From the IMG/VR virus record IMGVR_UViG_3300024343_000006: a stretch of DNA of 64,000 nucleotides. One strand, written 5' to 3'. Made by a program: the position numbers and the translations under genes. The notes beneath the pieces were generated by a model. It was not told the origin of the DNA, made no database searches, and was given only the letters and a program-made list of their open reading frames with translations. Below, piece after piece: positions 1 to 64,000 of this stretch (the stretch's first letter is position 1; each line of letters starts with the position of its first letter). This stretch comes from an uncultured virus (IMG/VR IMGVR_UViG_3300024343_000006) (taxonomy: Duplodnaviria > Heunggongvirae > Uroviricota > Caudoviricetes).

Positions 1-768
1 TTAACACTAATCTCTGCAGATTTTATCGCCAAGATGCCAGTCGATCCTATCATCTATACAAAAGATGGATTGGATGTTTATGTTAAGCCACAGGCTGGAC
101 ATACTTATTGTATGGTCTGTGACGTAGCAAAAGGTGTTGGTGGTGACTATTCAGCATTCCAATTAATAGATATAACAGAAGTTCCATATAGAACAGTCGC
201 AAAATACAGAAAGAATGATATTAGTCCTCTCTTATATCCCAATGTGATATACAAAGTGGGTAAAGAATACAACGAAGCATACGTATTAATAGAAATTAAC
301 TCGAGTGAACAGGTCGCCCATATCTTATACTCAGAATTAGAATATGAAAATCTTCTATTCGTTAATCGCCATAATATGGGTCAGTATATCGGTGGAGGAT
401 TTGGTGGAGGTAAAACTCAACTAGGTGTCAATACTGATAAAAAGATCAAAAGAATTGGATGTCACAACTTCAAATCATTGATCGAAGAAAACAAGTTACT
501 TGTAACCGATGCAGATACGATTTCTGAAATTTCAACATTTATAGAAATTAAAGGATCATATGCTGCTGATGAAGGATATCACGATGATTTGGTAATGCCT
601 TTGGTGCTCTTTGGATGGGTCACAACTCAGCCGTATTTCAAAGACCTAAATAATGTTAACCTTAGAGAAATTATGTACAAAAAGCAAATACAAGCTATTG
701 AAGAGGAATTGACACCATTCGGATTCTATGACGATGGAAGTCCTGAAAAGGCTCCACTGAATTTTTGA
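1..768 (+). CDS. gp17: Terminase large subunit, C-terminal nuclease part (5' truncated by window)
   Basis: Frame open from base 1; motifs DVAKGVGGDYSAF and GYHDDLVM; lies upstream of the sheath gene as in T4. Confidence 0.95.
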   Translation, partial: LTLISADFIAKMPVDPIIYTKDGLDVYVKPQAGHTYCMVCDVAKGVGGDYSAFQLIDITEVPYRTVAKYRKNDISPLLYPNVIYKVGKEYNEAYVLIEINSSEQVAHILYSELEYENLLFVNRHNMGQYIGGGFGGGKTQLGVNTDKKIKRIGCHNFKSLIEENKLLVTDADTISEISTFIEIKGSYAADEGYHDDLVMPLVLFGWVTTQPYFKDLNNVNLREIMYKKQIQAIEEELTPFGFYDDGSPEKAPLNF

Positions 769-787
769 ATTGAAAACTTGTAAAAAC

Positions 788-793
788 TAAATA
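788..793 (+). promoter_or_regulatory. T4-type late promoter core TAAATA before gp18 (similar copies at 3201, 7301-7317, 9726, 29407, 47000, 55095, 55653, 62977)
   Basis: Core of the T4 TATAAATA motif, recurring in short intergenic gaps mostly before structural genes; gp55 is encoded in the window. Confidence 0.7.
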
Positions 794-850
794 AAATGTA
801 GACAAGAAATTTCTGTCTAAAGTAAAAACTTATTAACAAGGAGAATTACA

Positions 851-3193
851 ATGCCTTTCCAATTATCTCCAGGCGTTGCAGTCGTAGAAAAAGATTACAC
901 ATCGATCGTTCCAGCTGTATCTAGCTCTCGTGGAGCGTTTGCTGGTGCTTTCCAATGGGGTCCAGTTTTGGCTCCTACTCAGGTTAGTTCCGAGAACGAA
1001 TTAGTTCGTTACTTCGGTAAACCAACTGATGCGAATGCGCAAGCCTTTTTTACTGCAGCGAACTTCCTGTCATACACAAATGCTCTCTTAATTTCTCGTG
1101 CAGACGTAACTGCAGCTAGAAATGCAGTTGCTACTCAAACTGGTACAGTTACATCAGTCACTATGGTGACTGGTGGTACTGGTTACGATGCAACTCTTTT
1201 ACCTGCTGTTACATTTAGCGCACCTCAAATTACAGGTGGTGCAGCTGCAACTGGTACTGCAATTTCTTCTGGTGCTTCTGTTACTGGTGTCACTCTTTCA
1301 AATGGTGGTACAGGTTATAGTGCAGCAACCCTAACATTTAGCGCACCACAAGTTGCGGGTGGTGTTACTGCTACAGGTACTGCTACTATCGTTGGTGGTT
1401 CAATTACTGGTATTATTGTTACTAATGGTGGATCTGGTTACACAACTGCCCCAACTATTAACATTACTGCTAATGGTACTAATGCAGCGATCGGTACAGT
1501 TTCTCTAGGAACTGCCACTATTACTGGTATCACAGTAACTTCTGCTGGATCTGGTTATACCGCTGCTCCAAATATATCAGTCGCTTTTGCTGGTTCTGAT
1601 CAGGGATCTCAATGGACAGCTACTACAGCATTGGCTCAGAATGTTTACGTTTCTTTTGCTGGTAGATTATATACAGTTACAGTAGCTGGAACAACAGGTT
1701 CTACTGGTCCATCTCATACAACTGGTAGTGTGGCTAACGGCTCTGCTACGTTATTGTTTGTTAGTACTGCTGCTGCCGCAACTGCAGCTATTACTGTCGG
1801 TGGTTTAAAGATCAATAACAATAATGATTACTTGGCTGCTTATGGTAGTGGACAAGCTGTTGTTGGTGAATTTGCTGCACGTTGCCCTGGAACTTTAGGA
1901 AACTCACTATTAGTTTCTCTGGCTGACTCTGCATCTTTTGCTGGTTGGACATACAAAGATAACTTTGATGGTGCTCCTTCTACTTCAACATATGCAGCAA
2001 ACAATAATGCTTCTTTAGATGAAGTTCATATTGTTGTTATTGATCAACTTGGTTACTTCACTGGAGTTCCAGGTTATGTATTAGAAAAATTTGCGTTTGC
2101 TTCTAAAGCATCTGATGCGAAAAAGTCTGATGGTACTAATAACTACTACAAAAATGTAATCAATACAAACTCAGAATATATCTACTGGATGGATCATACA
2201 GCATCAGGTACAGATTGGGGAAGTACTGCAGTTGTTGGAGGTGCTTTTGTTACTGTTGGTACAGCTATCACTCGTCAATTGTCTGGTGGTATTGATGGAT
2301 TGACTGCTACTGCTGGTCAACTACAAACTGCTTATGCATTGTTTGCCGATGATGCTGCTTATGATATCTCATTAGTTATGATGGGTAAAGCAGATGCAGC
2401 TACAACTGCTGCTGTTATTGGATCGGTTGCAGAAACTCGTCTTGATTGCGTAGTGTTTGCATCTCCACAGAACACTTCTACTGGTGATCCAATTATTGGT
2501 TCTGGTTCTGGTTCTACAAATGCCATCATTGCTTACCGTAATGCACTTCCAAGTACTTCTTATGCAGTACTAGATTCTGGTTGCAAATATCAGTATGATC
2601 GCTACAATGACGTATATCGTTGGGTTCCATTGAATGGTGACATTGCTGGTCTATGTGCTCGCACTGATTACCAACAAGATCCATGGTTCTCTCCAGGTGG
2701 TCTAAATCGTGGTCAGATTAAGAGTGTTGTTAAATTAGCACACAATCCTACTAAAGCAGATCGTGATCTACTGTACAAAGCTGGTGTAAACCCAGTTGTT
2801 ACTTTCCCAGGAGAAGGTACAGTTCTATTCGGTGACAAGACTCTCTTGGCTAAACCAAGTGCGTTCGATCGTATTAACGTGCGTCGTTTGTTTATCGTTA
2901 TGGAAAAGGCGATTGCTACAGCTGCTAAATTCCAGTTGTTTGAATTCAATGATCCTTTCACTCGTGCTCAGTTTAAGAACTTGATCGAGCCATTCCTGCG
3001 TGATGTCCAAGGTCGTCGTGGTATTACAGACTTTAGAGTTAAGTGTGATGATTCGAACAACACAGGACAAGTTATTGACGCAAATGAATTTGTTGCTGAT
3101 ATTTTCGTTAAGCCAAATCGTTCTATCAACTACATTACTTTGAACTTTGTTGCTGCTCGCTCTGGAATTAACTTCAGCGAAGTCGGTGCGTAA
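851..3193 (+). CDS. gp18: Tail sheath protein with Thr/Gly-rich insertion
   Basis: N-term FQLSPGV..VEKD; C-term PWFSPGGLNRG, FDRINVRRLF, FEFND. Confidence 0.97.
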   Translation: MPFQLSPGVAVVEKDYTSIVPAVSSSRGAFAGAFQWGPVLAPTQVSSENELVRYFGKPTDANAQAFFTAANFLSYTNALLISRADVTAARNAVATQTGTVTSVTMVTGGTGYDATLLPAVTFSAPQITGGAAATGTAISSGASVTGVTLSNGGTGYSAATLTFSAPQVAGGVTATGTATIVGGSITGIIVTNGGSGYTTAPTINITANGTNAAIGTVSLGTATITGITVTSAGSGYTAAPNISVAFAGSDQGSQWTATTALAQNVYVSFAGRLYTVTVAGTTGSTGPSHTTGSVANGSATLLFVSTAAAATAAITVGGLKINNNNDYLAAYGSGQAVVGEFAARCPGTLGNSLLVSLADSASFAGWTYKDNFDGAPSTSTYAANNNASLDEVHIVVIDQLGYFTGVPGYVLEKFAFASKASDAKKSDGTNNYYKNVINTNSEYIYWMDHTASGTDWGSTAVVGGAFVTVGTAITRQLSGGIDGLTATAGQLQTAYALFADDAAYDISLVMMGKADAATTAAVIGSVAETRLDCVVFASPQNTSTGDPIIGSGSGSTNAIIAYRNALPSTSYAVLDSGCKYQYDRYNDVYRWVPLNGDIAGLCARTDYQQDPWFSPGGLNRGQIKSVVKLAHNPTKADRDLLYKAGVNPVVTFPGEGTVLFGDKTLLAKPSAFDRINVRRLFIVMEKAIATAAKFQLFEFNDPFTRAQFKNLIEPFLRDVQGRRGITDFRVKCDDSNNTGQVIDANEFVADIFVKPNRSINYITLNFVAARSGINFSEVGA

Positions 3194-3230
3194 TTCAGAA
3201 TAAATAAAGAAAAGAACAAAGGAGAATTAA

Positions 3231-3818
3231 ATGGCAAATATTGCTGATTTCAAATCACAGATGATCGGGGGCGGTGCTCGTCCCAATCAGTTTAGAGTTG
3301 AATTATCTTTTCCATCATTTGTTACACTTGGTCCAGTAGCTGGTCAGCGTGCACAGTTTTTGTGTAAGGCTGCTCAGTTACCTGCTTCTACTTTAGAGAA
3401 CATCTCTGTTCTCTTCAAAGGTCGCCCAGTTAACTTTGCTGGTGAGCGTACATTCCAACCATGGACTGTAACAATTTACAACGATACTACTTTCGGTATT
3501 CGTAATGCACTAGAACAGTGGCAATCTGGTATCCAGAATTATGACACTACTCTTGGTCGCACAAACCCAACAGACTATCAAGTTGATATGCAAGTGCATC
3601 AATTAGATCGTTCTGGTTCTATCATCAAGACTTATAAGTTTGTTGATGCTTATCCTACTAACATTTCTGCTATTGGTTTAGATTACGAACAGCAAAATGC
3701 TATTGAACAGTTTGATGTAGAGTTCCAATACAACTTCTTTACATCTGCTACAGGTGCATCTGGTGGCTTTGGAGTTAATGTTTCTATCGACACACCAGTT
3801 GGATCTATTCCTCTATAA
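3231..3818 (+). CDS. gp19: Tail tube protein
   Basis: GGGARPNQF, AGERTFQPWTVTIYND; synteny. Confidence 0.95.
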   Translation: MANIADFKSQMIGGGARPNQFRVELSFPSFVTLGPVAGQRAQFLCKAAQLPASTLENISVLFKGRPVNFAGERTFQPWTVTIYNDTTFGIRNALEQWQSGIQNYDTTLGRTNPTDYQVDMQVHQLDRSGSIIKTYKFVDAYPTNISAIGLDYEQQNAIEQFDVEFQYNFFTSATGASGGFGVNVSIDTPVGSIPL

Positions 3819-3838
3819 TTTAACCGAAGGTTTATATA

Positions 3839-5437
3839 ATGCAATTTTTTGGCTTCGAGATAAGTCGTAAAAAAGAGAAAGAACTTGGAAGTGTAGTACC
3901 TCCGAGTCCTCAAGATGGCGCAACCGTAATAAATACTGGCGTAAATGCTGGTGGTTATTACGGTATGGTCATGGATCTGGATGGGGTCGTTAAGAATGAA
4001 AATGATCTTATTCGTCGTTATCGTGAAGTTGCTTCATACAGCGACTGCGATATGGCGATTGAAGATATTATTAATGAAGCAATTGTTACTGATGAACACA
4101 AACCATCAGTAGAGATCAACTTAGATGATCTAACTGTTTCAGAAAGTATTAAGAAAAAAATTCGTGAAGAGTTTAGGAATATTTTACGTGTTCTAAAATT
4201 TGAAGATTGTGGTCATGACACTTTTAGAACTTGGTATATTGATGGTCGTTTATACTATCATATCTTAATAGATGAGAAGAATTTAAAACAAGGTATTGTT
4301 GAATTACGTTACATTGATCCTCGCAAAATTCGTCGTATCAAAAACGTAGTTAAAGAAAAAACACCACAAGGTGTTGAAGTTATAAAGAACATCGAAGAAT
4401 ACTATCTTTATAACGACAAGGGTATTACTGAAAGTACTACTCAGGGTATTAAGTTATCCTTAGATTCAGTAGTCTATGTACCATCAGGTTACTTAGATTC
4501 AAATACTGGAATGATGATGTCTTATTTACATAAGGCAATCAAACCAGTAAATCAGTTAAAGATGATTGAGGATTCTCTAGTCATCTATCGTATTAGTCGT
4601 GCACCTGAACGCAGAATTTTTTACATTGATGTAGGTAACTTACCTAAAGTAAAAGCTGAACAATATGTTCAGGACATCATGAATAAATTCCGTAACAAGA
4701 TTGTGTATGATGCCACTACTGGCGAAACTCGTGATGATAGAAAACATCTTTCAATGATGGAAGATTTCTGGATGCCTCGTCGTGAAGGTGGTAAGGGTAC
4801 TGAAATTACTACACTTCCAGGTGGTCAGAATCTTGGTGAGATTCAAGACATTGAGTATTTCCAAAATAAATTATTCCATGCTTTAAATGTTCCAATTGGT
4901 CGTTTACAGGAACAAGCAGGATTTAGTATTGGACGAGCAACTGAGATCTCTCGTGACGAGATTAAGTTTCATAAATTTGTTGGTCGTCTTCGTAAGAAGT
5001 TTTCTAATATATTTACTGATGCATTATATGTTCAGTTAGTAGCTAAAAATATTATTCGTCCCGATGAATGGGAAGATTTAAAACATGAAATTAGATATGA
5101 CTACATCGAAGACAATCATTATTCTGAATTAAAAGATAATGAAATTCTTAATGCTAGACTCGCCACTCTACAATTAGTAGAACCATACATCGGTAAGTTT
5201 TATTCTATGGACTGGATTCGTAAAAATATTCTTCAGATGAATGAACAAGAAATGGAAGAGATGAGCAAACAGATGGAATCAGATGGTGAGATTCAGATGC
5301 AGCATGCTGAGATGGATGGAACTGTTGCAGCTGCGGCACAAGCAGCACAGCAGAACTTTTTACAGGCAAATGCACCACAAGCAGATGAAGCACCAACTGA
5401 CCAAGGTAAACAAGATAATCAAGGAGTGAATAAATGA
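3839..5437 (+). CDS. gp20: Portal protein
   Basis: YRISRAPERRIFYIDVGNLPK, MMEDFWMPRREGGKGTEITTLPGG. Confidence 0.98.
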   Translation: MQFFGFEISRKKEKELGSVVPPSPQDGATVINTGVNAGGYYGMVMDLDGVVKNENDLIRRYREVASYSDCDMAIEDIINEAIVTDEHKPSVEINLDDLTVSESIKKKIREEFRNILRVLKFEDCGHDTFRTWYIDGRLYYHILIDEKNLKQGIVELRYIDPRKIRRIKNVVKEKTPQGVEVIKNIEEYYLYNDKGITESTTQGIKLSLDSVVYVPSGYLDSNTGMMMSYLHKAIKPVNQLKMIEDSLVIYRISRAPERRIFYIDVGNLPKVKAEQYVQDIMNKFRNKIVYDATTGETRDDRKHLSMMEDFWMPRREGGKGTEITTLPGGQNLGEIQDIEYFQNKLFHALNVPIGRLQEQAGFSIGRATEISRDEIKFHKFVGRLRKKFSNIFTDALYVQLVAKNIIRPDEWEDLKHEIRYDYIEDNHYSELKDNEILNARLATLQLVEPYIGKFYSMDWIRKNILQMNEQEMEEMSKQMESDGEIQMQHAEMDGTVAAAAQAAQQNFLQANAPQADEAPTDQGKQDNQGVNK

Positions 5438-5637
5438 GTGAAACAGTGAAAAATTTAGTAGATGCGATTCAAGCCAAAGATGCAATTGGAACAGAGGCTG
5501 CATTTCAAGCAGCAATGGCAGAAAAGATTTCTGCTAGATTAGACAGTATGCGTCAAGACGTTGCACAGAGTATGTTTAAAACTCAAGAGGTAGAAGTATC
5601 TACTGAAGAGCCAAACGCAGAAACAGAAGTAGAATAA
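5434..5637 (+). CDS. Small acidic prohead core protein (gp67-like)
   Basis: Size, acidity and position directly after the portal gene. Confidence 0.6.
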   Translation: MSETVKNLVDAIQAKDAIGTEAAFQAAMAEKISARLDSMRQDVAQSMFKTQEVEVSTEEPNAETEVE

Positions 5638-6182
5638 TGCGTTACTACCAATTAACAAAATCTTTAAAGAGATCTGATGTTGTCGAAAGCATCAGATCTT
5701 ACTCACATCTGATTGAAAGAACATCAGAAAATAAGATTTTGATTAATGGCGTAGAGTCAAAGTATAAAAGTTTGGAAGAAGCAAAAGATTTTATCAAACA
5801 AGAATATATCTCGCAAAAATTAGAAGAACAAGTATCAAAAGAATCATACGACGAATTATCAGACGAAAAAGTCGCTAGTATTATCAAAGAATACCATGAT
5901 GTAAAAGTTACAGATACGTTAATAGAAACATATATTAAACTTGCTTCTTCCAACATTTTTAACGTAGACCCTGTTGTTCAGAATATTCGTTCTTTGAATA
6001 AACTTGACAGAATCGTTGAAGGTAAATTACACTACGTGCTTGCTGATGAAACTATTGTTGCAATTAATCAGCAAACGCAAGATCACCTAAATAAGTTATT
6101 AGGTAATCAACCAGAGATTATCGAGTACATGAGAGAGTCAAAAGAGAACTTCTGTCATGTGCTTGAACAAATAGAGGAATAA
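5637..6182 (+). CDS. Hypothetical head-assembly region protein (gp68 position)
   Basis: 181-aa ORF coupled to the upstream gene, between portal and protease. Confidence 0.55.
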   Translation: MRYYQLTKSLKRSDVVESIRSYSHLIERTSENKILINGVESKYKSLEEAKDFIKQEYISQKLEEQVSKESYDELSDEKVASIIKEYHDVKVTDTLIETYIKLASSNIFNVDPVVQNIRSLNKLDRIVEGKLHYVLADETIVAINQQTQDHLNKLLGNQPEIIEYMRESKENFCHVLEQIEE

Positions 6183-6185
6183 CAA

Positions 6186-6644
6186 ATGGCTGTCACCAAG
6201 ACTATTTTAAAGAACACTAATTTAGAGACTGTTGTCAAAATTAGTGGTACTGCAGCATCTGCTACTATTAGTTTAGCAACTGATTGTTTAGCATCTACAC
6301 AAGCACTTTCTGGTGGAACACAGACTGTTGACATCATTACTTCTCAAGTAACTGGTCTATTAAATTCTAGTATTACTGTTGTAAGAAACTCACTTCCTGT
6401 GTTAGCATTTGCACCAGAACACAATGGTTTGTTTAACTTTGAAGGTAATGGGTACAGAGATACTGTTGGAAATACATCTGATATCGTAGTAACAATCGGA
6501 GGTGCAGAAGCCCACATTTATCTCACACTTCGTAAAGTTGGTGGATATGCTACTAAAGTTGAAGAAGCTACTTACGGTGCTTACGAAGATGTTACTCGTG
6601 TTGGTGCTTCTACCACAGCAAGTGGTTCTCCAGATAAGGTCTAA
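6186..6644 (+). CDS. Hypothetical, probably virion structural protein
   Basis: 152 aa, Thr/Ala/Gly-rich, SD GAGGA, in the head operon. Confidence 0.55.
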   Translation: MAVTKTILKNTNLETVVKISGTAASATISLATDCLASTQALSGGTQTVDIITSQVTGLLNSSITVVRNSLPVLAFAPEHNGLFNFEGNGYRDTVGNTSDIVVTIGGAEAHIYLTLRKVGGYATKVEEATYGAYEDVTRVGASTTASGSPDKV

Positions 6645-6646
6645 CT

Positions 6647-7303
6647 ATGAAACTAATTAGAGAAGAAGTTCAAGACACTAAATTTATCGTTGAAGATAAA
6701 GGTCTTGGTAAACCAAAACAATACTTCATTGAAGGTATCTTCCTTCAATCAGAACTAGTAAATCGTAATGGTCGTATGTACAAAGAAGGTACAATGGACA
6801 AAGAAGTTGGTCGCTATCTTAAAGAAGCCGTTGAAATGAATCGTGCTTATGGCGAACTTGGTCATCCAGATGGTCCAGGTATTAACCTTGATCGTGTATC
6901 ACACATGATCACTTCACTACGTAAAGAAGGCACAAACTATATTGGTCGTGCTAAGATTTTAGAAACTCCAATGGGTAATATTGCACGTGGTCTATTAGAT
7001 GGCGGTGCAAATCTTGGAGTATCAAGTAGAGCAATGGGTTCTCTCAAACAAAACAATGAGGGGGTTCAGGTAGTTCAAGATGACTTTATGTTGTCTACAG
7101 CTGCAGACATTGTAGCTGATCCATCTGCTCCTGACGCATACGTCAGAGGCATCATGGAGAACAAAGAGTGGATATTTGTCGATGGAAAGTTTGTGGAACA
7201 ACATATTGAAGAGGTTAAATCCTTTATTAAAAAGACTTCTTCTAGAAATCTAGAGGAAGCAAAGGTGCAGGCTTTCCAACGCTTTCTGAGTAAAATCAGA
7301 TAA
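6647..7303 (+). CDS. gp21: Prohead protease
   Basis: YGELGHP, LGVSSRAMGSL, DIVADPSAPDA. Confidence 0.97.
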   Translation: MKLIREEVQDTKFIVEDKGLGKPKQYFIEGIFLQSELVNRNGRMYKEGTMDKEVGRYLKEAVEMNRAYGELGHPDGPGINLDRVSHMITSLRKEGTNYIGRAKILETPMGNIARGLLDGGANLGVSSRAMGSLKQNNEGVQVVQDDFMLSTAADIVADPSAPDAYVRGIMENKEWIFVDGKFVEQHIEEVKSFIKKTSSRNLEEAKVQAFQRFLSKIR

Positions 7304-7345
7304 ATAATAAATAAATAACAGAACTATCCAGTTAGGAGAACATAG

Positions 7346-8344
7346 ATGTCAATCGAACAAAAAATCGCTGAAATTTTAGCTGAGTCTAAGAAACAGAAAT
7401 TAGACGAAGCCAAGTTTGCAGGTACTGAAGGTGGCAGCAAATCCACTAAAGAAAATGCTGAAGCTGGCGACCAAGCTGTAATTCGTACAGGTAACCCAGT
7501 TCCAAATGGTGGTAACACACCAAACCCAGACAATGCACGTAACAACGTACAAGACGAAAAAGATGCAGAAGATGCACCTACTGGTAAAATGAATCCACAC
7601 AATGGAGATCAAAAACCAGTTCGCCCAATGAAAGAAGACATTGATGCAATGTTGGGTGATGCAGAACTAACAGAAGAATTTAAAACCAAAGCAGCTACTA
7701 TTTTTGAAGCAGCTGTATTGGCACGTGTCGCTGAAGAAGCTGCACGTATTCAAGAAGAATTCGAAGCGAAACTTGCTGAGCAAGTTGAGCAGAATATACA
7801 GGGAATTGTTGAACAAGTTGATGGATACCTCGGCTATATGGCTGAGCAGTGGATGGCACAAAATGAAATCGCCCTAGAGCAAGGCATGAAATCTGAAATT
7901 CTCGAAGGTTTCGTGAATGGTCTGAAAGGACTATTTGAAGAGCACTATATCGATATCCCAGAAGAGCGTTTCGATGTTCTTGGTGAGATGGAAAATAAAA
8001 TTGCTGAATTAGAATCTAAAATTGACGAGCAAGTTGAAGCCAATATTGAGTTGACAAAAACTCTAGCAGAAGCAAAACGTGCTGAAATCGTTGGTACAGT
8101 AAGCGAAGGTTTGACAGATACTGAGACTGAAAAGTTTCTTTCTCTAGCAAAAGAAATCGCTTTCGAAGATTCTGAATCATTCGAAACTAAACTAAAAACT
8201 ATTCGTGAAAGTTATTTTACTGCCAAGCAGTTAACTGAAGTTAAATCAGTAGTAACTGATGCTCCAGTAGAAGTGTTGACAGAGTCAAAAGCGAAAGCAG
8301 TTGATCCTGTAATGGCACAATATCTATCCGCACTCAACAAATAA
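7346..8344 (+). CDS. gp22: Prohead core scaffold protein
   Basis: Acidic coiled coil, KAATIFEAAV, FEEHYIDIPEE; between gp21 and gp23. Confidence 0.92.
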   Translation: MSIEQKIAEILAESKKQKLDEAKFAGTEGGSKSTKENAEAGDQAVIRTGNPVPNGGNTPNPDNARNNVQDEKDAEDAPTGKMNPHNGDQKPVRPMKEDIDAMLGDAELTEEFKTKAATIFEAAVLARVAEEAARIQEEFEAKLAEQVEQNIQGIVEQVDGYLGYMAEQWMAQNEIALEQGMKSEILEGFVNGLKGLFEEHYIDIPEERFDVLGEMENKIAELESKIDEQVEANIELTKTLAEAKRAEIVGTVSEGLTDTETEKFLSLAKEIAFEDSESFETKLKTIRESYFTAKQLTEVKSVVTDAPVEVLTESKAKAVDPVMAQYLSALNK

Positions 8345-8360
8345 TAAAGGAAAACTAACT

Positions 8361-9650
8361 ATGTTAGACCGTAAACAATTAATGGAGAAATGGGCTCCAG
8401 TATTGAACCACGAAGGTTCAAGCCCAATCAAAGATAACTACCGTAAGGAAGTTACAGCAGTTCTTTTGGAAAACCAAGAACGTGAACAGTATAAGTACAA
8501 TGAGCAAGTTGGCGCATTGAACGAAGCTGCTCCAACAAACAGCGTTGGTTCATATGGTGACACTGGCGGTATCGCTAAGTTTGATCCAGTATTGATCAGC
8601 TTGGTTCGTCGTGCAATGCCACAACTTATCGCTTATGATGTTGCTGGTGTTCAACCAATGACTCAGCCAACTGGCTTGATCTTCGCAATGAAGTCACGTT
8701 ACAGCACTCAAGGTGGTACTGAAGCGTTGTTCAACGAAGCAGATACTGACTTCTCTGGTACTGGTGTTCACTCTGGTGCGTCAGTATTCGGTGGTGCTGA
8801 CACTAATGGTACTGGTATGGCTACTTCTGCTGCAGAAGCCATGGGTACTTCTGGTGGTGGTACTTTCGGTGAGATGGCATTCAGCATCGAAAAGACTTCT
8901 GTAACTGCAAAGACTCGTGCTTTGAAGGCAGAATACTCTATTGAACTAGCACAAGACTTGAAATCAGTTCATGGTCTTGACGCTGAAGGCGAATTGAGCA
9001 ACATTCTTTCTACAGAAATTCTTGCTGAAATCAATCGTGAAGTTATCCGTACAATCTACAACACTGCTAAACCAGGTGCTGCAGTTGGTACAGCTACTGC
9101 TGGTACTTTCGACTTGGACGTTGACTCTAATGGTCGTTGGTCTGTTGAAAAATTCAAAGGTCTAATGTTCCAAATCGAACGTGAAGCCAATGCTATCGGT
9201 CAACAAACTCGTCGTGGTCGTGCGAACTTCCTCATCACTTCTGCTGACGTAGCGTCTGCATTGGCGATGGCTGGTGTTCTTGACTATTCTTCTGGTATCA
9301 CTGGTAAGAACGCATTGAATGTAGATGACACTTCTACTACTTTCGCTGGTGTTCTAAACGGCAAGTACAAAGTGTATGTTGATCCATATACTTCAAACGT
9401 AAGCAACACTCAGTTCTTCGTTGCTGGTTACAAAGGCGCATCCGCTTTTGACGCTGGTTTGTTCTATTGCCCATACGTTCCACTACAGTTGGTTCGTGCG
9501 GTTGATCCAAGCAGCTTCCAACCAAAGATTGGCTTCAAGACTCGTTACGGTCTAGTTGCTAACCCATTCGTTTCATTGGATGGTACTGGTGGTTTGACTG
9601 CAAACGAAAACTACTACTATCGTCGTGTACGTGTTACTAACTTGATGTAA
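8361..9650 (+). CDS. gp23: Major capsid protein
   Basis: KWAPVL, DPVLISLVRRAMP, RALKAEYSIELAQDLK, FQPKIGFKTRYG. Confidence 0.99.
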   Translation: MLDRKQLMEKWAPVLNHEGSSPIKDNYRKEVTAVLLENQEREQYKYNEQVGALNEAAPTNSVGSYGDTGGIAKFDPVLISLVRRAMPQLIAYDVAGVQPMTQPTGLIFAMKSRYSTQGGTEALFNEADTDFSGTGVHSGASVFGGADTNGTGMATSAAEAMGTSGGGTFGEMAFSIEKTSVTAKTRALKAEYSIELAQDLKSVHGLDAEGELSNILSTEILAEINREVIRTIYNTAKPGAAVGTATAGTFDLDVDSNGRWSVEKFKGLMFQIEREANAIGQQTRRGRANFLITSADVASALAMAGVLDYSSGITGKNALNVDDTSTTFAGVLNGKYKVYVDPYTSNVSNTQFFVAGYKGASAFDAGLFYCPYVPLQLVRAVDPSSFQPKIGFKTRYGLVANPFVSLDGTGGLTANENYYYRRVRVTNLM

Positions 9651-9690
9651 TCATCGAGTTGGCTACTAAGCCGACATAGAAGCGGTATTT

Positions 9691-9720
9691 AAAAGGGGGA
9701 CTTCGGTTCCCCTTTTTTTT
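9691..9720 (+). terminator. Intrinsic terminator after gp23
   Basis: GGGGGAC-TTCG-GTTCCCC followed by T8. Confidence 0.9.
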
Positions 9721-9736
9721 CTTCCTAAATAATTAT

Positions 9737-10258
9737 ATGCCAAATACATCTATACCTGCCAATATCAATCCATTGTCTCCCAATGGGTTTAAGTTTGCTG
9801 TCAACAAAATACCTGATGTCACATTCTTTGCACAGAATGTAAACCTTCCAGGAATCACGTTGGGTGAACCTACATTTGCCACTCCATTCTCCACACAACC
9901 AGTTCCAGGTGATACTCTATCGTATGATCAATTAACCATTAACTTTATGGTTGATGAAAATATGACTAATTATAGAATCATCTACAATTGGATTGTTGCT
10001 CTTGGTTTCCCAGAAAGTTATGATCAGTATGTTACTGGTCAGGCAGGGGACACTACTGCATATGGTGAATTGGCAAAGAACTATTCTGATGCTGTTCTAC
10101 AAATTTTAGACAGTTCAAATAATCCAATACAAAGTATCCAATTCTTTGATGTGTTTCCCACAACACTTGAATCTCTTTCGTTTGCATCTACAAACGATGA
10201 TGTGAATTACCTAGTTGGTTCTGCAACATTTAAATTCGGTTGGTATAGATTCTTGTAA
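9737..10258 (+). CDS. gp3: Tail completion / tube terminator protein
   Basis: NPLSPNGFKF, FMVDENMTNY..IYNW, YSDAVLQIL; position typical of marine/freshwater T4-like phages. Confidence 0.85.
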   Translation: MPNTSIPANINPLSPNGFKFAVNKIPDVTFFAQNVNLPGITLGEPTFATPFSTQPVPGDTLSYDQLTINFMVDENMTNYRIIYNWIVALGFPESYDQYVTGQAGDTTAYGELAKNYSDAVLQILDSSNNPIQSIQFFDVFPTTLESLSFASTNDDVNYLVGSATFKFGWYRFL

Positions 10259-10265
10259 GACAAAT

Positions 10266-10294
10266 TTGATTTTTTTGTAATACTGCGATATAAT
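10266..10294 (+). promoter_or_regulatory. Sigma70-like promoter for uvsY
   Basis: TTGATT-17bp-TATAAT. Confidence 0.75.
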
Positions 10295-10319
10295 GTGCAG
10301 TATATAACTTGAGGATATT

Positions 10320-10757
10320 ATGAATATAGAACAACTACAAGAGATGTGGGATGTTGATTGCCAAATAGATGATAACTATCTTGGTGAAACCACTACCGCT
10401 ACCCCCAAACTTCACGCTAAGTATTTAAAATTACTTGTCAATGTCAAACTAAAACACACTAAGTTTAGTTCTGATTGTAACATTCTCCGTAAAAATAAAT
10501 TTCGTTTGTATCGTGGTGAACTATCACGTGACGAATTAACACAACTTGGTTGGGAACAATGGCAGGGTGTTAAACCATTGAAGAATGAGATGGATGAATT
10601 TCTCTCAGGTGACACCGAACTAAATACTTTGAAGGTAAAGATAGATTATCTCGAAACGATGATTTATTTTCTTGAGTCAGTCCTTGGTCAAATTAAAGCA
10701 AGAGACTGGCAAATTAAAACTGCTGTTGAATGGAAGAAGTTTCTTGCTGGGATGTGA
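10320..10757 (+). CDS. uvsY: Recombination mediator UvsY
   Basis: TPKLHAKYL, RDWQIKTAVEWKKFLAG; upstream of uvsW. Confidence 0.9.
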   Translation: MNIEQLQEMWDVDCQIDDNYLGETTTATPKLHAKYLKLLVNVKLKHTKFSSDCNILRKNKFRLYRGELSRDELTQLGWEQWQGVKPLKNEMDEFLSGDTELNTLKVKIDYLETMIYFLESVLGQIKARDWQIKTAVEWKKFLAGM

Positions 10758-10759
10758 TA

Positions 10760-11323
10760 ATGAACTTTGTTAATATATTTCCTTCTATAATTGGGTATAA
10801 TGTAGATAAGCAATTTACAGATAAAATTTTGCCATTTGCAAATGAATACCTTGCGCAAGAAACTAGATTAACATATACCTGGAATTATAAAAACACATAT
10901 GGTAATGATTATGCGATGCGAGATAATAATTTAAAATTTATAAAAAAACGCATATATGATATGTGTTCTGAATATTTACAATCTCAACACAAAGTTGTGC
11001 CAAAGTCTATCGTTATAGAGTTATTTTTTAGTGAAATGGATGTTAATGATCATCATGATGAACATTGTCATCCAAATTGTATTCTTTCTGGAATATTATA
11101 TCTAAAAGTTCCTGATAATTCTGCTCCAATTATTTTTCATGATAGAAGTCCACACAGAGATTATGTGTATATTAAAAATATAGATGACACTGTAGATTTA
11201 ACAAAATATACAGTACCGCCAAAAGATGGGTTGATGTTAATATGGCCATCGTGGATGCAACACCAAGTCCCTTTAAATAAGTCTAATAGTAGAATAACCT
11301 GCGTATTTAATGCAGTATGGTAA
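10760..11323 (+). CDS. Putative 2OG-Fe(II) oxygenase
   Basis: HCHPNCILSGILY...WPSWMQHQV...RITCVFN (HxH..H..R). Confidence 0.8.
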   Translation: MNFVNIFPSIIGYNVDKQFTDKILPFANEYLAQETRLTYTWNYKNTYGNDYAMRDNNLKFIKKRIYDMCSEYLQSQHKVVPKSIVIELFFSEMDVNDHHDEHCHPNCILSGILYLKVPDNSAPIIFHDRSPHRDYVYIKNIDDTVDLTKYTVPPKDGLMLIWPSWMQHQVPLNKSNSRITCVFNAVW

Positions 11324-12807
11324 TGATTAAAATTGAAAAACTTGATGAAGTCTATGTTCGTGTCTTTTCTGATCCTAGCATTGAACAAGAATTAGTAGAC
11401 TTCTTCACATACGAATATCCAGGTGCTAGATTTACACCACAATATCGAGCAAGATTGTGGGATGGTAAAGTGCGTTTGTATGATGCAGTAAGAAAAACTC
11501 TTTATGTTGGTCTTGTTTCTTATGTACAAGAATTTGCCGAAAGGAATAATTATGAACTACAATATGTCAAACCTGAACACTTCTTACAAAATGATATCGT
11601 ATACAGTGACATTGAGCGATGGGTCGAAACACTCAATCCACAATCAAGAAACGAAGCGATCACAGTCAGAGACTACCAGTGCGATGCTATCCATAAAGCA
11701 ATTGCTAGTGACAGAGTACTACTCTTATCGCCGACTGCTTCAGGGAAATCGTTAATAATCTATTCTATCTTACGATGGCATTTAGAAAATAATCGTAAGT
11801 GTATCATTATAGTTCCAACAACATCTCTTGTTGAGCAACTGTACACAGACTTTGAAGATTACTCATCTGCAAATGGATGGGAAACAAAAGTTCATTGTCA
11901 AAAACTTTACAGCGGTTTCACTAAAGACTTTACCAAAGATGTTTTAGTAACAACTTGGCAATCAGTCTATCTACAACCAAAATCTTGGTTCAAACAATTC
12001 GATGTTATCTTTGGTGATGAGGCTCACCAATTTAAAGCCAAATCTCTTACAGGGGTTATGGAAAAGATGGATACAGTCAAGTATCGTATTGGTACAACTG
12101 GAACACTTGACAATAAGAAAATTCATAAATTAGTTCTTGAAGGTGTCTTTGGTCCAATACATAGAGTCACTACAACTAAAGCACTCATGGATTCTGGAAG
12201 GTTGTCTACCCTAAATATAATGTGTGTAATACTGAAGTACAATGAAGAGATTCGTAAAGGGCGAAAAAACAATACGTACCAAGAAGAAATGGATTGGCTT
12301 GTATCTTGTGAACCAAGAAATAAGTTTATTCGAAACTTGGCAGTAAATTCTAAAGGTAATACGCTCGTTCTTTTTCAATACGTTGAAAAGCATGGCAAAG
12401 TCCTATACGAACTTATTAAAAATAAAGTGCATGATAAAAGAAAAGTTTTCTTTGTCTACGGTGGTACTGAAACCACTGATCGAGAAGCAATCCGTCATAT
12501 TACAGAGGGGGAAAGTGACGCCATTATCATTGCTTCTTTTGGTACTTTTAGTACTGGAATTAATATCCCATCATTGGAGAATGTAATTTTTGCGTCTCCA
12601 TCTAAATCAAAGATTCGTAACCTGCAATCGATTGGTCGTGGGTTACGTTTAAAAGAAGGTAAGACTTCTTGTAATCTATTTGATCTTGCAGACGATCTTC
12701 ATTGGAAGTCTTGGAAGAATCATACTTTAAATCATGCTGCAGAAAGATACAAAACGTATGCAGAAGAACAATTTAAAACAAAAATAGTAGAGGTAGACTT
12801 ATGCTAA
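11323..12807 (+). CDS. uvsW: SF2 helicase UvsW
   Basis: SPTASGKS, GDEAH, GTTGT, LQSIGRGLR. Confidence 0.96.
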   Translation: MIKIEKLDEVYVRVFSDPSIEQELVDFFTYEYPGARFTPQYRARLWDGKVRLYDAVRKTLYVGLVSYVQEFAERNNYELQYVKPEHFLQNDIVYSDIERWVETLNPQSRNEAITVRDYQCDAIHKAIASDRVLLLSPTASGKSLIIYSILRWHLENNRKCIIIVPTTSLVEQLYTDFEDYSSANGWETKVHCQKLYSGFTKDFTKDVLVTTWQSVYLQPKSWFKQFDVIFGDEAHQFKAKSLTGVMEKMDTVKYRIGTTGTLDNKKIHKLVLEGVFGPIHRVTTTKALMDSGRLSTLNIMCVILKYNEEIRKGRKNNTYQEEMDWLVSCEPRNKFIRNLAVNSKGNTLVLFQYVEKHGKVLYELIKNKVHDKRKVFFVYGGTETTDREAIRHITEGESDAIIIASFGTFSTGINIPSLENVIFASPSKSKIRNLQSIGRGLRLKEGKTSCNLFDLADDLHWKSWKNHTLNHAAERYKTYAEEQFKTKIVEVDLC

Positions 12808-13253
12808 CAGACAAAGATGTCTATGTTGTTATAAAGTTAACCAATGGGGAACAGGTCATGGCTGTCCTCGAAGAAGAAGATGATAAGTATGTGCAACTTG
12901 GTAGTCCAATGACTATAAGAACTACACCAATAGTTGGTGAGGGGAGAGAACATATCACTGCGCATCCATATTGCCAATTCACAGATGATACATCTTTTTC
13001 TATAGAAAAGAAAAACGTAATGTTTATCAAACGTCTACACGAAATGATGATCCCTCATTATAGACGTATTGTTGCCCAACATAGCAATGATTGGCGAATC
13101 GAAAAGCCTGAACAGGAAGAACCATTTATTAGTTCTAGGGAAGCCAAGAAAAGAATCGCTATGTTGGTAGGTATAGCTGGAGAAGAAGAGGAAGAAGTTG
13201 AAGATACTTCGATACCAAGTACTTACATAGATGGTAACGAGACTAAACATTAG
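12801..13253 (+). CDS. Conserved hypothetical protein (Sm-like N-terminus)
   Basis: VIKLTNGEQV; between uvsW and gp55. Confidence 0.6.
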   Translation: MLTDKDVYVVIKLTNGEQVMAVLEEEDDKYVQLGSPMTIRTTPIVGEGREHITAHPYCQFTDDTSFSIEKKNVMFIKRLHEMMIPHYRRIVAQHSNDWRIEKPEQEEPFISSREAKKRIAMLVGIAGEEEEEVEDTSIPSTYIDGNETKH

Positions 13254-13276
13254 TAGTCATCAACCCTAACACAGTG

Positions 13277-13305
13277 ATTATGTCTCAAGTCAACTATAAA
13301 AGCAA
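13277..13305 (-). promoter_or_regulatory. Minus-strand sigma70-like promoter, divergent from the gp55 promoter
   Basis: Reverse complement reads TTGCTT-17bp-CATAAT. Confidence 0.55.
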
Positions 13306-13329
13306 ATCTAAATTGTAATAAAAATATAT

Positions 13330-13358
13330 TTGTCTTTCTGTCATCGATGATGTATACT
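13330..13358 (+). promoter_or_regulatory. Sigma70-like promoter for gp55
   Basis: TTGTCT-17bp-TATACT. Confidence 0.75.
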
Positions 13359-13393
13359 ATGTGTAGTTTGAATTAAAGGATAAAAGAAATGCT

Positions 13394-14029
13394 ATGGCTC
13401 ACTACGTAAACAACGCAGATTTTCTCGCAGCAATTGTTGAGATGCGACAAAAATATCAACATGCAAAAGAAAACAATCTCCCAACACCCCAAGTAAGCAA
13501 TTATATTGGTGAGTGCATTCTAAAGATAGCAACGCACTTATCATACAAACCTAACTTTCTAAACTACTCTTATCGAGATGAAATGATCTCGGATGGTATA
13601 GAAAATTGTCTGCAATATATTAATAACTTTGATCCTGCAAAATCCAATAATCCTTTCGCATATTTTACACAGATTATCTACTATGCATTTCTTCGTAGGA
13701 TTGCCAAGGAAAAGAAACAGTCTTACATTAAAGGTAAGTTGATTCAGGACATGCCATTCGAGATGTTCGAGTTACAAGAGCAAGATGAGACAGGTGAATT
13801 TAAGAATGCTTATTTAGATTTTATGCAGAACAATCATACCTTTGATGACTTTATCGATCGTAAGAAAGAAAAGGTTGCAAAGAGAAAAATGGAAAATACG
13901 TTGAACGCATTTATAGATGATGAGGTAAAAGATGGAACGATCGATACAGGATTGGATAGCGGAATTGAGCAAGGGAGTGAGCAGTCGCAAGTTTCCTTCG
14001 ATTCGGAGACGCAGAAGCAAAGTAAATAA
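13394..14029 (+). CDS. gp55: Late-transcription sigma factor
   Basis: HYVNNADF, YIGECILKIA, NPFAYFTQIIYYAFLRRIAKEKKQ. Confidence 0.96.
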   Translation: MAHYVNNADFLAAIVEMRQKYQHAKENNLPTPQVSNYIGECILKIATHLSYKPNFLNYSYRDEMISDGIENCLQYINNFDPAKSNNPFAYFTQIIYYAFLRRIAKEKKQSYIKGKLIQDMPFEMFELQEQDETGEFKNAYLDFMQNNHTFDDFIDRKKEKVAKRKMENTLNAFIDDEVKDGTIDTGLDSGIEQGSEQSQVSFDSETQKQSK

Positions 14030-15110
14030 AAGAACTATCAAGAAATTTGCTTGGGATTCAAGCGATAATCAATTTGCATTGAATAAAATTATGAACGAAA
14101 ATACAAACGAAAAAATCTTTCTCGGTGTTAGTGACTTTGATGACTTAATCACTTCAGAGATCCTGAAGCGTCGTGTTGAAGCTGGCCAACGTACTATTCA
14201 TCGTGAAACCAGTGTTCTCTGCAATCGAGAACAGTGGGCTGAATGGGCAGAGGAAATGTTTAAAGACGACCTCCATGTCCAAGGTAATTCCTCTAATGGT
14301 CTTATCATTGAACGTGATACAAACAATTACATTCGCTTTGATGTGAACAGTAATACTGTTTCTGTTCGTGCTTATGGTGATGCAGATTTTGCAGATGCTA
14401 TTGTTGCGACAGTTGAATCTAACTTTGATATCGTAACATCTCACATCGAATGGGTTTATGGTAGCGATGGTAACTCTGTCAATGTACCACTGAATCGTGA
14501 TCGTCTCCCAGTCGATGAAATGTATCCATTTCTAGATGGTGAAACACTTGGTGATTATTATGAACGCTACATGGCGTCTTCAGCGAATATCCTACTGTTG
14601 ATTGGTCCTCCAGGAACTGGCAAGACTACATTCATTCGTGGATTGTTAGCACATACAAACTCATCCGCAATCGTTTCATACGATTCTACGATTCTTGAGA
14701 AGGATGGTTTCTTTGCTCGCTTTATCGAGAGTGATGACAACGTAATGGTTCTTGAAGACTCTGATGCATTTTTAAAATCTCGCACTGATGGAAACACCAT
14801 GATGCATCGTTTCCTAAATGTGGGTGATGGTCTTGTTACAACCAAAGGTAAGAAGATGATCTTCTCTACCAATCTCCCATCTATTCGTGATGTTGACTCT
14901 GCATTGGTTCGTCCAGGACGTTGCTTTGATATTCTAACTTTCGATACATTGAATGTTGAACAAGCAAACAACCTTGCTAAACGTCTTGGTGTTAATTTGG
15001 CTGTTCGTAAACGTGGTGATGAAACAAAACCATATAGCATCGCTGAGGTCTTCAATCAAAAGACTGAAGGTATGTCAACTGCATCATCTAGAAGGGTTGG
15101 TTTTATCTAA
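13932..15110 (+). CDS. AAA+ ATPase
   Basis: GPPGTGKT, VLEDSD, SALVRPGRCFD; SD GAGGT before 13932 (alternative start 14091). Confidence 0.85.
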   Translation: MERSIQDWIAELSKGVSSRKFPSIRRRRSKVNKRTIKKFAWDSSDNQFALNKIMNENTNEKIFLGVSDFDDLITSEILKRRVEAGQRTIHRETSVLCNREQWAEWAEEMFKDDLHVQGNSSNGLIIERDTNNYIRFDVNSNTVSVRAYGDADFADAIVATVESNFDIVTSHIEWVYGSDGNSVNVPLNRDRLPVDEMYPFLDGETLGDYYERYMASSANILLLIGPPGTGKTTFIRGLLAHTNSSAIVSYDSTILEKDGFFARFIESDDNVMVLEDSDAFLKSRTDGNTMMHRFLNVGDGLVTTKGKKMIFSTNLPSIRDVDSALVRPGRCFDILTFDTLNVEQANNLAKRLGVNLAVRKRGDETKPYSIAEVFNQKTEGMSTASSRRVGFI

Positions 15111-15250
15111 TGTATAAAGTAAGATATTACATGGCTGGGAGCAATCAAAGAGTATGTAAGATTTTTAAAACTCTTACAGAAGCTGTGGAGTTTTCTAATA
15201 CCAAAGTGGGTATTAATGATGTATATGAGATCGTGAAAGTTGAAGAATGA
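15110..15250 (+). CDS. Small hypothetical protein (46 aa, not in ORF track)
   Basis: MYKVRYY...VKVEE; start and stop overlap both neighbours. Confidence 0.6.
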   Translation: MYKVRYYMAGSNQRVCKIFKTLTEAVEFSNTKVGINDVYEIVKVEE

Positions 15251-16302
15251 AAGTAGCAATTATTACAGACCAACACTTCGGTGCTCGTAATGATAGTATT
15301 ACTTTTCTAGATTTCTATCAGAACTTTTATGATAATACTTTCTTTCCTACTATCGACTCAGCTGGTATTGATACTGTTCTTATTCTTGGTGATACTTTTG
15401 ATAGACGTAAATATGTAAATTTCTATTCTCTACAAAGAGCCAAAGAAATGTTCTTTGATAAATTAGAAGAACGTGGAATAACAGTTTATATGTTGGCTGG
15501 TAACCATGATACATACTACAAAAATACCAATGATGTAAACTCTCCAGATTTGTTACTGACACAATACAATAATATTGAAGTGATAGACAGCCCCAAAACT
15601 ATTAATCTAAATGGTTTTGATGTTTGTATGGTTCCATGGATTTGTGCAGAAAATTATGAAGAGTCTATTGATGTTATGAAGAACACCCCAGCAACACTTT
15701 GCATGGGGCATTTTGAGATTGCAGGATTCGCAATGTATAGGGGAATGGAATCACATGAAGGACTTTCTAAAGAAACTTTCGATAAATTTGATATGGTATT
15801 CTCTGGGCATTATCACCATCGTTCTAATGATAACCACATTTATTATCTCGGAAATCCGTACGAACTTACATGGCAAGACCATAACGATCCCAGAGGATTT
15901 CATCTGTTCGATCTCGAGAACAGACAACTTGGATTCATTCAAAATCCTTATACAATGTTCACGAGAATCGAATACAACGACAAAGAAGTTGAACCAATCG
16001 ACTTAACATCACTTGATCTAAATGGTAAGTATGTAAAGTTAATTGTTGTTAACAAAACTGACTACTATAAATTTGACAAGTTTACGCAACTGTTGTATAA
16101 TAAGGGTTGCGCAGACATTAAGATTATTGAAGATCTTTCTGAATTTCAAGAAGGCGAAATCAATGAAGACATCAACTTAGAAGATACAGTTTCTGTTCTC
16201 TCTAATTTTATTGATTCAATAGAAACTGATGTTGACAAAGAAAAAGTTAAATCATACATGCGAGGTTTATATACTGAAGCGATTAATATTGAGGTTGTTT
16301 GA
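15247..16302 (+). CDS. gp47: Recombination nuclease, Mre11/SbcD-like
   Basis: TDQHFG, LGDTFD, AGNHD, SGHYH. Confidence 0.96.
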   Translation: MKVAIITDQHFGARNDSITFLDFYQNFYDNTFFPTIDSAGIDTVLILGDTFDRRKYVNFYSLQRAKEMFFDKLEERGITVYMLAGNHDTYYKNTNDVNSPDLLLTQYNNIEVIDSPKTINLNGFDVCMVPWICAENYEESIDVMKNTPATLCMGHFEIAGFAMYRGMESHEGLSKETFDKFDMVFSGHYHHRSNDNHIYYLGNPYELTWQDHNDPRGFHLFDLENRQLGFIQNPYTMFTRIEYNDKEVEPIDLTSLDLNGKYVKLIVVNKTDYYKFDKFTQLLYNKGCADIKIIEDLSEFQEGEINEDINLEDTVSVLSNFIDSIETDVDKEKVKSYMRGLYTEAINIEVV

Positions 16303-18020
16303 TGATTGTTTTTAAAAGTGTAAGTTGGAAGAATTTTTTATCTACTGGCAACTCATCGAACAAAGTTCTCCTAAACAAATCCCAAACTACTTTAATCATT
16401 GGTAAAAATGGTGAGGGTAAAAGCACAATCTTAGATGCATTGTGCTTTTCATTATTTGGAAAACCCTTTCGTAGTATTAACAAGGGGCAACTAGTAAACT
16501 CTATTAATGGTAAGGGTTGTTTAGTTGAGATAGAACTTTCTATCGGTACCAAAGACTACAAAATAGTACGTGGAATAAAGCCAAACATCTTTGAAATCTG
16601 GTGTGATGGTATCATGTTAAATCAAGATGCTGCTTCTCGTGATTACCAGAAGGTACTAGAACAGCAAATTCTTCGACTGAATTATAAGACATTCACTCAG
16701 GTAGTTATTCTCGGTTCTGCATCATTCGTTCCATTCATGCAGCTGACACCACTACAAAGAAGAGAAGTTATTGAGGATATTCTTGACATTAGAATTTTCT
16801 CTACAATGAATTCATTATTGAAAGAAAAGGTGCAGGAGACTAAAGATGCTATACTACGCATTGAGAGCGAAATTAAAAGCGCAAAGGACAAGGTTGAAAG
16901 CCAGCAAGCAATCATCAGAACTATCGCAGAAGCGAAGTCCAGTGCTATCGAAAGTATCGTATCAAAAATATCTGCTAACAATGATGAGATTCTATCTGTC
17001 GAGGGGGAGATCGAATCTATCGTTTCGGAGATCACTGCTCTTCAAACAAGCATCGATGATAAAGAAACTGTATCTGAAGACATTGACAAAGCCAAATCAA
17101 TCCGTAGTAAGTTGCTCCAGAAAATCGAAACTTGCGAGCACAACACAGAGTTTTTTAGCGAACACGATGTTTGTCCATCGTGTAGCCAAGATATCCCAGA
17201 GGAATACAAAGAAGGTATTATCAAGGATCTTAATTCGAAACTGTTGGACAATAACACAAAGATTGGTGAACTCGAAACCATTCTCACAAATCTCCAATCG
17301 AAACTATCGCAAATTAACGAAGTGGTTGGGCAAATTACAACCAAGAACATTGAGTTATCTACAAGGAACTCTACTGTCACCTTACTTAACAAACAAATCA
17401 AAGAACTTGAAGCTGAGACCCAAAGGGTTAAATCTGACACAACTAATATCGATGAAGAGAAGGGTAAGTTAAAAGATCTCGCAACTAATGCTCTAGAAAA
17501 GATTAACAATAAAAATAGTTTAATGGATCAACGTAACTTAGAAGAAGTTGCTTCTGTTCTTCTTAAAGATACTGGTATCAAGACAGCAATCATACGTGAG
17601 TATCTTCCTGCAATGAACAAATTGATTAATAAATACCTACAAGCAATGGATGCATATATTCATTTCGAACTTGACGAATCGTTCAATGAATCTGTGAAGT
17701 CTCGCTATCGTGATGACTTTACATATGCAAGTTTCTCTGAAGGTGAAAAGATGCGTATCGATCTCGCTATCCTTTTCACATGGCGTCAGATTGCAAAGAT
17801 GAAGAACAGTGTCAACACTAATCTTCTATTGCTTGATGAGATTTTTGATTCATCTCTTGACACTGCAGGAACTGATTACTTCCTCAACCTAATGAATCAG
17901 TTTGGTGACAATACAAACATCTTTGTAATCAGCCATAAAGGTGATCAACTCTTTGATAAGTTTAGGTCTGTAGTGAAGTTTGAGAAGCGCAATGACTTCT
18001 CAGTGATAGTCCCGAACTAA
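16299..18020 (+). CDS. gp46: Recombination ATPase, Rad50/SbcC-like
   Basis: GKNGEGKS, zinc hook CPSC, FSEGEK, LLDEIFD. Confidence 0.97.
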   Translation: MMIVFKSVSWKNFLSTGNSSNKVLLNKSQTTLIIGKNGEGKSTILDALCFSLFGKPFRSINKGQLVNSINGKGCLVEIELSIGTKDYKIVRGIKPNIFEIWCDGIMLNQDAASRDYQKVLEQQILRLNYKTFTQVVILGSASFVPFMQLTPLQRREVIEDILDIRIFSTMNSLLKEKVQETKDAILRIESEIKSAKDKVESQQAIIRTIAEAKSSAIESIVSKISANNDEILSVEGEIESIVSEITALQTSIDDKETVSEDIDKAKSIRSKLLQKIETCEHNTEFFSEHDVCPSCSQDIPEEYKEGIIKDLNSKLLDNNTKIGELETILTNLQSKLSQINEVVGQITTKNIELSTRNSTVTLLNKQIKELEAETQRVKSDTTNIDEEKGKLKDLATNALEKINNKNSLMDQRNLEEVASVLLKDTGIKTAIIREYLPAMNKLINKYLQAMDAYIHFELDESFNESVKSRYRDDFTYASFSEGEKMRIDLAILFTWRQIAKMKNSVNTNLLLLDEIFDSSLDTAGTDYFLNLMNQFGDNTNIFVISHKGDQLFDKFRSVVKFEKRNDFSVIVPN

Positions 18021-18107
18021 TCCCCTACGAGGAGTAGGGGAATGTAAGTTGTTGATTTTACAGGGTTTTTTCAGGGGCTTGTCTTTTATCTAAAACTGGT
18101 GCATAAT
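18021..18107 (+). promoter_or_regulatory. Early promoter cassette 1: palindrome + IHF-like box + promoter
   Basis: TCCCCTAC-N5-GTAGGGGA (18021-41); TAAGTTGTTGATT (18045-57); TTGTCT-17-CATAAT (18079-18107). Confidence 0.7.
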
Positions 18108-18132
18108 TCACTCTATTGAATCGGAGAAAATT

Positions 18133-18291
18133 ATGTGGAATGAATTTAGTGACTTTGAACTAGCCGAGTTGGCTGCAATGTATGGTCTTGAGGAAGAACT
18201 TGTGTTCTGCAATGACCTTTCCCTAGCGAATCGTACTCACATCGAGTCACGATTGACCGAAGTAGAATACGATATGGCTTACGGAGAATAA
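18133..18291 (+). CDS. Small acidic early protein (52 aa, not in ORF track)
   Basis: SD GGAG; MWNEFSDFELAEL...YGE. Confidence 0.65.
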   Translation: MWNEFSDFELAELAAMYGLEEELVFCNDLSLANRTHIESRLTEVEYDMAYGE

Positions 18292-18292
18292 T

Positions 18293-20464
18293 ATGAACAT
18301 CAAAGCATCTGACCTTTCCGCACGTCTTCTTGCCAATGAGAATCTTTCAGTGATTCGTGCAAGAACACGCACTGCATCTTTTGACATCAAAGCACGTGTG
18401 TTGACTTTACCAGTCTGGAAAGATATGACTCCAGAGATTGAAGATATGCTAACTGGTCACGAAGTTGGCCATGCCTTGTATACTGGTGACGAATACTTGG
18501 TTCCAATTCAAGAAGATCGTAAAATTATGACTTACCTCAACGTACTCGAAGATGTACGTATTGAGAAAATGATCAAACGTAAGTATCCAGGACTGCGTAA
18601 ACGCATGAACGAAGGATATAAACAACTCAATGATCGTGACTTCTTTGGTGTAAAACAAGTCCAGAATTTTGATGACTTGTTACTCATCGACAAAATCAAT
18701 CTATATTTCAAAGCAGGATTCCAGTGTGGAGTTACATTCACACCTGAAGAAAGGTTGTTTGTCAATCGTGCTGAACGCACAGAGACCATTGATGAAGTGG
18801 TTGAATTGGCTAAAGAAATTTATGGTTTCTCGAAAGAAGAATTACAGGAAAAAAAGAAACGTGTCCTTATTGAAGATCCAGAAGAACTTGAAGAATCTAA
18901 CGAAGAGCCAGAAGGCGAATTTGATGACATCGATGACTATGAAGACAATTGGGATCAAGAAGATTCTGATGAAGATCAAGATGAAAAGAGTAGTCGTAAA
19001 ACCCATGGTGGAAAATCCACTGAGTCTGACGATGAGCCATCTATCTCTGAAGAAGAACTTGAGTCTAAGACTGATCGAAATTTTGCTGATAAATTGCAAG
19101 ATTTGGCTGATGACAGCACGCAATATAACTATGTTAAATTCGATGACAAATACTTCAAAGATCCTATTGTTGGTTACAAAACCATCCTCAATGAAACCAT
19201 TGACAACTGGTATACAGAAGACAAGAATGGTAATACCAAAGAAATGACTGCTGATGAACGCAATCAATTTGCATTGGATCGTGCTAAGTATGATAAATTC
19301 AAAACAGATTCTACACGTGCAGTGAATTATCTGGTCAAAGAATTCGAGATGCGTAAGTCTGCAGCCCTGTACAAACGTGCTCAGGTCTCCAAGACTGGTT
19401 CATTGGATATGAAACGTGTCTGGTCTTACACACTTAATGATGACTTGTTCAAACGTGTCAGTGTCGTACCACAGGGTAAAAACCATGGTATGCTTTTCTT
19501 GCTGGACTGGTCTGGTTCAATGGATGGCGTTATGGAAGATACCTTGAAACAGGTTATCAATTTGGCAATGTTCTGTGCACGTATTCAAATTCCATATCGT
19601 GTGCTTGCTTTCACTTCTCAATACGGTGATCGTAATCCTGATAATTATGACAAACAACGTGAGTGGCATCGTATTCACAATGAGTATTTGAATGCAAACA
19701 ATATACTGGTGACGAATAATAATTTCTCGTTATTAGAATTGTTTTCGAACAAGATGACTACCAGCGAATTCCATACGATGGCTCGTCGTGTAACTAACTA
19801 CAAATTCTTTTGGAATGATGGTTACAGTATGGGTGGAACACCATTGAACGAAGCATTGGTATGGGTTTACAATAATCTTGGAACTTATACTAAACAAAAT
19901 GCTATCGAGAAGATGACACTCATTACCTTAACTGATGGTGAAGGTAGTGCATTGTATACTGTCAATAGTAGTATGCAAGAGCATGAGAATGTGTATTCCA
20001 CTAGTGGTTACAAAAGGATCAAACACAAATACTTTATTCGTGATGATAAAACACAGAAAACTTATCAGCTGAATAAAAATTCTAATGAACAAACATCTAC
20101 GATTATTCAGATGATCAAAGATCGTCACAACTGCGTGGTTGTTGGATTTTATATCTGCCGTAATGCTCGTCGTGATTTATGTTCTGCGATTCGTTCAAAC
20201 TTACCAGTCTTTTCAGGTAATGAATACAATATCATTGATACTTGGAGAAAAGAGTTTCGTGATCAAGGATTCGCTTCAATCAAAGGCACTGGTCGTGATG
20301 ACTTGTTCTTAGTCCCACAGTCTTCTACGAAGATTGTTGAGGGTGAGTTGGAAGTGAAAGAAGATGCAAACGCTAAGGCAATTGCAAAGAACTTCAGCAA
20401 ATTCCTCAATGTAAAACAGACTAGCCGAGTCCTCCTGAATCGGTTCGTGGGATACGTTGCGTAA
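18293..20464 (+). CDS. CobT-like protein: HEXXH metallopeptidase-like domain, acidic linker, vWA domain
   Basis: GHEVGHAL; MIDAS DWSGSM, GGTPL, LTDGEG. Confidence 0.85.
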   Translation: MNIKASDLSARLLANENLSVIRARTRTASFDIKARVLTLPVWKDMTPEIEDMLTGHEVGHALYTGDEYLVPIQEDRKIMTYLNVLEDVRIEKMIKRKYPGLRKRMNEGYKQLNDRDFFGVKQVQNFDDLLLIDKINLYFKAGFQCGVTFTPEERLFVNRAERTETIDEVVELAKEIYGFSKEELQEKKKRVLIEDPEELEESNEEPEGEFDDIDDYEDNWDQEDSDEDQDEKSSRKTHGGKSTESDDEPSISEEELESKTDRNFADKLQDLADDSTQYNYVKFDDKYFKDPIVGYKTILNETIDNWYTEDKNGNTKEMTADERNQFALDRAKYDKFKTDSTRAVNYLVKEFEMRKSAALYKRAQVSKTGSLDMKRVWSYTLNDDLFKRVSVVPQGKNHGMLFLLDWSGSMDGVMEDTLKQVINLAMFCARIQIPYRVLAFTSQYGDRNPDNYDKQREWHRIHNEYLNANNILVTNNNFSLLELFSNKMTTSEFHTMARRVTNYKFFWNDGYSMGGTPLNEALVWVYNNLGTYTKQNAIEKMTLITLTDGEGSALYTVNSSMQEHENVYSTSGYKRIKHKYFIRDDKTQKTYQLNKNSNEQTSTIIQMIKDRHNCVVVGFYICRNARRDLCSAIRSNLPVFSGNEYNIIDTWRKEFRDQGFASIKGTGRDDLFLVPQSSTKIVEGELEVKEDANAKAIAKNFSKFLNVKQTSRVLLNRFVGYVA

Positions 20465-20554
20465 GTTGTTGATTTTACAGGTGAAAATAATCCCATACAA
20501 AGTGTAGGGGAATTCCCAAAAAGGCTTGTCTTTGATTGCAGTTTAGGGAATAAT
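20461..20554 (+). promoter_or_regulatory. Early promoter cassette 2: IHF-like box + palindrome + promoter
   Basis: 21-nt identity with 18044-18064; TCCCATAC-N5-GTAGGGGA (20491-511); TTGTCT-17-AATAAT. Confidence 0.7.
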
Positions 20555-20588
20555 ACAGTTATTGATTGGTTGTTATATTATGGAGAAA

Positions 20589-21752
20589 ATGATGGCAAAA
20601 TGTGATGTGGCTTTTCGTGCGACTTTTGAGGAAAAACTCAATGAGATGTTTCCTGACATCAAAACTAAAGGTACGGTATCCCGACCTCAGTTGATTGAGT
20701 GTATGGCTAAACTTAAGACTGACAAATATCCTTTGTGGCTCATGAAGAATAAACTTGGTCGTGGTTTGTATGCCATCGATGGTGGTGTTCCTGCAGTTGA
20801 AGGTAACACTGTTCGTAAACCTGTAGCTGTTGTAGAATCTTTCACTGTGGACTATACGAATACTGATTCATTGATTCCTAAGAAGGATCCGAACTTTGTA
20901 CCATTCGGTAACTACAATGATCTTGAAACTATTATCAAGACTAAGATTTTCTATCCTGTGTTTGTTTCTGGTCCAACTGGGAATGGCAAGTCCACGATGG
21001 TTGAACAAATTTGTGCCAAGCACAAACGTCCTCTGATTCGTGTTAACTTAAACATGATGACTGATGAAGAACAACTCATTGGCTCCAAGACTTTGGAAAA
21101 TGGTAATGTCGAGATCATCGAAGGTCCAGTCTTGATCGCCATGCGAACTGGAACTGCACTCTTGCTTGATGAGATTGATGCTGGCTCTGCAAATACTTTG
21201 CTTTGCTTGCAACCGATTCTTGAGGGTAAGCCATATTACTTCAAGTTGAAGAACGAGATGATTGTTCCAGCTGAAGGATTCAATATGTTTGCAACAGCAA
21301 ACACTAAGGGTAAGGGTAGCGATGATGGTCGTTACATTGGTACTAACGTGCTCAACGAAGCATTCTTGGAACGATTCGCTGTTACGTTTGAGCAGGATTA
21401 CCCAAGTGCTAAGATTGAGCAAAAGATTGTTGAGAATCTGATGGACTTCTACGGATGCAAAGATGTAGAATTCGCAGAGACATTGGTTAAATGGGCAGAC
21501 GCAATTCGTCGCACCTTTGCCGATGGTGGCGTGGATGAAAATATTACGACTCGTCGTATGATCCACATTGTGCGTGCGTTTGCAATCTTCAAGAGTCGTA
21601 CGAAAGCAGTAGAACTTTGCTGCAATCGTTTCGACTCCGCAACGAAGACTGCATTCATGGACTTGTTTGAGAAGGTTGCAAACCCTGCTCCTGAGGTAGT
21701 ACCTACACCAGAAGTTGCTGCAATCGATCCTACCGATGAGGTTCCATTTTAA
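20589..21752 (+). CDS. cobS: CobS/MoxR-like AAA+ ATPase
   Basis: GPTGNGKS, LLDEIDAG, TANTKGKGSDDGRYIGTNVLNEAFLERF. Confidence 0.9.
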   Translation: MMAKCDVAFRATFEEKLNEMFPDIKTKGTVSRPQLIECMAKLKTDKYPLWLMKNKLGRGLYAIDGGVPAVEGNTVRKPVAVVESFTVDYTNTDSLIPKKDPNFVPFGNYNDLETIIKTKIFYPVFVSGPTGNGKSTMVEQICAKHKRPLIRVNLNMMTDEEQLIGSKTLENGNVEIIEGPVLIAMRTGTALLLDEIDAGSANTLLCLQPILEGKPYYFKLKNEMIVPAEGFNMFATANTKGKGSDDGRYIGTNVLNEAFLERFAVTFEQDYPSAKIEQKIVENLMDFYGCKDVEFAETLVKWADAIRRTFADGGVDENITTRRMIHIVRAFAIFKSRTKAVELCCNRFDSATKTAFMDLFEKVANPAPEVVPTPEVAAIDPTDEVPF

Positions 21753-21754
21753 AC

Positions 21755-21783
21755 TTGTCTTACATTGAAACTTGTTGTATAAT
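21755..21783 (+). promoter_or_regulatory. Sigma70-like promoter
   Basis: TTGTCT-17bp-TATAAT. Confidence 0.8.
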
Positions 21784-21815
21784 TCTGTCTTGAACTTTGA
21801 AAAAGGAAATTTGTT

Positions 21816-22298
21816 ATGTTGAAATTCGCTAATTTGTCTATGTCCCAGAAGAAATTTGTTGTGTCTGTTATTGAGAGCAATCCTCAATACAAGAAAGACC
21901 CACAGATTACTTTGAAGGAATGTGCTTCCATCTATTACACCTTGCGTGATCAACGGACTGGTGTTAAGGGTGAGAAGATTGGTTATCCTAACTGGTTGTT
22001 CAATAAGAACAAGGTTGAGCGTGGTGTATACCAACTTCCTGTTCCTACTGCTGTTGAGTTGTCGCAATTTGCGAAAGACTCTGCTGTGAAACCAGCTAAG
22101 GCTAAACCTGTTAAGGTTGCTAAGGTTAAAGTTGTGAAAGCACCTGCTAAGAAAGCAGTTGCAGTCAAGACACCTGTTGCTAAGGAAGACAACATGGAGA
22201 TCTCTCGTCTGCAGAAGATCATTGATGACTCAGTTGAAGTTGATTCTGATACTGAAGACTTCAATGCGATCCTGCGTGAGAATGGTATCCAAGTTTAA
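21816..22298 (+). CDS. Hypothetical basic protein with histone H1-like K/A/P/V tract
   Basis: KPAKAKPVKVAKVKVVKAPAKKAV; N-term YPNWLFNKNKVERGVYQLP resembles the CobS N-term YPLWLMKNKLGRGLYAI. Confidence 0.65.
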   Translation: MLKFANLSMSQKKFVVSVIESNPQYKKDPQITLKECASIYYTLRDQRTGVKGEKIGYPNWLFNKNKVERGVYQLPVPTAVELSQFAKDSAVKPAKAKPVKVAKVKVVKAPAKKAVAVKTPVAKEDNMEISRLQKIIDDSVEVDSDTEDFNAILRENGIQV

Positions 22299-22305
22299 TT
22301 TTCCG

Positions 22306-22346
22306 AGAAGGTTGGGGTAATTGCCATCGCCCCACCTTCTTTTTTT
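22306..22346 (+). terminator. Intrinsic terminator
   Basis: AGAAGGTTGGGG...CCCCACCTTCT followed by a T tract. Confidence 0.7.
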
Positions 22347-22382
22347 AATTTTAATGATGGTTTAATTATGGAGATATTATCT

Positions 22383-22649
22383 ATGTCGAAGCAAGAAAAA
22401 TTGTTGGAGAATCTAAAGGCTGGAAAAGAATTTACTGCTAAGCAGATCAAAGGTTCTTTCCAGATCGCACATCCAGCATCTGCAATTCGCAATTTACGTG
22501 AGCAAGGTTATGCTGTTTACAGCAACAGTGCAAAATTGCATGATGGTACATTGACTACCAAGTATCGTCTTGGTCAGCCAAGCAAGCGTATGGTTCGCAT
22601 TGCTAATGCTGTTATGGGTGCATCTGTGTTTAGCGCACGACGTGCTTAA
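22383..22649 (+). CDS. Small winged-HTH-like DNA-binding protein
   Basis: FTAKQI...PASAIRNLREQGYAVY. Confidence 0.7.
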   Translation: MSKQEKLLENLKAGKEFTAKQIKGSFQIAHPASAIRNLREQGYAVYSNSAKLHDGTLTTKYRLGQPSKRMVRIANAVMGASVFSARRA

Positions 22650-22656
22650 TTGACGT

Positions 22657-22695
22657 ATGAGTCAGGATATTCTTCGGAGTATCTTGACTCATTTT
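22657..22695 (+). terminator. 16-bp hairpin with cUUCGg loop
   Basis: ATGAGTCAGGATATTC-TTCG-GAGTATCTTGACTCAT, then TTT. Confidence 0.65.
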
Positions 22696-22713
22696 ATATT
22701 ATGGAGACATGCG

Positions 22714-23082
22714 ATGCCAATTGGTGATGTTAAAGGTGATGGATTCATTTCCAAAGAAGACATTAAAAAGTCCCAGACTGCCACGACAGGTGGGCGAAAA
22801 TTTGATGGTGGTAAACTTCAATATGGTTTACTACCACCACTCGCATTAAAAGCGACTGTAGAAATCCTAACATTTGGTGCAGAGAAATATGAGCCAGATA
22901 ATTGGAAAGTAGTTCCTGACTCAAAACGTAGATACTTTGACGCAATGCAAAGACATCTTTGGGCATGGAAAGAGGGAGAACAAGATGATCCCGAAACTGG
23001 AAAGAATCACTTGGCACATGCAATGTGTTGTCTAATGTTTCTTTATGAACACGATGTGAAGTATTCTAAGGAAATTAAATGA
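22714..23082 (+). CDS. dATP/dGTP diphosphohydrolase-like (DUF5664-type) protein
   Basis: GRKFDGGK..YGLLP, TFGAEKYEPDNW, DPETGKNHLAHA. Confidence 0.8.
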   Translation: MPIGDVKGDGFISKEDIKKSQTATTGGRKFDGGKLQYGLLPPLALKATVEILTFGAEKYEPDNWKVVPDSKRRYFDAMQRHLWAWKEGEQDDPETGKNHLAHAMCCLMFLYEHDVKYSKEIK

Positions 23083-23432
23083 CTCTTGAACAGATCTTAG
23101 TAGCAACTGCAGTTTGGATGGTTCTTGTAGCCATTGTGTTTACTCACTCTAACTGGGGTAAGATTCGTGCTTGTTTTGGTATGTGGCTTACTCGAGAGTA
23201 CTGGACTAACTACAACACGGTAGAGTTTGCCAGTTGGGCAGCAAAGGCAGTTATCATCATCCCTGGACTTATCTTTGGTATCCAGCTTTGGTGGTTGTAC
23301 TTCTTCACTCTTGCAACCTCGCTGTCTCTCATCTGGGCAAGCAATAAGAAGTTGCTCCCAACTCTTATTGGATTCAACATCGTGTGGACTTGGATCAGTT
23401 GCATGGTTTTGGCTCAACATTTAATCAAATAA
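23079..23432 (+). CDS. Small multi-pass membrane protein
   Basis: About 4 hydrophobic segments, Trp-rich. Confidence 0.7.
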   Translation: MTLEQILVATAVWMVLVAIVFTHSNWGKIRACFGMWLTREYWTNYNTVEFASWAAKAVIIIPGLIFGIQLWWLYFFTLATSLSLIWASNKKLLPTLIGFNIVWTWISCMVLAQHLIK

Positions 23433-23434
23433 AT

Positions 23435-23463
23435 TTGATTATTTTTGATTTTGAATGTATAAT
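23435..23463 (+). promoter_or_regulatory. Sigma70-like promoter for gp45
   Basis: TTGATT-17bp-TATAAT. Confidence 0.75.
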
Positions 23464-23496
23464 TTTTATACATAGTTATTATTAATTGGAGAAAAT

Positions 23497-24162
23497 ATGA
23501 AATTATCTAAAGACACAATCGAACTGATCAAGAACTTTGCTACAATCAACAGCAATCTTCTATTGAAAGAGGGATCAAAACTCTCTACAATCTCAGCCCA
23601 GAAAAACGTGATGGCTGATGTTGATGTCACAGAAACATTCCCATCATTTGGCATCTATGATCTAAATGAATTCTTAGCTGCAATGTCTTTGTTCGATGAC
23701 CCAGAGTTGACATTCAGTCCAGACAATAAGTCTGTAGTTTTCTCACAGGGTGGTATTGGTAGTTATAAATTCTTTGCAGCTGATGCAAGTGTTCTAACTG
23801 CACCAACAAAGGAAATTACTTTCCCTGCTCATGAGATTGAGTTTGATATGTCAGCTGCATTGCTGAATCTTATTCACAAGTCTGGCTCTGTTTCTCGTTC
23901 AGCAGACGTATCTGTTATTGGCGATGGATCAAAGATGACTGTTTATGTTGGTGACAAAAAGAATGCGACTGCAAATGCATTCAGTAATGTTGTTGGAACA
24001 ACTGACAAAACCTTTAAGGTAAACTTAAAGGTTGAGAATCTGAAGATGCTTCCAGGAGATTACAAAGTTAGTATTTCCAGCAAAAAGATTTCTCGTTTCA
24101 AGAGCAATCGTAGTTTAGTTTATTATGTAGCAGTTGAGGCAGATTCTACCTTCGAAGTCTAA
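23497..24162 (+). CDS. gp45: Sliding clamp
   Basis: MKLSKDTIELIKNFATIN, FGIYDLNEFL, YYVAVE. Confidence 0.95.
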   Translation: MKLSKDTIELIKNFATINSNLLLKEGSKLSTISAQKNVMADVDVTETFPSFGIYDLNEFLAAMSLFDDPELTFSPDNKSVVFSQGGIGSYKFFAADASVLTAPTKEITFPAHEIEFDMSAALLNLIHKSGSVSRSADVSVIGDGSKMTVYVGDKKNATANAFSNVVGTTDKTFKVNLKVENLKMLPGDYKVSISSKKISRFKSNRSLVYYVAVEADSTFEV

Positions 24163-24172
24163 TAGATAGATT

Positions 24173-25648
24173 ATGAAGAAAATAATTGTACTAGGCGCAG
24201 GAACAGCAGGGTTAATCACTGCTCTCATTCTTAAATCTACCTTTCCGAAGTATCAAATCTCAGTTATTGAGTCTGGTGCGATTGGTATTATTGGAGTTGG
24301 TGAAGGTTCAACAGAACACTGGAAGATATTCACTGACTATTGTGGTATCAATACCAACAGATTGATTCGAGAGACAGATGGTGCTCTTAAGAAGGGTATC
24401 AAATTTGAGAATTGGAATGGTGATGGTGCATCTTATTTTCACTCATTGTCTCCTCCATTCTTTGATGAGTTTACAGACAGTGGTCAACGTCTAAATTTTA
24501 CGAAGTCTATGATCCATAAAGGTATTCCAACTGAAGATATTCTATTGGATACCAACTTTGTAACACAACAATCTGGTATTCAAAGCACTAATCAATATCA
24601 TTTTAACACTATGAAGTTAAATAAATTTCTTCATGATGTGTGTAAAGAAAAGGGTATTAATTTCACAGATGCCATTATTGATCAAGTGATGTTCTCAGAA
24701 AATGGAGATGTTGCTAAGTTAATAGACAATGCTGGTATTGAATATGTTGCAGATATCTTCATTGATAGTTCTGGATTCAAGAGAGTGATTTCTTCTAAGC
24801 AGGGTGCTAAGTGGATCTCATATAAAAAATATCTGCCAATGAATCATGCATTAGCATTTCCAACAAATGATATTTCTGATCTAAAACCCTATACACTTTC
24901 ACGTGCTCTTGGCTCTGGTTGGAACTGGAGAATTTCTACTCAAGGAAGGTATGGTAATGGTTATGTATTTTGTGATGAGTTCATTGATGCAACTAAAGCC
25001 CATGAAGAAATACAATCATTCTATACTGAAGAAGTAAAGGTAGCGAAGGATATTAAATTTGATGCTGGTCGTGTAGACAAATATTGGATTGACAACTGTA
25101 TCTCTGTTGGTCTTTCTGCATCATTTGTAGAACCACTTGAAGCATCTAGTATTGGTAACTCAATCCTACAGGCTTTTGGCATTGCAAAGTTGCTACCTCT
25201 TTGGGAACTTGACCGAAAGTACGCAGAGAAGTATAATAAAGACTTCACTAGGTGCTTTGACAATATTGTTGACTTTGTTCAGTTACATTACATGACCAAA
25301 AGAAATGATACTTTGTTCTGGAGAACTTTACCTGAGATGATGACTAAGACAGATTTTATCAAGGAACATTTAGAGATCTTTAAAAAGACAATACCGAATC
25401 AATCTCTTTTTATGGGCGAGTATCATATGTTCCAATCTCCAAATTGGGCTCAAGTAATGAATGGTCTTGGTTTATTGGATAGAGAATACATTAGCAATAA
25501 GTTACAAGAAGTTAGTGGAGAAGGTGCTATTAAAGATTCATACGGAAGGTATGATGCATATCTAAATGATACAGAAAGGGGTTCTTACATCGAACACAAG
25601 ACACTATTAGAACAGAATAGGATTGTTGTTAAACTTGACAGACGTTAA
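24173..25648 (+). CDS. Flavin-dependent (tryptophan) halogenase family protein
   Basis: GAGTAG, IGVGEGS, LKKGIKF, GWNWRI, FVEPLEASSI. Confidence 0.9.
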   Translation: MKKIIVLGAGTAGLITALILKSTFPKYQISVIESGAIGIIGVGEGSTEHWKIFTDYCGINTNRLIRETDGALKKGIKFENWNGDGASYFHSLSPPFFDEFTDSGQRLNFTKSMIHKGIPTEDILLDTNFVTQQSGIQSTNQYHFNTMKLNKFLHDVCKEKGINFTDAIIDQVMFSENGDVAKLIDNAGIEYVADIFIDSSGFKRVISSKQGAKWISYKKYLPMNHALAFPTNDISDLKPYTLSRALGSGWNWRISTQGRYGNGYVFCDEFIDATKAHEEIQSFYTEEVKVAKDIKFDAGRVDKYWIDNCISVGLSASFVEPLEASSIGNSILQAFGIAKLLPLWELDRKYAEKYNKDFTRCFDNIVDFVQLHYMTKRNDTLFWRTLPEMMTKTDFIKEHLEIFKKTIPNQSLFMGEYHMFQSPNWAQVMNGLGLLDREYISNKLQEVSGEGAIKDSYGRYDAYLNDTERGSYIEHKTLLEQNRIVVKLDRR

Positions 25649-25663
25649 TTGAAGGAATATATT

Positions 25664-25990
25664 ATGAAACATGAAGGAACTGCTTTGACATCTACTCTTA
25701 ACAATGAGTGGATGTTTAAAAAACTTTGGGTAGAAGATTTAGTTAGTGATGATGAACCAGATGCAAAAACTATCTGGAGATATGTATTACGAAGTAACTG
25801 TTATGTTAAATCTGAAAGGCAAGATATTGCCCCACATAATTTAAAGGATAGTGATTTTCGTAAAGTTTCTACAAGACTTTATATTCAAAAAGAAAGGAAT
25901 AGCAAACTACATGGGCATTTCATTTCAAATTTTGAATGGAATGATCTTGTGACTAGATCAAATCTCCACAACTTTACAGTAGAACTTTAA
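25664..25990 (+). CDS. Hypothetical protein
   Basis: ORF with SD AAGGA filling the gap before gp44. Confidence 0.5.
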   Translation: MKHEGTALTSTLNNEWMFKKLWVEDLVSDDEPDAKTIWRYVLRSNCYVKSERQDIAPHNLKDSDFRKVSTRLYIQKERNSKLHGHFISNFEWNDLVTRSNLHNFTVEL

Positions 25991-25991
25991 T

Positions 25992-26945
25992 ATGATTGAA
26001 TCCCGTGATAACCAATTTCTTTGGGTAGAAAAGTATCGCCCACAGACTATTGATGAGTGTGTACTTCCCGAAGCACTAAAGAATACTTTTAAAGAGTATA
26101 TCGCTAAAGGCGAACTACCAACATTTATGTTTACTGGAACAGCAGGTGTCGGTAAGACTACTGTTGCTAAAGCACTATGTAATGAAGTTGGTGCAGAGTA
26201 TCTTATGATCAATGGATCAGATGAAGGTCGTTTGCTGGAGACTCTCCGAGTTGCCATCACTGGCTTTGCTTCTACTGTTTCATTAACTGATGCCAAGAAG
26301 GTCGTCATTATCGATGAAGCAGACTACATGAAAGCAGATACAGTTCAACCAGCACTGCGTTCATTCATTGAAGAATTTAGTAACAACTGTCGCTTCATCT
26401 TTACATGTAACTATAAAAATCGTATCATTGAACCACTCCACAGTCGTTGTTCAGTTATCGATTTTAAGATCGAACCAAAAGACAAACAGTTACTTGCAGG
26501 AACTTTCTTCAAACGTGCAACACAGATTCTTAAACAAGAGAATGTTGAGTTTGATCCTAAGGTAGTTGCAGAACTTGTCACGAAACATTTCCCAGATTAT
26601 CGTAGGGTTCTAAACGAACTTCAGCGTTACAGTGTTTCAGGTAAGATCGACTCTGGTATTCTAGTCAATACCAGTCAAGAATCCTATAAAGATCTAATCA
26701 AATTCCTCAAAGAAAAAGACTTCACTAATGCTAGAAAGTGGGTTGGAAAGAACTCGGATTCTGATACAGTTGGATTGTTTAGAGAACTTTATGATAACTC
26801 AGTGAGTTTCCTAATGCCAGATAGCATCCCTGCGCTTGTATTGATCTTGGCTAAATATCAATATCAAGGAGCATTCGTTGCTGACCATGAACTAAATATA
26901 ATGGCAGCACTCACAGAAATTATGGTCGAGTGCAAATTCAAGTAA
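25992..26945 (+). CDS. gp44: Clamp loader large subunit
   Basis: LWVEKYRP, GVGKTT, IIDEAD, PLHSRC. Confidence 0.97.
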   Translation: MIESRDNQFLWVEKYRPQTIDECVLPEALKNTFKEYIAKGELPTFMFTGTAGVGKTTVAKALCNEVGAEYLMINGSDEGRLLETLRVAITGFASTVSLTDAKKVVIIDEADYMKADTVQPALRSFIEEFSNNCRFIFTCNYKNRIIEPLHSRCSVIDFKIEPKDKQLLAGTFFKRATQILKQENVEFDPKVVAELVTKHFPDYRRVLNELQRYSVSGKIDSGILVNTSQESYKDLIKFLKEKDFTNARKWVGKNSDSDTVGLFRELYDNSVSFLMPDSIPALVLILAKYQYQGAFVADHELNIMAALTEIMVECKFK

Positions 26946-26953
26946 GGGAATAT

Positions 26954-27286
26954 ATGGACTTATTACTACATTTGTTTTACATGGCTGTAGTTTTTGCTAT
27001 TGGATTTATCTGGGGCTGGAGAGAACGTGAGAACTTTGCATCTAAAAAAGTAGATGCACTATTAATGCACATTGACAGTAGTGTGCACGAACGAATAGAA
27101 GAATCCAGAATAGATATAAAGATAGAAAAACATAAAGATGTTTACTATGCCTATGATAAAGACAACAACACCTTTATGGCTCAGGGGAGCACTAAAAAAG
27201 AATTAGAGGAAGTACTTGCATCTAAGTATTCCAATAAAAGATTCTTTGCTGATAGAGATAATTTGAAGGAAGTTGGATTACAATGA
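26954..27286 (+). CDS. Hypothetical protein with N-terminal TM helix
   Basis: Hydrophobic N-terminus; coupled to neighbours. Confidence 0.6.
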   Translation: MDLLLHLFYMAVVFAIGFIWGWRERENFASKKVDALLMHIDSSVHERIEESRIDIKIEKHKDVYYAYDKDNNTFMAQGSTKKELEEVLASKYSNKRFFADRDNLKEVGLQ

Positions 27287-27462
27287 CTGAACTATATCAA
27301 AAAGATGGAAGGTCTGCATCTATAGAAAAACAGATGACTAATGACTACATGGTAACATTTAATAATGAACTCGGTGGAAACCAGATGGAAACCTTCCATA
27401 CTGAAAAGCAAGCCATTGATGCAGCGCAACGATGGATAATTAAAGATTATGAGCCCATTTGA
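27283..27462 (+). CDS. Small hypothetical protein (59 aa, not in ORF track)
   Basis: MTELYQKDGR...; ATGA overlap with the upstream stop. Confidence 0.55.
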   Translation: MTELYQKDGRSASIEKQMTNDYMVTFNNELGGNQMETFHTEKQAIDAAQRWIIKDYEPI

Positions 27463-27829
27463 TTTCTTAAATGCAATAAATGATACAAAGAAAAACTTAT
27501 TTGAAGACCCACAGGCTGCAAAGGATTATAAACCATTCATTGTAAATAGAGGACTTTCGTATTTCCACGATACTGTTCTTTACGCTAACGAGATGAACAA
27601 ACATCCCGAACTAGATAAAGACCAGCAATTTTCTTTTTTCCTAAATATTATTTCAAGGAAGAAGCGTTTCAGTAAGTGGTCTAAAAAAGATGCAACTACT
27701 GACTCCATCGAACTTGTTAAAGAGTATTTTGGGTATTCGAGCGAGAAGGCTAAAGATGCATTGAGCCTTCTTAGTGAAGAACACTTGATTATGATAAAAG
27801 AAAAATTATACAAAGGTGGAAAATCATGA
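27449..27829 (+). CDS. gp62: Clamp loader small subunit
   Basis: SPFDFLNAIN, YKPFIVNRGLSYF, VKEYFGYS. Confidence 0.93.
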   Translation: MSPFDFLNAINDTKKNLFEDPQAAKDYKPFIVNRGLSYFHDTVLYANEMNKHPELDKDQQFSFFLNIISRKKRFSKWSKKDATTDSIELVKEYFGYSSEKAKDALSLLSEEHLIMIKEKLYKGGKS

Positions 27830-28245
27830 CTGTCGAAATGATTTATTACGACTGGAAACCAGAGTCGATGCTTGAAGTGACATTGCCAGAACCAGATAAC
27901 TTCTTAAAGGTTCGAGAAACACTTACTCGAATCGGCATTGCTTCCAGAAAAGAAAACAAATTATATCAATCCTGCCATATTTTACATAAGCAGGGTAGAT
28001 ACTTCATCGTCCATTTCAAAGAGTTGTTTGCTCTGGATGGTAAAGAATCGAATATCACTAGTGGTGATATCGAGCGTAGAAATGCAATCGCTGGTTTGCT
28101 ACAGGATTGGGATCTTTTAAAGATACTAAATAATTCTCAAGCGGATCAGAAAGCATCTCTGTCGCAAATTAAGGTCGTATCGTTTAAAGAGAAAGACCAA
28201 TGGGAACTAGTACCGAAATATAACATAGGAAAAAAATCAAAATGA
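27826..28245 (+). CDS. regA: Translational repressor RegA
   Basis: FLKVRETLTRIGIAS, LYQSCHILHKQGRYFIVHFKELF. Confidence 0.97.
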   Translation: MTVEMIYYDWKPESMLEVTLPEPDNFLKVRETLTRIGIASRKENKLYQSCHILHKQGRYFIVHFKELFALDGKESNITSGDIERRNAIAGLLQDWDLLKILNNSQADQKASLSQIKVVSFKEKDQWELVPKYNIGKKSK

Positions 28246-28406
28246 TTAAACTTGAACTTGAAATTAATGAAGTTAACATGCTACTTGCAGTGTTGGGAAA
28301 GCATCCTTTCGAGGAAGTTGTTAAAGTGATCAGCAAGATCAAACAACAAGGTGACCCACAAGCAGAAGCACTTGCACAAGCAGCAGCAGAACTACCTGCT
28401 GCGTAA
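28242..28406 (+). CDS. Small hypothetical protein (54 aa, not in ORF track)
   Basis: MIKLELEINEVN...; ATGA overlap with regA. Confidence 0.65.
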   Translation: MIKLELEINEVNMLLAVLGKHPFEEVVKVISKIKQQGDPQAEALAQAAAELPAA

Positions 28407-28490
28407 CCAATTCGCCTTAGGACCACTAAAGTACGAATCGTTGGTAAAGCGGATGTGACGAACGACATCGCTGGAACTCGTAACCAGTAT
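28406..28490 (+). ncRNA. Candidate structured RNA (multi-hairpin)
   Basis: GC-richer intergenic segment with three hand-folded stems and a possible pseudoknot. Confidence 0.35.
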
Positions 28491-28500
28491 TTTAACACGG

Positions 28501-28566
28501 CTCTCTTCTTTTCGCCTTCGGGGATTTGCTTGAGAGTTTTCCAACTCGCTTAATAGGAGCAAAACA
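28501..28566 (+). promoter_or_regulatory. ROSE-like RNA thermometer candidate
   Basis: CTCGCT-TAAT-AGGAG: UCGCU pairs with the SD with a bulged G; leads the hsp20 operon. Confidence 0.55.
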
Positions 28567-28791
28567 ATGTTGAATAACATTAACACAGCCATCGATTCTT
28601 TCCAAGGAATCAAAACTAAATTCGTTGAGACCTGCGTCAAAAACGAAGAACTCAAAAAACCACTTAATCAATTTATTGAAGCGCAATCTTCTTTCGCAAA
28701 GATCGTGGCTAAAGCACATGTAGACTTTTATACGTCTCTTGGTCTTTCAGCTTACACATTCGATGCCAAAAAAGCATTTGCTAAACAATAA
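28567..28791 (+). CDS. Hypothetical amphipathic helical protein (74 aa)
   Basis: SD AGGAG; stop overlaps the SD of hsp20. Confidence 0.7.
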   Translation: MLNNINTAIDSFQGIKTKFVETCVKNEELKKPLNQFIEAQSSFAKIVAKAHVDFYTSLGLSAYTFDAKKAFAKQ

Positions 28792-28801
28792 GGAGATTGA
28801 T

Positions 28802-29281
28802 ATGGGAAACAATTTCACACCCACATTCTGGGGCACTAAAGATATGGACAAATTTCTTATCGGTTTCGATGAGCAGTTTAATCGTCTACAGAAATTTCAT
28901 GACGACATGTCCAAGAACATTCCTAACTATCCACCATACAATATCGTCAAGAGAGATGAGAACAACTACACCATTGAGTTGGCTGTGGCAGGTTTTGGTC
29001 AATCTGACATTGATATCGAAATGGAGAATGGTAAGTTGACTGTTCGTGGTAGCATCAAAACCGAAGAAGCTGAAGATAATTTCTTGTTCAGAGGTATTGC
29101 AAATCGTGCGTTCAGTCGAGCGTTTGCTTTGAATGATGAAGTTGAAGTTAAAGATGCAGAACTCTTTAATGGCATGCTTAAGATTTTCTTGGAGCGTTTG
29201 ATTCCAGATGCTAAGAAGCCAAAGAAGATTGTTGTAAAGTCTAAAAGCGAAAAACAATTATTGAATGAGGACATCCTATGA
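28802..29281 (+). CDS. hsp20: Small heat-shock protein (IbpA/Hsp20)
   Basis: NYPPYNI, IELAVAGF, RGIANRAFSRAF, NGMLKI. Confidence 0.95.
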   Translation: MGNNFTPTFWGTKDMDKFLIGFDEQFNRLQKFHDDMSKNIPNYPPYNIVKRDENNYTIELAVAGFGQSDIDIEMENGKLTVRGSIKTEEAEDNFLFRGIANRAFSRAFALNDEVEVKDAELFNGMLKIFLERLIPDAKKPKKIVVKSKSEKQLLNEDIL

Positions 29282-29376
29282 AATCAATCAAAAAGTTTTT
29301 CACTAATCTTCTTGAAGCACTCATTGAGGCTAGACATGCCAGAGCAGATGCTGCTTCGAAAAGAATAGGTAGATAA
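29278..29376 (+). CDS. Small hypothetical protein (32 aa)
   Basis: SD GAGG; ATGA overlap with hsp20. Confidence 0.45.
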   Translation: MKSIKKFFTNLLEALIEARHARADAASKRIGR

Positions 29377-29386
29377 GTCATACAAT

Positions 29387-29410
29387 TTTAGGGGTCTTCG
29401 GATCCCTAAA
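29387..29410 (+). terminator. 10-bp UUCG hairpin ending the hsp20 unit
   Basis: TTTAGGGGTC-TTCG-GATCCCTAAA. Confidence 0.65.
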
Positions 29411-29418
29411 TAATTTGT

Positions 29419-29628
29419 ATGATGAAAGCCAAATTAACACCAAACCTAATCTCATTCTTCTTAGTTAGAAGAGGGAGTTGGCTTCTCAAAGTATCAGTCT
29501 TTAAACATAAGCAGATCATGGTGATTGCTCAAAATGTTTACGAACAAGACCGAACGATTGTTCAGGTTTTCCCGAACGAAACCCTCGCTGCAAACTTCAT
29601 TGAATTCCTAGTTTCAGAGGACGTTTAG
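29419..29628 (+). CDS. Hypothetical protein
   Basis: 69-aa ORF after a TAAATA motif. Confidence 0.55.
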   Translation: MMKAKLTPNLISFFLVRRGSWLLKVSVFKHKQIMVIAQNVYEQDRTIVQVFPNETLAANFIEFLVSEDV

Positions 29629-29631
29629 ACA

Positions 29632-29716
29632 CCCCTAGAGCCTTCCTAGCGTCTAAGTCGGGGCTAAACCCTTCCCTAGCGTCCTAGAGCCTTCTAGCCC
29701 TTCCTAGGGGCTAAAA
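29632..29716. repeat. CTAG-rich patch of interleaved short direct repeats
   Basis: CCTAGAGCCTTC x2, CCTAGCGTC x2, CCTTCCTAG x2, GGGGCTAAA x2; six CTAG in about 75 bp. Confidence 0.75.
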
Positions 29717-29727
29717 AATCCCTTATA

Positions 29728-29836
29728 AATCAACAACTTACAAAAAGTAAACCTTTAGGCTTACTCTCGGATAACCACACCCACAGTAGGGGATTGCAAA
29801 ATACTTGTTGCCTTTAATGCAGTTTTGGACGATAAT
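29728..29836 (+). promoter_or_regulatory. Early promoter cassette 3: inverted IHF-like box + GTAGGGGA half-site + promoter
   Basis: AATCAACAACTTA (29728-40); GTAGGGGA (29786-93); TTGCCT-17-GATAAT (29808-36). Confidence 0.65.
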
Positions 29837-29866
29837 AGATCTTATGATGAATCGAAAAGGAACTTT

Positions 29867-30082
29867 ATGATGAATGTGATCTACAAATCCAAAGCCCAGT
29901 TGGCTAAAGAAACCGAAAAGCAAGTCAAAGCATTCTTGCGCAAAGGTGGCTCGATTGAGATTGTAAAATCTCGCAAAGCACCAAAGCAGAAAATGCGTGG
30001 TAAAGTTTCACGTGGGTTCGTGCAGGGCACTTCTGGTTTTCCTGCTGGTGCTCCACGCAAGTCTACATTCAGTTTGATTTAA
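29867..30082 (+). CDS. Small basic early protein
   Basis: SD AAGGA; VKAFLRKGGSIEIV. Confidence 0.65.
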   Translation: MMNVIYKSKAQLAKETEKQVKAFLRKGGSIEIVKSRKAPKQKMRGKVSRGFVQGTSGFPAGAPRKSTFSLI

Positions 30083-30095
30083 TCAGGAGATCGAT

Positions 30096-30458
30096 ATGCT
30101 ATCATGGGAAGAAATGTCTGAGTTGGAACAAGCACAATGCCAGTATTGGGATATGTACAAGGATGCCTATGGTGTGCGTCCTCGTGGTATCGATACCAGC
30201 ATGTGGACGCTGAAAGACTTTGAAGCTGAGTTTATTCAGTTGGGTCATGTTATTATGCTTGAAGAAATTGCTCGCAAAGAATCCGAAGCCAAAGCCATCA
30301 TTGAGTTTGAAGATCGTGTACTCAATCTCATGCACACTGGCACTAATCGTGAACGTGTCATTGCATGGTTGATGGATGCTGAAGGTGCTAATGGCGACCA
30401 TGAGTATTTCTGTTTCACGCAGGGTCTCCCTTATGGTTACTTCAGGAAAACCGCATGA
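30096..30458 (+). CDS. Conserved hypothetical early phage protein
   Basis: SD AGGAG; YWDMYKDAYGVRPRG. Confidence 0.7.
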   Translation: MLSWEEMSELEQAQCQYWDMYKDAYGVRPRGIDTSMWTLKDFEAEFIQLGHVIMLEEIARKESEAKAIIEFEDRVLNLMHTGTNRERVIAWLMDAEGANGDHEYFCFTQGLPYGYFRKTA

Positions 30459-30643
30459 GAGTTTTCCAAGAGACAACTCCAGATTGGGTTGGGAATGTAT
30501 CCAACCACATCTATTATTTGACTGATGATAAATCAAAGATGGTTGCCTTCTATAATGTGGACACTGGTGTAGTGAAGAAATTCATTAAGCCAATTCGTTT
30601 TGATATGAGATATAGAAAATTTAAGGAACTGAAACACAAATGA
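30455..30643 (+). CDS. Hypothetical protein
   Basis: 62 aa, coupled to both neighbours. Confidence 0.65.
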   Translation: MRVFQETTPDWVGNVSNHIYYLTDDKSKMVAFYNVDTGVVKKFIKPIRFDMRYRKFKELKHK

Positions 30644-31944
30644 ATATTAATAAATTTTTAGATGGTTTAGCAGCAAATGCCTCACGCAACTTCAAAATCG
30701 AGCAACTAAACGCTAACAGCGATAACGAAGTTTTGCGTGAGGTCATTCGCTTGGCTCTGGATCCATTCACTCAATTCTATCAACGCAAGATTCCTGAGTA
30801 CACCACAGACAAACATCAAACAAGTCTTGATCAAGCCATGCTTGCATTGTATGACTTGAAAGAAAGAGTCGTGACTGGTAATGCAGCAATTGAATATCTC
30901 CGTATGCTTCTCTCATCCGTATCAGCTGATGATGCTAAGGTACTGGAAAGAATCATCTCCAAAGATTTGAAGTGTGGTGTTGATGTATCTACTGCCAACA
31001 AAGTTTGGTCTGGTTTGATTCCTGAATACCCATGCATGTTATGCAGTCCATTCGAACAGAAGTTGGTTGACAAGATTAAATTCCCAGCCTACGCACAAAT
31101 GAAGATGGATGGCATGCGCTTCAACGCAATCGTCAGAGATGGTAAGTGTGAATTTAGGAGTAGAAATGGAAAAGAAATTTTACTACTTGGCAATTTGGAG
31201 CAAGAATTTATTTCTCTTGCTGGTTCTATTGATTGTGTTTTTGATGGTGAACTACTTGTAATGCTTGAGGGTGACCACCAATTTGCTGACAGGCAGACTG
31301 GTAATGGCATCTTGAACAAAGCAAACAAAGGCACAATCTCTGCCAAAGAAGCAGCACTGGTTCATGCAACTGTTTGGGATTTAATTCCTTACGTACAATT
31401 CATTGATGGATACTGTGGAAGTCCATACTCAAAACGATACTCTACACTGCAGGCAATTGTTGCCAAACAAAAGTCAGATGGGAGGAAGATCTGGAATGTG
31501 ACATCAACCATTGTGGAAACTCTGGAAGAAGCACAAGAGATTTTCCAAGGTTATCTTGCAGAAGGATTTGAAGGTATCATTCTTAAGGATGGTGCTGGTG
31601 TTTGGGAAGACAAACGAAGCAAGACTCAGATTAAATTTAAGGGAGAACTTGAATGCGATCTTAAGATTGTTGCAGTCGAAGAAGGTAAAGGTAAAGCAGT
31701 AGGTATGCTTGGTGCAATTATATGTGAGTCTGCAGATGGAATTGTAAAGGTAAATGTAGGATCTGGTTTCAATGATGCACAACGAAAGCAATATTGGAAA
31801 GAAAATTTAGTTGACAAAATCGTGGCAGTGAAGTATAATAGTCGTATCAAGAATAAGGCTGGAGAAGACTCATTGTTTCTTCCAGTGTTCATTGAAATTC
31901 GTAATGATAAAGATATCGCAGATAAATCAAAGGATATAAAATGA
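30640..31944 (+). CDS. gp30: ATP-dependent DNA ligase
   Basis: KMDGMR, FDGEL, EGIILK, SLFLPVF. Confidence 0.95.
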   Translation: MNINKFLDGLAANASRNFKIEQLNANSDNEVLREVIRLALDPFTQFYQRKIPEYTTDKHQTSLDQAMLALYDLKERVVTGNAAIEYLRMLLSSVSADDAKVLERIISKDLKCGVDVSTANKVWSGLIPEYPCMLCSPFEQKLVDKIKFPAYAQMKMDGMRFNAIVRDGKCEFRSRNGKEILLLGNLEQEFISLAGSIDCVFDGELLVMLEGDHQFADRQTGNGILNKANKGTISAKEAALVHATVWDLIPYVQFIDGYCGSPYSKRYSTLQAIVAKQKSDGRKIWNVTSTIVETLEEAQEIFQGYLAEGFEGIILKDGAGVWEDKRSKTQIKFKGELECDLKIVAVEEGKGKAVGMLGAIICESADGIVKVNVGSGFNDAQRKQYWKENLVDKIVAVKYNSRIKNKAGEDSLFLPVFIEIRNDKDIADKSKDIK

Positions 31945-32312
31945 AAGTAGCAATCAATCGTTGTTTTGGTGGGTTCGGTATCTCGAATGAAGCATTCGAG
32001 AAGTTGCTCGAGCGTAAGGGTGTAGGATTTCAAAAAGTTCCAGCGAAGTTTAAATTCCGTGGTGATGATTTTGATTACTACAAAGCAGGTATTGAGCCAT
32101 GTGATGACACATATATCAGTGCGTATGATTATTATCAAGATCGTTCTGACCCAGACTTGATCGCAGTCATTGAAGAAATAAAAGACCAAGCAAATAGTTG
32201 GGCAGCAGAGATCGCTATTGTGGAAATTCCTGATGATGTTAAGTGGCACATCGATGAGTATGATGGTATGGAACATGTGGCTGAAGATCACCGAACTTGG
32301 TATGGAGATTAA
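31941..32312 (+). CDS. Conserved hypothetical phage protein
   Basis: KVAINRCFGGFGIS, RSDPDLIAVIEE, IDEYDGMEHV. Confidence 0.7.
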   Translation: MKVAINRCFGGFGISNEAFEKLLERKGVGFQKVPAKFKFRGDDFDYYKAGIEPCDDTYISAYDYYQDRSDPDLIAVIEEIKDQANSWAAEIAIVEIPDDVKWHIDEYDGMEHVAEDHRTWYGD

Positions 32313-32314
32313 TT

Positions 32315-32872
32315 ATGCGTAAAGAACTAGACGAAGCACTGTGTGCAAAGTATCCTCTGATCTTTAAAGATCGTCATGAGAATATGCAACACACCGCCAT
32401 GTGTTGGGGTTTCTCGCATGGTGATGGTTGGTATAATATCCTTGATGTTCTTTGCGGGATGTTGACTGGCGATTATCGTCAAGCGAAAAGTCGCTATGAA
32501 TCGATTAAAGATAAAGTTGGCCAACCAACATTTGGATTCAGAGATAATGGTGATCCAGTCGGTAAAATTGTCACTCAAGAACTGATTGATGAAGCCAAAG
32601 TAAAACTTGATGAAGAAACTGCAAAGGTTCCAGTGGCTTCTCAAGTAAAAGAAAAGTTCGGAGGACTTCGTTTCTATGTTAATGGAGCAACTGATAAGCA
32701 CTGGAATTATATTTCAATTGCTGAGAATTTTAGTTATCGCACATGTGAAGAATGCGGTAGTCCAGGTAAAACTTATACTGATGGTTGGCATCGTACTCTT
32801 TGCGATATCCATGCAGCGATGGCTGGTCGTACTGAAGAATATCAGTCTGATGAAGATGAAGGAGATGAATAA
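32315..32872 (+). CDS. Conserved hypothetical phage protein with Cys cluster
   Basis: QVKEKFGGLRFY, TCEECG...TLCDIH. Confidence 0.7.
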   Translation: MRKELDEALCAKYPLIFKDRHENMQHTAMCWGFSHGDGWYNILDVLCGMLTGDYRQAKSRYESIKDKVGQPTFGFRDNGDPVGKIVTQELIDEAKVKLDEETAKVPVASQVKEKFGGLRFYVNGATDKHWNYISIAENFSYRTCEECGSPGKTYTDGWHRTLCDIHAAMAGRTEEYQSDEDEGDE

Positions 32873-33240
32873 TGTTTTACGGTAAAGAAACTATTGAACA
32901 AAACTTTTCTCTCGTTCTAAACAAATTGGAAGAACAAGAATTGTTTTTGTTCGAACCAATGCCAAGTTACAAACTGAATGATAGATGGACTGACGAATTT
33001 CGTATTCGTGATGGACACACTAAACTTGCTGATGGCACTTGGGTTACTATACATAAAGTAACTACTTGGGTTGAGAAACTCAAGAAAGATACTACAGAGT
33101 TGTATGAACAAAATCAACAAACTAATCGTGAGTTGACTCTTGCTAAACGCAGGATCTATGAGATGGAATATGGATTGCGAGTTGCTGAGAAAGCATTGAA
33201 GAATTCACTGGCTTTAACTAAGGAGATGATTGATGAGTAA
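32872..33240 (+). CDS. Hypothetical protein
   Basis: Coupled ORF with C-terminal coiled coil. Confidence 0.6.
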   Translation: MFYGKETIEQNFSLVLNKLEEQELFLFEPMPSYKLNDRWTDEFRIRDGHTKLADGTWVTIHKVTTWVEKLKKDTTELYEQNQQTNRELTLAKRRIYEMEYGLRVAEKALKNSLALTKEMIDE

Positions 33241-33544
33241 ATTTGTTTTGGTTGATTGCATTGCACAGTATCGTATGCGTTACATTATCGAAGTACCAGA
33301 CAATCATAATGAGCAGGAGTATCCATGTTCGGCAGAGCAGTGGGCACTAGATACAGTAACATCTGAAGAAATGCAAGAATTTTCTCAGTTGTATCTTGGC
33401 GAAACTATTGTTAGTAGTCGTGAGATTACTAAAGAAGAAATTGTACCATTGTGCGATATTGATAATGAGTATTGCAAATCTTGGGATGACGACAAGAAGA
33501 TTAAAGTATTTGTAACTGAAGTTGGCTACAAAAGGGACTGGTAA
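33233..33544 (+). CDS. Hypothetical protein
   Basis: SD AAGGAG; coupled ORF. Confidence 0.6.
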   Translation: MSKFVLVDCIAQYRMRYIIEVPDNHNEQEYPCSAEQWALDTVTSEEMQEFSQLYLGETIVSSREITKEEIVPLCDIDNEYCKSWDDDKKIKVFVTEVGYKRDW

Positions 33545-34110
33545 TGTTTATGTTCGATGTGGAGACTCTAGGAGTAGAGTCTACCTGTGTAATTCTATCT
33601 GCTGCATTGATTCATTTTGATCCAGAGAAACGTCCAACCTACCAAGATCTATTGGACAATGCATGCTTTGTTAAGTTAAATGCCAAGGATCAGATTGAAC
33701 GATTAAAACGATCTGTTGATGTTGGAACACTTGAGTGGTGGAAGAACCAACACGAATATGTTCATAAAGTTTCGTTTAAACCTTCTGGTGACGATATGCT
33801 TGCTGAAGATGCTATCACTACATTGCATAACTATATGAACAAGGTTCCAAATGCTCAGAATCAAACAATGTGGGCACGTGGTTCTCTTGACCAAATGGCA
33901 ATTGATTCGCTGTCAACTAGAGTTGACATGCAAGTACTTACAGGATATGCTATGTGGAGAGATGTTCGAACAGCAGTAGATATCCTTTATGGAACTACAA
34001 ATGGTTACTGCGAGATTGATCATCCTTTGTTCAACCGAACTGATGTGATTAAACATCATCCTGTTCATGACTGCGCATTAGATGCTATGATGTTGATGTA
34101 TGGTAAATGA
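33544..34110 (+). CDS. DEDDh 3'-5' exonuclease (DexA-like)
   Basis: FDVETLG, WARGSLD, RDVRT, HHPVHDCALD. Confidence 0.85.
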   Translation: MFMFDVETLGVESTCVILSAALIHFDPEKRPTYQDLLDNACFVKLNAKDQIERLKRSVDVGTLEWWKNQHEYVHKVSFKPSGDDMLAEDAITTLHNYMNKVPNAQNQTMWARGSLDQMAIDSLSTRVDMQVLTGYAMWRDVRTAVDILYGTTNGYCEIDHPLFNRTDVIKHHPVHDCALDAMMLMYGK

Positions 34111-34399
34111 TATAGTATTCCAAACATATGATTATATCATTGGTGGAAAGATGGTGGTTGGTCGTGCCAGAATGTCTTACGAATGGAAGACTCTATTGGA
34201 AGATGGAGATCCAGACGCCAGAGACAAGCTGAAGTCTGAGTTAATCCATCAGATGGCAGAGTTTATGCTTGAGAATAATTTGGTAGAATTTACTTATTAT
34301 GATAATCCAATAGACCTATCAAGACAAGTCGCAGTTAGAGCATACCTCGCCCCAAGTGATCAAGTTAAAATTTTAAGAATGGCAAATAAAATATTATGA
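34100..34399 (+). CDS. Hypothetical protein
   Basis: Coupled ORF. Confidence 0.55.
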   Translation: MVNDIVFQTYDYIIGGKMVVGRARMSYEWKTLLEDGDPDARDKLKSELIHQMAEFMLENNLVEFTYYDNPIDLSRQVAVRAYLAPSDQVKILRMANKIL

Positions 34400-34620
34400 C
34401 ACAAGAAATAACTTTACATCGTGATGCTTTAGAAAAGATTCTCAAACTCGTAGATGAACTTAACCCAAATGCAAGCCTTAGAGTTAGTGCTGGTTATGTA
34501 ACAATCTATTCTGATCAATCCTCTGGTATTGGTCAACTTATTGATGCTGAAGTAGACGTTGAACTCAATGGTCTTTACGGTAAGTTTAAACAACGAATTG
34601 TAGATGAGGGTAGCTGGTAA
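34396..34620 (+). CDS. Hypothetical protein
   Basis: Coupled ORF before gp43. Confidence 0.55.
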   Translation: MTQEITLHRDALEKILKLVDELNPNASLRVSAGYVTIYSDQSSGIGQLIDAEVDVELNGLYGKFKQRIVDEGSW

Positions 34621-37103
34621 TGGAATTTTATACATCGGTTCATCCGATTGGAGACAAGATCTATATTCGAGGTTATGAAAAGGGGAAACCTTACAAACGT
34701 AAACTAGATTTCCAACCAACATTTTATGTAACATCAAACAAACCCTCCAAGTGGAAAACACTGGAGGGAATTTTCGTTGATGAAATTAAACCTGGATCCA
34801 TTCGAGATGCTCGAGACTTCGTCAAACGATATGATGAGGTAGAAGGCTTTGCTGTTTATGGTAATACCAACTATGCATATCAGTATATCAGTGACAACTA
34901 TGACACTGTTAACTGGGACATGGAACAGATCAAAGTATTTACAATTGACATTGAAACTTCTACAGAGAATGGTTTCCCAGATGTTCGTCTTGCCAATGAA
35001 GAAGTTCTTCTAATCACCATCAAAGATCTACAGTCAAAGCGCATTATCACTTTTGGTTCTAAACCATTCGTGCATAATCGTGACGATGTAGTCTATATCA
35101 CTTGTCGTGATGAACAACATTTGCTAAAAGAGTTTATGCTTTTCTGGCAAGACAATTATCCAGATGTTGTCACTGGTTGGAATACCGACTTCTTCGATAT
35201 GCCATATCTTATTCGTAGGATTGATCGTGAACTTGGTGCAGATGTTTCTAAGAAAATTTCTCCATGGGGCATGATCAATGAGAGAAAGACATTCATTAAA
35301 GGTAATGAAGAACTTCATTACGATATCATTGGCATCTCTCAGCTAGATTATCTTGAACTCTACAAGAAGTATACCTATTCAAAACAGGAATCATATCGCC
35401 TCGACTATATCGCTGAGCAAGAACTTGCTGACAAAAAGAAACCGAATCCTGGAGTTGACTTCAAAGATTTCTATACTAACTATTGGCAAGCATTTGTTGA
35501 GTATAACATCCATGACGTAGAGTTGGTTGACAAACTCGAAGACAAGATGCGACTTTTAGAGTTGCACCTGACCATGGCGTATGCTGCAAAGATTAATCCA
35601 GAAGATGTTTACTCACAGGTTCGTATGTGGGATACTATCATCTATAATCATTTACGTGCTCGTCATATTGTCATTCCTGCTAAAACACACTCTGGTAAAG
35701 ATGCACAATTTGAAGGTGCGTATGTTAAAGATCCACTTGTTGGTATGCATAAGTGGGTGGCTTCCTTTGACTTGAACTCATTGTACCCGCATTTGATCAT
35801 GCAATACAACATCAGCCCAGAGACTTTAACGTCTGAGAAGATGCCAGTCAATGTAGAGAAGTTGCTTAACAAAGAGATTGATCTTTCGTATGCAAAGCAA
35901 CGAGATCTTTGTGTCACTGCGAATGGATGGACTTACACTAAAGAAGTCAAAGGGTTCATGCCTGAGTTGATGGAGAAGATGTATACTGACCGAAGCAAGT
36001 TTAAGAAACAGATGCTAAAGGTTCAACAGGAATACGAGAAAGACAAAACAAAGAAACATTTGTTGAAGGATATCTCTCGCTTAAACAATCTGCAGATGGC
36101 GATGAAGATTGCATTGAACTCTGCTTATGGTGCCATGGGTAATCAGTACTTCCGCTATTTCGATATTCGTATGGCTGAAGGAATTACTACTTCTGGTCAG
36201 TTGTCTATTCGTTGGATGGCTAATAAGTTGAATGCATTCCTTAACAAGACTTTAAAGACCGAAGGTAAAGATTTTGTTATTGCGATTGACACTGACTCGA
36301 TCTATCTAACTCTTGAAGAACTTGTTGAACGAACCTGTGAAGGTAAGACAACAGAACAAAAGATCAAGTTTATGGATAAGATCTGCGAAGATGTTTTCCA
36401 ACCATTCATTGATTCAGGTTACCAAGAGTTGGCTGATTATATGAATGCATATAGTCAAAAGATGCAGATGAAGCGAGAGGTTCTTGCTGACAAGGCAATC
36501 TGGACTGCCAAGAAACGCTATGTTATTAATGTTCATAATTCAGAAGGTGTACAGTATGAGAAGCCTAAGATCAAAGTTATGGGTTTGGAAATGGTCAAGT
36601 CGAGTACACCTGCTGTTATTCGTGACAAACTCAAAGATTCGTTACAAGTTATTCTCTCGGGAGATGAAAAGAAACTACACACGTATGTCACAGAGTTTAA
36701 AAAAGAGTTTGTCAAATTACCGATCGAAGACATAGCATTCCCACGTGGTGTTAATGGTATGAAGCAGTATGCAGGTTCTCCGATTTATACAAAGGGAACT
36801 CCAATCCATGTTCGTGGTTCTTTGTTGTATAATCACTATACTAAAAAGATGGGACTAGATAAAAAGTACCAAGCGATTCGAGATGGTGATAAGATCAAGT
36901 TTGTTTATGTTCAAAAACCAAATCCATTACAAGAAGATATCATTGCATTCCCGCAACAACTTCCAAAGGAACTTGGATTGGAATCATACATAGATTATGA
37001 CAAACAGTTCGAGAAAGTATTCTTGGACGCACTTCAAATTGTAATCGAACCATTGGGTTGGAAGACTCAAGAACAAAGTTCATTGGAGAACTTTTTTGGC
37101 TGA
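34620..37103 (+). CDS. gp43: Family B DNA polymerase
   Basis: IDIET, SFDLNSLYP, KIALNSAYG, IDTDS, KKRY; uninterrupted. Confidence 0.98.
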   Translation: MEFYTSVHPIGDKIYIRGYEKGKPYKRKLDFQPTFYVTSNKPSKWKTLEGIFVDEIKPGSIRDARDFVKRYDEVEGFAVYGNTNYAYQYISDNYDTVNWDMEQIKVFTIDIETSTENGFPDVRLANEEVLLITIKDLQSKRIITFGSKPFVHNRDDVVYITCRDEQHLLKEFMLFWQDNYPDVVTGWNTDFFDMPYLIRRIDRELGADVSKKISPWGMINERKTFIKGNEELHYDIIGISQLDYLELYKKYTYSKQESYRLDYIAEQELADKKKPNPGVDFKDFYTNYWQAFVEYNIHDVELVDKLEDKMRLLELHLTMAYAAKINPEDVYSQVRMWDTIIYNHLRARHIVIPAKTHSGKDAQFEGAYVKDPLVGMHKWVASFDLNSLYPHLIMQYNISPETLTSEKMPVNVEKLLNKEIDLSYAKQRDLCVTANGWTYTKEVKGFMPELMEKMYTDRSKFKKQMLKVQQEYEKDKTKKHLLKDISRLNNLQMAMKIALNSAYGAMGNQYFRYFDIRMAEGITTSGQLSIRWMANKLNAFLNKTLKTEGKDFVIAIDTDSIYLTLEELVERTCEGKTTEQKIKFMDKICEDVFQPFIDSGYQELADYMNAYSQKMQMKREVLADKAIWTAKKRYVINVHNSEGVQYEKPKIKVMGLEMVKSSTPAVIRDKLKDSLQVILSGDEKKLHTYVTEFKKEFVKLPIEDIAFPRGVNGMKQYAGSPIYTKGTPIHVRGSLLYNHYTKKMGLDKKYQAIRDGDKIKFVYVQKPNPLQEDIIAFPQQLPKELGLESYIDYDKQFEKVFLDALQIVIEPLGWKTQEQSSLENFFG

Positions 37104-37716
37104 ACATTCATACTACCCACTAGTAAACATACAAGACAGACGTGTAGTTCTTTCTGTTGATGACTTCTTTGATTTAAAGGAACTTGATTATATTAGAAGT
37201 TGCTTAAACACAGAGAAGCCAACTGCTGCTATTGTTGGATATACTGATCCAAAGAATGTAGAAGACTACGAAAAGATGGTCAAGAAAGCACACGAACGTA
37301 GAAAGTCTAATGTATGTTTCTTGGACTTCTTTGAATATGAGTTTTTCTATAAAAAGTTATGTACAGCAATTCACCATGTAAACCTTACTAATTTTAACAA
37401 AGTTTTATATGGTATAGAAGCATTACAGTTTGCAGAGTATGATTCTTTGTATGAAGGATTTTATGGAGTCCATCCAGATGCTGTAAATACAGATAATGCA
37501 TTAACAAGATCGTTATCATTTTCTATGCAGATGTCTAAACCAGAAGAGTATGAAGGTGGTGAAGTTCTAGTCTATGATGGTAATACTACATATACAGCAA
37601 ACAAGAAATATGGATCAATTACATTCTTTGATTCTAGAATGTTACACGAAGTCACTCCTGTCACCAGTGGCTTTAGAAGAAGTATAGTTGGATGGATTCT
37701 TGGACCAAGAGTATGA
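37096..37716 (+). CDS. 2OG-Fe(II) oxygenase (PKHD/prolyl-hydroxylase-like); start uncertain
   Basis: HPD...YEGGE...LHEVTPVTSGFRRSIVGW. Confidence 0.85.
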   Translation: MAEHSYYPLVNIQDRRVVLSVDDFFDLKELDYIRSCLNTEKPTAAIVGYTDPKNVEDYEKMVKKAHERRKSNVCFLDFFEYEFFYKKLCTAIHHVNLTNFNKVLYGIEALQFAEYDSLYEGFYGVHPDAVNTDNALTRSLSFSMQMSKPEEYEGGEVLVYDGNTTYTANKKYGSITFFDSRMLHEVTPVTSGFRRSIVGWILGPRV

Positions 37717-38261
37717 GCAACATTAGAATAATTAAAACTGGAATCAATGTTTCAAAGATATTGAAGCAACTTCAACAACATCCAACTGACTGGGATCATC
37801 AAAAACGAATTGAGGATATCGGTGACTCAACTCAATCTGGATGGAAATTTGCGCCAGTTGGTACACTGCAATTAGTCATGGGAGGTGTTACAAACAAAGA
37901 CGAATTTGTTGGTAACACTGAGATATGTATATCAACCAGAGCGATTGCTAATCATACAGAAGTTGTAGGATTCATGAGAAGAAATTTTAAGAAATTTAGT
38001 CGTTGTGGATTCCTAGCATTGCCAGTTGGTGAACGTGTAGAAAAACATATTGATCATGGGACTTATTATCTTACAAGAGATCGATACCATCTATCAATCC
38101 AAGGTACGTATAGATACTTTTGCGGTGATGAATATGTAGATGTTGAACCTGGAACTTTGCTCTGGTTCAATAATAAACTTATGCATGGAACTGAAAACAC
38201 AGGTGACTGTACACGAATTACATTTGTGTTCGATGTACCACACTCTAAGTCTAATCCATAG
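37713..38261 (+). CDS. Aspartyl/asparaginyl beta-hydroxylase-like 2OG oxygenase
   Basis: HIDHGTYY..RDRYHL, WFNNKLMHG, RITFVFD. Confidence 0.8.
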   Translation: MSNIRIIKTGINVSKILKQLQQHPTDWDHQKRIEDIGDSTQSGWKFAPVGTLQLVMGGVTNKDEFVGNTEICISTRAIANHTEVVGFMRRNFKKFSRCGFLALPVGERVEKHIDHGTYYLTRDRYHLSIQGTYRYFCGDEYVDVEPGTLLWFNNKLMHGTENTGDCTRITFVFDVPHSKSNP

Positions 38262-38290
38262 TTGTCTTGTAATTATACATAGAGTATAAT
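38262..38290 (+). promoter_or_regulatory. Sigma70-like promoter for groES-trx-uvsX-gp41
   Basis: TTGTCT-17bp-TATAAT. Confidence 0.8.
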
Positions 38291-38308
38291 ATAATTTTAG
38301 GAGAATAA

Positions 38309-38575
38309 ATGATAGTTAAGCCATTGAAGAAAAAAGTTCTTGTTGCAGAGAATAAAGTAGATCAAACCACTGAAGCAGGAATCATCTTAGATGGTACTAC
38401 ATCTGCACGAGATTCCAAACAGGGAACAGTCCTTGCAATTGGACCAGATGTAACCATGGTAGAAGTTGGAGATAAAGTTTACATCGAATGGAATAAAGCC
38501 CAAGTCGTTAAAATTGGTGACGCACAGCGAGTCATTATCGATGAGGAAAACATTGTTGCTGTTGTGGAGAAATAA
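38309..38575 (+). CDS. groES: Co-chaperonin GroES-like
   Basis: KPLKKKVLV, TEAGIIL, GTVLAIGP, VGDKV. Confidence 0.88.
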   Translation: MIVKPLKKKVLVAENKVDQTTEAGIILDGTTSARDSKQGTVLAIGPDVTMVEVGDKVYIEWNKAQVVKIGDAQRVIIDEENIVAVVEK

Positions 38576-38827
38576 ATGAAGGTTCTTAAATTTTATGCTG
38601 AATGGTGTGGTCCATGCAAAGGATTGACAATGGTGATCAAAGGTGCTGGTGATAAAGTTACAGTTCCAGTTGAAGACGTAAACATTGATGAAAATCTTAT
38701 GATGGCGCAAGACTTTAATATTCGATCTGTTCCAACTATGGTTCTAGTAGACAAAGAAGAAAAGGAATTAAAGCGTGTTGTTGGATCATTGTCTGAAACA
38801 CAGTTGTTAGAATTTCTAAAGGTATAA
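38576..38827 (+). CDS. trxA: Thioredoxin
   Basis: WCGPC, IRSVPT. Confidence 0.93.
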   Translation: MKVLKFYAEWCGPCKGLTMVIKGAGDKVTVPVEDVNIDENLMMAQDFNIRSVPTMVLVDKEEKELKRVVGSLSETQLLEFLKV

Positions 38828-38828
38828 T

Positions 38829-39902
38829 ATGGCAAGCATCTTAGACAAAATTAAAAAGAATTCCACAATCAAAGACTCTGCGATTCTTTCTGAATCAAAG
38901 TTCTTTAAGAAGAAGGATATGATTCCTACTTCTGTTCCAATTATCAACGTAGCCTTATCAGGTCGCCTTGATGGTGGACTCACTCCAGGTATTACAATGT
39001 GGGCTGGTCCATCGAAACACTTTAAAACTGCTTTCAGTTTACTGATGGCAAAATCTTATCTTGACAAATATCCAGATGCTGCTTTACTTTTTTACGATTC
39101 TGAGTTCGGTACTCCTCAGTCTTACTTTGATACTTTCGGAATCGACACGTCACGTGTTGTGCACACTCCCCTTACCGATGTAGAACAATTGAAGTTTGAC
39201 ATCATGCAACAACTATCTGAAGTTGAGCGTGGTGAGCATTTGATTATTGTAATTGACTCAATTGGTAATCTTGCTTCTAAGAAAGAAGTTGAAGATGCTA
39301 TGGAAGGTAAGTCTGTTGGTGATATGACTAGAGCAAAACAACTAAAGAGTTTGTTCCGTATGGTTACACCACATCTGAACTTAAAAGACATTCCACTGGT
39401 TGTTGTTAATCACACCTACATGGAAATTGGTATGTTCCCTAAAGCAATCGTTGGTGGTGGTACTGGTGCAATGTATTCCGCAGATAACGTATACATTCTT
39501 GGTCGTCAGCAAGAGAAAGAAGGCACAGAGATTGTAGGTTACAACTTTATCATCAACGTGGAGAAAAGTCGTTATGTCAAAGAAAAATCCAAAATCCCTG
39601 TTAGTGTATCTTTTGATGGTGGTCTATCTAAGTGGTCTGGTCTACTTGACGTGGCGCTTGAGTCAGGACATGTCATCAAGCCATCGAATGGTTGGTATCA
39701 AAAGGTAAACAAAGAAACTGGTGAGATCGATGACAAGAAATATCGCATCAAAGATACAGACTCAAAAGAGTTCTGGTTGCCAATTCTTACAAGTAAGTCG
39801 TTCTATGATTTTATCAAGAACAAATATTCAATCGGTCAGGGCGAAGTAATGATGCGTGATGAATTAGATACTGCACTAGAAGCATTAGAGTTCGATGAAT
39901 AA
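38829..39902 (+). CDS. uvsX: RecA-like recombinase
   Basis: AGPSKHFKT, FYDSEFG, IDSIGNLASKKE. Confidence 0.97.
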   Translation: MASILDKIKKNSTIKDSAILSESKFFKKKDMIPTSVPIINVALSGRLDGGLTPGITMWAGPSKHFKTAFSLLMAKSYLDKYPDAALLFYDSEFGTPQSYFDTFGIDTSRVVHTPLTDVEQLKFDIMQQLSEVERGEHLIIVIDSIGNLASKKEVEDAMEGKSVGDMTRAKQLKSLFRMVTPHLNLKDIPLVVVNHTYMEIGMFPKAIVGGGTGAMYSADNVYILGRQQEKEGTEIVGYNFIINVEKSRYVKEKSKIPVSVSFDGGLSKWSGLLDVALESGHVIKPSNGWYQKVNKETGEIDDKKYRIKDTDSKEFWLPILTSKSFYDFIKNKYSIGQGEVMMRDELDTALEALEFDE

Positions 39903-40230
39903 ACATCTTGCAGAACCGCCAGTTACAGTAGTCGAGAATAGGAAGACTGGTCTCGACGCATTACGTTTGACTGATGGACCATACAAAGGTATAATCTATA
40001 CCTATGGAAAAGTTTCTTTTGATGAAGAAGGAACCGAGAAAGTTCATATGAAATTTGAATATGACATCCTAGAAGATTCAGGTGTTAGTTATGATGACGA
40101 TGAATTTGAAATATACATTGGTCACATTCTCCAACACTTGATCACTAAGCAACTCCAAGAAAATAGCATTACATACACTGGTGGAATTGATGAGAATAGA
40201 ACAGAAGATCCTGAGCAGTCTGATACATGA
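39895..40230 (+). CDS. Hypothetical protein (gp40 position)
   Basis: GPYKGIIYTYGKV; between uvsX and gp41. Confidence 0.6.
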   Translation: MNKHLAEPPVTVVENRKTGLDALRLTDGPYKGIIYTYGKVSFDEEGTEKVHMKFEYDILEDSGVSYDDDEFEIYIGHILQHLITKQLQENSITYTGGIDENRTEDPEQSDT

Positions 40231-41584
40231 TGAAAAGTATTGTCGTAAAGTTATCCCATTTATTAAAAAAGATTATTTCTCTGAACGAAACGAAGCTGTC
40301 CTTGCAACTGAAGTAATTAAATTCTTCACAACATATAACAAGCCAGCAACTAAAGAGATTTTATCAATTGAAGTAGGTAACAGGAAAGACTTAAACGATA
40401 AAGAACTGTCAGACATTAATGAATACATAAAAAACATCAGCAATGAACCAGTCAATGAAGACTGGTTGATGGAAAACACCGAGAAATTTTGTAAAGACAG
40501 GGCTGTATATAATGCAATTCTTAAATCAATCCAAATTATTGATGGTCGGGATAAAACCCATACAAGTGATGCTCTTCCCTCTATTCTTAGTGATGCTCTT
40601 GCTGTGTCTTTCGATAACCATGTTGGTCATGATTACATCGATGACCATACAAGTCGTTATGAATTCTATCACAGGGTTGAAGAAAAAGTTCCTTTCGATT
40701 TGGATATTTTTAACAAAATCACCAAAGGTGGATTGAGTAAGAAAACTTTAAACATTGTATTGGCTGGTACTGGTGTTGGTAAGTCTCTGTTCATGTGTCA
40801 CATGGCTGCAGGAGTATTGACTCAGGGTAGGAATGTTCTTTACATTACTATGGAGATGGCTGAAGAAAGAATCGCAGAACGTATCGATGCAAACTTACTG
40901 AACCTTACTATGGATGAGTTGAAAGTTATCGATAAAGATATTTACGAGAATCGTATTGATAAGATTGCTAAAAAGACTAAAGGTAAGTTGATCATTAAAG
41001 AATATCCAACTGCTGGCGCACACTCTGGTCACTTCAGAGCATTGTTGGAAGAATTAAAGTTGAAGAGAGAATATGCGCCAGACATCATATTCATTGACTA
41101 TTTGAACATTTGTGCGTCTCAACGCATGAAGCAAGGTGGAAGTGTTAACTCTTATACATATATTAAGAGTATTGCAGAAGAGTTAAGGGGTCTTGCAGTT
41201 GAGTATAATGTTCCGATTGTATCGGCTACACAAACTACTCGATCTGGATTCACAAACTCTGATCCAGGACTCGAAGATACTTCAGAGTCATTCGGCTTAC
41301 CAGCAACTGCTGACTTTATGGTTGCATTGATTAGCAATGAAGAATTAGAACAGTTGAATCAAATAATTGTCAAGCAATTAAAAAACAGGTATAATGATCC
41401 TAGTTACTTTAAAAGATTCGTAGTTGGGATTGATAGATCTAAAATGAGGTTGTATGATGTCGAAGCCTCTGCACAAATTGGATTGTCTGACTCTGGTCAA
41501 GAAGATGATGGTCCAGTTTTTGACAAAGGTACATTTGGTAAGAGAATGAATACTGAAGAAAAATTTAGCGGATTTAAGTTTTAG
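40190..41584 (+). CDS. gp41: Replicative helicase
   Basis: LAGTGVGKS, IFIDYLNIC, SATQTTRSG, SESFGLPATAD. Confidence 0.97.
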   Translation: MRIEQKILSSLIHDEKYCRKVIPFIKKDYFSERNEAVLATEVIKFFTTYNKPATKEILSIEVGNRKDLNDKELSDINEYIKNISNEPVNEDWLMENTEKFCKDRAVYNAILKSIQIIDGRDKTHTSDALPSILSDALAVSFDNHVGHDYIDDHTSRYEFYHRVEEKVPFDLDIFNKITKGGLSKKTLNIVLAGTGVGKSLFMCHMAAGVLTQGRNVLYITMEMAEERIAERIDANLLNLTMDELKVIDKDIYENRIDKIAKKTKGKLIIKEYPTAGAHSGHFRALLEELKLKREYAPDIIFIDYLNICASQRMKQGGSVNSYTYIKSIAEELRGLAVEYNVPIVSATQTTRSGFTNSDPGLEDTSESFGLPATADFMVALISNEELEQLNQIIVKQLKNRYNDPSYFKRFVVGIDRSKMRLYDVEASAQIGLSDSGQEDDGPVFDKGTFGKRMNTEEKFSGFKF

Positions 41585-41592
41585 GAGAGAAT

Positions 41593-42894
41593 ATGGTAAA
41601 AGTTATCGTAGCAAAAGAAAAGTTTGATTGTTCAAAGTTAGAAGGAACATTCGTAGACGAATCTCATTATGATCATCTCATCGAAGAAGATACTGATGTT
41701 TACATGCCATCATCAATTGATGGTGGAGATCCTTACAGTGAGAAGCGTATTGTTCTAAAGTTTCGTAAGAACTACTTCACACAAGAGCAACAAGATCAAG
41801 CATATCTTGGTCTGAAAGATGCAGCAACTGAAACTCAGAACAGAGGTAAAGCAGCTGGACCACGTGGCGACAAATTGGGTAATCGTGAGTGGGTTACTGA
41901 GTATGAATATGCCATCTTAGAATACTTTGAAGAAGCAAAGGCTATGCTTGGTGAAGATCCAGTTGAACAGATTCGTCAGAAATATAAAAACGCTGTTCAG
42001 AAACCATCCACACGAAATAATGTTTGGGGTATCCAAGCAGTTAAGAAAGATGGTTTTGATTTCGAGAAGTGGGTTGAAGCGACAAGCAAACTATCAGATA
42101 CAGAACAACATTACGAATCCCTGCGCATTCAAAAGAAATATGTTTGTCCAACAACTTATGCTAATGGAGTTCTTTCTGGCATTGCTGGTTGGTTCGATCG
42201 TTACCCACGTATCCCTTATGGTCGTGCTACTTCTTATACTGCAAATAACTTTGAAAAGTTTAAGATGTCATATCCATTCCTTCAGCAACTATCTAAAGGA
42301 TTTAAGGAATATCTTCCAGAGCGTTTTGCAGCGCAGATGTCTGCAGCAAACAAACTTGATTCAGCATTCTTAGTTCCTGAAACTCCATTCACAACTATCA
42401 CTGTTAACAATACATTTAGAACTGCTGCTCACTACGATGCAGGTGACTTGAATGAAGGTTTGTCGAATCTATTGACATTGTCTAATGATGGTAAGTATAC
42501 TGGTGGATATCTGATTGCTCCTGAGTATCGTGTTGCAGTTAATCCACGTCCAGGTGATTTGCTTCTTATCAACAATCACGAAGTTATGCATGGTAATACT
42601 CCGATTGTTTGTCCAGAAGGTTCAGAGCGTATTAGTCTTGTTGTTTACTTCAGAGAAAAGATGCTCGAGTTGGGTAGCAAAGCATATGAAGATGCACGCT
42701 ATGAATATGTAGAGGGACGCAGGTTAAATAAAGAACACCCAGAACATAAAGATCGCCATCTTTGGAATGGTGTTACTGCAGGTATGTGGGATGAGAAAGA
42801 GTGGTATGACTTCTTGAGTGCTAAACAGGGTGGTGAAGATATGCTTGCTAAATATCATCCTACAACCAAAGGTGCTCTTGAGGAGTTTTTCTAA
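41593..42894 (+). CDS. TET/JBP-family 2OG-Fe(II) dioxygenase (putative 5-methylpyrimidine oxygenase)
   Basis: FTTITVNNTFRTAAHYDAGD (HxD), GGYL..PEYRVAV..RPGDLL, HEVMHGNT, RISLVVYFREKM. Confidence 0.85.
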   Translation: MVKVIVAKEKFDCSKLEGTFVDESHYDHLIEEDTDVYMPSSIDGGDPYSEKRIVLKFRKNYFTQEQQDQAYLGLKDAATETQNRGKAAGPRGDKLGNREWVTEYEYAILEYFEEAKAMLGEDPVEQIRQKYKNAVQKPSTRNNVWGIQAVKKDGFDFEKWVEATSKLSDTEQHYESLRIQKKYVCPTTYANGVLSGIAGWFDRYPRIPYGRATSYTANNFEKFKMSYPFLQQLSKGFKEYLPERFAAQMSAANKLDSAFLVPETPFTTITVNNTFRTAAHYDAGDLNEGLSNLLTLSNDGKYTGGYLIAPEYRVAVNPRPGDLLLINNHEVMHGNTPIVCPEGSERISLVVYFREKMLELGSKAYEDARYEYVEGRRLNKEHPEHKDRHLWNGVTAGMWDEKEWYDFLSAKQGGEDMLAKYHPTTKGALEEFF

Positions 42895-42896
42895 TA

Positions 42897-43592
42897 ATGT
42901 GTTCCATAATTGGTGCTGTGTTAAAGAATCCTCGTCATGAGGATTTTGAAATGATTCGTAGAGTATTCCTTGAGTCTAAGATTCGAGGAATGCATGCGAC
43001 AGGTATATCTTTTTTACCGCATTGGAGTAAGTCAGTTGTAACTATCAAAGAAGCAATGCCATCTGATAGATTTATTGATACTCATATGCATATTGATAAT
43101 ATGAAGGAGATGGTTAATGACGATGGTACTCTTTACCTTATTGGTCACTGTAGATATAGCACTAGCGATTTATCTTATAATCAACCGCTAGCAAATGAAT
43201 TGAAGTCCATTGTTCATAATGGAGTTATTACACAAGAACTTCCTGAGAACTGGGGTAACATTTATCCTTACACATTTGAAACTAAGAATGACTCTGAGTT
43301 AGTATTACATTCAGATGACCCACTCAGAGAGTTCCCAGATGCATCTATGGCAGTGTGTGAACTTTATGTAGATCGTAAGTTGCGATTCTATCGTAATGGT
43401 AAACGTCCATTATACTTGACAAGTATTGAATGTGGGAGTATAATTACCTCTACGGCAGATGTTCCAAAACGTGCTGAGGTTGCAGGGTTTCCAGTTAATG
43501 TTCTTATGAATCATTACAATACATTTGATGGTGACCTTGCATTGACGATTGAGCGAGTTGATATTAAAGATGCATTAGATTACCAAAAATGA
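42897..43592 (+). CDS. Class II (Ntn) glutamine amidotransferase, stand-alone
   Basis: N-terminal MC, RGMHATG, GHCRYST, HNGVI, NDSE. Confidence 0.88.
   Translation: MCSIIGAVLKNPRHEDFEMIRRVFLESKIRGMHATGISFLPHWSKSVVTIKEAMPSDRFIDTHMHIDNMKEMVNDDGTLYLIGHCRYSTSDLSYNQPLANELKSIVHNGVITQELPENWGNIYPYTFETKNDSELVLHSDDPLREFPDASMAVCELYVDRKLRFYRNGKRPLYLTSIECGSIITSTADVPKRAEVAGFPVNVLMNHYNTFDGDLALTIERVDIKDALDYQK
43416..43444 (+). promoter_or_regulatory. Perfect sigma70 consensus embedded in the amidotransferase gene
   Basis: TTGACA-17bp-TATAAT. Confidence 0.7.
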
Positions 43593-44227
43593 TATTAGTT
43601 GATTTAGCAAAAGTAGAAAACATTATTTCAAATATTCCAGCTGGTAAGAATACAAAATTCTTATCGGCTGCACATTCATTATGGTATCGGTTTCACAATT
43701 ATGACAAAGCATTACCAATGGCTTATGAAGTTAATGGTGATGTTGTTTGTTTAATCTTTGCTACATTCAATCGTGATGGTTATGCCAACCTGTATGAGAT
43801 CGTAACACTCGAAGGAAAAGAAGGAAATGGATACGCATCAAAGTGTTGGGACGCATGGATTAAATACGCAGTCGAAGAACGAAAGTCTAAACGACTTAAA
43901 ATCTCTTGCACACCTTCTTCAGTCACATGGCATTATCGCAATGGACTCATCTTCTGGGCAGTTGACCCGACTGGCTCGTTACGTTCTGACCAACCATTAT
44001 TCTCAACTAGGCAAGAGCAAATTAGCTACAGAAATAATGCTATTATCAATCCATCCTCTGCTCTGCCACCAAGCAAAGCACAAGATCAGTTTAGGTTAGA
44101 AGGATTAGAATTATATAAATGGGGTGACAAGAAGAAAGAAAAAACTCAAACAGCAATTGATGCAGTTGGTACAGCATGGCTACGAGATGCTCTTATGAAT
44201 CAACCAACACTACAAGAATTTTTATAA
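43589..44227 (+). CDS. GNAT-fold acetyltransferase-like protein
   Basis: LYEIVTLEGKEGNGYAS (motif A-like), ISCTPSSVTWHYRNGL (motif B-like). Confidence 0.65.
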   Translation: MILVDLAKVENIISNIPAGKNTKFLSAAHSLWYRFHNYDKALPMAYEVNGDVVCLIFATFNRDGYANLYEIVTLEGKEGNGYASKCWDAWIKYAVEERKSKRLKISCTPSSVTWHYRNGLIFWAVDPTGSLRSDQPLFSTRQEQISYRNNAIINPSSALPPSKAQDQFRLEGLELYKWGDKKKEKTQTAIDAVGTAWLRDALMNQPTLQEFL

Positions 44228-45243
44228 TGGATTATCGTTTACAAGAAAATCGTAAAGAAGCATTCATACGCTGGTACGCATGGTCATTGAAGTATGATGA
44301 TTGTGATCCAGCAGTATGGGCAACGAACTATCTTAATAAAAGATATGAACACAATGATGAACAGCGTCTTTGGTTTGCATGGCTTTATGGTAATACATAC
44401 CAGTTGCAAACTGCATGGGTACTAATGAATGAGTTTCCTGATTATGAATTAGCAACAGTTGATAGAATCACTCAATGGAATACAGCTAACTATAAGAGAC
44501 TACGATATCAAACTGATACAAAGTGGAACAAAGGACATCTTCCTGCCATGTTCGAGTCTTACCAAAAATTTATAGGAAGTGGAACACAACGTGATAGGAT
44601 GGAAAGTTTTTATGCATCATCAGAGGAAGACACTTTTGATAGACTGTGGGATGGGGTTAAGTCGAGCCTGCATAAATTTGGTCGTTATTCCACTTGGTTT
44701 TACTTACAGCATCTTAAACATACTGCTGGCATCTCTGTTAATCCTACTTCTCTCATGCTGGACGATTATGATGGTTCCCGTAGTCATCGTAATGGACTTC
44801 TGTATGCCCTTGGACAAGAATCCGATTGTGATCGAAGACTCAGTAATATGGAGTATTCAAACCTCGAAGTACATGCAAAAGAAATTCTGGAAGAAAGTAA
44901 AAGACGATTCCCTGACTTAGCAGGACAGATTGATTTCTTTACCATGGAAACCTGCTTGTGTTCTTTTAAGAAACTATTCAGAGAACACCATGGACGTTAC
45001 CTTGGTTACTATCTAGATCGTCAGGCTGAAGAGATTGTTAAAGCAGAGAATGATAGTTGGTATGGTATTGATTGGGATGTTCTTTGGCAAGCACGTGAAG
45101 AAACAATTGATTTTAGATTAGACCATAAACGTGGTATCGATAAAGAAAGGTTTTCTTCTTTCCTGAATTCAGGTAAATTAGAAAATTTAGAATGGATGTT
45201 TAATGATGAAGAATCTATACTAATTGGATTGGAGAATTTTTAA
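44227..45243 (+). CDS. Amino acid:DNA transferase-like (aGPT-PPlase clade 2, HhH glycosylase-related)
   Basis: DCDP, EQRLWFAWLYGNTY, RYQTDTK, KFGRYSTWFYLQHL, SHRNGL, METCLCSFKK. Confidence 0.75.
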   Translation: MDYRLQENRKEAFIRWYAWSLKYDDCDPAVWATNYLNKRYEHNDEQRLWFAWLYGNTYQLQTAWVLMNEFPDYELATVDRITQWNTANYKRLRYQTDTKWNKGHLPAMFESYQKFIGSGTQRDRMESFYASSEEDTFDRLWDGVKSSLHKFGRYSTWFYLQHLKHTAGISVNPTSLMLDDYDGSRSHRNGLLYALGQESDCDRRLSNMEYSNLEVHAKEILEESKRRFPDLAGQIDFFTMETCLCSFKKLFREHHGRYLGYYLDRQAEEIVKAENDSWYGIDWDVLWQAREETIDFRLDHKRGIDKERFSSFLNSGKLENLEWMFNDEESILIGLENF

Positions 45244-45686
45244 TGGCTATTAATAAACCACAGCCCAACTGGGGTGATAATATGATTGTGACTGGTACAG
45301 GTTTACAACCATTTTCAAATGGTGGGACTCTCAGTATCAATACTGCAATGAATACAGGCACTGTTGCAGCAAGTGGATCTTATACTACAAATACCATAAG
45401 TGTACAAAAACCTGTAGATGAAGTTTTAGATCAATTTGATATGAATGAAGTTGTCGTTGAACATAAAGTTACAACATTTGAACTTGCCAAATTGAAAGAA
45501 ACTGTAGACTACCACGACATCATTAAACAAAATTTGTCTAAGAAGATTTCTGAAAGTATAATTAACAAAGCAAGATTCACGAAGAAGCAAGATCTTGACT
45601 CAGATACTATATCTTTTCGTGGAAGAGTATGGGTATTTAATAAAGAAGAATTGATGGATTTAATAAAGGAAGTCAGAAATGTTTGA
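45243..45686 (+). CDS. Hypothetical protein within the modification operon
   Basis: Coupled on both sides. Confidence 0.6.
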   Translation: MAINKPQPNWGDNMIVTGTGLQPFSNGGTLSINTAMNTGTVAASGSYTTNTISVQKPVDEVLDQFDMNEVVVEHKVTTFELAKLKETVDYHDIIKQNLSKKISESIINKARFTKKQDLDSDTISFRGRVWVFNKEELMDLIKEVRNV

Positions 45687-46281
45687 TAAATTTGGAGTAG
45701 TTGACGAGATTAGTGTTCAGTTGATTAGAAACCCCACTAAGACTAGAAAGATTATCGCAGTTGGTGGGCAACCTGGAACTGGTAAGACTACACTGTTTCG
45801 TAAATTTATGGAAAATAAACAGTGGATTGTAGGTGAACCAGCCAAGTTGGTATCAGCATCCTATAATACCGAACGAGATCTATACATCCTTGGTAAATAT
45901 GATGAGGGTGAAACCTTTGCTGGAACAGATCGGCTTTCGATGGCAGTCCAACCAAACCTCCAAGAGTGGGTTAAGTCTAATAACTGCAATATCCTTTTCG
46001 AGGGAGATCGAGTCTTCAACCAGTCATTCCTAGAGTTTTGTATGGAGTTACCTAATACCGAATTGCAAGTGGTCTATTTGGCAGTCCCGAAACCTATGTT
46101 AGAACAGAGATACAAAAATAGGGGTTCTGACCAGTCTGAAACTTTCCTAAAGGGTCGGGAGACTAAATATAGTAATCTATTGTCAAACTTTGACTTGATG
46201 CCTTATATTACTGAGTTTGTAAACACTAACTTAGAGGAGCAGGGGAAAGTACTTGCGCACTTGGAGAAACAGTTTAGTTAA
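45679..46281 (+). CDS. P-loop kinase, 5-hmdU DNA kinase-like
   Basis: IIAVGGQPGTGKTT, LGKY..GETFAGTDRLSM, FEGDR, RYKNRGSDQSETFLKGRETK. Confidence 0.72.
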   Translation: MFDKFGVVDEISVQLIRNPTKTRKIIAVGGQPGTGKTTLFRKFMENKQWIVGEPAKLVSASYNTERDLYILGKYDEGETFAGTDRLSMAVQPNLQEWVKSNNCNILFEGDRVFNQSFLEFCMELPNTELQVVYLAVPKPMLEQRYKNRGSDQSETFLKGRETKYSNLLSNFDLMPYITEFVNTNLEEQGKVLAHLEKQFS

Positions 46282-46301
46282 GCAAGAACTTTCTGGGAAC
46301 T

Positions 46302-46997
46302 ATGAACTTCCTAGAAAAAGCCAATTACGACTGGATGGAACTGCTCAACTTTTATGAGCGTCCATTCAGAGCTAAACTCACACCCTCAAAAGTCTGGATT
46401 GATCTAGATCGTTATAAGAACGATTCTGTCGGTCTTGCCAACTATGCTAAGAAGTGGCGCACCAAAGTCGAATGGCGTAAGGAAAAGTCTAAAGCAAAGT
46501 GGACTGAAACCTATGTAGGAATTGGTGGTGAATATGCTCCAGATGAGAGACAGATAACCATACAAATCTATACTGATAGGTTCAATTCATTCTCCTTTAC
46601 AAATAAGTCTTGGACAGCATTTAAGATGAGATTTATTCAAACTCTCATGCACGAATTGATACACTTCATGCAGTACGAGAGAAGAGATGACTCATGGAGT
46701 AACTACGTTGTACCATATAAAAAGGTGGGTATAGCAAAGAAGGATGAACAGAGAGCATACCTCTCTGAGTTTGATGAGATACAAGCATATGCGCATTGTG
46801 TGTATCTAGATTTTAAGATGCGTAGACCCAGAGTAGAAATCAACATCCTGTTGAATCGTTATAAAAAGAAACGAGATTCGTCTACTCTTCACTTCTTCTT
46901 AAAGACGTTTGATTACGATTTAAGAAACAACATGGCCACTCGAAAGATCATAGATCAAATCGGTAAATGGGATCGTAAATACAACCGAATGACTTGA
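46302..46997 (+). CDS. Hypothetical protein with HEXXH zincin-like motif
   Basis: TLMHELIHFMQ...YLSEFDEIQAYA. Confidence 0.65.
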   Translation: MNFLEKANYDWMELLNFYERPFRAKLTPSKVWIDLDRYKNDSVGLANYAKKWRTKVEWRKEKSKAKWTETYVGIGGEYAPDERQITIQIYTDRFNSFSFTNKSWTAFKMRFIQTLMHELIHFMQYERRDDSWSNYVVPYKKVGIAKKDEQRAYLSEFDEIQAYAHCVYLDFKMRRPRVEINILLNRYKKKRDSSTLHFFLKTFDYDLRNNMATRKIIDQIGKWDRKYNRMT

Positions 46998-47029
46998 CCT
47001 AAATAGTTGATTATTGTAAGATCAACTAT

Positions 47030-48409
47030 ATGGCATACAAATATCCTGAAATGGCTTTAACAGCCAAGAACATATCAGACTTTCTTAAGAAGAAAGGTGC
47101 TGGTGCTTCTGTAAAAACATCCAGATATCAGACTCAGATTAAGTCTGTAGAAGTAGCACATCCAGGAACTTTGGAAGATCTTCTAAAATCTTCTGGTATA
47201 AAAGGTAAGTTAAGTGACATTAGCGCAACAGATGAGAAGGCGATCTCTGGTAAGTACAAAGCAAAGTTACTGACACTTACTACAGCAATTGCTGATTGTA
47301 AGACTGGTGCCACTTGTTTCATTCTCAATACATTTACTGAGAAGGGTACTCTCAAGACTAAAGATCTAGCACCAGAGAAATTAAATTTAACTATTGCTTC
47401 TGGGTATACTGATATTGCTAAATTCGATAAGGCTGTGTATGCAGGTATCGATAATCTTAAAGTTGGAGCAGATATCAAAACTGTTTTAACAGAATTGTAT
47501 AGATCTATTGTTGATAATAAAACCACTAAAGATAGTATCACAATGAATGCTGCTGCCAAGAAAGCAATGGTCTCAATTAAGCCACAAGATCGTCAAGCAA
47601 TCGGTAAAGACTTTGGGGAAATTTTATCACTTCGTTGGTATCTAACCCAACCATTCGGTAAGGGTTATACAAAGTTTGGATTCTCTGTTATCAGTAATGA
47701 AGCATTGGTTGACTTTTATCTTGATAAAAAGGTTGGTAATAAATCTGTTCACGTAGATGTATCTGCTAAATTCGAAGCAGGTGCTGCTCCATCAATTGGT
47801 GCTATTGTTAATAACATCGGCAAAGTCTATAAGACACCAACAGCAGAAGAAAAGAAAGCCATCGGAGTTTTACAGGCTTTGGCTGGTGCTGATGATAATA
47901 CTTCTACAAAAATTCTTAAAGCATTCGAGACTTTAAAGTTACCCTCTTACACTACTCTAAAATCTATAGTTGGTGCAAAGGGAGCATTCACTATTGCAGA
48001 TGTATCTGCAGCTATACAGAAAATAGCAACTGCAAGTAAAACTCCAGCCAACAGAATCAAGATGTTCAATACAGAATATGCTCCGATGTACGAGTCCTTG
48101 GGTAAGAATGCTAGTCCAGATTCATTAGCTGTAGTCTTTAGCACTCCAACTTATAAAAAATACTATTCTTTAATCTTAGCCCCAATGGGATATGCTTTAG
48201 TCGAGTATATGAATAAGAATAAGATCTATCAAGAAATCTTAAATAACATTAGTAGAGAGATGAAGACTGAACAGGTCTATCTAAACTTCGTTGGCGACTC
48301 GATGACCTTCTCTAAGAAGTTGTTTTCTAACGCTGAATTTAAGTTTGCATATGGAGCCAATGCCAAGGATTCCGACAATACAGGTATAAAGTTCTCGATG
48401 AAACATTGA
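47030..48409 (+). CDS. Late hypothetical protein, possible PD-(D/E)xK nuclease fold
   Basis: Preceded by TAAATA; KDFGEIL...NEALVDFYL...VSAK. Confidence 0.55.
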   Translation: MAYKYPEMALTAKNISDFLKKKGAGASVKTSRYQTQIKSVEVAHPGTLEDLLKSSGIKGKLSDISATDEKAISGKYKAKLLTLTTAIADCKTGATCFILNTFTEKGTLKTKDLAPEKLNLTIASGYTDIAKFDKAVYAGIDNLKVGADIKTVLTELYRSIVDNKTTKDSITMNAAAKKAMVSIKPQDRQAIGKDFGEILSLRWYLTQPFGKGYTKFGFSVISNEALVDFYLDKKVGNKSVHVDVSAKFEAGAAPSIGAIVNNIGKVYKTPTAEEKKAIGVLQALAGADDNTSTKILKAFETLKLPSYTTLKSIVGAKGAFTIADVSAAIQKIATASKTPANRIKMFNTEYAPMYESLGKNASPDSLAVVFSTPTYKKYYSLILAPMGYALVEYMNKNKIYQEILNNISREMKTEQVYLNFVGDSMTFSKKLFSNAEFKFAYGANAKDSDNTGIKFSMKH

Positions 48410-48413
48410 GGAT

Positions 48414-48421
48414 TATAAATA
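48414..48421 (+). promoter_or_regulatory. T4 late promoter
   Basis: Exact TATAAATA 28 nt before the ATG at 48449. Confidence 0.8.
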
Positions 48422-48448
48422 AGATATAATACTATACAGATGGATTAA

Positions 48449-49198
48449 ATGAAAGATTACAAACAATTATTAAAAGAACTCCCATCTAAAACGGTAGTTC
48501 TAGCCTGTGGTAAGTTTAACCCTCCAAACGTGGGTCATGAACTTATTGTAAAGGCTGTCAAAGCACTGGCTGAGCAACGTAGCGCAGACCACGTAATCTA
48601 TGCATCCACTGTTAGCGATGCGAAAAAGAATCCACTATTAGTAGAAAAGAAACTTCAGTATTTGAATCTGATTTTTCCTAAGACCAACTTTGTCGAATCT
48701 GAAAAGAATTTGGTAGATATCGTTAAGAGTCTAAAAGAAAACTATTCAAATATTATTTTAGTGACTGGCGCAGAAGTTCCACGAGCACTAAAGAAGTATA
48801 ATGTTACTGTTATCAATACTGGAGAAAGCGATCCAGACGAATCTGAAACTATTCGTTCATTCGCTTCCAAGGGATTGTATGAACAGTTTAAGAAAGCACT
48901 ACCATCATCTATTAGAGATCTTGATAGTCGTAGATTAATGAATGACATAAGAACTGGTCTTGGTTTAGATATAATCAAAGAGCAGATCAATCTAGTTAAA
49001 GACGATATTCGTGAGATGTATCACTCAGGTGAAATCTTTAATGTCGGAGAAGTTGTTGAGTCTAATGGTAAGAAGTATGAGATTGTTAAGCGTGGTTCAA
49101 ACCATCTACTATTAAAAGAAGACTCTGGTAAATTAGTATCTAAATGGATACAAGATGTTAAAATAATTACATTTAAAGAACATATAAAAAATGGATGA
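48449..49198 (+). CDS. Cytidyltransferase-like (HIGH superfamily) protein, degenerate paralog
   Basis: GKFNPPNVGHE, DAKKNPL; lacks the GSDR and SASK motifs. Confidence 0.75.
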   Translation: MKDYKQLLKELPSKTVVLACGKFNPPNVGHELIVKAVKALAEQRSADHVIYASTVSDAKKNPLLVEKKLQYLNLIFPKTNFVESEKNLVDIVKSLKENYSNIILVTGAEVPRALKKYNVTVINTGESDPDESETIRSFASKGLYEQFKKALPSSIRDLDSRRLMNDIRTGLGLDIIKEQINLVKDDIREMYHSGEIFNVGEVVESNGKKYEIVKRGSNHLLLKEDSGKLVSKWIQDVKIITFKEHIKNG

Positions 49199-49637
49199 AC
49201 TAAAAACAGCAATCAAAGTCCTGTTGGCAAATACAACAGTGATGTACTATAAGGCTCATCAATTTCATTGGAACATTGAGGGCATAGAGTTCACTCAATT
49301 CCATGAATTCTTTGGAGATCTGTATACTGATGTTTATAACTCAGTAGATCCAATTGGTGAACTGCTACGTAAGTTAGATGATTATGCTCCAGTCAGTTTA
49401 GATGACCTGTTTAAGTATAAAACATTACAGGAAGAGACTACCAGAGTAGAACTTCTTTCTGATATTCTGGCTAGTCTTATTAAAGCAAATGAGGAAGTCT
49501 TGGCTAGCCTAAATAAAGTGTTCACTATTGCAAATGCAGACAAACAACAAGGTATTTGTAATTTTATTGCGGATAGAATAGATACACACCAGAAGCATGC
49601 ATGGTTCTTACGTGCTTCTGCTAAGAAAATAGGATAA
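49191..49637 (+). CDS. dps: Dps/ferritin-like protein
   Basis: HQFHWNIEG..F..FHEFF..LY, DPIGELLR, HQKHAWFL. Confidence 0.9.
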   Translation: MDELKTAIKVLLANTTVMYYKAHQFHWNIEGIEFTQFHEFFGDLYTDVYNSVDPIGELLRKLDDYAPVSLDDLFKYKTLQEETTRVELLSDILASLIKANEEVLASLNKVFTIANADKQQGICNFIADRIDTHQKHAWFLRASAKKIG

Positions 49638-49640
49638 AAA

Positions 49641-50468
49641 ATGTTTTCATTTAAACAGCTAATAGAAGAAGCAAAGAAATCAGGATGCACCTGCTGGACT
49701 GGATATAAAAGAGTTCCAGGAACTAAACCATGCTCTGCTGATTCATGTATCAAAGAAAGCCAGCGTGGATTGTGGGACAACATCCATGCCAAACAAAAAC
49801 GAATTAAAGCTGGTTCTGGCGAAAAGATGCGCAAGCCTGGAAGCGAAGGTGCTCCAACTGCAGCAGCATTGAAAGCATCGCAAACGAATGAAGCAAAAGA
49901 TAATAAAGAGTATGGTTACGAAGGTGACATGGCACTAAATCAATTGGCAACGCTAACACGTTGTGCTGATATGATTAAAGATCTACTAAAGCCAGACACT
50001 GATTTGCCAGAGTGGGTTCAATCTAAGATTACTCTTGCAACTGATTATATTCAGACTGCAGCTGACTATTTGTACTCTGAGATGAAAGAAGATGTTGAAG
50101 CACAATTTGACCTTATTGAAGAGATGGTAAGTGATCTCGCTACTCAACATAACTTAGATCCAGAAATGATCTGGGAAACATTTGAAGAAATTTCTGATGA
50201 AGAACTTTTCGAAGCTGCAGTTGATGCCAAAGGTCATAAATCTTCCACTGGTGGTTTGACTCAAAAAGGTCGTGATGCATACAATGCCAAGGGTGCTAAT
50301 TTACAAGCACCCGTGACAACACCTCCATCAGAATTAAAAGCTGGTAGCAAAGCAGCTAATCGTCGTAAGTCTTTCTGTGCTAGAATGGGTGGCATGGAAG
50401 GCGCAATGAAGAAACCAAATGGCGAGCCTACTCGTAAGGCACTCGCACTAAGAAAGTGGAACTGCTAA
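49641..50468 (+). CDS. Multi-module hypothetical protein (C-terminal DUF6321-like)
   Basis: Modules CWTGYKRV, GLWDNIHAK, EGDMA..LPEWVQSKI, GGLTQKGR..RRKSFCARM..RKWNC. Confidence 0.7.
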   Translation: MFSFKQLIEEAKKSGCTCWTGYKRVPGTKPCSADSCIKESQRGLWDNIHAKQKRIKAGSGEKMRKPGSEGAPTAAALKASQTNEAKDNKEYGYEGDMALNQLATLTRCADMIKDLLKPDTDLPEWVQSKITLATDYIQTAADYLYSEMKEDVEAQFDLIEEMVSDLATQHNLDPEMIWETFEEISDEELFEAAVDAKGHKSSTGGLTQKGRDAYNAKGANLQAPVTTPPSELKAGSKAANRRKSFCARMGGMEGAMKKPNGEPTRKALALRKWNC

Positions 50469-51706
50469 TGAAATCATTTTTAACATATTTAAAAGAAGAA
50501 AAAGATGCACTTGGCCATGGCTCAGATGCTGGTGATAAACTAAAGCACATTACTCATGCTGAGGATCGTCCATTGATGCATGGGCATGAAGGTTTTGAGC
50601 ATGCACATGGTGCATTAATGTCTGCTCATGAGCACACAAAGGCTGGAAATAATAGTAGTAAATTAACGATGAAGTTTGATGGTTCACCTTCAGTTGTTTT
50701 TGGACATCACCCAAGTAATGGTAAATTCTTTGTTGGAACAAAAGGTGCTTTCAATAAAGATCCAAAGATTAATCATACAGAAGCTGACATCGATAAGAAT
50801 CATGGTCATGCTCCAGGTCTAGCCACTAAACTAAAAGCAGCACTACAACATCTACCAAAAGTGACACCAAAGAAAGGTGTTTACCAAGGTGACATCATGC
50901 ATTCTGAGGGTGATGTTGAACATGATAAAAAAGCAGGCACTGCTAAGTTTACTCCAAATACAATCTCTTATACTGCTAAAGGCGATGAAGCAAAGAAAGC
51001 AGCTGAATCTAAATTCGGTGTTGCTGTTCATCAAAAGTATGAACACAAAGAAGGTGCTGATAAGAAATCTTTAGAATCAATGCATGTAACTCCACATCCT
51101 GATAATCATAACTTCGGTGATCATAAAGACGTGCATCTTAAGACTGCTAATCATGATACTTCTAAAGTAGATTACCCTAAAGAAGCGCAAGACCAATTTC
51201 ACAAACACATGGCTGCTGCCAAAGAAATTCATGATACTCATGGTCACAAGATGTATGATGCTGTTCATCCTGCTCATAGTGGTGATTCTGGTCATTTGGC
51301 TTCTTACATTAATCATACAGTTAAAACAGATACAGTTCCAACTGCTGAAGGTTTACAAGCCCATGTTACTGCTCACTACGAAAAGAAAGCAGCTGGTGTT
51401 AAGTCTGATGCTGCAAAGGCAAAACATACAGGCGAAGGTGCTGCACAAGTAGCGCATATCGAAAAGAATAAGTCTCACTACGATAATCTATTGAATATGC
51501 ATATTCACTTGGCAAAAGCAAAAGATACATTAGTTAAAAGTTTAAATACTCATACTGGTGGATTAGATCATCACATTGGTGATAACAAAACAGATCCAGA
51601 AGGATTTGTTATTAATCATGAGCACAATGGAAAAGAAGAGCCAACTAAATTAGTTAATCGTAAAGAGTTTAGTAAAGCCAACCTATTAAAAGTATACAAA
51701 AAATGA
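50468..51706 (+). CDS. His-rich ligase/capping-fold nucleotidyltransferase-like protein (DUF6267-like)
   Basis: TMKFDGSP (KxDG), YQGDIM, PEGFVI, TKLVNR. Confidence 0.7.
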   Translation: MKSFLTYLKEEKDALGHGSDAGDKLKHITHAEDRPLMHGHEGFEHAHGALMSAHEHTKAGNNSSKLTMKFDGSPSVVFGHHPSNGKFFVGTKGAFNKDPKINHTEADIDKNHGHAPGLATKLKAALQHLPKVTPKKGVYQGDIMHSEGDVEHDKKAGTAKFTPNTISYTAKGDEAKKAAESKFGVAVHQKYEHKEGADKKSLESMHVTPHPDNHNFGDHKDVHLKTANHDTSKVDYPKEAQDQFHKHMAAAKEIHDTHGHKMYDAVHPAHSGDSGHLASYINHTVKTDTVPTAEGLQAHVTAHYEKKAAGVKSDAAKAKHTGEGAAQVAHIEKNKSHYDNLLNMHIHLAKAKDTLVKSLNTHTGGLDHHIGDNKTDPEGFVINHEHNGKEEPTKLVNRKEFSKANLLKVYKK

Positions 51707-52974
51707 TTACATTTAAAGAAGCCAAAGATGTGGGTGGCCATGGGTCTGAAAAGCACCATGCCATGGTATTCGGTCGCATGAATCCAGTAACTTCTGGTCA
51801 TGAAGCTGTTGTTAAAAAGATGCATGATGTTGCCAAAGAACATGGTGCTGGTCATTCTTTAATTGTTTCTCACAGTCAAGATGCTAAAAAGAATCCTCTT
51901 TCAGCAGATCAAAAAGTTAATCATGCAAAGAATGCATTTCCAGGAACTAATGTATCTTCTTCTAGCAAAGAAAAACCAACTATCTTACATCATGCTGCAG
52001 AGTTACACAAACAAGGTGTGACACACCTGCATGTAGTTGCTGGTTCTGATCGTCATAAAGATATGCATGATCTACTACATAAGTATAATGGTCAAGATTC
52101 TGGTCATGGTCATTACAATTTTAAAAAGATAACAGTACATTCTTCTGGTGAGAGAGATCCAGATGCCGAAGGTACTGAAGGAATGTCGGCAAGTAAAATG
52201 CGTGAGCATGCAGCATCTGGTAATAAAGCAGAGTTTCATAAAGGAACTCCTTCATCAATGAAACCAGAACATAAAGATGCTATGTACAATGATGTGCGTA
52301 AAGGTATGGGTATTAAAGAAGAACTTAAAACATACAAAGAACTTATGGAAGACAGTTATCTAACTAAACTTATTTCTCGTCATAGACGTGGAGAGAAACT
52401 AGCAGCAAATGAACAAGAATTAGTTGCATCTTCTTTAAAGAGAAGTAAGATTTATGGTAAGTCTAAAAATGCAATTAGTTCTGAAGTTAAAGAAGAGCTA
52501 GAAGAGTCTGTTTCTGAGTTAAACAAACATATCTCTGATTTCTCTAAAGGTGTTAAGTCTTCATCTGCAAAACAAAGCACCTACAAACGTGATAACAAAG
52601 CAATTCATAATATGAAGCATGTTGAGACTGATTCAGATCACCAAGCAGTATTTAAACATCTACAAAAGATGGGTTACAAAAAGACTTCTGGTTACGATTC
52701 AAAACCAAATGAGTTTGATATGCATCACAATCGTGAAGAGATGACATCAAAGAGTGATCCAGTTCATCATTCATCTGGTGTTTCAGCCCATGTCGAAAAA
52801 GAACATGGTGGTAAGACTAAAGTTCACTTCACGCATCGTCATATTAAAGAAGAACTTGTTAATGAACTATCCACTGATCTTCTAGCAAGATATAAAACAG
52901 CTGCAGGTGCATCTGCCAAAGCAGCTGATGCTTCTGGTAACTATGCCAAAGGCGACAAGCGTTTAAAGGCATAA
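51703..52974 (+). CDS. His-rich cytidyltransferase-like protein; probably continues by -1 frameshift into the next ORF
   Basis: FGRMNPVTSGHE, DAKKNPL, VAGSDR, GMSASKMR. Confidence 0.8.
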   Translation: MITFKEAKDVGGHGSEKHHAMVFGRMNPVTSGHEAVVKKMHDVAKEHGAGHSLIVSHSQDAKKNPLSADQKVNHAKNAFPGTNVSSSSKEKPTILHHAAELHKQGVTHLHVVAGSDRHKDMHDLLHKYNGQDSGHGHYNFKKITVHSSGERDPDAEGTEGMSASKMREHAASGNKAEFHKGTPSSMKPEHKDAMYNDVRKGMGIKEELKTYKELMEDSYLTKLISRHRRGEKLAANEQELVASSLKRSKIYGKSKNAISSEVKEELEESVSELNKHISDFSKGVKSSSAKQSTYKRDNKAIHNMKHVETDSDHQAVFKHLQKMGYKKTSGYDSKPNEFDMHHNREEMTSKSDPVHHSSGVSAHVEKEHGGKTKVHFTHRHIKEELVNELSTDLLARYKTAAGASAKAADASGNYAKGDKRLKA

Positions 52975-55097
52975 ACAAAGCAACAAACAAACAGTTTGAC
53001 AATGATCTAAAGAAACATAATCAAGTCAAAGAAGAAACTCTCGATCAACAAGCTGATCGTGTAAAACAATTGAAGAAGTTTAAAGACATGATGGCTGGTA
53101 TGAAGTTAGACGAAGTGAAGACTGGTAATCCAGGATATGGTTATCATGGCCAACACCAAACAACACATAATGGTGATGAGGCATATGAAAAGATTCATGC
53201 TCATGTTAAAAGTTTAACTGATAGTGATGACAAAACTGTAAAGCATTATCTTGATTCTGCACATGGTCGCCATCTAGTTGGACATGAAGATGATCATGAA
53301 CACATTAAAAAAGACTTTAAGAAATTTAGTAAATATTATCGTCCAGCGATGCATGAAGAACTTGAATTAGAAGAATCATTCGAAGACGCTGATAAACATC
53401 TTGCATTAGCAGACAAAGCCCAACGCAATAAGGATATGTTCTCTCACCATATGCACATGGCAGACTATCATGGATCATTGGCTGATTGGCATGATTCGAA
53501 GGGTAGAAGTAGTGCTGGTGATCGTCATTTGGATAAAGCAGCAGACCATGAAGAACTAGCACATGCTATAAAGAAAAAGTCTGTTAGTGAAGGAACTCTG
53601 CAACCATCAGGTACAGATAAAATAGAAACGGCTGGCAGTCCAGTGTCAGATATTGGAACACAAAAATTAAAGGTAACCAAAGTGAAATCATTTAAATTTT
53701 TTACAGCTGAACAAGTTCAGCCAATTCAAGAAGCATCAGTCAAATCTGAGAAACATAGCTGGGGTAAAATGATGACTGTTCATCATGGAGCCAGCCATTC
53801 ATATCCTTTACATCCAGAACATCAAGAAGCAATCAGAAATTTGAAACATGGTGAAAAAACTTCTTTCAAAGATGAAACTGGTGCTAAAGTAAATGTACAT
53901 CGTGATGTTCAAGATGTTCACTTCACTTCTAACAAGACAGCTACTAAGACTACAGTTCCTCATAGTCATTTTAGCGAAGAAAATGAATTAGATGAAAAAC
54001 TAATTGGTAAACAAAAGAACATAGACAAGAACAAGAATGGTAAAGTCGATGCTCAAGATTTTAAGATTCTACAAAAAGAAAATGCACCAGTCGCTCCAGT
54101 TCCAGATAAGAAATACATCAAAGGTACTCCAGAGAACAAAGCATTGAAAGCATCACGTAAACCAATCAATGGTATGCCAACGAATGTAAAAGAAGAAGTT
54201 ACAGAAGCACTCAATGATAATTTACATCCAGCAGGTGCTGCATTACTAAAACATATTAAACCAGAACACCATAATAAATATAAAGAACATCTAACTACTG
54301 ATGTATTTACTGGATCATATAAAGATCGTTCAGATGTTTTAACTACTGCTAAAAATGCTGGCCATCTAAAAGAAAACTCTAAACAAGAAGATCCTCCTTT
54401 TGATGGTCCATACAAATCTACTTTCAAGAAACCAAATAATCCAAGTCGTTCAGGTATGGATTCAGCACGTGCATTAGCACAACGTGCCATGGGTAAGGTT
54501 AAAGAAAAAGCCATTAAAGAAGATAACGAACAACTCGATGAAGTTAATCATCGTGATTTTGCTTCACAAGGTAAGATGCACCCAGACATGGCCAAGCATA
54601 TGAAGACTGGCCAAGAGATGGACTTCTATCATTCTAAGACTGGTGACAAGATCTCTGGAATTGTTAAACACAACAGCGGATCTGAAGTGCACGTTAAAGC
54701 ACATAAAGATGGTAAAGTTGGTGCAGGTGAAGTCCACAAATTTAATGTTACATCTAAATTAGATGAAGCAGCACCACTTAAAAAGATTGATCATGTAAAC
54801 CTTCCAGGTGAAGCACCACATGAAGAAAAATGGGAACCAGCTAAGAAGAAAATGGTTAAGAAAGAATCATTATCATTCTCTGATTTCTTAAATCGTATAG
54901 ATGAAATTAAAATGGCAGATCTGCCATCTCGTAAAGTTCAAGGTCGTTCTTATGGTGCAGACTATGAAGATCCAGCTGGAGCATTCGAGACAAAAGACGA
55001 TATGAAAAAAGCAGAGCCAAAAAAGGCTGGGCGAAAAGTGGGGCAAAAGGTTGGTGCAAGAGCCAATCTCGGAAATTCTAAATTGCATCAAGCATAA
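52962..55097 (+). CDS. His/Lys-rich modular protein; likely C-terminal part of a ~1130-aa product starting at 51703
   Basis: Frame open from 52962 through the 53070 ORF; no clear SD at 53070; same composition as the upstream ORF. Confidence 0.7.
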   Translation, partial: FKGINKATNKQFDNDLKKHNQVKEETLDQQADRVKQLKKFKDMMAGMKLDEVKTGNPGYGYHGQHQTTHNGDEAYEKIHAHVKSLTDSDDKTVKHYLDSAHGRHLVGHEDDHEHIKKDFKKFSKYYRPAMHEELELEESFEDADKHLALADKAQRNKDMFSHHMHMADYHGSLADWHDSKGRSSAGDRHLDKAADHEELAHAIKKKSVSEGTLQPSGTDKIETAGSPVSDIGTQKLKVTKVKSFKFFTAEQVQPIQEASVKSEKHSWGKMMTVHHGASHSYPLHPEHQEAIRNLKHGEKTSFKDETGAKVNVHRDVQDVHFTSNKTATKTTVPHSHFSEENELDEKLIGKQKNIDKNKNGKVDAQDFKILQKENAPVAPVPDKKYIKGTPENKALKASRKPINGMPTNVKEEVTEALNDNLHPAGAALLKHIKPEHHNKYKEHLTTDVFTGSYKDRSDVLTTAKNAGHLKENSKQEDPPFDGPYKSTFKKPNNPSRSGMDSARALAQRAMGKVKEKAIKEDNEQLDEVNHRDFASQGKMHPDMAKHMKTGQEMDFYHSKTGDKISGIVKHNSGSEVHVKAHKDGKVGAGEVHKFNVTSKLDEAAPLKKIDHVNLPGEAPHEEKWEPAKKKMVKKESLSFSDFLNRIDEIKMADLPSRKVQGRSYGADYEDPAGAFETKDDMKKAEPKKAGRKVGQKVGARANLGNSKLHQA

Positions 55098-55127
55098 ATA
55101 ATAATAGTCCAATCTAAGGAGAACAAC

Positions 55128-55652
55128 ATGGCACTATGGGGAAATATCGATTCGGCAGCACCATCTGCTGGTACAACAGTTAGCGTAACAAATGCTAGCA
55201 CTGCTGTTACTGGTGTTAGCACTGCATTCTTAACAGACTTATCAGTGGGTGATGTTCTTATGATCACTTCTGGTACTACTACTAAAAATCGTGTTGCAGC
55301 TATCGCTTCCGACACAGCATTGACTTTGGCTGATAACTTTACTGGCACTACTGCAGCAACTCTAGCAATTGCTAACGTAAAGATTCAGAAAGCACCTAAG
55401 TTTGTTTATCAAGATTCTAACCAAACTAGTGGTAAGACTTCTTTGGATCAAACATTCTTTGTTGACTCTACTGAAGCAACTATCGCTTCTAACAAAGCGA
55501 AAGGTATTACACATTCAGGCTGGTGGAGAGTTAAAACATATACTGACTCTGCAAGCGCAACACGTTATAAAGCAGTTTGCTTAGTTGCTATGGGAACTGC
55601 GGTTGGTGTATCATCTGATGCTGCTGACGATGCGACTGTAGCAGACGCATAA
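55128..55652 (+). CDS. Probable virion structural protein
   Basis: TAAATA and SD AAGGAG upstream; MALWG start; Thr/Ala-rich. Confidence 0.65.
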   Translation: MALWGNIDSAAPSAGTTVSVTNASTAVTGVSTAFLTDLSVGDVLMITSGTTTKNRVAAIASDTALTLADNFTGTTAATLAIANVKIQKAPKFVYQDSNQTSGKTSLDQTFFVDSTEATIASNKAKGITHSGWWRVKTYTDSASATRYKAVCLVAMGTAVGVSSDAADDATVADA

Positions 55653-55671
55653 TAAATACATTATGTATGTA

Positions 55672-55700
55672 AGATGGGGAGGTTTTCTCCCCATCTCTTT
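55672..55700 (+). terminator. Hairpin / probable terminator
   Basis: AGATGGGGAG-GTTTT-CTCCCCATCT, then CTTT. Confidence 0.65.
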
Positions 55701-55717
55701 CTTGAAGGTATTATGGT

Positions 55718-56095
55718 GTGAATGAAAAATTAACTGAAGCGAATTTCTTAGTATATGCAATGCATCATTATGACAATCCACAATGTCACAGTCTGCAAGA
55801 ATTTGAAGAAGATTTAAAAAAGATCCTCTATCTTAAAAAATTATTATCTCGTTATAAGAATAATAATGAATTGAGAGAACGATTGATATTAAACCATATT
55901 ATTGTTCTTTACAATATTTTTGGCGAAGCAACAATAAAGATGTTGTTTTTTAAGATAGAAGAATCTTGCTGGGATTCACTGATTACATTTTTAGTATATC
56001 TTGATCGTATGCCTGAAACTATTCCAGAATATGGAATCATACTTTCTGATGTTACATTAGATGAGTATATCATCGCAAATTTAAGGAAACTCTAA
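55718..56095 (+). CDS. Conserved T4-like hypothetical protein
   Basis: YAMHHYDNPQC...EFEEDL...ERLILNHIIVLYNIFG. Confidence 0.75.
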   Translation: MNEKLTEANFLVYAMHHYDNPQCHSLQEFEEDLKKILYLKKLLSRYKNNNELRERLILNHIIVLYNIFGEATIKMLFFKIEESCWDSLITFLVYLDRMPETIPEYGIILSDVTLDEYIIANLRKL

Positions 56096-56616
56096 TGAGT
56101 CGCATTGTAGACAACATGATTGCTTATAGAATTGTTCGCATGCTTGTGACAGATTTCCCACAAACAGATGCGTTCAGACTAGGCATTATCGATGCCCATG
56201 GCAATGCAATTAAGCGTTCAAGTATGCTTAATACAGATCAAGAGAAAAACTCTTATACTTATTTGCATCGTTTAGTTTTCAATATGAAGAAGTTGATCAA
56301 TAGACTTGGTGGAGAGAATAAGTTAAAGAGTATGGCTGCAGCATTGTGGTTGATCAGAGAGTATTATGAAAGTGGTTCTAGAACTACATCTAATATGGAA
56401 ACCAAGTATAAGAATTTGATCGAAACATTAAACCACAATGTTATTCTTGTTGAAGAAGAAATTCTTATCAAGAAAGTTTTAGCAGAAGATGCGCCAGCTA
56501 ATGCAACTGGTGCTGCAGTTTCTACAAATGAACCAAAGATTGAACCAAAGAGCAAAAAGAAACCTATCATGGGTATGGCTCGCAGACCAGCACTAGCAGT
56601 TAAAGAGGTTTGTTAA
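56095..56616 (+). CDS. Conserved T4-like hypothetical protein
   Basis: DAFRLGIID, YTYLHRLVFNMKKL, AAALWLIRE. Confidence 0.7.
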   Translation: MSRIVDNMIAYRIVRMLVTDFPQTDAFRLGIIDAHGNAIKRSSMLNTDQEKNSYTYLHRLVFNMKKLINRLGGENKLKSMAAALWLIREYYESGSRTTSNMETKYKNLIETLNHNVILVEEEILIKKVLAEDAPANATGAAVSTNEPKIEPKSKKKPIMGMARRPALAVKEVC

Positions 56617-57060
56617 ATGTGGATGCTGTCATTTGTACCTGATGCGGTACTCCATTTAGTTGTCTTTGGTATTATGATTACGGGCATAGGCATCTATGCC
56701 CTTAGTTTTTTTACAAGATTTATTCCACCACTAATTCCATATTCTGGAATTGCTAGAATTGTTGGAACTATTCTTATGATTAGCGGTGTTTATTTCTATG
56801 GAAGTTACGCCACTGAAATGTCATGGAGAAATAAAGTATCTGAGTTAGAGACTAAAGTTGCTGCTTCTGAAGCCGAATCTAAGAAGACCAATATTCAAAT
56901 ACAAAAAGTATACATAGACAAAGTTAAGATAGTAAAAGAAACGCAAGTAGTAATACAAGAACGAATTAAAGAAGTTGAGAAGCGCATTGACTCACAATGT
57001 ACTGTTGATACTGAAGTTATTAATATCCTCAATGAAGCTGCAAAGAGGAAAGCGAAATGA
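56617..57060 (+). CDS. Putative inner-membrane spanin (Rz-like)
   Basis: N-terminal TM helices plus coiled coil; overlaps a lipoprotein gene. Confidence 0.7.
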   Translation: MWMLSFVPDAVLHLVVFGIMITGIGIYALSFFTRFIPPLIPYSGIARIVGTILMISGVYFYGSYATEMSWRNKVSELETKVAASEAESKKTNIQIQKVYIDKVKIVKETQVVIQERIKEVEKRIDSQCTVDTEVINILNEAAKRKAK

Positions 57061-57317
57061 AACTGTTATTGATTGTTCCTGTATTATTATTAACTGGGTG
57101 TTTAGCGACACCAGTACAGAGAAGTTTTCCTGATGTTCCTGAAGAACTAAAGGTAGCTTGTCCAGATTTGATGTTACTCGAGCCGACAACGAAACTAAGT
57201 GAAGTAGTTTCTGTTGTTTCCAAAAACTACGGTCAGTATCAAGAATGTCAGATTAAAGTAGACACTTGGATTGAATGGTATAAAACACAAAAACAAATAT
57301 TCGAGAGTGTCAAATAA
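57057..57317 (+). CDS. Putative outer-membrane spanin lipoprotein (Rz1-like)
   Basis: Signal peptide MKLLLIVPVLLLTGC with lipobox; Pro-containing segment. Confidence 0.75.
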   Translation: MKLLLIVPVLLLTGCLATPVQRSFPDVPEELKVACPDLMLLEPTTKLSEVVSVVSKNYGQYQECQIKVDTWIEWYKTQKQIFESVK

Positions 57318-57318
57318 C

Positions 57319-57753
57319 ATGGAAAATCTACCACAGGAAAGAATAGCCAAATTGGAAGCACAAGTTGAAGGTATTAAGAGTGATGTTGCTGATGTAAAGC
57401 AAGACATCAAAGAACTACACTCACGTGTTACAACAGTAACTAGAGAGATAACAGATCACGTTGATACTAAGTTCGATAATCTAATTGCACGCTCTAATAC
57501 ACATGAAATTAAGGATGTAAAAATTGAGCAAAAACTAGATGCAATGATTGTCTGCATTGAGTCGATCAAAGCTGGAGTTGCCGAAGTGCATGAATGTTTA
57601 GATCGCACTGGCACCAGTCTAGATGACAAGTTAGAAAAGTTAAAAGAACGCATAGGGATACTTGAGAAATGGCGTTACATGATTGTGGGTGGCGCAATTG
57701 CACTTGGTTATCTAGTAGGTCATCTGGATTTCTTTGCAAAATTCCTGAACTAA
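57319..57753 (+). CDS. Coiled-coil protein with C-terminal TM helix
   Basis: Heptad repeats; LEKWRYMIVGGAIALGYLV. Confidence 0.65.
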   Translation: MENLPQERIAKLEAQVEGIKSDVADVKQDIKELHSRVTTVTREITDHVDTKFDNLIARSNTHEIKDVKIEQKLDAMIVCIESIKAGVAEVHECLDRTGTSLDDKLEKLKERIGILEKWRYMIVGGAIALGYLVGHLDFFAKFLN

Positions 57754-57756
57754 TAT

Positions 57757-57785
57757 TTGCTTTGCAAGAGCATATGGGGTATAAT
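57757..57785 (+). promoter_or_regulatory. Sigma70-like promoter for primase (near-leaderless mRNA)
   Basis: TTGCTT-17bp-TATAAT; ATG 8 nt after the -10. Confidence 0.7.
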
Positions 57786-57793
57786 TACTCTAT

Positions 57794-58825
57794 ATGCTCT
57801 ATATTGACAACAAATATGCACAAATCCTTGGCGGTCGTCTAAGGAACTTCACAAAGAAGAAAGACTATCTCTGGAACTTTTCATGTCCAGTGTGCGGAGA
57901 TAGTTCAACCAACAAACTAAAAGCACGTGGTTACATCTTTCGTGCCAAAGCAGATCTTTTCGTAAAATGTCACAACTGTGGTTACAGTACCAATCTCGGT
58001 AACTTAATCAAGTATGTCGATACTAAGTTATATGATGAATATGTTCTTGAACGCTACAAAGGTGGCGCAACAAGATACAATGATCACAAAGACATTGCTG
58101 ATACCAGTGTCACTCTAGAAACTCCCACAGAAGATTTACTCGAAGATGATATCTTATCATCTCTCTCAAGAATTGATAAACTACCACTGACACACCCAGC
58201 AGTTAAGTATGTTATCGAACGAAAGATTCCACGTGAAAACTGGAGTCTTTTGTACTTTGCTCCGAAGTTTAAAGCATTCACCAATTCAGTGACTGCTAAA
58301 TTCCAAGAGCCAATTAAGGATGAACATCCTCGTATGATCATTCCTTTCTTTACACCAGCAGGTAAGTGTTTTGCTTTTCAAGGCAGAGCATACGGTAAAG
58401 AAGAACCTAAGTATTATACCATTAAGGTTGATGAAACACAGGAGAAAATTTATGGACTCGATCGCTTGGATTATAGCAAACGCATTTACGTGGTCGAAGG
58501 ACCAATTGACTCGCTTTTCATACCGAATTGTGTGGCTGTGTCAGGAAGCAGTTTTGATACCCCTACTATCAGGCAGTTACTTACTAATGCAACTTTAATA
58601 ATGGATAATGAGCCAAGAAGTAAAGAGATTGTAAAACTTCTTGACAAAAATATAAAGGCAGGTTATTCTGTTTGTATGTTTCCAGAACATATCCAACAAA
58701 AAGATATAAATGATATATTTTTACATAGCGGAATGACCATAGATGAGATTTTAGAGACGATAAATACAAATACCTTCACAGGTATTGAAGCGAGTCTTAA
58801 ATTTAGTACATGGAAAAAAATATGA
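57794..58825 (+). CDS. gp61: DNA primase
   Basis: CPVCGDS..CHNC zinc finger, FQGR, VVEGPIDSLF, DNEPR. Confidence 0.96.
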   Translation: MLYIDNKYAQILGGRLRNFTKKKDYLWNFSCPVCGDSSTNKLKARGYIFRAKADLFVKCHNCGYSTNLGNLIKYVDTKLYDEYVLERYKGGATRYNDHKDIADTSVTLETPTEDLLEDDILSSLSRIDKLPLTHPAVKYVIERKIPRENWSLLYFAPKFKAFTNSVTAKFQEPIKDEHPRMIIPFFTPAGKCFAFQGRAYGKEEPKYYTIKVDETQEKIYGLDRLDYSKRIYVVEGPIDSLFIPNCVAVSGSSFDTPTIRQLLTNATLIMDNEPRSKEIVKLLDKNIKAGYSVCMFPEHIQQKDINDIFLHSGMTIDEILETINTNTFTGIEASLKFSTWKKI

Positions 58826-59490
58826 ATGTTAGAATGATTAGTTATAGTAAACCCTCTCGAGAGATGTATGATGAGGGTTTGTTAGATGTACAGGAGTTGG
58901 TTGCGTTCTGTGCACGTGTGAGCAATCCAAGTAACCAATTCAACACAGAGACATCAGAGAAGTTAATTAAGTATTTAATTAAACATCAACACTGGTCACC
59001 ACTAGAGATGGTTAGTGCATGTTTAGAAATTGAAACTACTCGTGATATAGCAAGACAAATGCTACGTCATCGATCTTTCTCTTTCCAAGAATTTAGCCAA
59101 CGATATGCAGATCCAACCAAAGACTTATCTTTCGTTCTTAGAGAAGCCCGACTCCAAGATACGAAGAATCGTCAAAATAGCGTTGAGAATAATAATCTAG
59201 CATTGGCTGCATGGTGGGAAGAAAGGCAGAAGCGAGTTATTGAAGAAGCAAGAAATGCTTATGACTGGGCAATTACCAACGGTATTGCCAAAGAACAAGC
59301 AAGAGCAGTACTACCAGAAGGACTGACTGTTTCTCGTTTGTACATGAATGGTACGTTGCGTAGCTGGATTCATTTTATCGAACTCCGATCTGCAAATGGT
59401 ACACAAAAAGAACACCAAGAAGTCGCACGTGAGTGCGCAAAGGTAATTGCTGAGGTATTTCCTCTAGCAAATGAATTAGTAAAACTATAA
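58822..59490 (+). CDS. thyX: Flavin-dependent thymidylate synthase
   Basis: RHRSFSFQEFSQRY, KEQARAVLP, NGTQKEH. Confidence 0.95.
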   Translation: MNVRMISYSKPSREMYDEGLLDVQELVAFCARVSNPSNQFNTETSEKLIKYLIKHQHWSPLEMVSACLEIETTRDIARQMLRHRSFSFQEFSQRYADPTKDLSFVLREARLQDTKNRQNSVENNNLALAAWWEERQKRVIEEARNAYDWAITNGIAKEQARAVLPEGLTVSRLYMNGTLRSWIHFIELRSANGTQKEHQEVARECAKVIAEVFPLANELVKL

Positions 59491-59508
59491 AGAATAACAG
59501 GGCAAGAT

Positions 59509-61302
59509 ATGGAAATTGTGCATGGCATAAAGGTTGACTACAACCGAGATAGTTTGTTTGACGAGTTGGGTAGAATTAGATTAAAAGAAAGTTACATGAA
59601 GGATGATGAGGTAAGTCCACAAGAGAGATTTGCTTTTGTCAGTAAAACATTTGGGAGCAATGAAGAACATGCGCAGAGATTATACGACTACAGTAGCAAT
59701 CATTGGCTCAGTTATTCTACTCCCATTCTTTCTTTTGGTCGCAGTAAGCGTGGTCTGCCTATATCATGTTTCCTTAATTATATTGAAGATACAGCGGAGG
59801 GTCTAGTTGATAATCTATCTGAAACAAATTGGCTTAGTATGTTGGGCGGTGGTGTTGGGATTGGCTTTGGTATTCGTTCGGCTGACGATAAAAGTACTGG
59901 CGTTATGCCTCACCTCAAAATGTATGACGCATCTAGTTTGGCATACCGTCAGGGTCGCACCCGTCGTGGCAGTTATGCTGCTTACTTATCTATTGACCAT
60001 CCAGATATCATCAGTTTTTTAGAGATGCGCAAGCCTACAGGCGACCAAAACATGCGTACTCTAAACATGCACCATGGGATTAATATCCCAGATGCATTCA
60101 TGGAAATCGTTGAAAAGTCAATGCTTGATTCTGATTTTGATGATTCTTGGAAATTGGTTGATCCAGCGTCAAATGAAGTTCGTGAAACAGTTTCTGCAAA
60201 AGAACTTTGGCAACGCATTCTTGAAATGCGTATGATGACTGGTGAACCATATCTACACTTCATTGATGAGTCTAATCGTAAGATGCCTCAACACTTGAAA
60301 GATCTTGGATTAAAAATCAACCAGTCCAATCTCTGTTCGGAAATTATTCTTCCAACTAATGAGAAGCGAACAGCTGTTTGTTGTTTGTCATCATTGAATT
60401 TGGAATACTATGATGAATGGAAAGATCATCCTTTATTCTTAAAAGATGTAGCTGAGATGCTTGATAATGTTCTTCAATATTTTATTGACCATGCACCATC
60501 TTCTATTAAACGTGCTAAGTATTCTGCACAGCGTGAACGCAGCATTGGTATTGGTGCATTAGGTTGGCATGCTTATCTTCAAAAGAATAATTTGCCATGG
60601 GAATCTCCGATGTCTGTTGGTAGAAACAAACAGATTTTCAAAACAATTAGGGAGAAATTAAATGAAGCGAATATTGAATTGGGTAAAGAGCGTGGAGAAG
60701 CACCAGATTGTGTGGGCACTGGATATAGGTTTAGTCATCTTATGGCTATTGCTCCCAATGCTTCTTCTTCCATTCTTATGGGGAATACTAGTCCTAGCAT
60801 TGAACCTTATCGTGCCAATGCGTATCGACAAGATACTCTCTCAGGTTCTCACTTAAACAAGAATCGTTACCTTGATGTGGTTATTCAGAATGAATCAAAA
60901 ACTCATAAAGAAGGTTGGGCAGACGAAGTATGGTCTAGTATCATTGCGAATGATGGTTCAGTTCAGCACCTCGATTGGATGGAAGACTGGACAAAAGATG
61001 TTTTCAAGACTTCTATGGAAATCGACCAGCGTTGGGTCGTTCAACATGCGTCCGACAGACAAGAATATATTGACCAAGCACAATCGTTGAATGTGTTCTT
61101 TAGACCAGACAGTCATATCAAATACATCCATGCTGTGCATTTCCAAGCATGGAAACAAGGATTAAAGACTATGTACTACTGTCGCAGTGATAAGATCGCC
61201 AAAGCAGATAAAGTATCTAAGCGTATCGAACGTGAGGTTATCAAAGAGATTGATCTTCATGCACTAACAGAAGGTAATGATTGTCTGGCATGTGAGGGTT
61301 AA
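59509..61302 (+). CDS. nrdA: Ribonucleotide reductase class I alpha, short (no evident ATP cone)
   Basis: PISCF, QSNLCSEI, AIAPNASSS, KTMYYCRS, C-term CLACEG. Confidence 0.96.
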   Translation: MEIVHGIKVDYNRDSLFDELGRIRLKESYMKDDEVSPQERFAFVSKTFGSNEEHAQRLYDYSSNHWLSYSTPILSFGRSKRGLPISCFLNYIEDTAEGLVDNLSETNWLSMLGGGVGIGFGIRSADDKSTGVMPHLKMYDASSLAYRQGRTRRGSYAAYLSIDHPDIISFLEMRKPTGDQNMRTLNMHHGINIPDAFMEIVEKSMLDSDFDDSWKLVDPASNEVRETVSAKELWQRILEMRMMTGEPYLHFIDESNRKMPQHLKDLGLKINQSNLCSEIILPTNEKRTAVCCLSSLNLEYYDEWKDHPLFLKDVAEMLDNVLQYFIDHAPSSIKRAKYSAQRERSIGIGALGWHAYLQKNNLPWESPMSVGRNKQIFKTIREKLNEANIELGKERGEAPDCVGTGYRFSHLMAIAPNASSSILMGNTSPSIEPYRANAYRQDTLSGSHLNKNRYLDVVIQNESKTHKEGWADEVWSSIIANDGSVQHLDWMEDWTKDVFKTSMEIDQRWVVQHASDRQEYIDQAQSLNVFFRPDSHIKYIHAVHFQAWKQGLKTMYYCRSDKIAKADKVSKRIEREVIKEIDLHALTEGNDCLACEG

Positions 61303-61304
61303 TA

Positions 61305-61844
61305 ATGTTAGAAGGTATAAATCAGTGGGACTCTTTCTTCACAAAAGAAGAATATGATAATGTTGACAAAGAACTATTAAATCATGAGTGGGTTTTTGGT
61401 GCCAGTCCCAATAATAATTTACTTGAAGGTAATAAGGTAAGACAATTCTGGTATAAAGACTTGATGGAGTCTGAATATATTAAAGAGTTGTTTAGATTCA
61501 GAACAGAAGATTATCTAAATGCAAAAGTAGAGACAATGCGTCTCTACGCAAATGGACAATCACATGGAATGGCAGGACATATACATGAGGATGTTCCACC
61601 AGATGAACCTGGAATTTGTGGTAGTATAGTATATTTCTTTCAGGCTGACTGGAAACCAGAATATGGTGGGCATTTAATCTTCTTGTCACCAGAAGATCCA
61701 AACAGAGTGATGTTGTCAGTATTCCCGAGATCAAACTCCGCAGTTATATTCAACTCAAAGTTATCTCACATGGCATTCGATCCATCAGTATACTGTACAA
61801 ATCAAAGAATAAGCATAGCATATAAATTTAGGGTAAAAGAATGA
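61305..61844 (+). CDS. 2OG-Fe(II) oxygenase between nrdA and nrdB
   Basis: IHED, WKPEYGG, LSHMA, RISIAYK. Confidence 0.8.
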   Translation: MLEGINQWDSFFTKEEYDNVDKELLNHEWVFGASPNNNLLEGNKVRQFWYKDLMESEYIKELFRFRTEDYLNAKVETMRLYANGQSHGMAGHIHEDVPPDEPGICGSIVYFFQADWKPEYGGHLIFLSPEDPNRVMLSVFPRSNSAVIFNSKLSHMAFDPSVYCTNQRISIAYKFRVKE

Positions 61845-62833
61845 TAGCAAAAACAAAATCAAATCTAACAGATCAACGAACATATTTCAAACCATTTAAT
61901 TATCCATGGGCTTATGACGCATGGTTAAAACATGAACAAAGTCATTGGCTTCATACAGAAGTTCCAATGGCTGAAGACGTTAAAGATTGGAAGAAAAAAC
62001 TAACTAATGAAGAAAAACACTTCCTCACAAATATCTTTCGATTCTTTACACAGGGTGATATCGACGTGGCTGGTGGCTATGTTAACAATTATCTACCTTA
62101 CTTCCCTCAGCCTGAGATTCGTATGATGCTTATGGGGTTTGCTGCACGTGAAGCACTTCACATTGCTGCTTACTCACATCTGATTGAAACTCTCGGCATG
62201 CCTGAATCCACTTACAATGAATTTCTTGAATATCAAGAGATGCGTGACAAGCATGATTACGTTACAGAATTAAGTTCCAAGAATGGAACACTCTCTTCAA
62301 CTGCAACCCACATTGCCGTGTTCAGTGCTTTCACTGAAGGGATGCAGTTGTTCTCTTCGTTCATCATGCTTCTTAACTTTCCTCGTCATGGTATGATGAA
62401 GGGAATGGGACAAATCGTTACTTGGTCTATCGTTGATGAAACAATGCACTCCGAGAATATGATTCGTCTGTTCAAAGAGTTTATTAAAGAAAATAATGAA
62501 ATCTGGAATGATGAACTAAAAGGAAAGATTTATACCATTGCTGAGAAGATGGTTGAACTTGAAGATAAATTCATCGATCTCTGTTATGCCAATGGTGATA
62601 TGCGTGAACTTTCTGCAGCTGATGTCAAACAATATATTCGTTATATTGCTGATCGTAGATTGATCAGTCTCGGCATGAAAGGTATCTACAAAGTCAAACG
62701 CAATCCATTACCATGGGTTGAAGAAATGATCAATGCGCCAGTGCATGGTAACTTCTTTGAGAATCGTGTGACAGATTATGCTAAAGGTGCTTTGTCTGGT
62801 AGCTGGAATGATGTATGGGGGAAAGCAGCATGA
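61841..62833 (+). CDS. nrdB: Ribonucleotide reductase class I beta
   Basis: FFTQGDIDV, EALHIAAY, EGMQLFSSF, DETMH, NFFENR. Confidence 0.97.
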   Translation: MIAKTKSNLTDQRTYFKPFNYPWAYDAWLKHEQSHWLHTEVPMAEDVKDWKKKLTNEEKHFLTNIFRFFTQGDIDVAGGYVNNYLPYFPQPEIRMMLMGFAAREALHIAAYSHLIETLGMPESTYNEFLEYQEMRDKHDYVTELSSKNGTLSSTATHIAVFSAFTEGMQLFSSFIMLLNFPRHGMMKGMGQIVTWSIVDETMHSENMIRLFKEFIKENNEIWNDELKGKIYTIAEKMVELEDKFIDLCYANGDMRELSAADVKQYIRYIADRRLISLGMKGIYKVKRNPLPWVEEMINAPVHGNFFENRVTDYAKGALSGSWNDVWGKAA

Positions 62834-62979
62834 TAGTAAAACAATTTAATTGCAATCATTGCGATGCAGAAGGAAAGATAACAATAAAGGGTGATGACTT
62901 TAATTTCGAAGATATCGTTCATTGCCCACTATGTGGTTCTGACATTTATGAAGAAGAAGGGTTAGACGAGGATGAATAA
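62830..62979 (+). CDS. Small zinc-ribbon protein (49 aa, not in ORF track)
   Basis: CNHC...CPLCG with acidic tail; ATGA overlap with nrdB. Confidence 0.7.
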   Translation: MIVKQFNCNHCDAEGKITIKGDDFNFEDIVHCPLCGSDIYEEEGLDEDE

Positions 62980-62988
62980 ATATGTCTT

Positions 62989-63411
62989 ATGTGGACATAT
63001 CAAAATATCATTGTTGAAGAATTACCCGAATGTGTTGGCTTTGTTTATTTAATTACGAACAAAGCCAACAGTCGTATGTATGTGGGGAAGAAACTATCAA
63101 AGTTTTCTAAAACATCCTACAAAATGGTCACATTAAAAAATGGGACTAAGAAACGAAAGAAAATCAAATCTAAGATAGATTCTGATTGGTTAGATTATTA
63201 TGGTTCCAGCGAAGAACTAAATAAAGATATACAGTCTCTGGGTAAGGAATCCTTTACTCGAGAGATTTTATTCTTTTGTAAATCAAAGGCTGAGTGTTCT
63301 TATATCGAGGCACGAGAGCAATTTGCAAGGAAAGTACTAGAGTCCGATGCATACTATAATGGACAGATATCTGTTCGAGTGCATGGATCTCATATAAAAA
63401 ATAAACTATGA
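62989..63411 (+). CDS. GIY-YIG-like nuclease domain protein
   Basis: GFVYLITN..NSRMYVGKK, YYGSS, FTREIL, YYNGQI. Confidence 0.75.
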   Translation: MWTYQNIIVEELPECVGFVYLITNKANSRMYVGKKLSKFSKTSYKMVTLKNGTKKRKKIKSKIDSDWLDYYGSSEELNKDIQSLGKESFTREILFFCKSKAECSYIEAREQFARKVLESDAYYNGQISVRVHGSHIKNKL

Positions 63412-64000
63412 CATATCTACTATTCGCAGTAGCATTATCCCTTTCAGCTGTTGCAGCATGGTACGCCATTGCTGGACTTTGCGCAATTTTTGCTGCAGCA
63501 GTGATACCGATTGCCATTATGGGTTCTCTGTTAGAAGCAGCAAAACTTGTAGTTGCATCATGGCTTTATAGAAACTGGAATGAAATTCCAAAACTTATGA
63601 AGTCATATTTCACAGTATCATTAGTAATTTTGATGTTGTTAACTTCTATGGGTATCTTTGGTTTCTTATCAAAAGCCCACTTAGATCAAGCAATACCAAC
63701 AGGTGATGTTCAATCAAAGTTAGCTCTCATAGATGAAAAGATAAAAACCGAAAAGGAGAATATCAATGCAAGCCGTAAAGAACTTACTCAACTCGATGCT
63801 CAAGTGGATCAAACCCTCAGCAGAACAACCGAAGCCAGTGGAGCCGATCGTTCCATCTCCATCCGCAGAGGACAGCAAAAAGACAGAGCCAGAATCCTTA
63901 CCGAAATCGGTGCAGCGCAAACCAAGATCGCCAAGTACAACGAAGAACGTGCCCCGATCGCCAGCGAAGTCCGTAAAGTCGAAGCCGAAGTCGGTCCAAT
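63408..64000 (+). CDS. Membrane-anchored coiled-coil protein (3' truncated by window)
   Basis: MTYLLFAVALSLSAVAAWYAIAGL...LEAAKLVVASWLYRNW...TSMGIFGFLSKAH; frame open to the window end. Confidence 0.75.
   Translation, partial: MTYLLFAVALSLSAVAAWYAIAGLCAIFAAAVIPIAIMGSLLEAAKLVVASWLYRNWNEIPKLMKSYFTVSLVILMLLTSMGIFGFLSKAHLDQAIPTGDVQSKLALIDEKIKTEKENINASRKELTQLDAQVDQTLSRTTEASGADRSISIRRGQQKDRARILTEIGAAQTKIAKYNEERAPIASEVRKVEAEVGP

What the first reader, a model, noticed from the sequence alone, without database searches (positions are those of the whole stretch)
42897..45243. Amidotransferase + transferase + GNAT: possible ammonia shortcut to 5-(acetyl)aminomethyl-uracil
Seen: a stand-alone Ntn glutaminase (Cys2, GHCRYST, HNG) with no synthetase domain, coupled to a GNAT-like gene and the DNA transferase. 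No PLP decarboxylase, radical SAM or flavin lyase gene is in the operon. Established: PaMx11 reaches 5-acetylaminomethyl-dU by glycine transfer, flavin-dependent cleavage and acetylation. Inference: glutamine-derived NH3 could be handed to the transferase to give 5-aminomethyl-dU directly. Alternatively the Ntn hydrolase trims a Gln/Glu adduct on DNA. The GNAT would then acylate the amine, giving either a new route or a new base.
Basis: inference. Interest (0 to 1): 0.75.

Follow-up and report, generated by a model that had tools for sequence, protein, structure and literature searches.

The report
Glutamine-fed phage thymine hypermodification cassette
A T4-like phage carries a tightly packed gene set that most likely turns thymine in finished DNA into an aminomethyl, probably acylated, base, and comparison with relatives suggests that the nitrogen comes from glutamine through an amidotransferase working with the DNA transferase, a step not yet shown for any DNA.

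Summary
Window 42897-45243 encodes a stand-alone class-II (Ntn) glutaminase, a divergent GNAT-fold protein and an amino acid:DNA transferase (AADT). They sit between a Tet/JBP dioxygenase and a P-loop DNA kinase, in a coupled operon of a T4-like phage.

This cassette type is published (Lee 2021; O'Toole 2026). Earlier agents of this scan met it several times on other DNA. Those papers leave the glutaminase's role open.

- In 63 of 63 AADT-anchored relatives with Tet in range, the glutaminase is present.
- The acyl-tailoring slot varies: GNAT-like alone, or amidoligase plus GNAT.
- Of 14 fused homologues, 10 are N-terminal glutaminase plus C-terminal AADT, the usual class-II amidotransferase layout.
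- One complete phage genome keeps homologues of PaMx11 gp48-gp52. It has a glutaminase-AADT fusion where PaMx11 has the glycine transferase and FAD lyase, and no FAD lyase anywhere.

The GNAT-like protein is not a detectable gp48 orthologue, so the acyl group is open. Two glutaminase-amidoligase and two glutaminase-GNAT fusions keep rivals alive.

Verdict: a new variant of a known kind, with a testable new enzymatic step.

The parts
41593..42894 (+). Tet/JBP-family Fe(II)/2OG dioxygenase (5mYOX), 433 aa. Predicted thymine-to-5-hmU dioxygenase acting on DNA. Ends in a polymerase-like tail, GALEEFF.
   Evidence: PF12851, 3.2e-23, 82.2 bits against cut-off 34.9. Adjacent to the GATase in 77 of 77 distinct loci that hold both Tet and ADDT. 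No C5-cytosine methyltransferase in G001 or in four complete relatives. Tail.
42897..43592 (+). Stand-alone class-II (Ntn) glutamine amidotransferase domain, 231 aa. Cys2 is the nucleophile after Met removal.
   Evidence: PF13522, 30.2 bits against 27; 21 of 21 relatives match it. C2/R86/N108/G109/D132 align to GlmS C1/R73/N98/G99/D123 and are invariant. AF2 pLDDT 89.3; Foldseek top hits are GlmS/GFAT and PurF. Fused to ADDT in 10 of 14 long homologues.
43589..44227 (+). Divergent GNAT-fold protein ('GNl'), 212 aa, with a conserved C-terminal extension of about 80 aa and a polymerase-like tail, PTLQEFL. Predicted N-acyltransferase acting on the DNA-borne amine.
   Evidence: PF00583 below cut-off (18.8 against 20.7). 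554 homologue clusters, the best 120 at 76-85% identity, many with precomputed PF00583. hhalign to sister-locus GNAT: probability 67%. Foldseek hits all GNAT, on a low-confidence model. G76, G79 and G81 of the xxxGxG loop are invariant. The 4-nt ATGA overlap with the GATase stop comes from the coordinates.
44227..45243 (+). Amino acid:DNA transferase (AADT, formerly aGPT-Pplase2), 338 aa from the conserved MDYRL start; the ORF is open from 44176. Predicted to displace the phosphate of 5-PmdU with an N-nucleophile. Tail IGLENF.
   Evidence: PF18724, 4.4e-21, 76.1 bits. The E-T-x-x-C motif aligns to the catalytic Glu243/Thr244/Cys247 of PaMx11 gp46 (residues from PMC11472151 section 14). 76-81% identical across both cassette architectures.
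45243..45686 (+). 147-aa protein of unknown function. Fast-evolving; membership in the pathway is doubtful.
   Evidence: No Pfam or PHROG match. 36-58% identity in most relatives where neighbours keep 75-85%. Absent in 10 of 70 loci that hold ADDT through p231 and from the non-T4 cassette L176.
45679..46281 (+). P-loop kinase (Ploopntkinase3), 200 aa. Predicted 5-hmdU DNA kinase.
   Evidence: PF18751, 2.4e-9, 37.4 bits against 27. 24% identical to PaMx11 gp49 kinase, E 3e-5. Present in all 70 loci that extend from ADDT to p231.
46302..46997 (+). 231-aa protein with an HExxH motif (HELIH). A conserved neighbour in T4-like relatives, probably not part of the portable cassette.
   Evidence: No Pfam, PHROG or NCBIfam match. 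No tblastn hit in cultured phages. Atlas gives only weak leads, SprT-like on 16% of one cluster at score 0.85. Absent beside the cassette in L176, L175 and L178.

Best explanation
The five genes Tet/JBP, GATase, GNAT-like, AADT and kinase form a post-replicative thymine hypermodification pathway.

Proposed steps (all inferred; none assayed here):
1. The dioxygenase oxidises thymine in DNA to 5-hmU.
2. The P-loop kinase makes 5-phosphomethyl-U.
3. The AADT attacks C6 with its conserved Cys, expels phosphate and forms the exocyclic methylene intermediate.
4. Ammonia, released from glutamine on Cys1 of the Ntn glutaminase held against the AADT, captures that intermediate in place of a free amino acid. 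The product is 5-aminomethyl-dU in one step. This replaces the glycine transfer plus FAD-dependent cleavage of PaMx11.
5. The GNAT-like protein N-acylates the new primary amine. The acyl group is most simply acetyl, giving a 5-acetylaminomethyl-dU-type base.

Sister phages replace step 5 with an amidoligase plus a GNAT, which presumably builds a longer acyl or aminoacyl chain on the same amine.

What is shown by sequence: gene identities, catalytic residues, co-occurrence and fusions.
For: 1. The GATase has all five GlmS-type catalytic and glutamine-binding residues, invariant in 21 relatives. It has a confident Ntn fold closest to true amidotransferases: GlmS/GFAT and PurF at TMq 0.62-0.74, EgtC only at rank 41. 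NCBIfam's weak best hits are AsnB, PurF and GlmS.

2. Co-occurrence. Of 80 ADDT-anchored IMG/VR loci, 63 reach Tet upstream and 63 of 63 hold the GATase. Fourteen are cut off before that position and three hold the GATase without Tet in range. In the pooled set, 77 of 77 distinct loci with Tet through ADDT hold it. The slot after it varies: GNl in 50, amidoligase plus GNAT in 25, another trio in 2.

3. Fusions. A 'longer' search found 14 fused homologues at E<=1e-10. By my HMMs, 10 are N-GATase plus C-ADDT, at 28-40% identity to the window GATase, and one of them is seen on 10 contigs. Three are uninterrupted ORFs in IMG/VR loci L175, L177 and L178. This is the domain order of PurF, GlmS and AsnB.

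4. The pairing crosses backgrounds. It occurs with a ThyA-like hydroxymethylase and an HMUDK kinase instead of Tet and Ploopntkinase3 (L175, L178). It also occurs in a non-T4 phage (L176).

5. L178 lies in a record rated 100% complete. It keeps homologues of PaMx11 gp49 (39%), gp48 acetyltransferase (35%), gp50 (32%), gp51 (39%) and gp52 (34%). It has the GATase-ADDT fusion where PaMx11 has gp46+gp47. No gp47 or DAO-family gene is in that record, while the PaMx11 control rings. gp48 acts on 5-NmdU and not on N-alpha-GlyT (PMC8989533, passages).

6. No DAO-family enzyme and no C5-methyltransferase in four complete relatives, two of them with the window's architecture.

7. Polymerase-like C-terminal tails are on Tet, GNl and ADDT, but on 0 of 88 GATases. 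This fits a GATase that does not itself dock on DNA.

8. Recalled precedent, from no call: tRNA MnmEG uses either glycine or ammonium on the analogous intermediate, and PurF displaces pyrophosphate with glutamine-derived NH3.
Against: - No product, activity or binding was measured.
- Two GATase-amidoligase fusions (P0147, P0273) and two GATase-GNl fusions (P0271, P0272) also exist. Fusion to a neighbour therefore does not single out the AADT.
- Fusion of consecutive pathway enzymes would look the same as an amidotransferase.
- EgtC, a stand-alone gamma-glutamyl amidohydrolase, is nearly as close in fold, with TMq 0.61-0.66.
- AADT cassettes work without any GATase: Hangman has ParB-Tet-ADDT-kinase, and the ViI-like loci gave no GATase hit by tblastn.
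- GATase-linked AADTs are not shown to be one clade. The tree needs 2 changes; one clade is not rejected, p-AU 0.157.
- GNl has no detectable profile similarity to gp48, probability 0.2%.
- The residue differences at the gp46 glycine-binding columns rest on an alignment of about 20% identity.
Confidence: 0.55

Rival explanations
1. The AADT installs a free amino acid, for example glutamine or glutamate. The Ntn enzyme then acts as an amidohydrolase on the DNA-borne adduct, an EgtC-like or gamma-glutamyl-type trimming.
For: Characterised stand-alone class-II GATase-like proteins such as EgtC are amidohydrolases (recalled). EgtC is a close structural match, TMq 0.61-0.66. All AADTs characterised so far use free amino acids (PMC8989533, passages). 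Fusions could simply join consecutive steps. Phage GATase homologues in phiM6 and StenR_269 sit with amidoligases, gamma-glutamyl cyclotransferases and a gamma-glutamyl hydrolase.
Against: The GATase lacks the DNA-enzyme tail carried by Tet, ADDT and GNl: 0 of 88. The alpha-amino-binding Asp132 and alpha-carboxylate-binding Arg86 are kept; an N-alpha-linked adduct would block the former. In L178 a gp48-like enzyme, specific for the free aminomethyl group in PaMx11, follows the fusion with no lyase in the genome. Deamidating Gln to Glu on DNA has no evident benefit.
Confidence: 0.2
2. The GATase feeds ammonia to a tailoring enzyme rather than to the AADT. The acceptor would be the amidoligase in sister loci, or the GNAT-like protein here. 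The carboxylate of an amino acid already attached by the AADT would be amidated, in the manner of AsnB.
For: Two GATase-amidoligase fusions and two GATase-GNl fusions. The GATase gene is always directly followed by GNl or by the amidoligase in the T4-like clade, and overlaps GNl by 4 nt.
Against: The window's architecture has no ATP-dependent ligase. The partner next to the GATase changes, while the GATase keeps 62-67% identity and the AADT is constant. Each of these four fusions is on one contig, and in genes that overlap by 4 nt a single indel would create one. L175 has the GATase-ADDT fusion plus kinase with no recognisable GNAT or amidoligase in the sequenced flank.
Confidence: 0.12
3. The cassette modifies 5-methylcytosine or 5-hmC rather than thymine.
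For: The Tet/JBP family includes 5mC oxidases. O'Toole 2026 notes that some ParB-less clade C1 members showed no activity on either base in an earlier assay. No ParB is in the window or in G001.
Against: No PF00145 methyltransferase in G001 or in four complete relatives. The same GATase-AADT pair occurs with dUMP-hydroxymethylase-type clusters that make 5-hmdU. The window encodes ThyX, so dTMP is made.
Confidence: 0.05

Closest known systems
Metavirome Tet_JBP (5mYOX clade C1) thymidine-hypermodification clusters (Lee et al. 2021, PMC8989533; O'Toole et al. 2026, PMC13229309)
   Same: The same gene families in one cluster: Tet_JBP, GATase (PF13522/PF13537), P-loop kinase PF18751 and AADT PF18724. 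No C5-methyltransferase. Both papers list GATases, and Lee 2021 also amidoligases, as co-associated genes (passages read).
   Different: The passages I read give the GATase no function; Lee 2021 calls these genes 'functions not yet known'. The window's cassette has no ParB, which O'Toole 2026 links to one subclass. Sister loci have one. I could not see the supplementary datasets, which may list this very clade.
Pseudomonas phage PaMx11 pathway to 5-acetylaminomethyl-dU (gp49 kinase, gp46 glycine:DNA transferase, gp47 FAD lyase, gp48 acetyltransferase)
   Same: Kinase, AADT with the same E-T-x-x-C catalytic motif, and a GNAT-fold enzyme. The predicted end product is of the same type. A related metagenomic cluster (L178) shares gp48-gp52 homologues.
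   Different: No FAD lyase, and a GATase instead. 5-hmU comes from a DNA dioxygenase rather than a dUMP hydroxymethylase. The gp46 glycine-contacting Trp146 and Lys150 columns hold Tyr and Phe (low-identity alignment). The GNAT-like protein is not detectably related to gp48 beyond the fold.
Class-II (Ntn) glutamine amidotransferases PurF, GlmS and AsnB
   Same: N-terminal Cys nucleophile, the Arg/Asn-Gly/Asp glutamine site and the Ntn fold. In 10 fused homologues the glutaminase is N-terminal to the acceptor domain. PurF likewise replaces a (pyro)phosphate leaving group with NH3 (recalled).
   Different: In the window the glutaminase is a separate polypeptide. The proposed acceptor is a base in polymeric DNA, and the acceptor domain (AADT) is unrelated to any known synthase domain. 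No channel has been seen.
EgtC and other stand-alone GATase-II-like amidohydrolases
   Same: Size (about 230 aa), stand-alone state and fold, TMq 0.61-0.66.
   Different: Only 11% identity, ranked below GlmS/PurF. PF13230 (the YafJ/EgtC-type Pfam family; the label is recalled) did not match any of the 21 relatives at E<=1.

Membership tests
Class-II (Ntn) glutamine amidotransferase | N-terminal Cys nucleophile directly after the initiator Met | tested here: met
   The protein starts MC. C2 is invariant in 21 relatives. All 14 fused homologues start MC.
Class-II (Ntn) glutamine amidotransferase | Glutamine-binding and oxyanion residues (GlmS Arg73, Asn98, Gly99, Asp123) | tested here: met
   The HMM alignment to 1xff places R86, N108, G109 and D132 on these residues. 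All are invariant. The roles of the residues are recalled.
Class-II (Ntn) glutamine amidotransferase | Ntn alpha-beta-beta-alpha fold | tested here: met
   AF2 pLDDT 89.3, pTM 0.89. Foldseek: 88 PDB matches at E<=0.001, led by GlmS/GFAT and PurF.
Class-II (Ntn) glutamine amidotransferase | Coupling to an acceptor (synthase) domain that receives NH3 | tested here: inconclusive
   10 of 14 fused homologues carry ADDT C-terminally; 2 carry GNl and 2 an amidoligase.
Class-II (Ntn) glutamine amidotransferase | Glutaminase activity and NH3 transfer | not testable with these tools
   Needs an enzyme assay with 15N-amide glutamine.
Amino acid:DNA transferase (AADT, PF18724) | Family profile match above the curated cut-off | tested here: met
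   76.1 bits against 26.2.
Amino acid:DNA transferase (AADT, PF18724) | Catalytic Glu-Thr-x-x-Cys of PaMx11 gp46 (Glu243, Thr244, Cys247) | tested here: met
   METCLC aligns to these columns and is invariant in 18 relatives. The residues come from PMC11472151 sections 14 and 22.
Amino acid:DNA transferase (AADT, PF18724) | Free amino acid as donor (gp46 Trp146 and Lys150 hold glycine) | tested here: inconclusive
   The aligned columns hold Tyr and Phe in the window, and Tyr/His with Phe/Tyr/Thr/Ile/Ala in all 14 GATase-linked AADTs. The alignment is at about 20% identity.
GNAT acyltransferases | Family profile match above the curated cut-off | tested here: inconclusive
   PF00583 scores 18.8 against 20.7 for the window protein. 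PF00583 is precomputed on many close homologues.
GNAT acyltransferases | GNAT fold and the beta4-alpha3 pyrophosphate-binding loop (Q/R-x-x-G-x-G/A) | tested here: inconclusive
   All listed Foldseek hits are GNATs, but the model has pLDDT 54.7. G79 and G81 are invariant, while position 1 of the loop is Gly rather than Gln/Arg. The motif definition is recalled.
PaMx11 gp48-type 5-NmdU N-acetyltransferase | Detectable homology to gp48 | tested here: not met
   hhalign probability 0.2% for the GNl profile against gp48. The sister-locus GNAT gives 85% and the L178 GNAT is 35% identical to gp48.
PaMx11-type 5-AcNmdU pathway | FAD-dependent glycinyl-thymine lyase (gp47) | tested here: not met
   No gp47 or PF01266 match in G001, in G002-G005 (gp47 query) or in four complete relatives. 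PaMx11 as positive control matched.
5mYOX clade C1 thymidine-hypermodification cluster (O'Toole 2026) | Tet_JBP with P-loop kinase PF18751, AADT PF18724 and GATase; no C5-methyltransferase | tested here: met
5mYOX clade C1 thymidine-hypermodification cluster (O'Toole 2026) | Associated ParB activator (ParB-dependent subclass) | tested here: not met
   No ParB_N in the window ORFs or in G001. ParB is present in 10 of 77 related loci.

The most novel reading that the evidence does not exclude
The stand-alone glutaminase and the AADT form a split class-II amidotransferase whose acceptor is a nucleobase in polymeric DNA. Glutamine-derived ammonia displaces phosphate from 5-phosphomethyl-uracil and makes 5-aminomethyl-uracil in one step. 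This would be a glutamine-dependent amination of DNA. Phages would then use it as the common platform for a family of swappable acylations (GNAT, amidoligase plus GNAT, radical SAM) that give several DNA bases not yet described.
Probability: 0.5. Interest if true: 0.75.

Novelty: new variant of a known kind. Interest (0 to 1): 0.6.

Why it matters
Every AADT characterised in the papers I read attaches a free amino acid, which other enzymes then cut down. An AADT fed by a glutaminase would add a new acceptor class, DNA, to the glutamine amidotransferases. It would explain why GATase genes recur in published thymidine-hypermodification clusters. It would also give a two-enzyme route to a primary amine on DNA, a handle of interest for enzymatic DNA labelling.

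The family is large. There are 169 representative clusters at E<=1e-30, and 580 AADT-relative stretches in IMG/VR alone for this clade. The resulting base may therefore be common in aquatic T4-like phages. Such a base would affect restriction, sequencing and metagenome recovery of their DNA.

Tried and rejected
Nothing was folded, so the interface question stays open.
Member and contig counts come only.
- Megablast of the cassette against cultured phages gave no match. tblastn of GNl and of p231 against cultured phages gave no match.
- Profile searches of the PDB with the ADDT did not reach gp46. With the GATase they reached only GlmS, at E 1.6.
- A viral-contig scan for the context of the GATase-amidoligase fusion P0147 found nothing.
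- The Iyer et al. 2013 paper, recalled as the source of the aGPT-Pplase and Tet/JBP predictions, could not be fetched. I cannot say whether it mentions GATase-AADT fusions.
- Promoter and terminator scans were at chance level.
- I considered the window's Trp-halogenase-like flavoenzyme as a hidden lyase and rejected it. It is absent from complete genomes that carry the cassette.
- I considered p147 and p231 as pathway members and rejected them as core. They are absent from the non-T4 cassette and from the fusion loci.
- The GNl structure prediction was poor (pLDDT 54.7), so I draw nothing from its C-terminal half.
- Literature: searches found no paper proposing ammonia or glutamine as the AADT donor. 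The library lacks most subscription journals.
Full report
**What is there**

The window is part of a T4-like myovirus. It encodes the gp20 portal, gp23 capsid protein, sheath, UvsX/Y/W, clamp and clamp loader, RegA, ThyX and RNR.

Seven + strand genes sit between the replicative helicase (40181-41584) and a run of unknown genes:
- Tet/JBP dioxygenase, 41593-42894.
- Class-II GATase domain, 42897-43592.
- A 212-aa GNAT-like protein, here called GNl, 43589-44227.
- AADT, 44227-45243; the ORF is open from 44176.
- A 147-aa unknown, 45243-45686.
- Ploopntkinase3 kinase, 45679-46281.
- A 231-aa HExxH protein, 46302-46997.

From Tet to kinase the genes are separated by 2 nt or overlap by 1 to 8 nt (coordinates; ADDT start). 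No + strand terminator-like site lies inside the cassette. Promoter-like sites are at chance level.

**The observation**

A profile of 21 relatives aligns to the GlmS glutaminase domain (1xff). Window C2, R86, N108, G109 and D132 fall on C1, R73, N98, G99 and D123, and all five are invariant. The roles of these GlmS residues are from memory.

The AF2 model is confident (pLDDT 89.3). Its best PDB matches are GlmS/GFAT and PurF (TMq 0.62-0.74). EgtC appears at rank 41.

GNl is a weaker GNAT call:
- Pfam is below cut-off.
- Many close homologues carry a precomputed PF00583 hit.
- hhalign to the true GNAT of sister loci gives probability 67%.
- A poor model (pLDDT 54.7) still finds only GNAT N-acetyltransferases.

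The window holds no PLP, radical SAM or DAO-type gene in the cassette.

**Relatives**

No cultured phage is close. IMG/VR holds many relatives: 335 GATase stretches and 580 ADDT stretches matched, and the best 80 of each were fetched.

After merging loci with identical sequence at the anchor, 77 distinct loci contain both Tet and ADDT. All 77 have the GATase directly after Tet, or after one small insert.

In the set anchored on ADDT alone:
- 63 of 80 reach Tet, and 63 of 63 have the GATase.
- 14 are truncated before that position.
- 3 have the GATase without Tet in range.

The slot between GATase and ADDT varies:
- GNl in 50 loci, 6 of them with an extra 225-aa gene.
- An amidoligase-like protein plus a true GNAT in 25, 10 of them with a ParB.
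- A third trio in 2.

A B12-type radical SAM gene is inserted after ADDT in 6 of 70 loci. ADDT and GNl are as conserved as the helicase (about 75-85% identity). The GATase is at 62-70% and p147 at 36-58%.

A 12-kb contig of a different, non-T4 phage carries ParB-Tet-GATase-GNl-ADDT-kinase without p147 or p231 (L176). These five enzymes, with or without ParB, are therefore the portable unit.

**Fusions**

The GATase profile finds 2177 representative clusters at E<=0.001 and 169 at E<=1e-30. Of the best 150, 148 are 257 aa or shorter and two are long.

A search restricted to longer proteins gave 14 fused forms at E<=1e-10.
- 10 are GATase plus ADDT.
- 2 are GATase plus GNl.
- 2 are GATase plus amidoligase.

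All 14 start MC. The ADDT fusions are diverse, at 28-40% identity to the window GATase and 555-647 aa. One is recorded on 10 contigs. I saw three as uninterrupted frames in IMG/VR loci (L175, L177, L178). The other four fusions are each on a single contig. Where the unfused genes overlap by 4 nt, one indel would create such a fusion, so an artefact cannot be excluded for them.

**Contexts of the GATase-ADDT fusions**

L175: fusion, 5-hmdU DNA kinase (PF18748, 2e-24), a 208-aa ORF, then a ThyA-like gene.

L178: fusion, kinase, a 159-aa ORF, GNAT, HMUDK helical domain, ThyA-like gene, then YfbR-like gene.

Gene by gene, L178 matches PaMx11:

| L178 gene | PaMx11 homologue | Identity |
|---|---|---|
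| kinase | gp49 | 39% |
| GNAT | gp48 | 35% |
| HMUDK helical domain | gp50 | 32% |
| ThyA-like | gp51 | 39% |
| YfbR-like | gp52 | 34% |

The fusion stands where PaMx11 has gp46 (glycine:DNA transferase) and gp47 (FAD lyase). The L178 record is rated 100% complete. It contains no gp47 homologue and no DAO-family gene, while both searches find gp47 in PaMx11 itself.

Lee et al. report that gp48 acetylates 5-NmdU and does not act on the glycinyl precursor (PMC8989533, passages). A cluster that keeps a gp48-like enzyme but has no lyase needs another source of the aminomethyl group, and the fused glutaminase-AADT is the obvious one. This is the strongest single argument I found for the ammonia route.

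**The substrate base**

No C5-cytosine methyltransferase is in the nearest record G001 (110 kb, 67% complete) or in four complete relatives with terminal repeats. Two of those four have the window's architecture. The same four lack DAO-family enzymes. The window encodes ThyX. Thymine is therefore the likely substrate, as Lee 2021 and O'Toole 2026 argue for such clusters.

**The AADT**

The catalytic Glu-Thr-x-x-Cys of gp46 (PMC11472151, sections 14 and 22) aligns to METCLC.

gp46 Trp146 and Lys150 hold glycine. Their columns show the following:
- Tyr or His, and Phe/Tyr/Thr/Ile/Ala, in all 14 GATase-linked AADTs.
- Leu and Asn in three ViI-like, GATase-free AADTs, and Leu and Ser in Hangman.

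The alignment is at about 20% identity, so I treat this as a lead only.

In a 20-row tree the GATase-linked AADTs fall into four subclades in an unresolved fork. A single clade is neither shown nor rejected (p-AU 0.157). ViI-like plus Hangman form their own clade with support 90/94. Rows were chosen by hand. gp46, L179 and Hangman sit on long branches.

**Tails**

A strict pattern for the polymerase's C-terminal peptide hits 4 of the 80 + strand ORFs of the window: the DNA polymerase, Tet, GNl and ADDT.

With a looser pattern in relatives:
- Kept: Tet 62/82, GNl 57/57, ADDT 49/67, polymerase 29/34.
- Absent: GATase 0/88, kinase 0/58, p147 0/49, p231 0/48, amidoligase 0/26.

Earlier notes of this scan proposed that these are sliding-clamp-binding tails. 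I confirmed the pattern here but not the binding. It fits a glutaminase that does not itself dock on DNA.

**What is known, and novelty**

Lee 2021 lists amidoligase and 'glutaminotransferase' genes among co-associated genes of unknown function. That paper also describes Tet_JBP-containing contigs. O'Toole 2026 states that the ParB-dependent subclass is consistently linked with GATases, P-loop kinases and AADTs.

The word 'ammonia' does not occur in the main text of Lee 2021. My five literature searches found no paper that proposes glutamine or ammonia as the AADT donor. The library is incomplete, and I could not read Iyer et al. 2013 or the supplements.

Earlier agents of this scan found this cassette repeatedly on other DNA and reached the same reading. 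Two of them report a predicted glutaminase-transferase complex, which I could not test.

The cassette is therefore a known kind. The glutamine-fed step is an unpublished hypothesis that is now better supported.

**Limits**

- Everything is comparative.
- Rival roles remain possible: an adduct amidohydrolase, or an ammonia supply to the amidoligase or GNl.
- The acyl group added by GNl is unknown.
- GNl is not detectably related to gp48.

Noticed in passing
window 34620-37103 (PolB), 41593-42894, 43589-44227, 44227-45243: Tet, GNl and ADDT end in a peptide like the DNA polymerase's C-terminus (SSLENFFG, GALEEFF, PTLQEFL, IGLENF). Only 4 of the 80 + strand ORFs match the strict pattern. Relatives keep it; GATase, kinase, p147, p231 and amidoligase lack it. 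This may be a sliding-clamp docking tail. Binding was not tested.
   Followed up: partly
window 24173-25648: A tryptophan-halogenase-like flavoenzyme (PF04820, 1e-96) lies between the sliding-clamp and clamp-loader genes. It is present in G001 but absent from the complete cassette-bearing records G002 and G006, so it is not tied to the cassette. Its function in the phage is unknown.
   Followed up: partly
L173 (Stenotrophomonas phage DLP_6) and L174 (Caulobacter phage Cr30): Two cultured T4-like phages carry a Tet homologue, at 51% and 46% identity and annotated 'SNF2 DNA repair protein', with no annotated GATase, ADDT or kinase beside it. They could serve to test thymine oxidation in a culturable relative.
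   Followed up: no
window 46302-46997: A 231-aa protein with an HExxH motif follows the kinase in 70 related T4-like loci. It has no family match and no hit in cultured phages. It may be a metallohydrolase; whether it touches the modification is unknown.
   Followed up: partly
L001 (Sinorhizobium phage phiM6) and L002 (Stenotrophomonas phage StenR_269): The nearest GATase homologues in cultured phages (25% identity) are longer proteins. They sit in clusters with amidoligases, an ATP-grasp enzyme, gamma-glutamyl cyclotransferases and, in phiM6, a gamma-glutamyl hydrolase, with no ADDT annotated nearby. This looks like a different, unexplained GATase-amidoligase system.
   Followed up: no
window 37096-38261, 10730-11323, 61305-61844: The window encodes four further 2OG-Fe(II) oxygenase or cupin-type proteins outside the cassette. 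Their substrates are unknown.
   Followed up: no
L039, L078/L080, L093, L122, L158: Some relatives insert a B12-binding-type radical SAM gene (474-498 aa) just after ADDT. Others insert a 225-aa or a roughly 200-aa unknown gene beside the GATase. This hints at further variants of the final base.
   Followed up: partly
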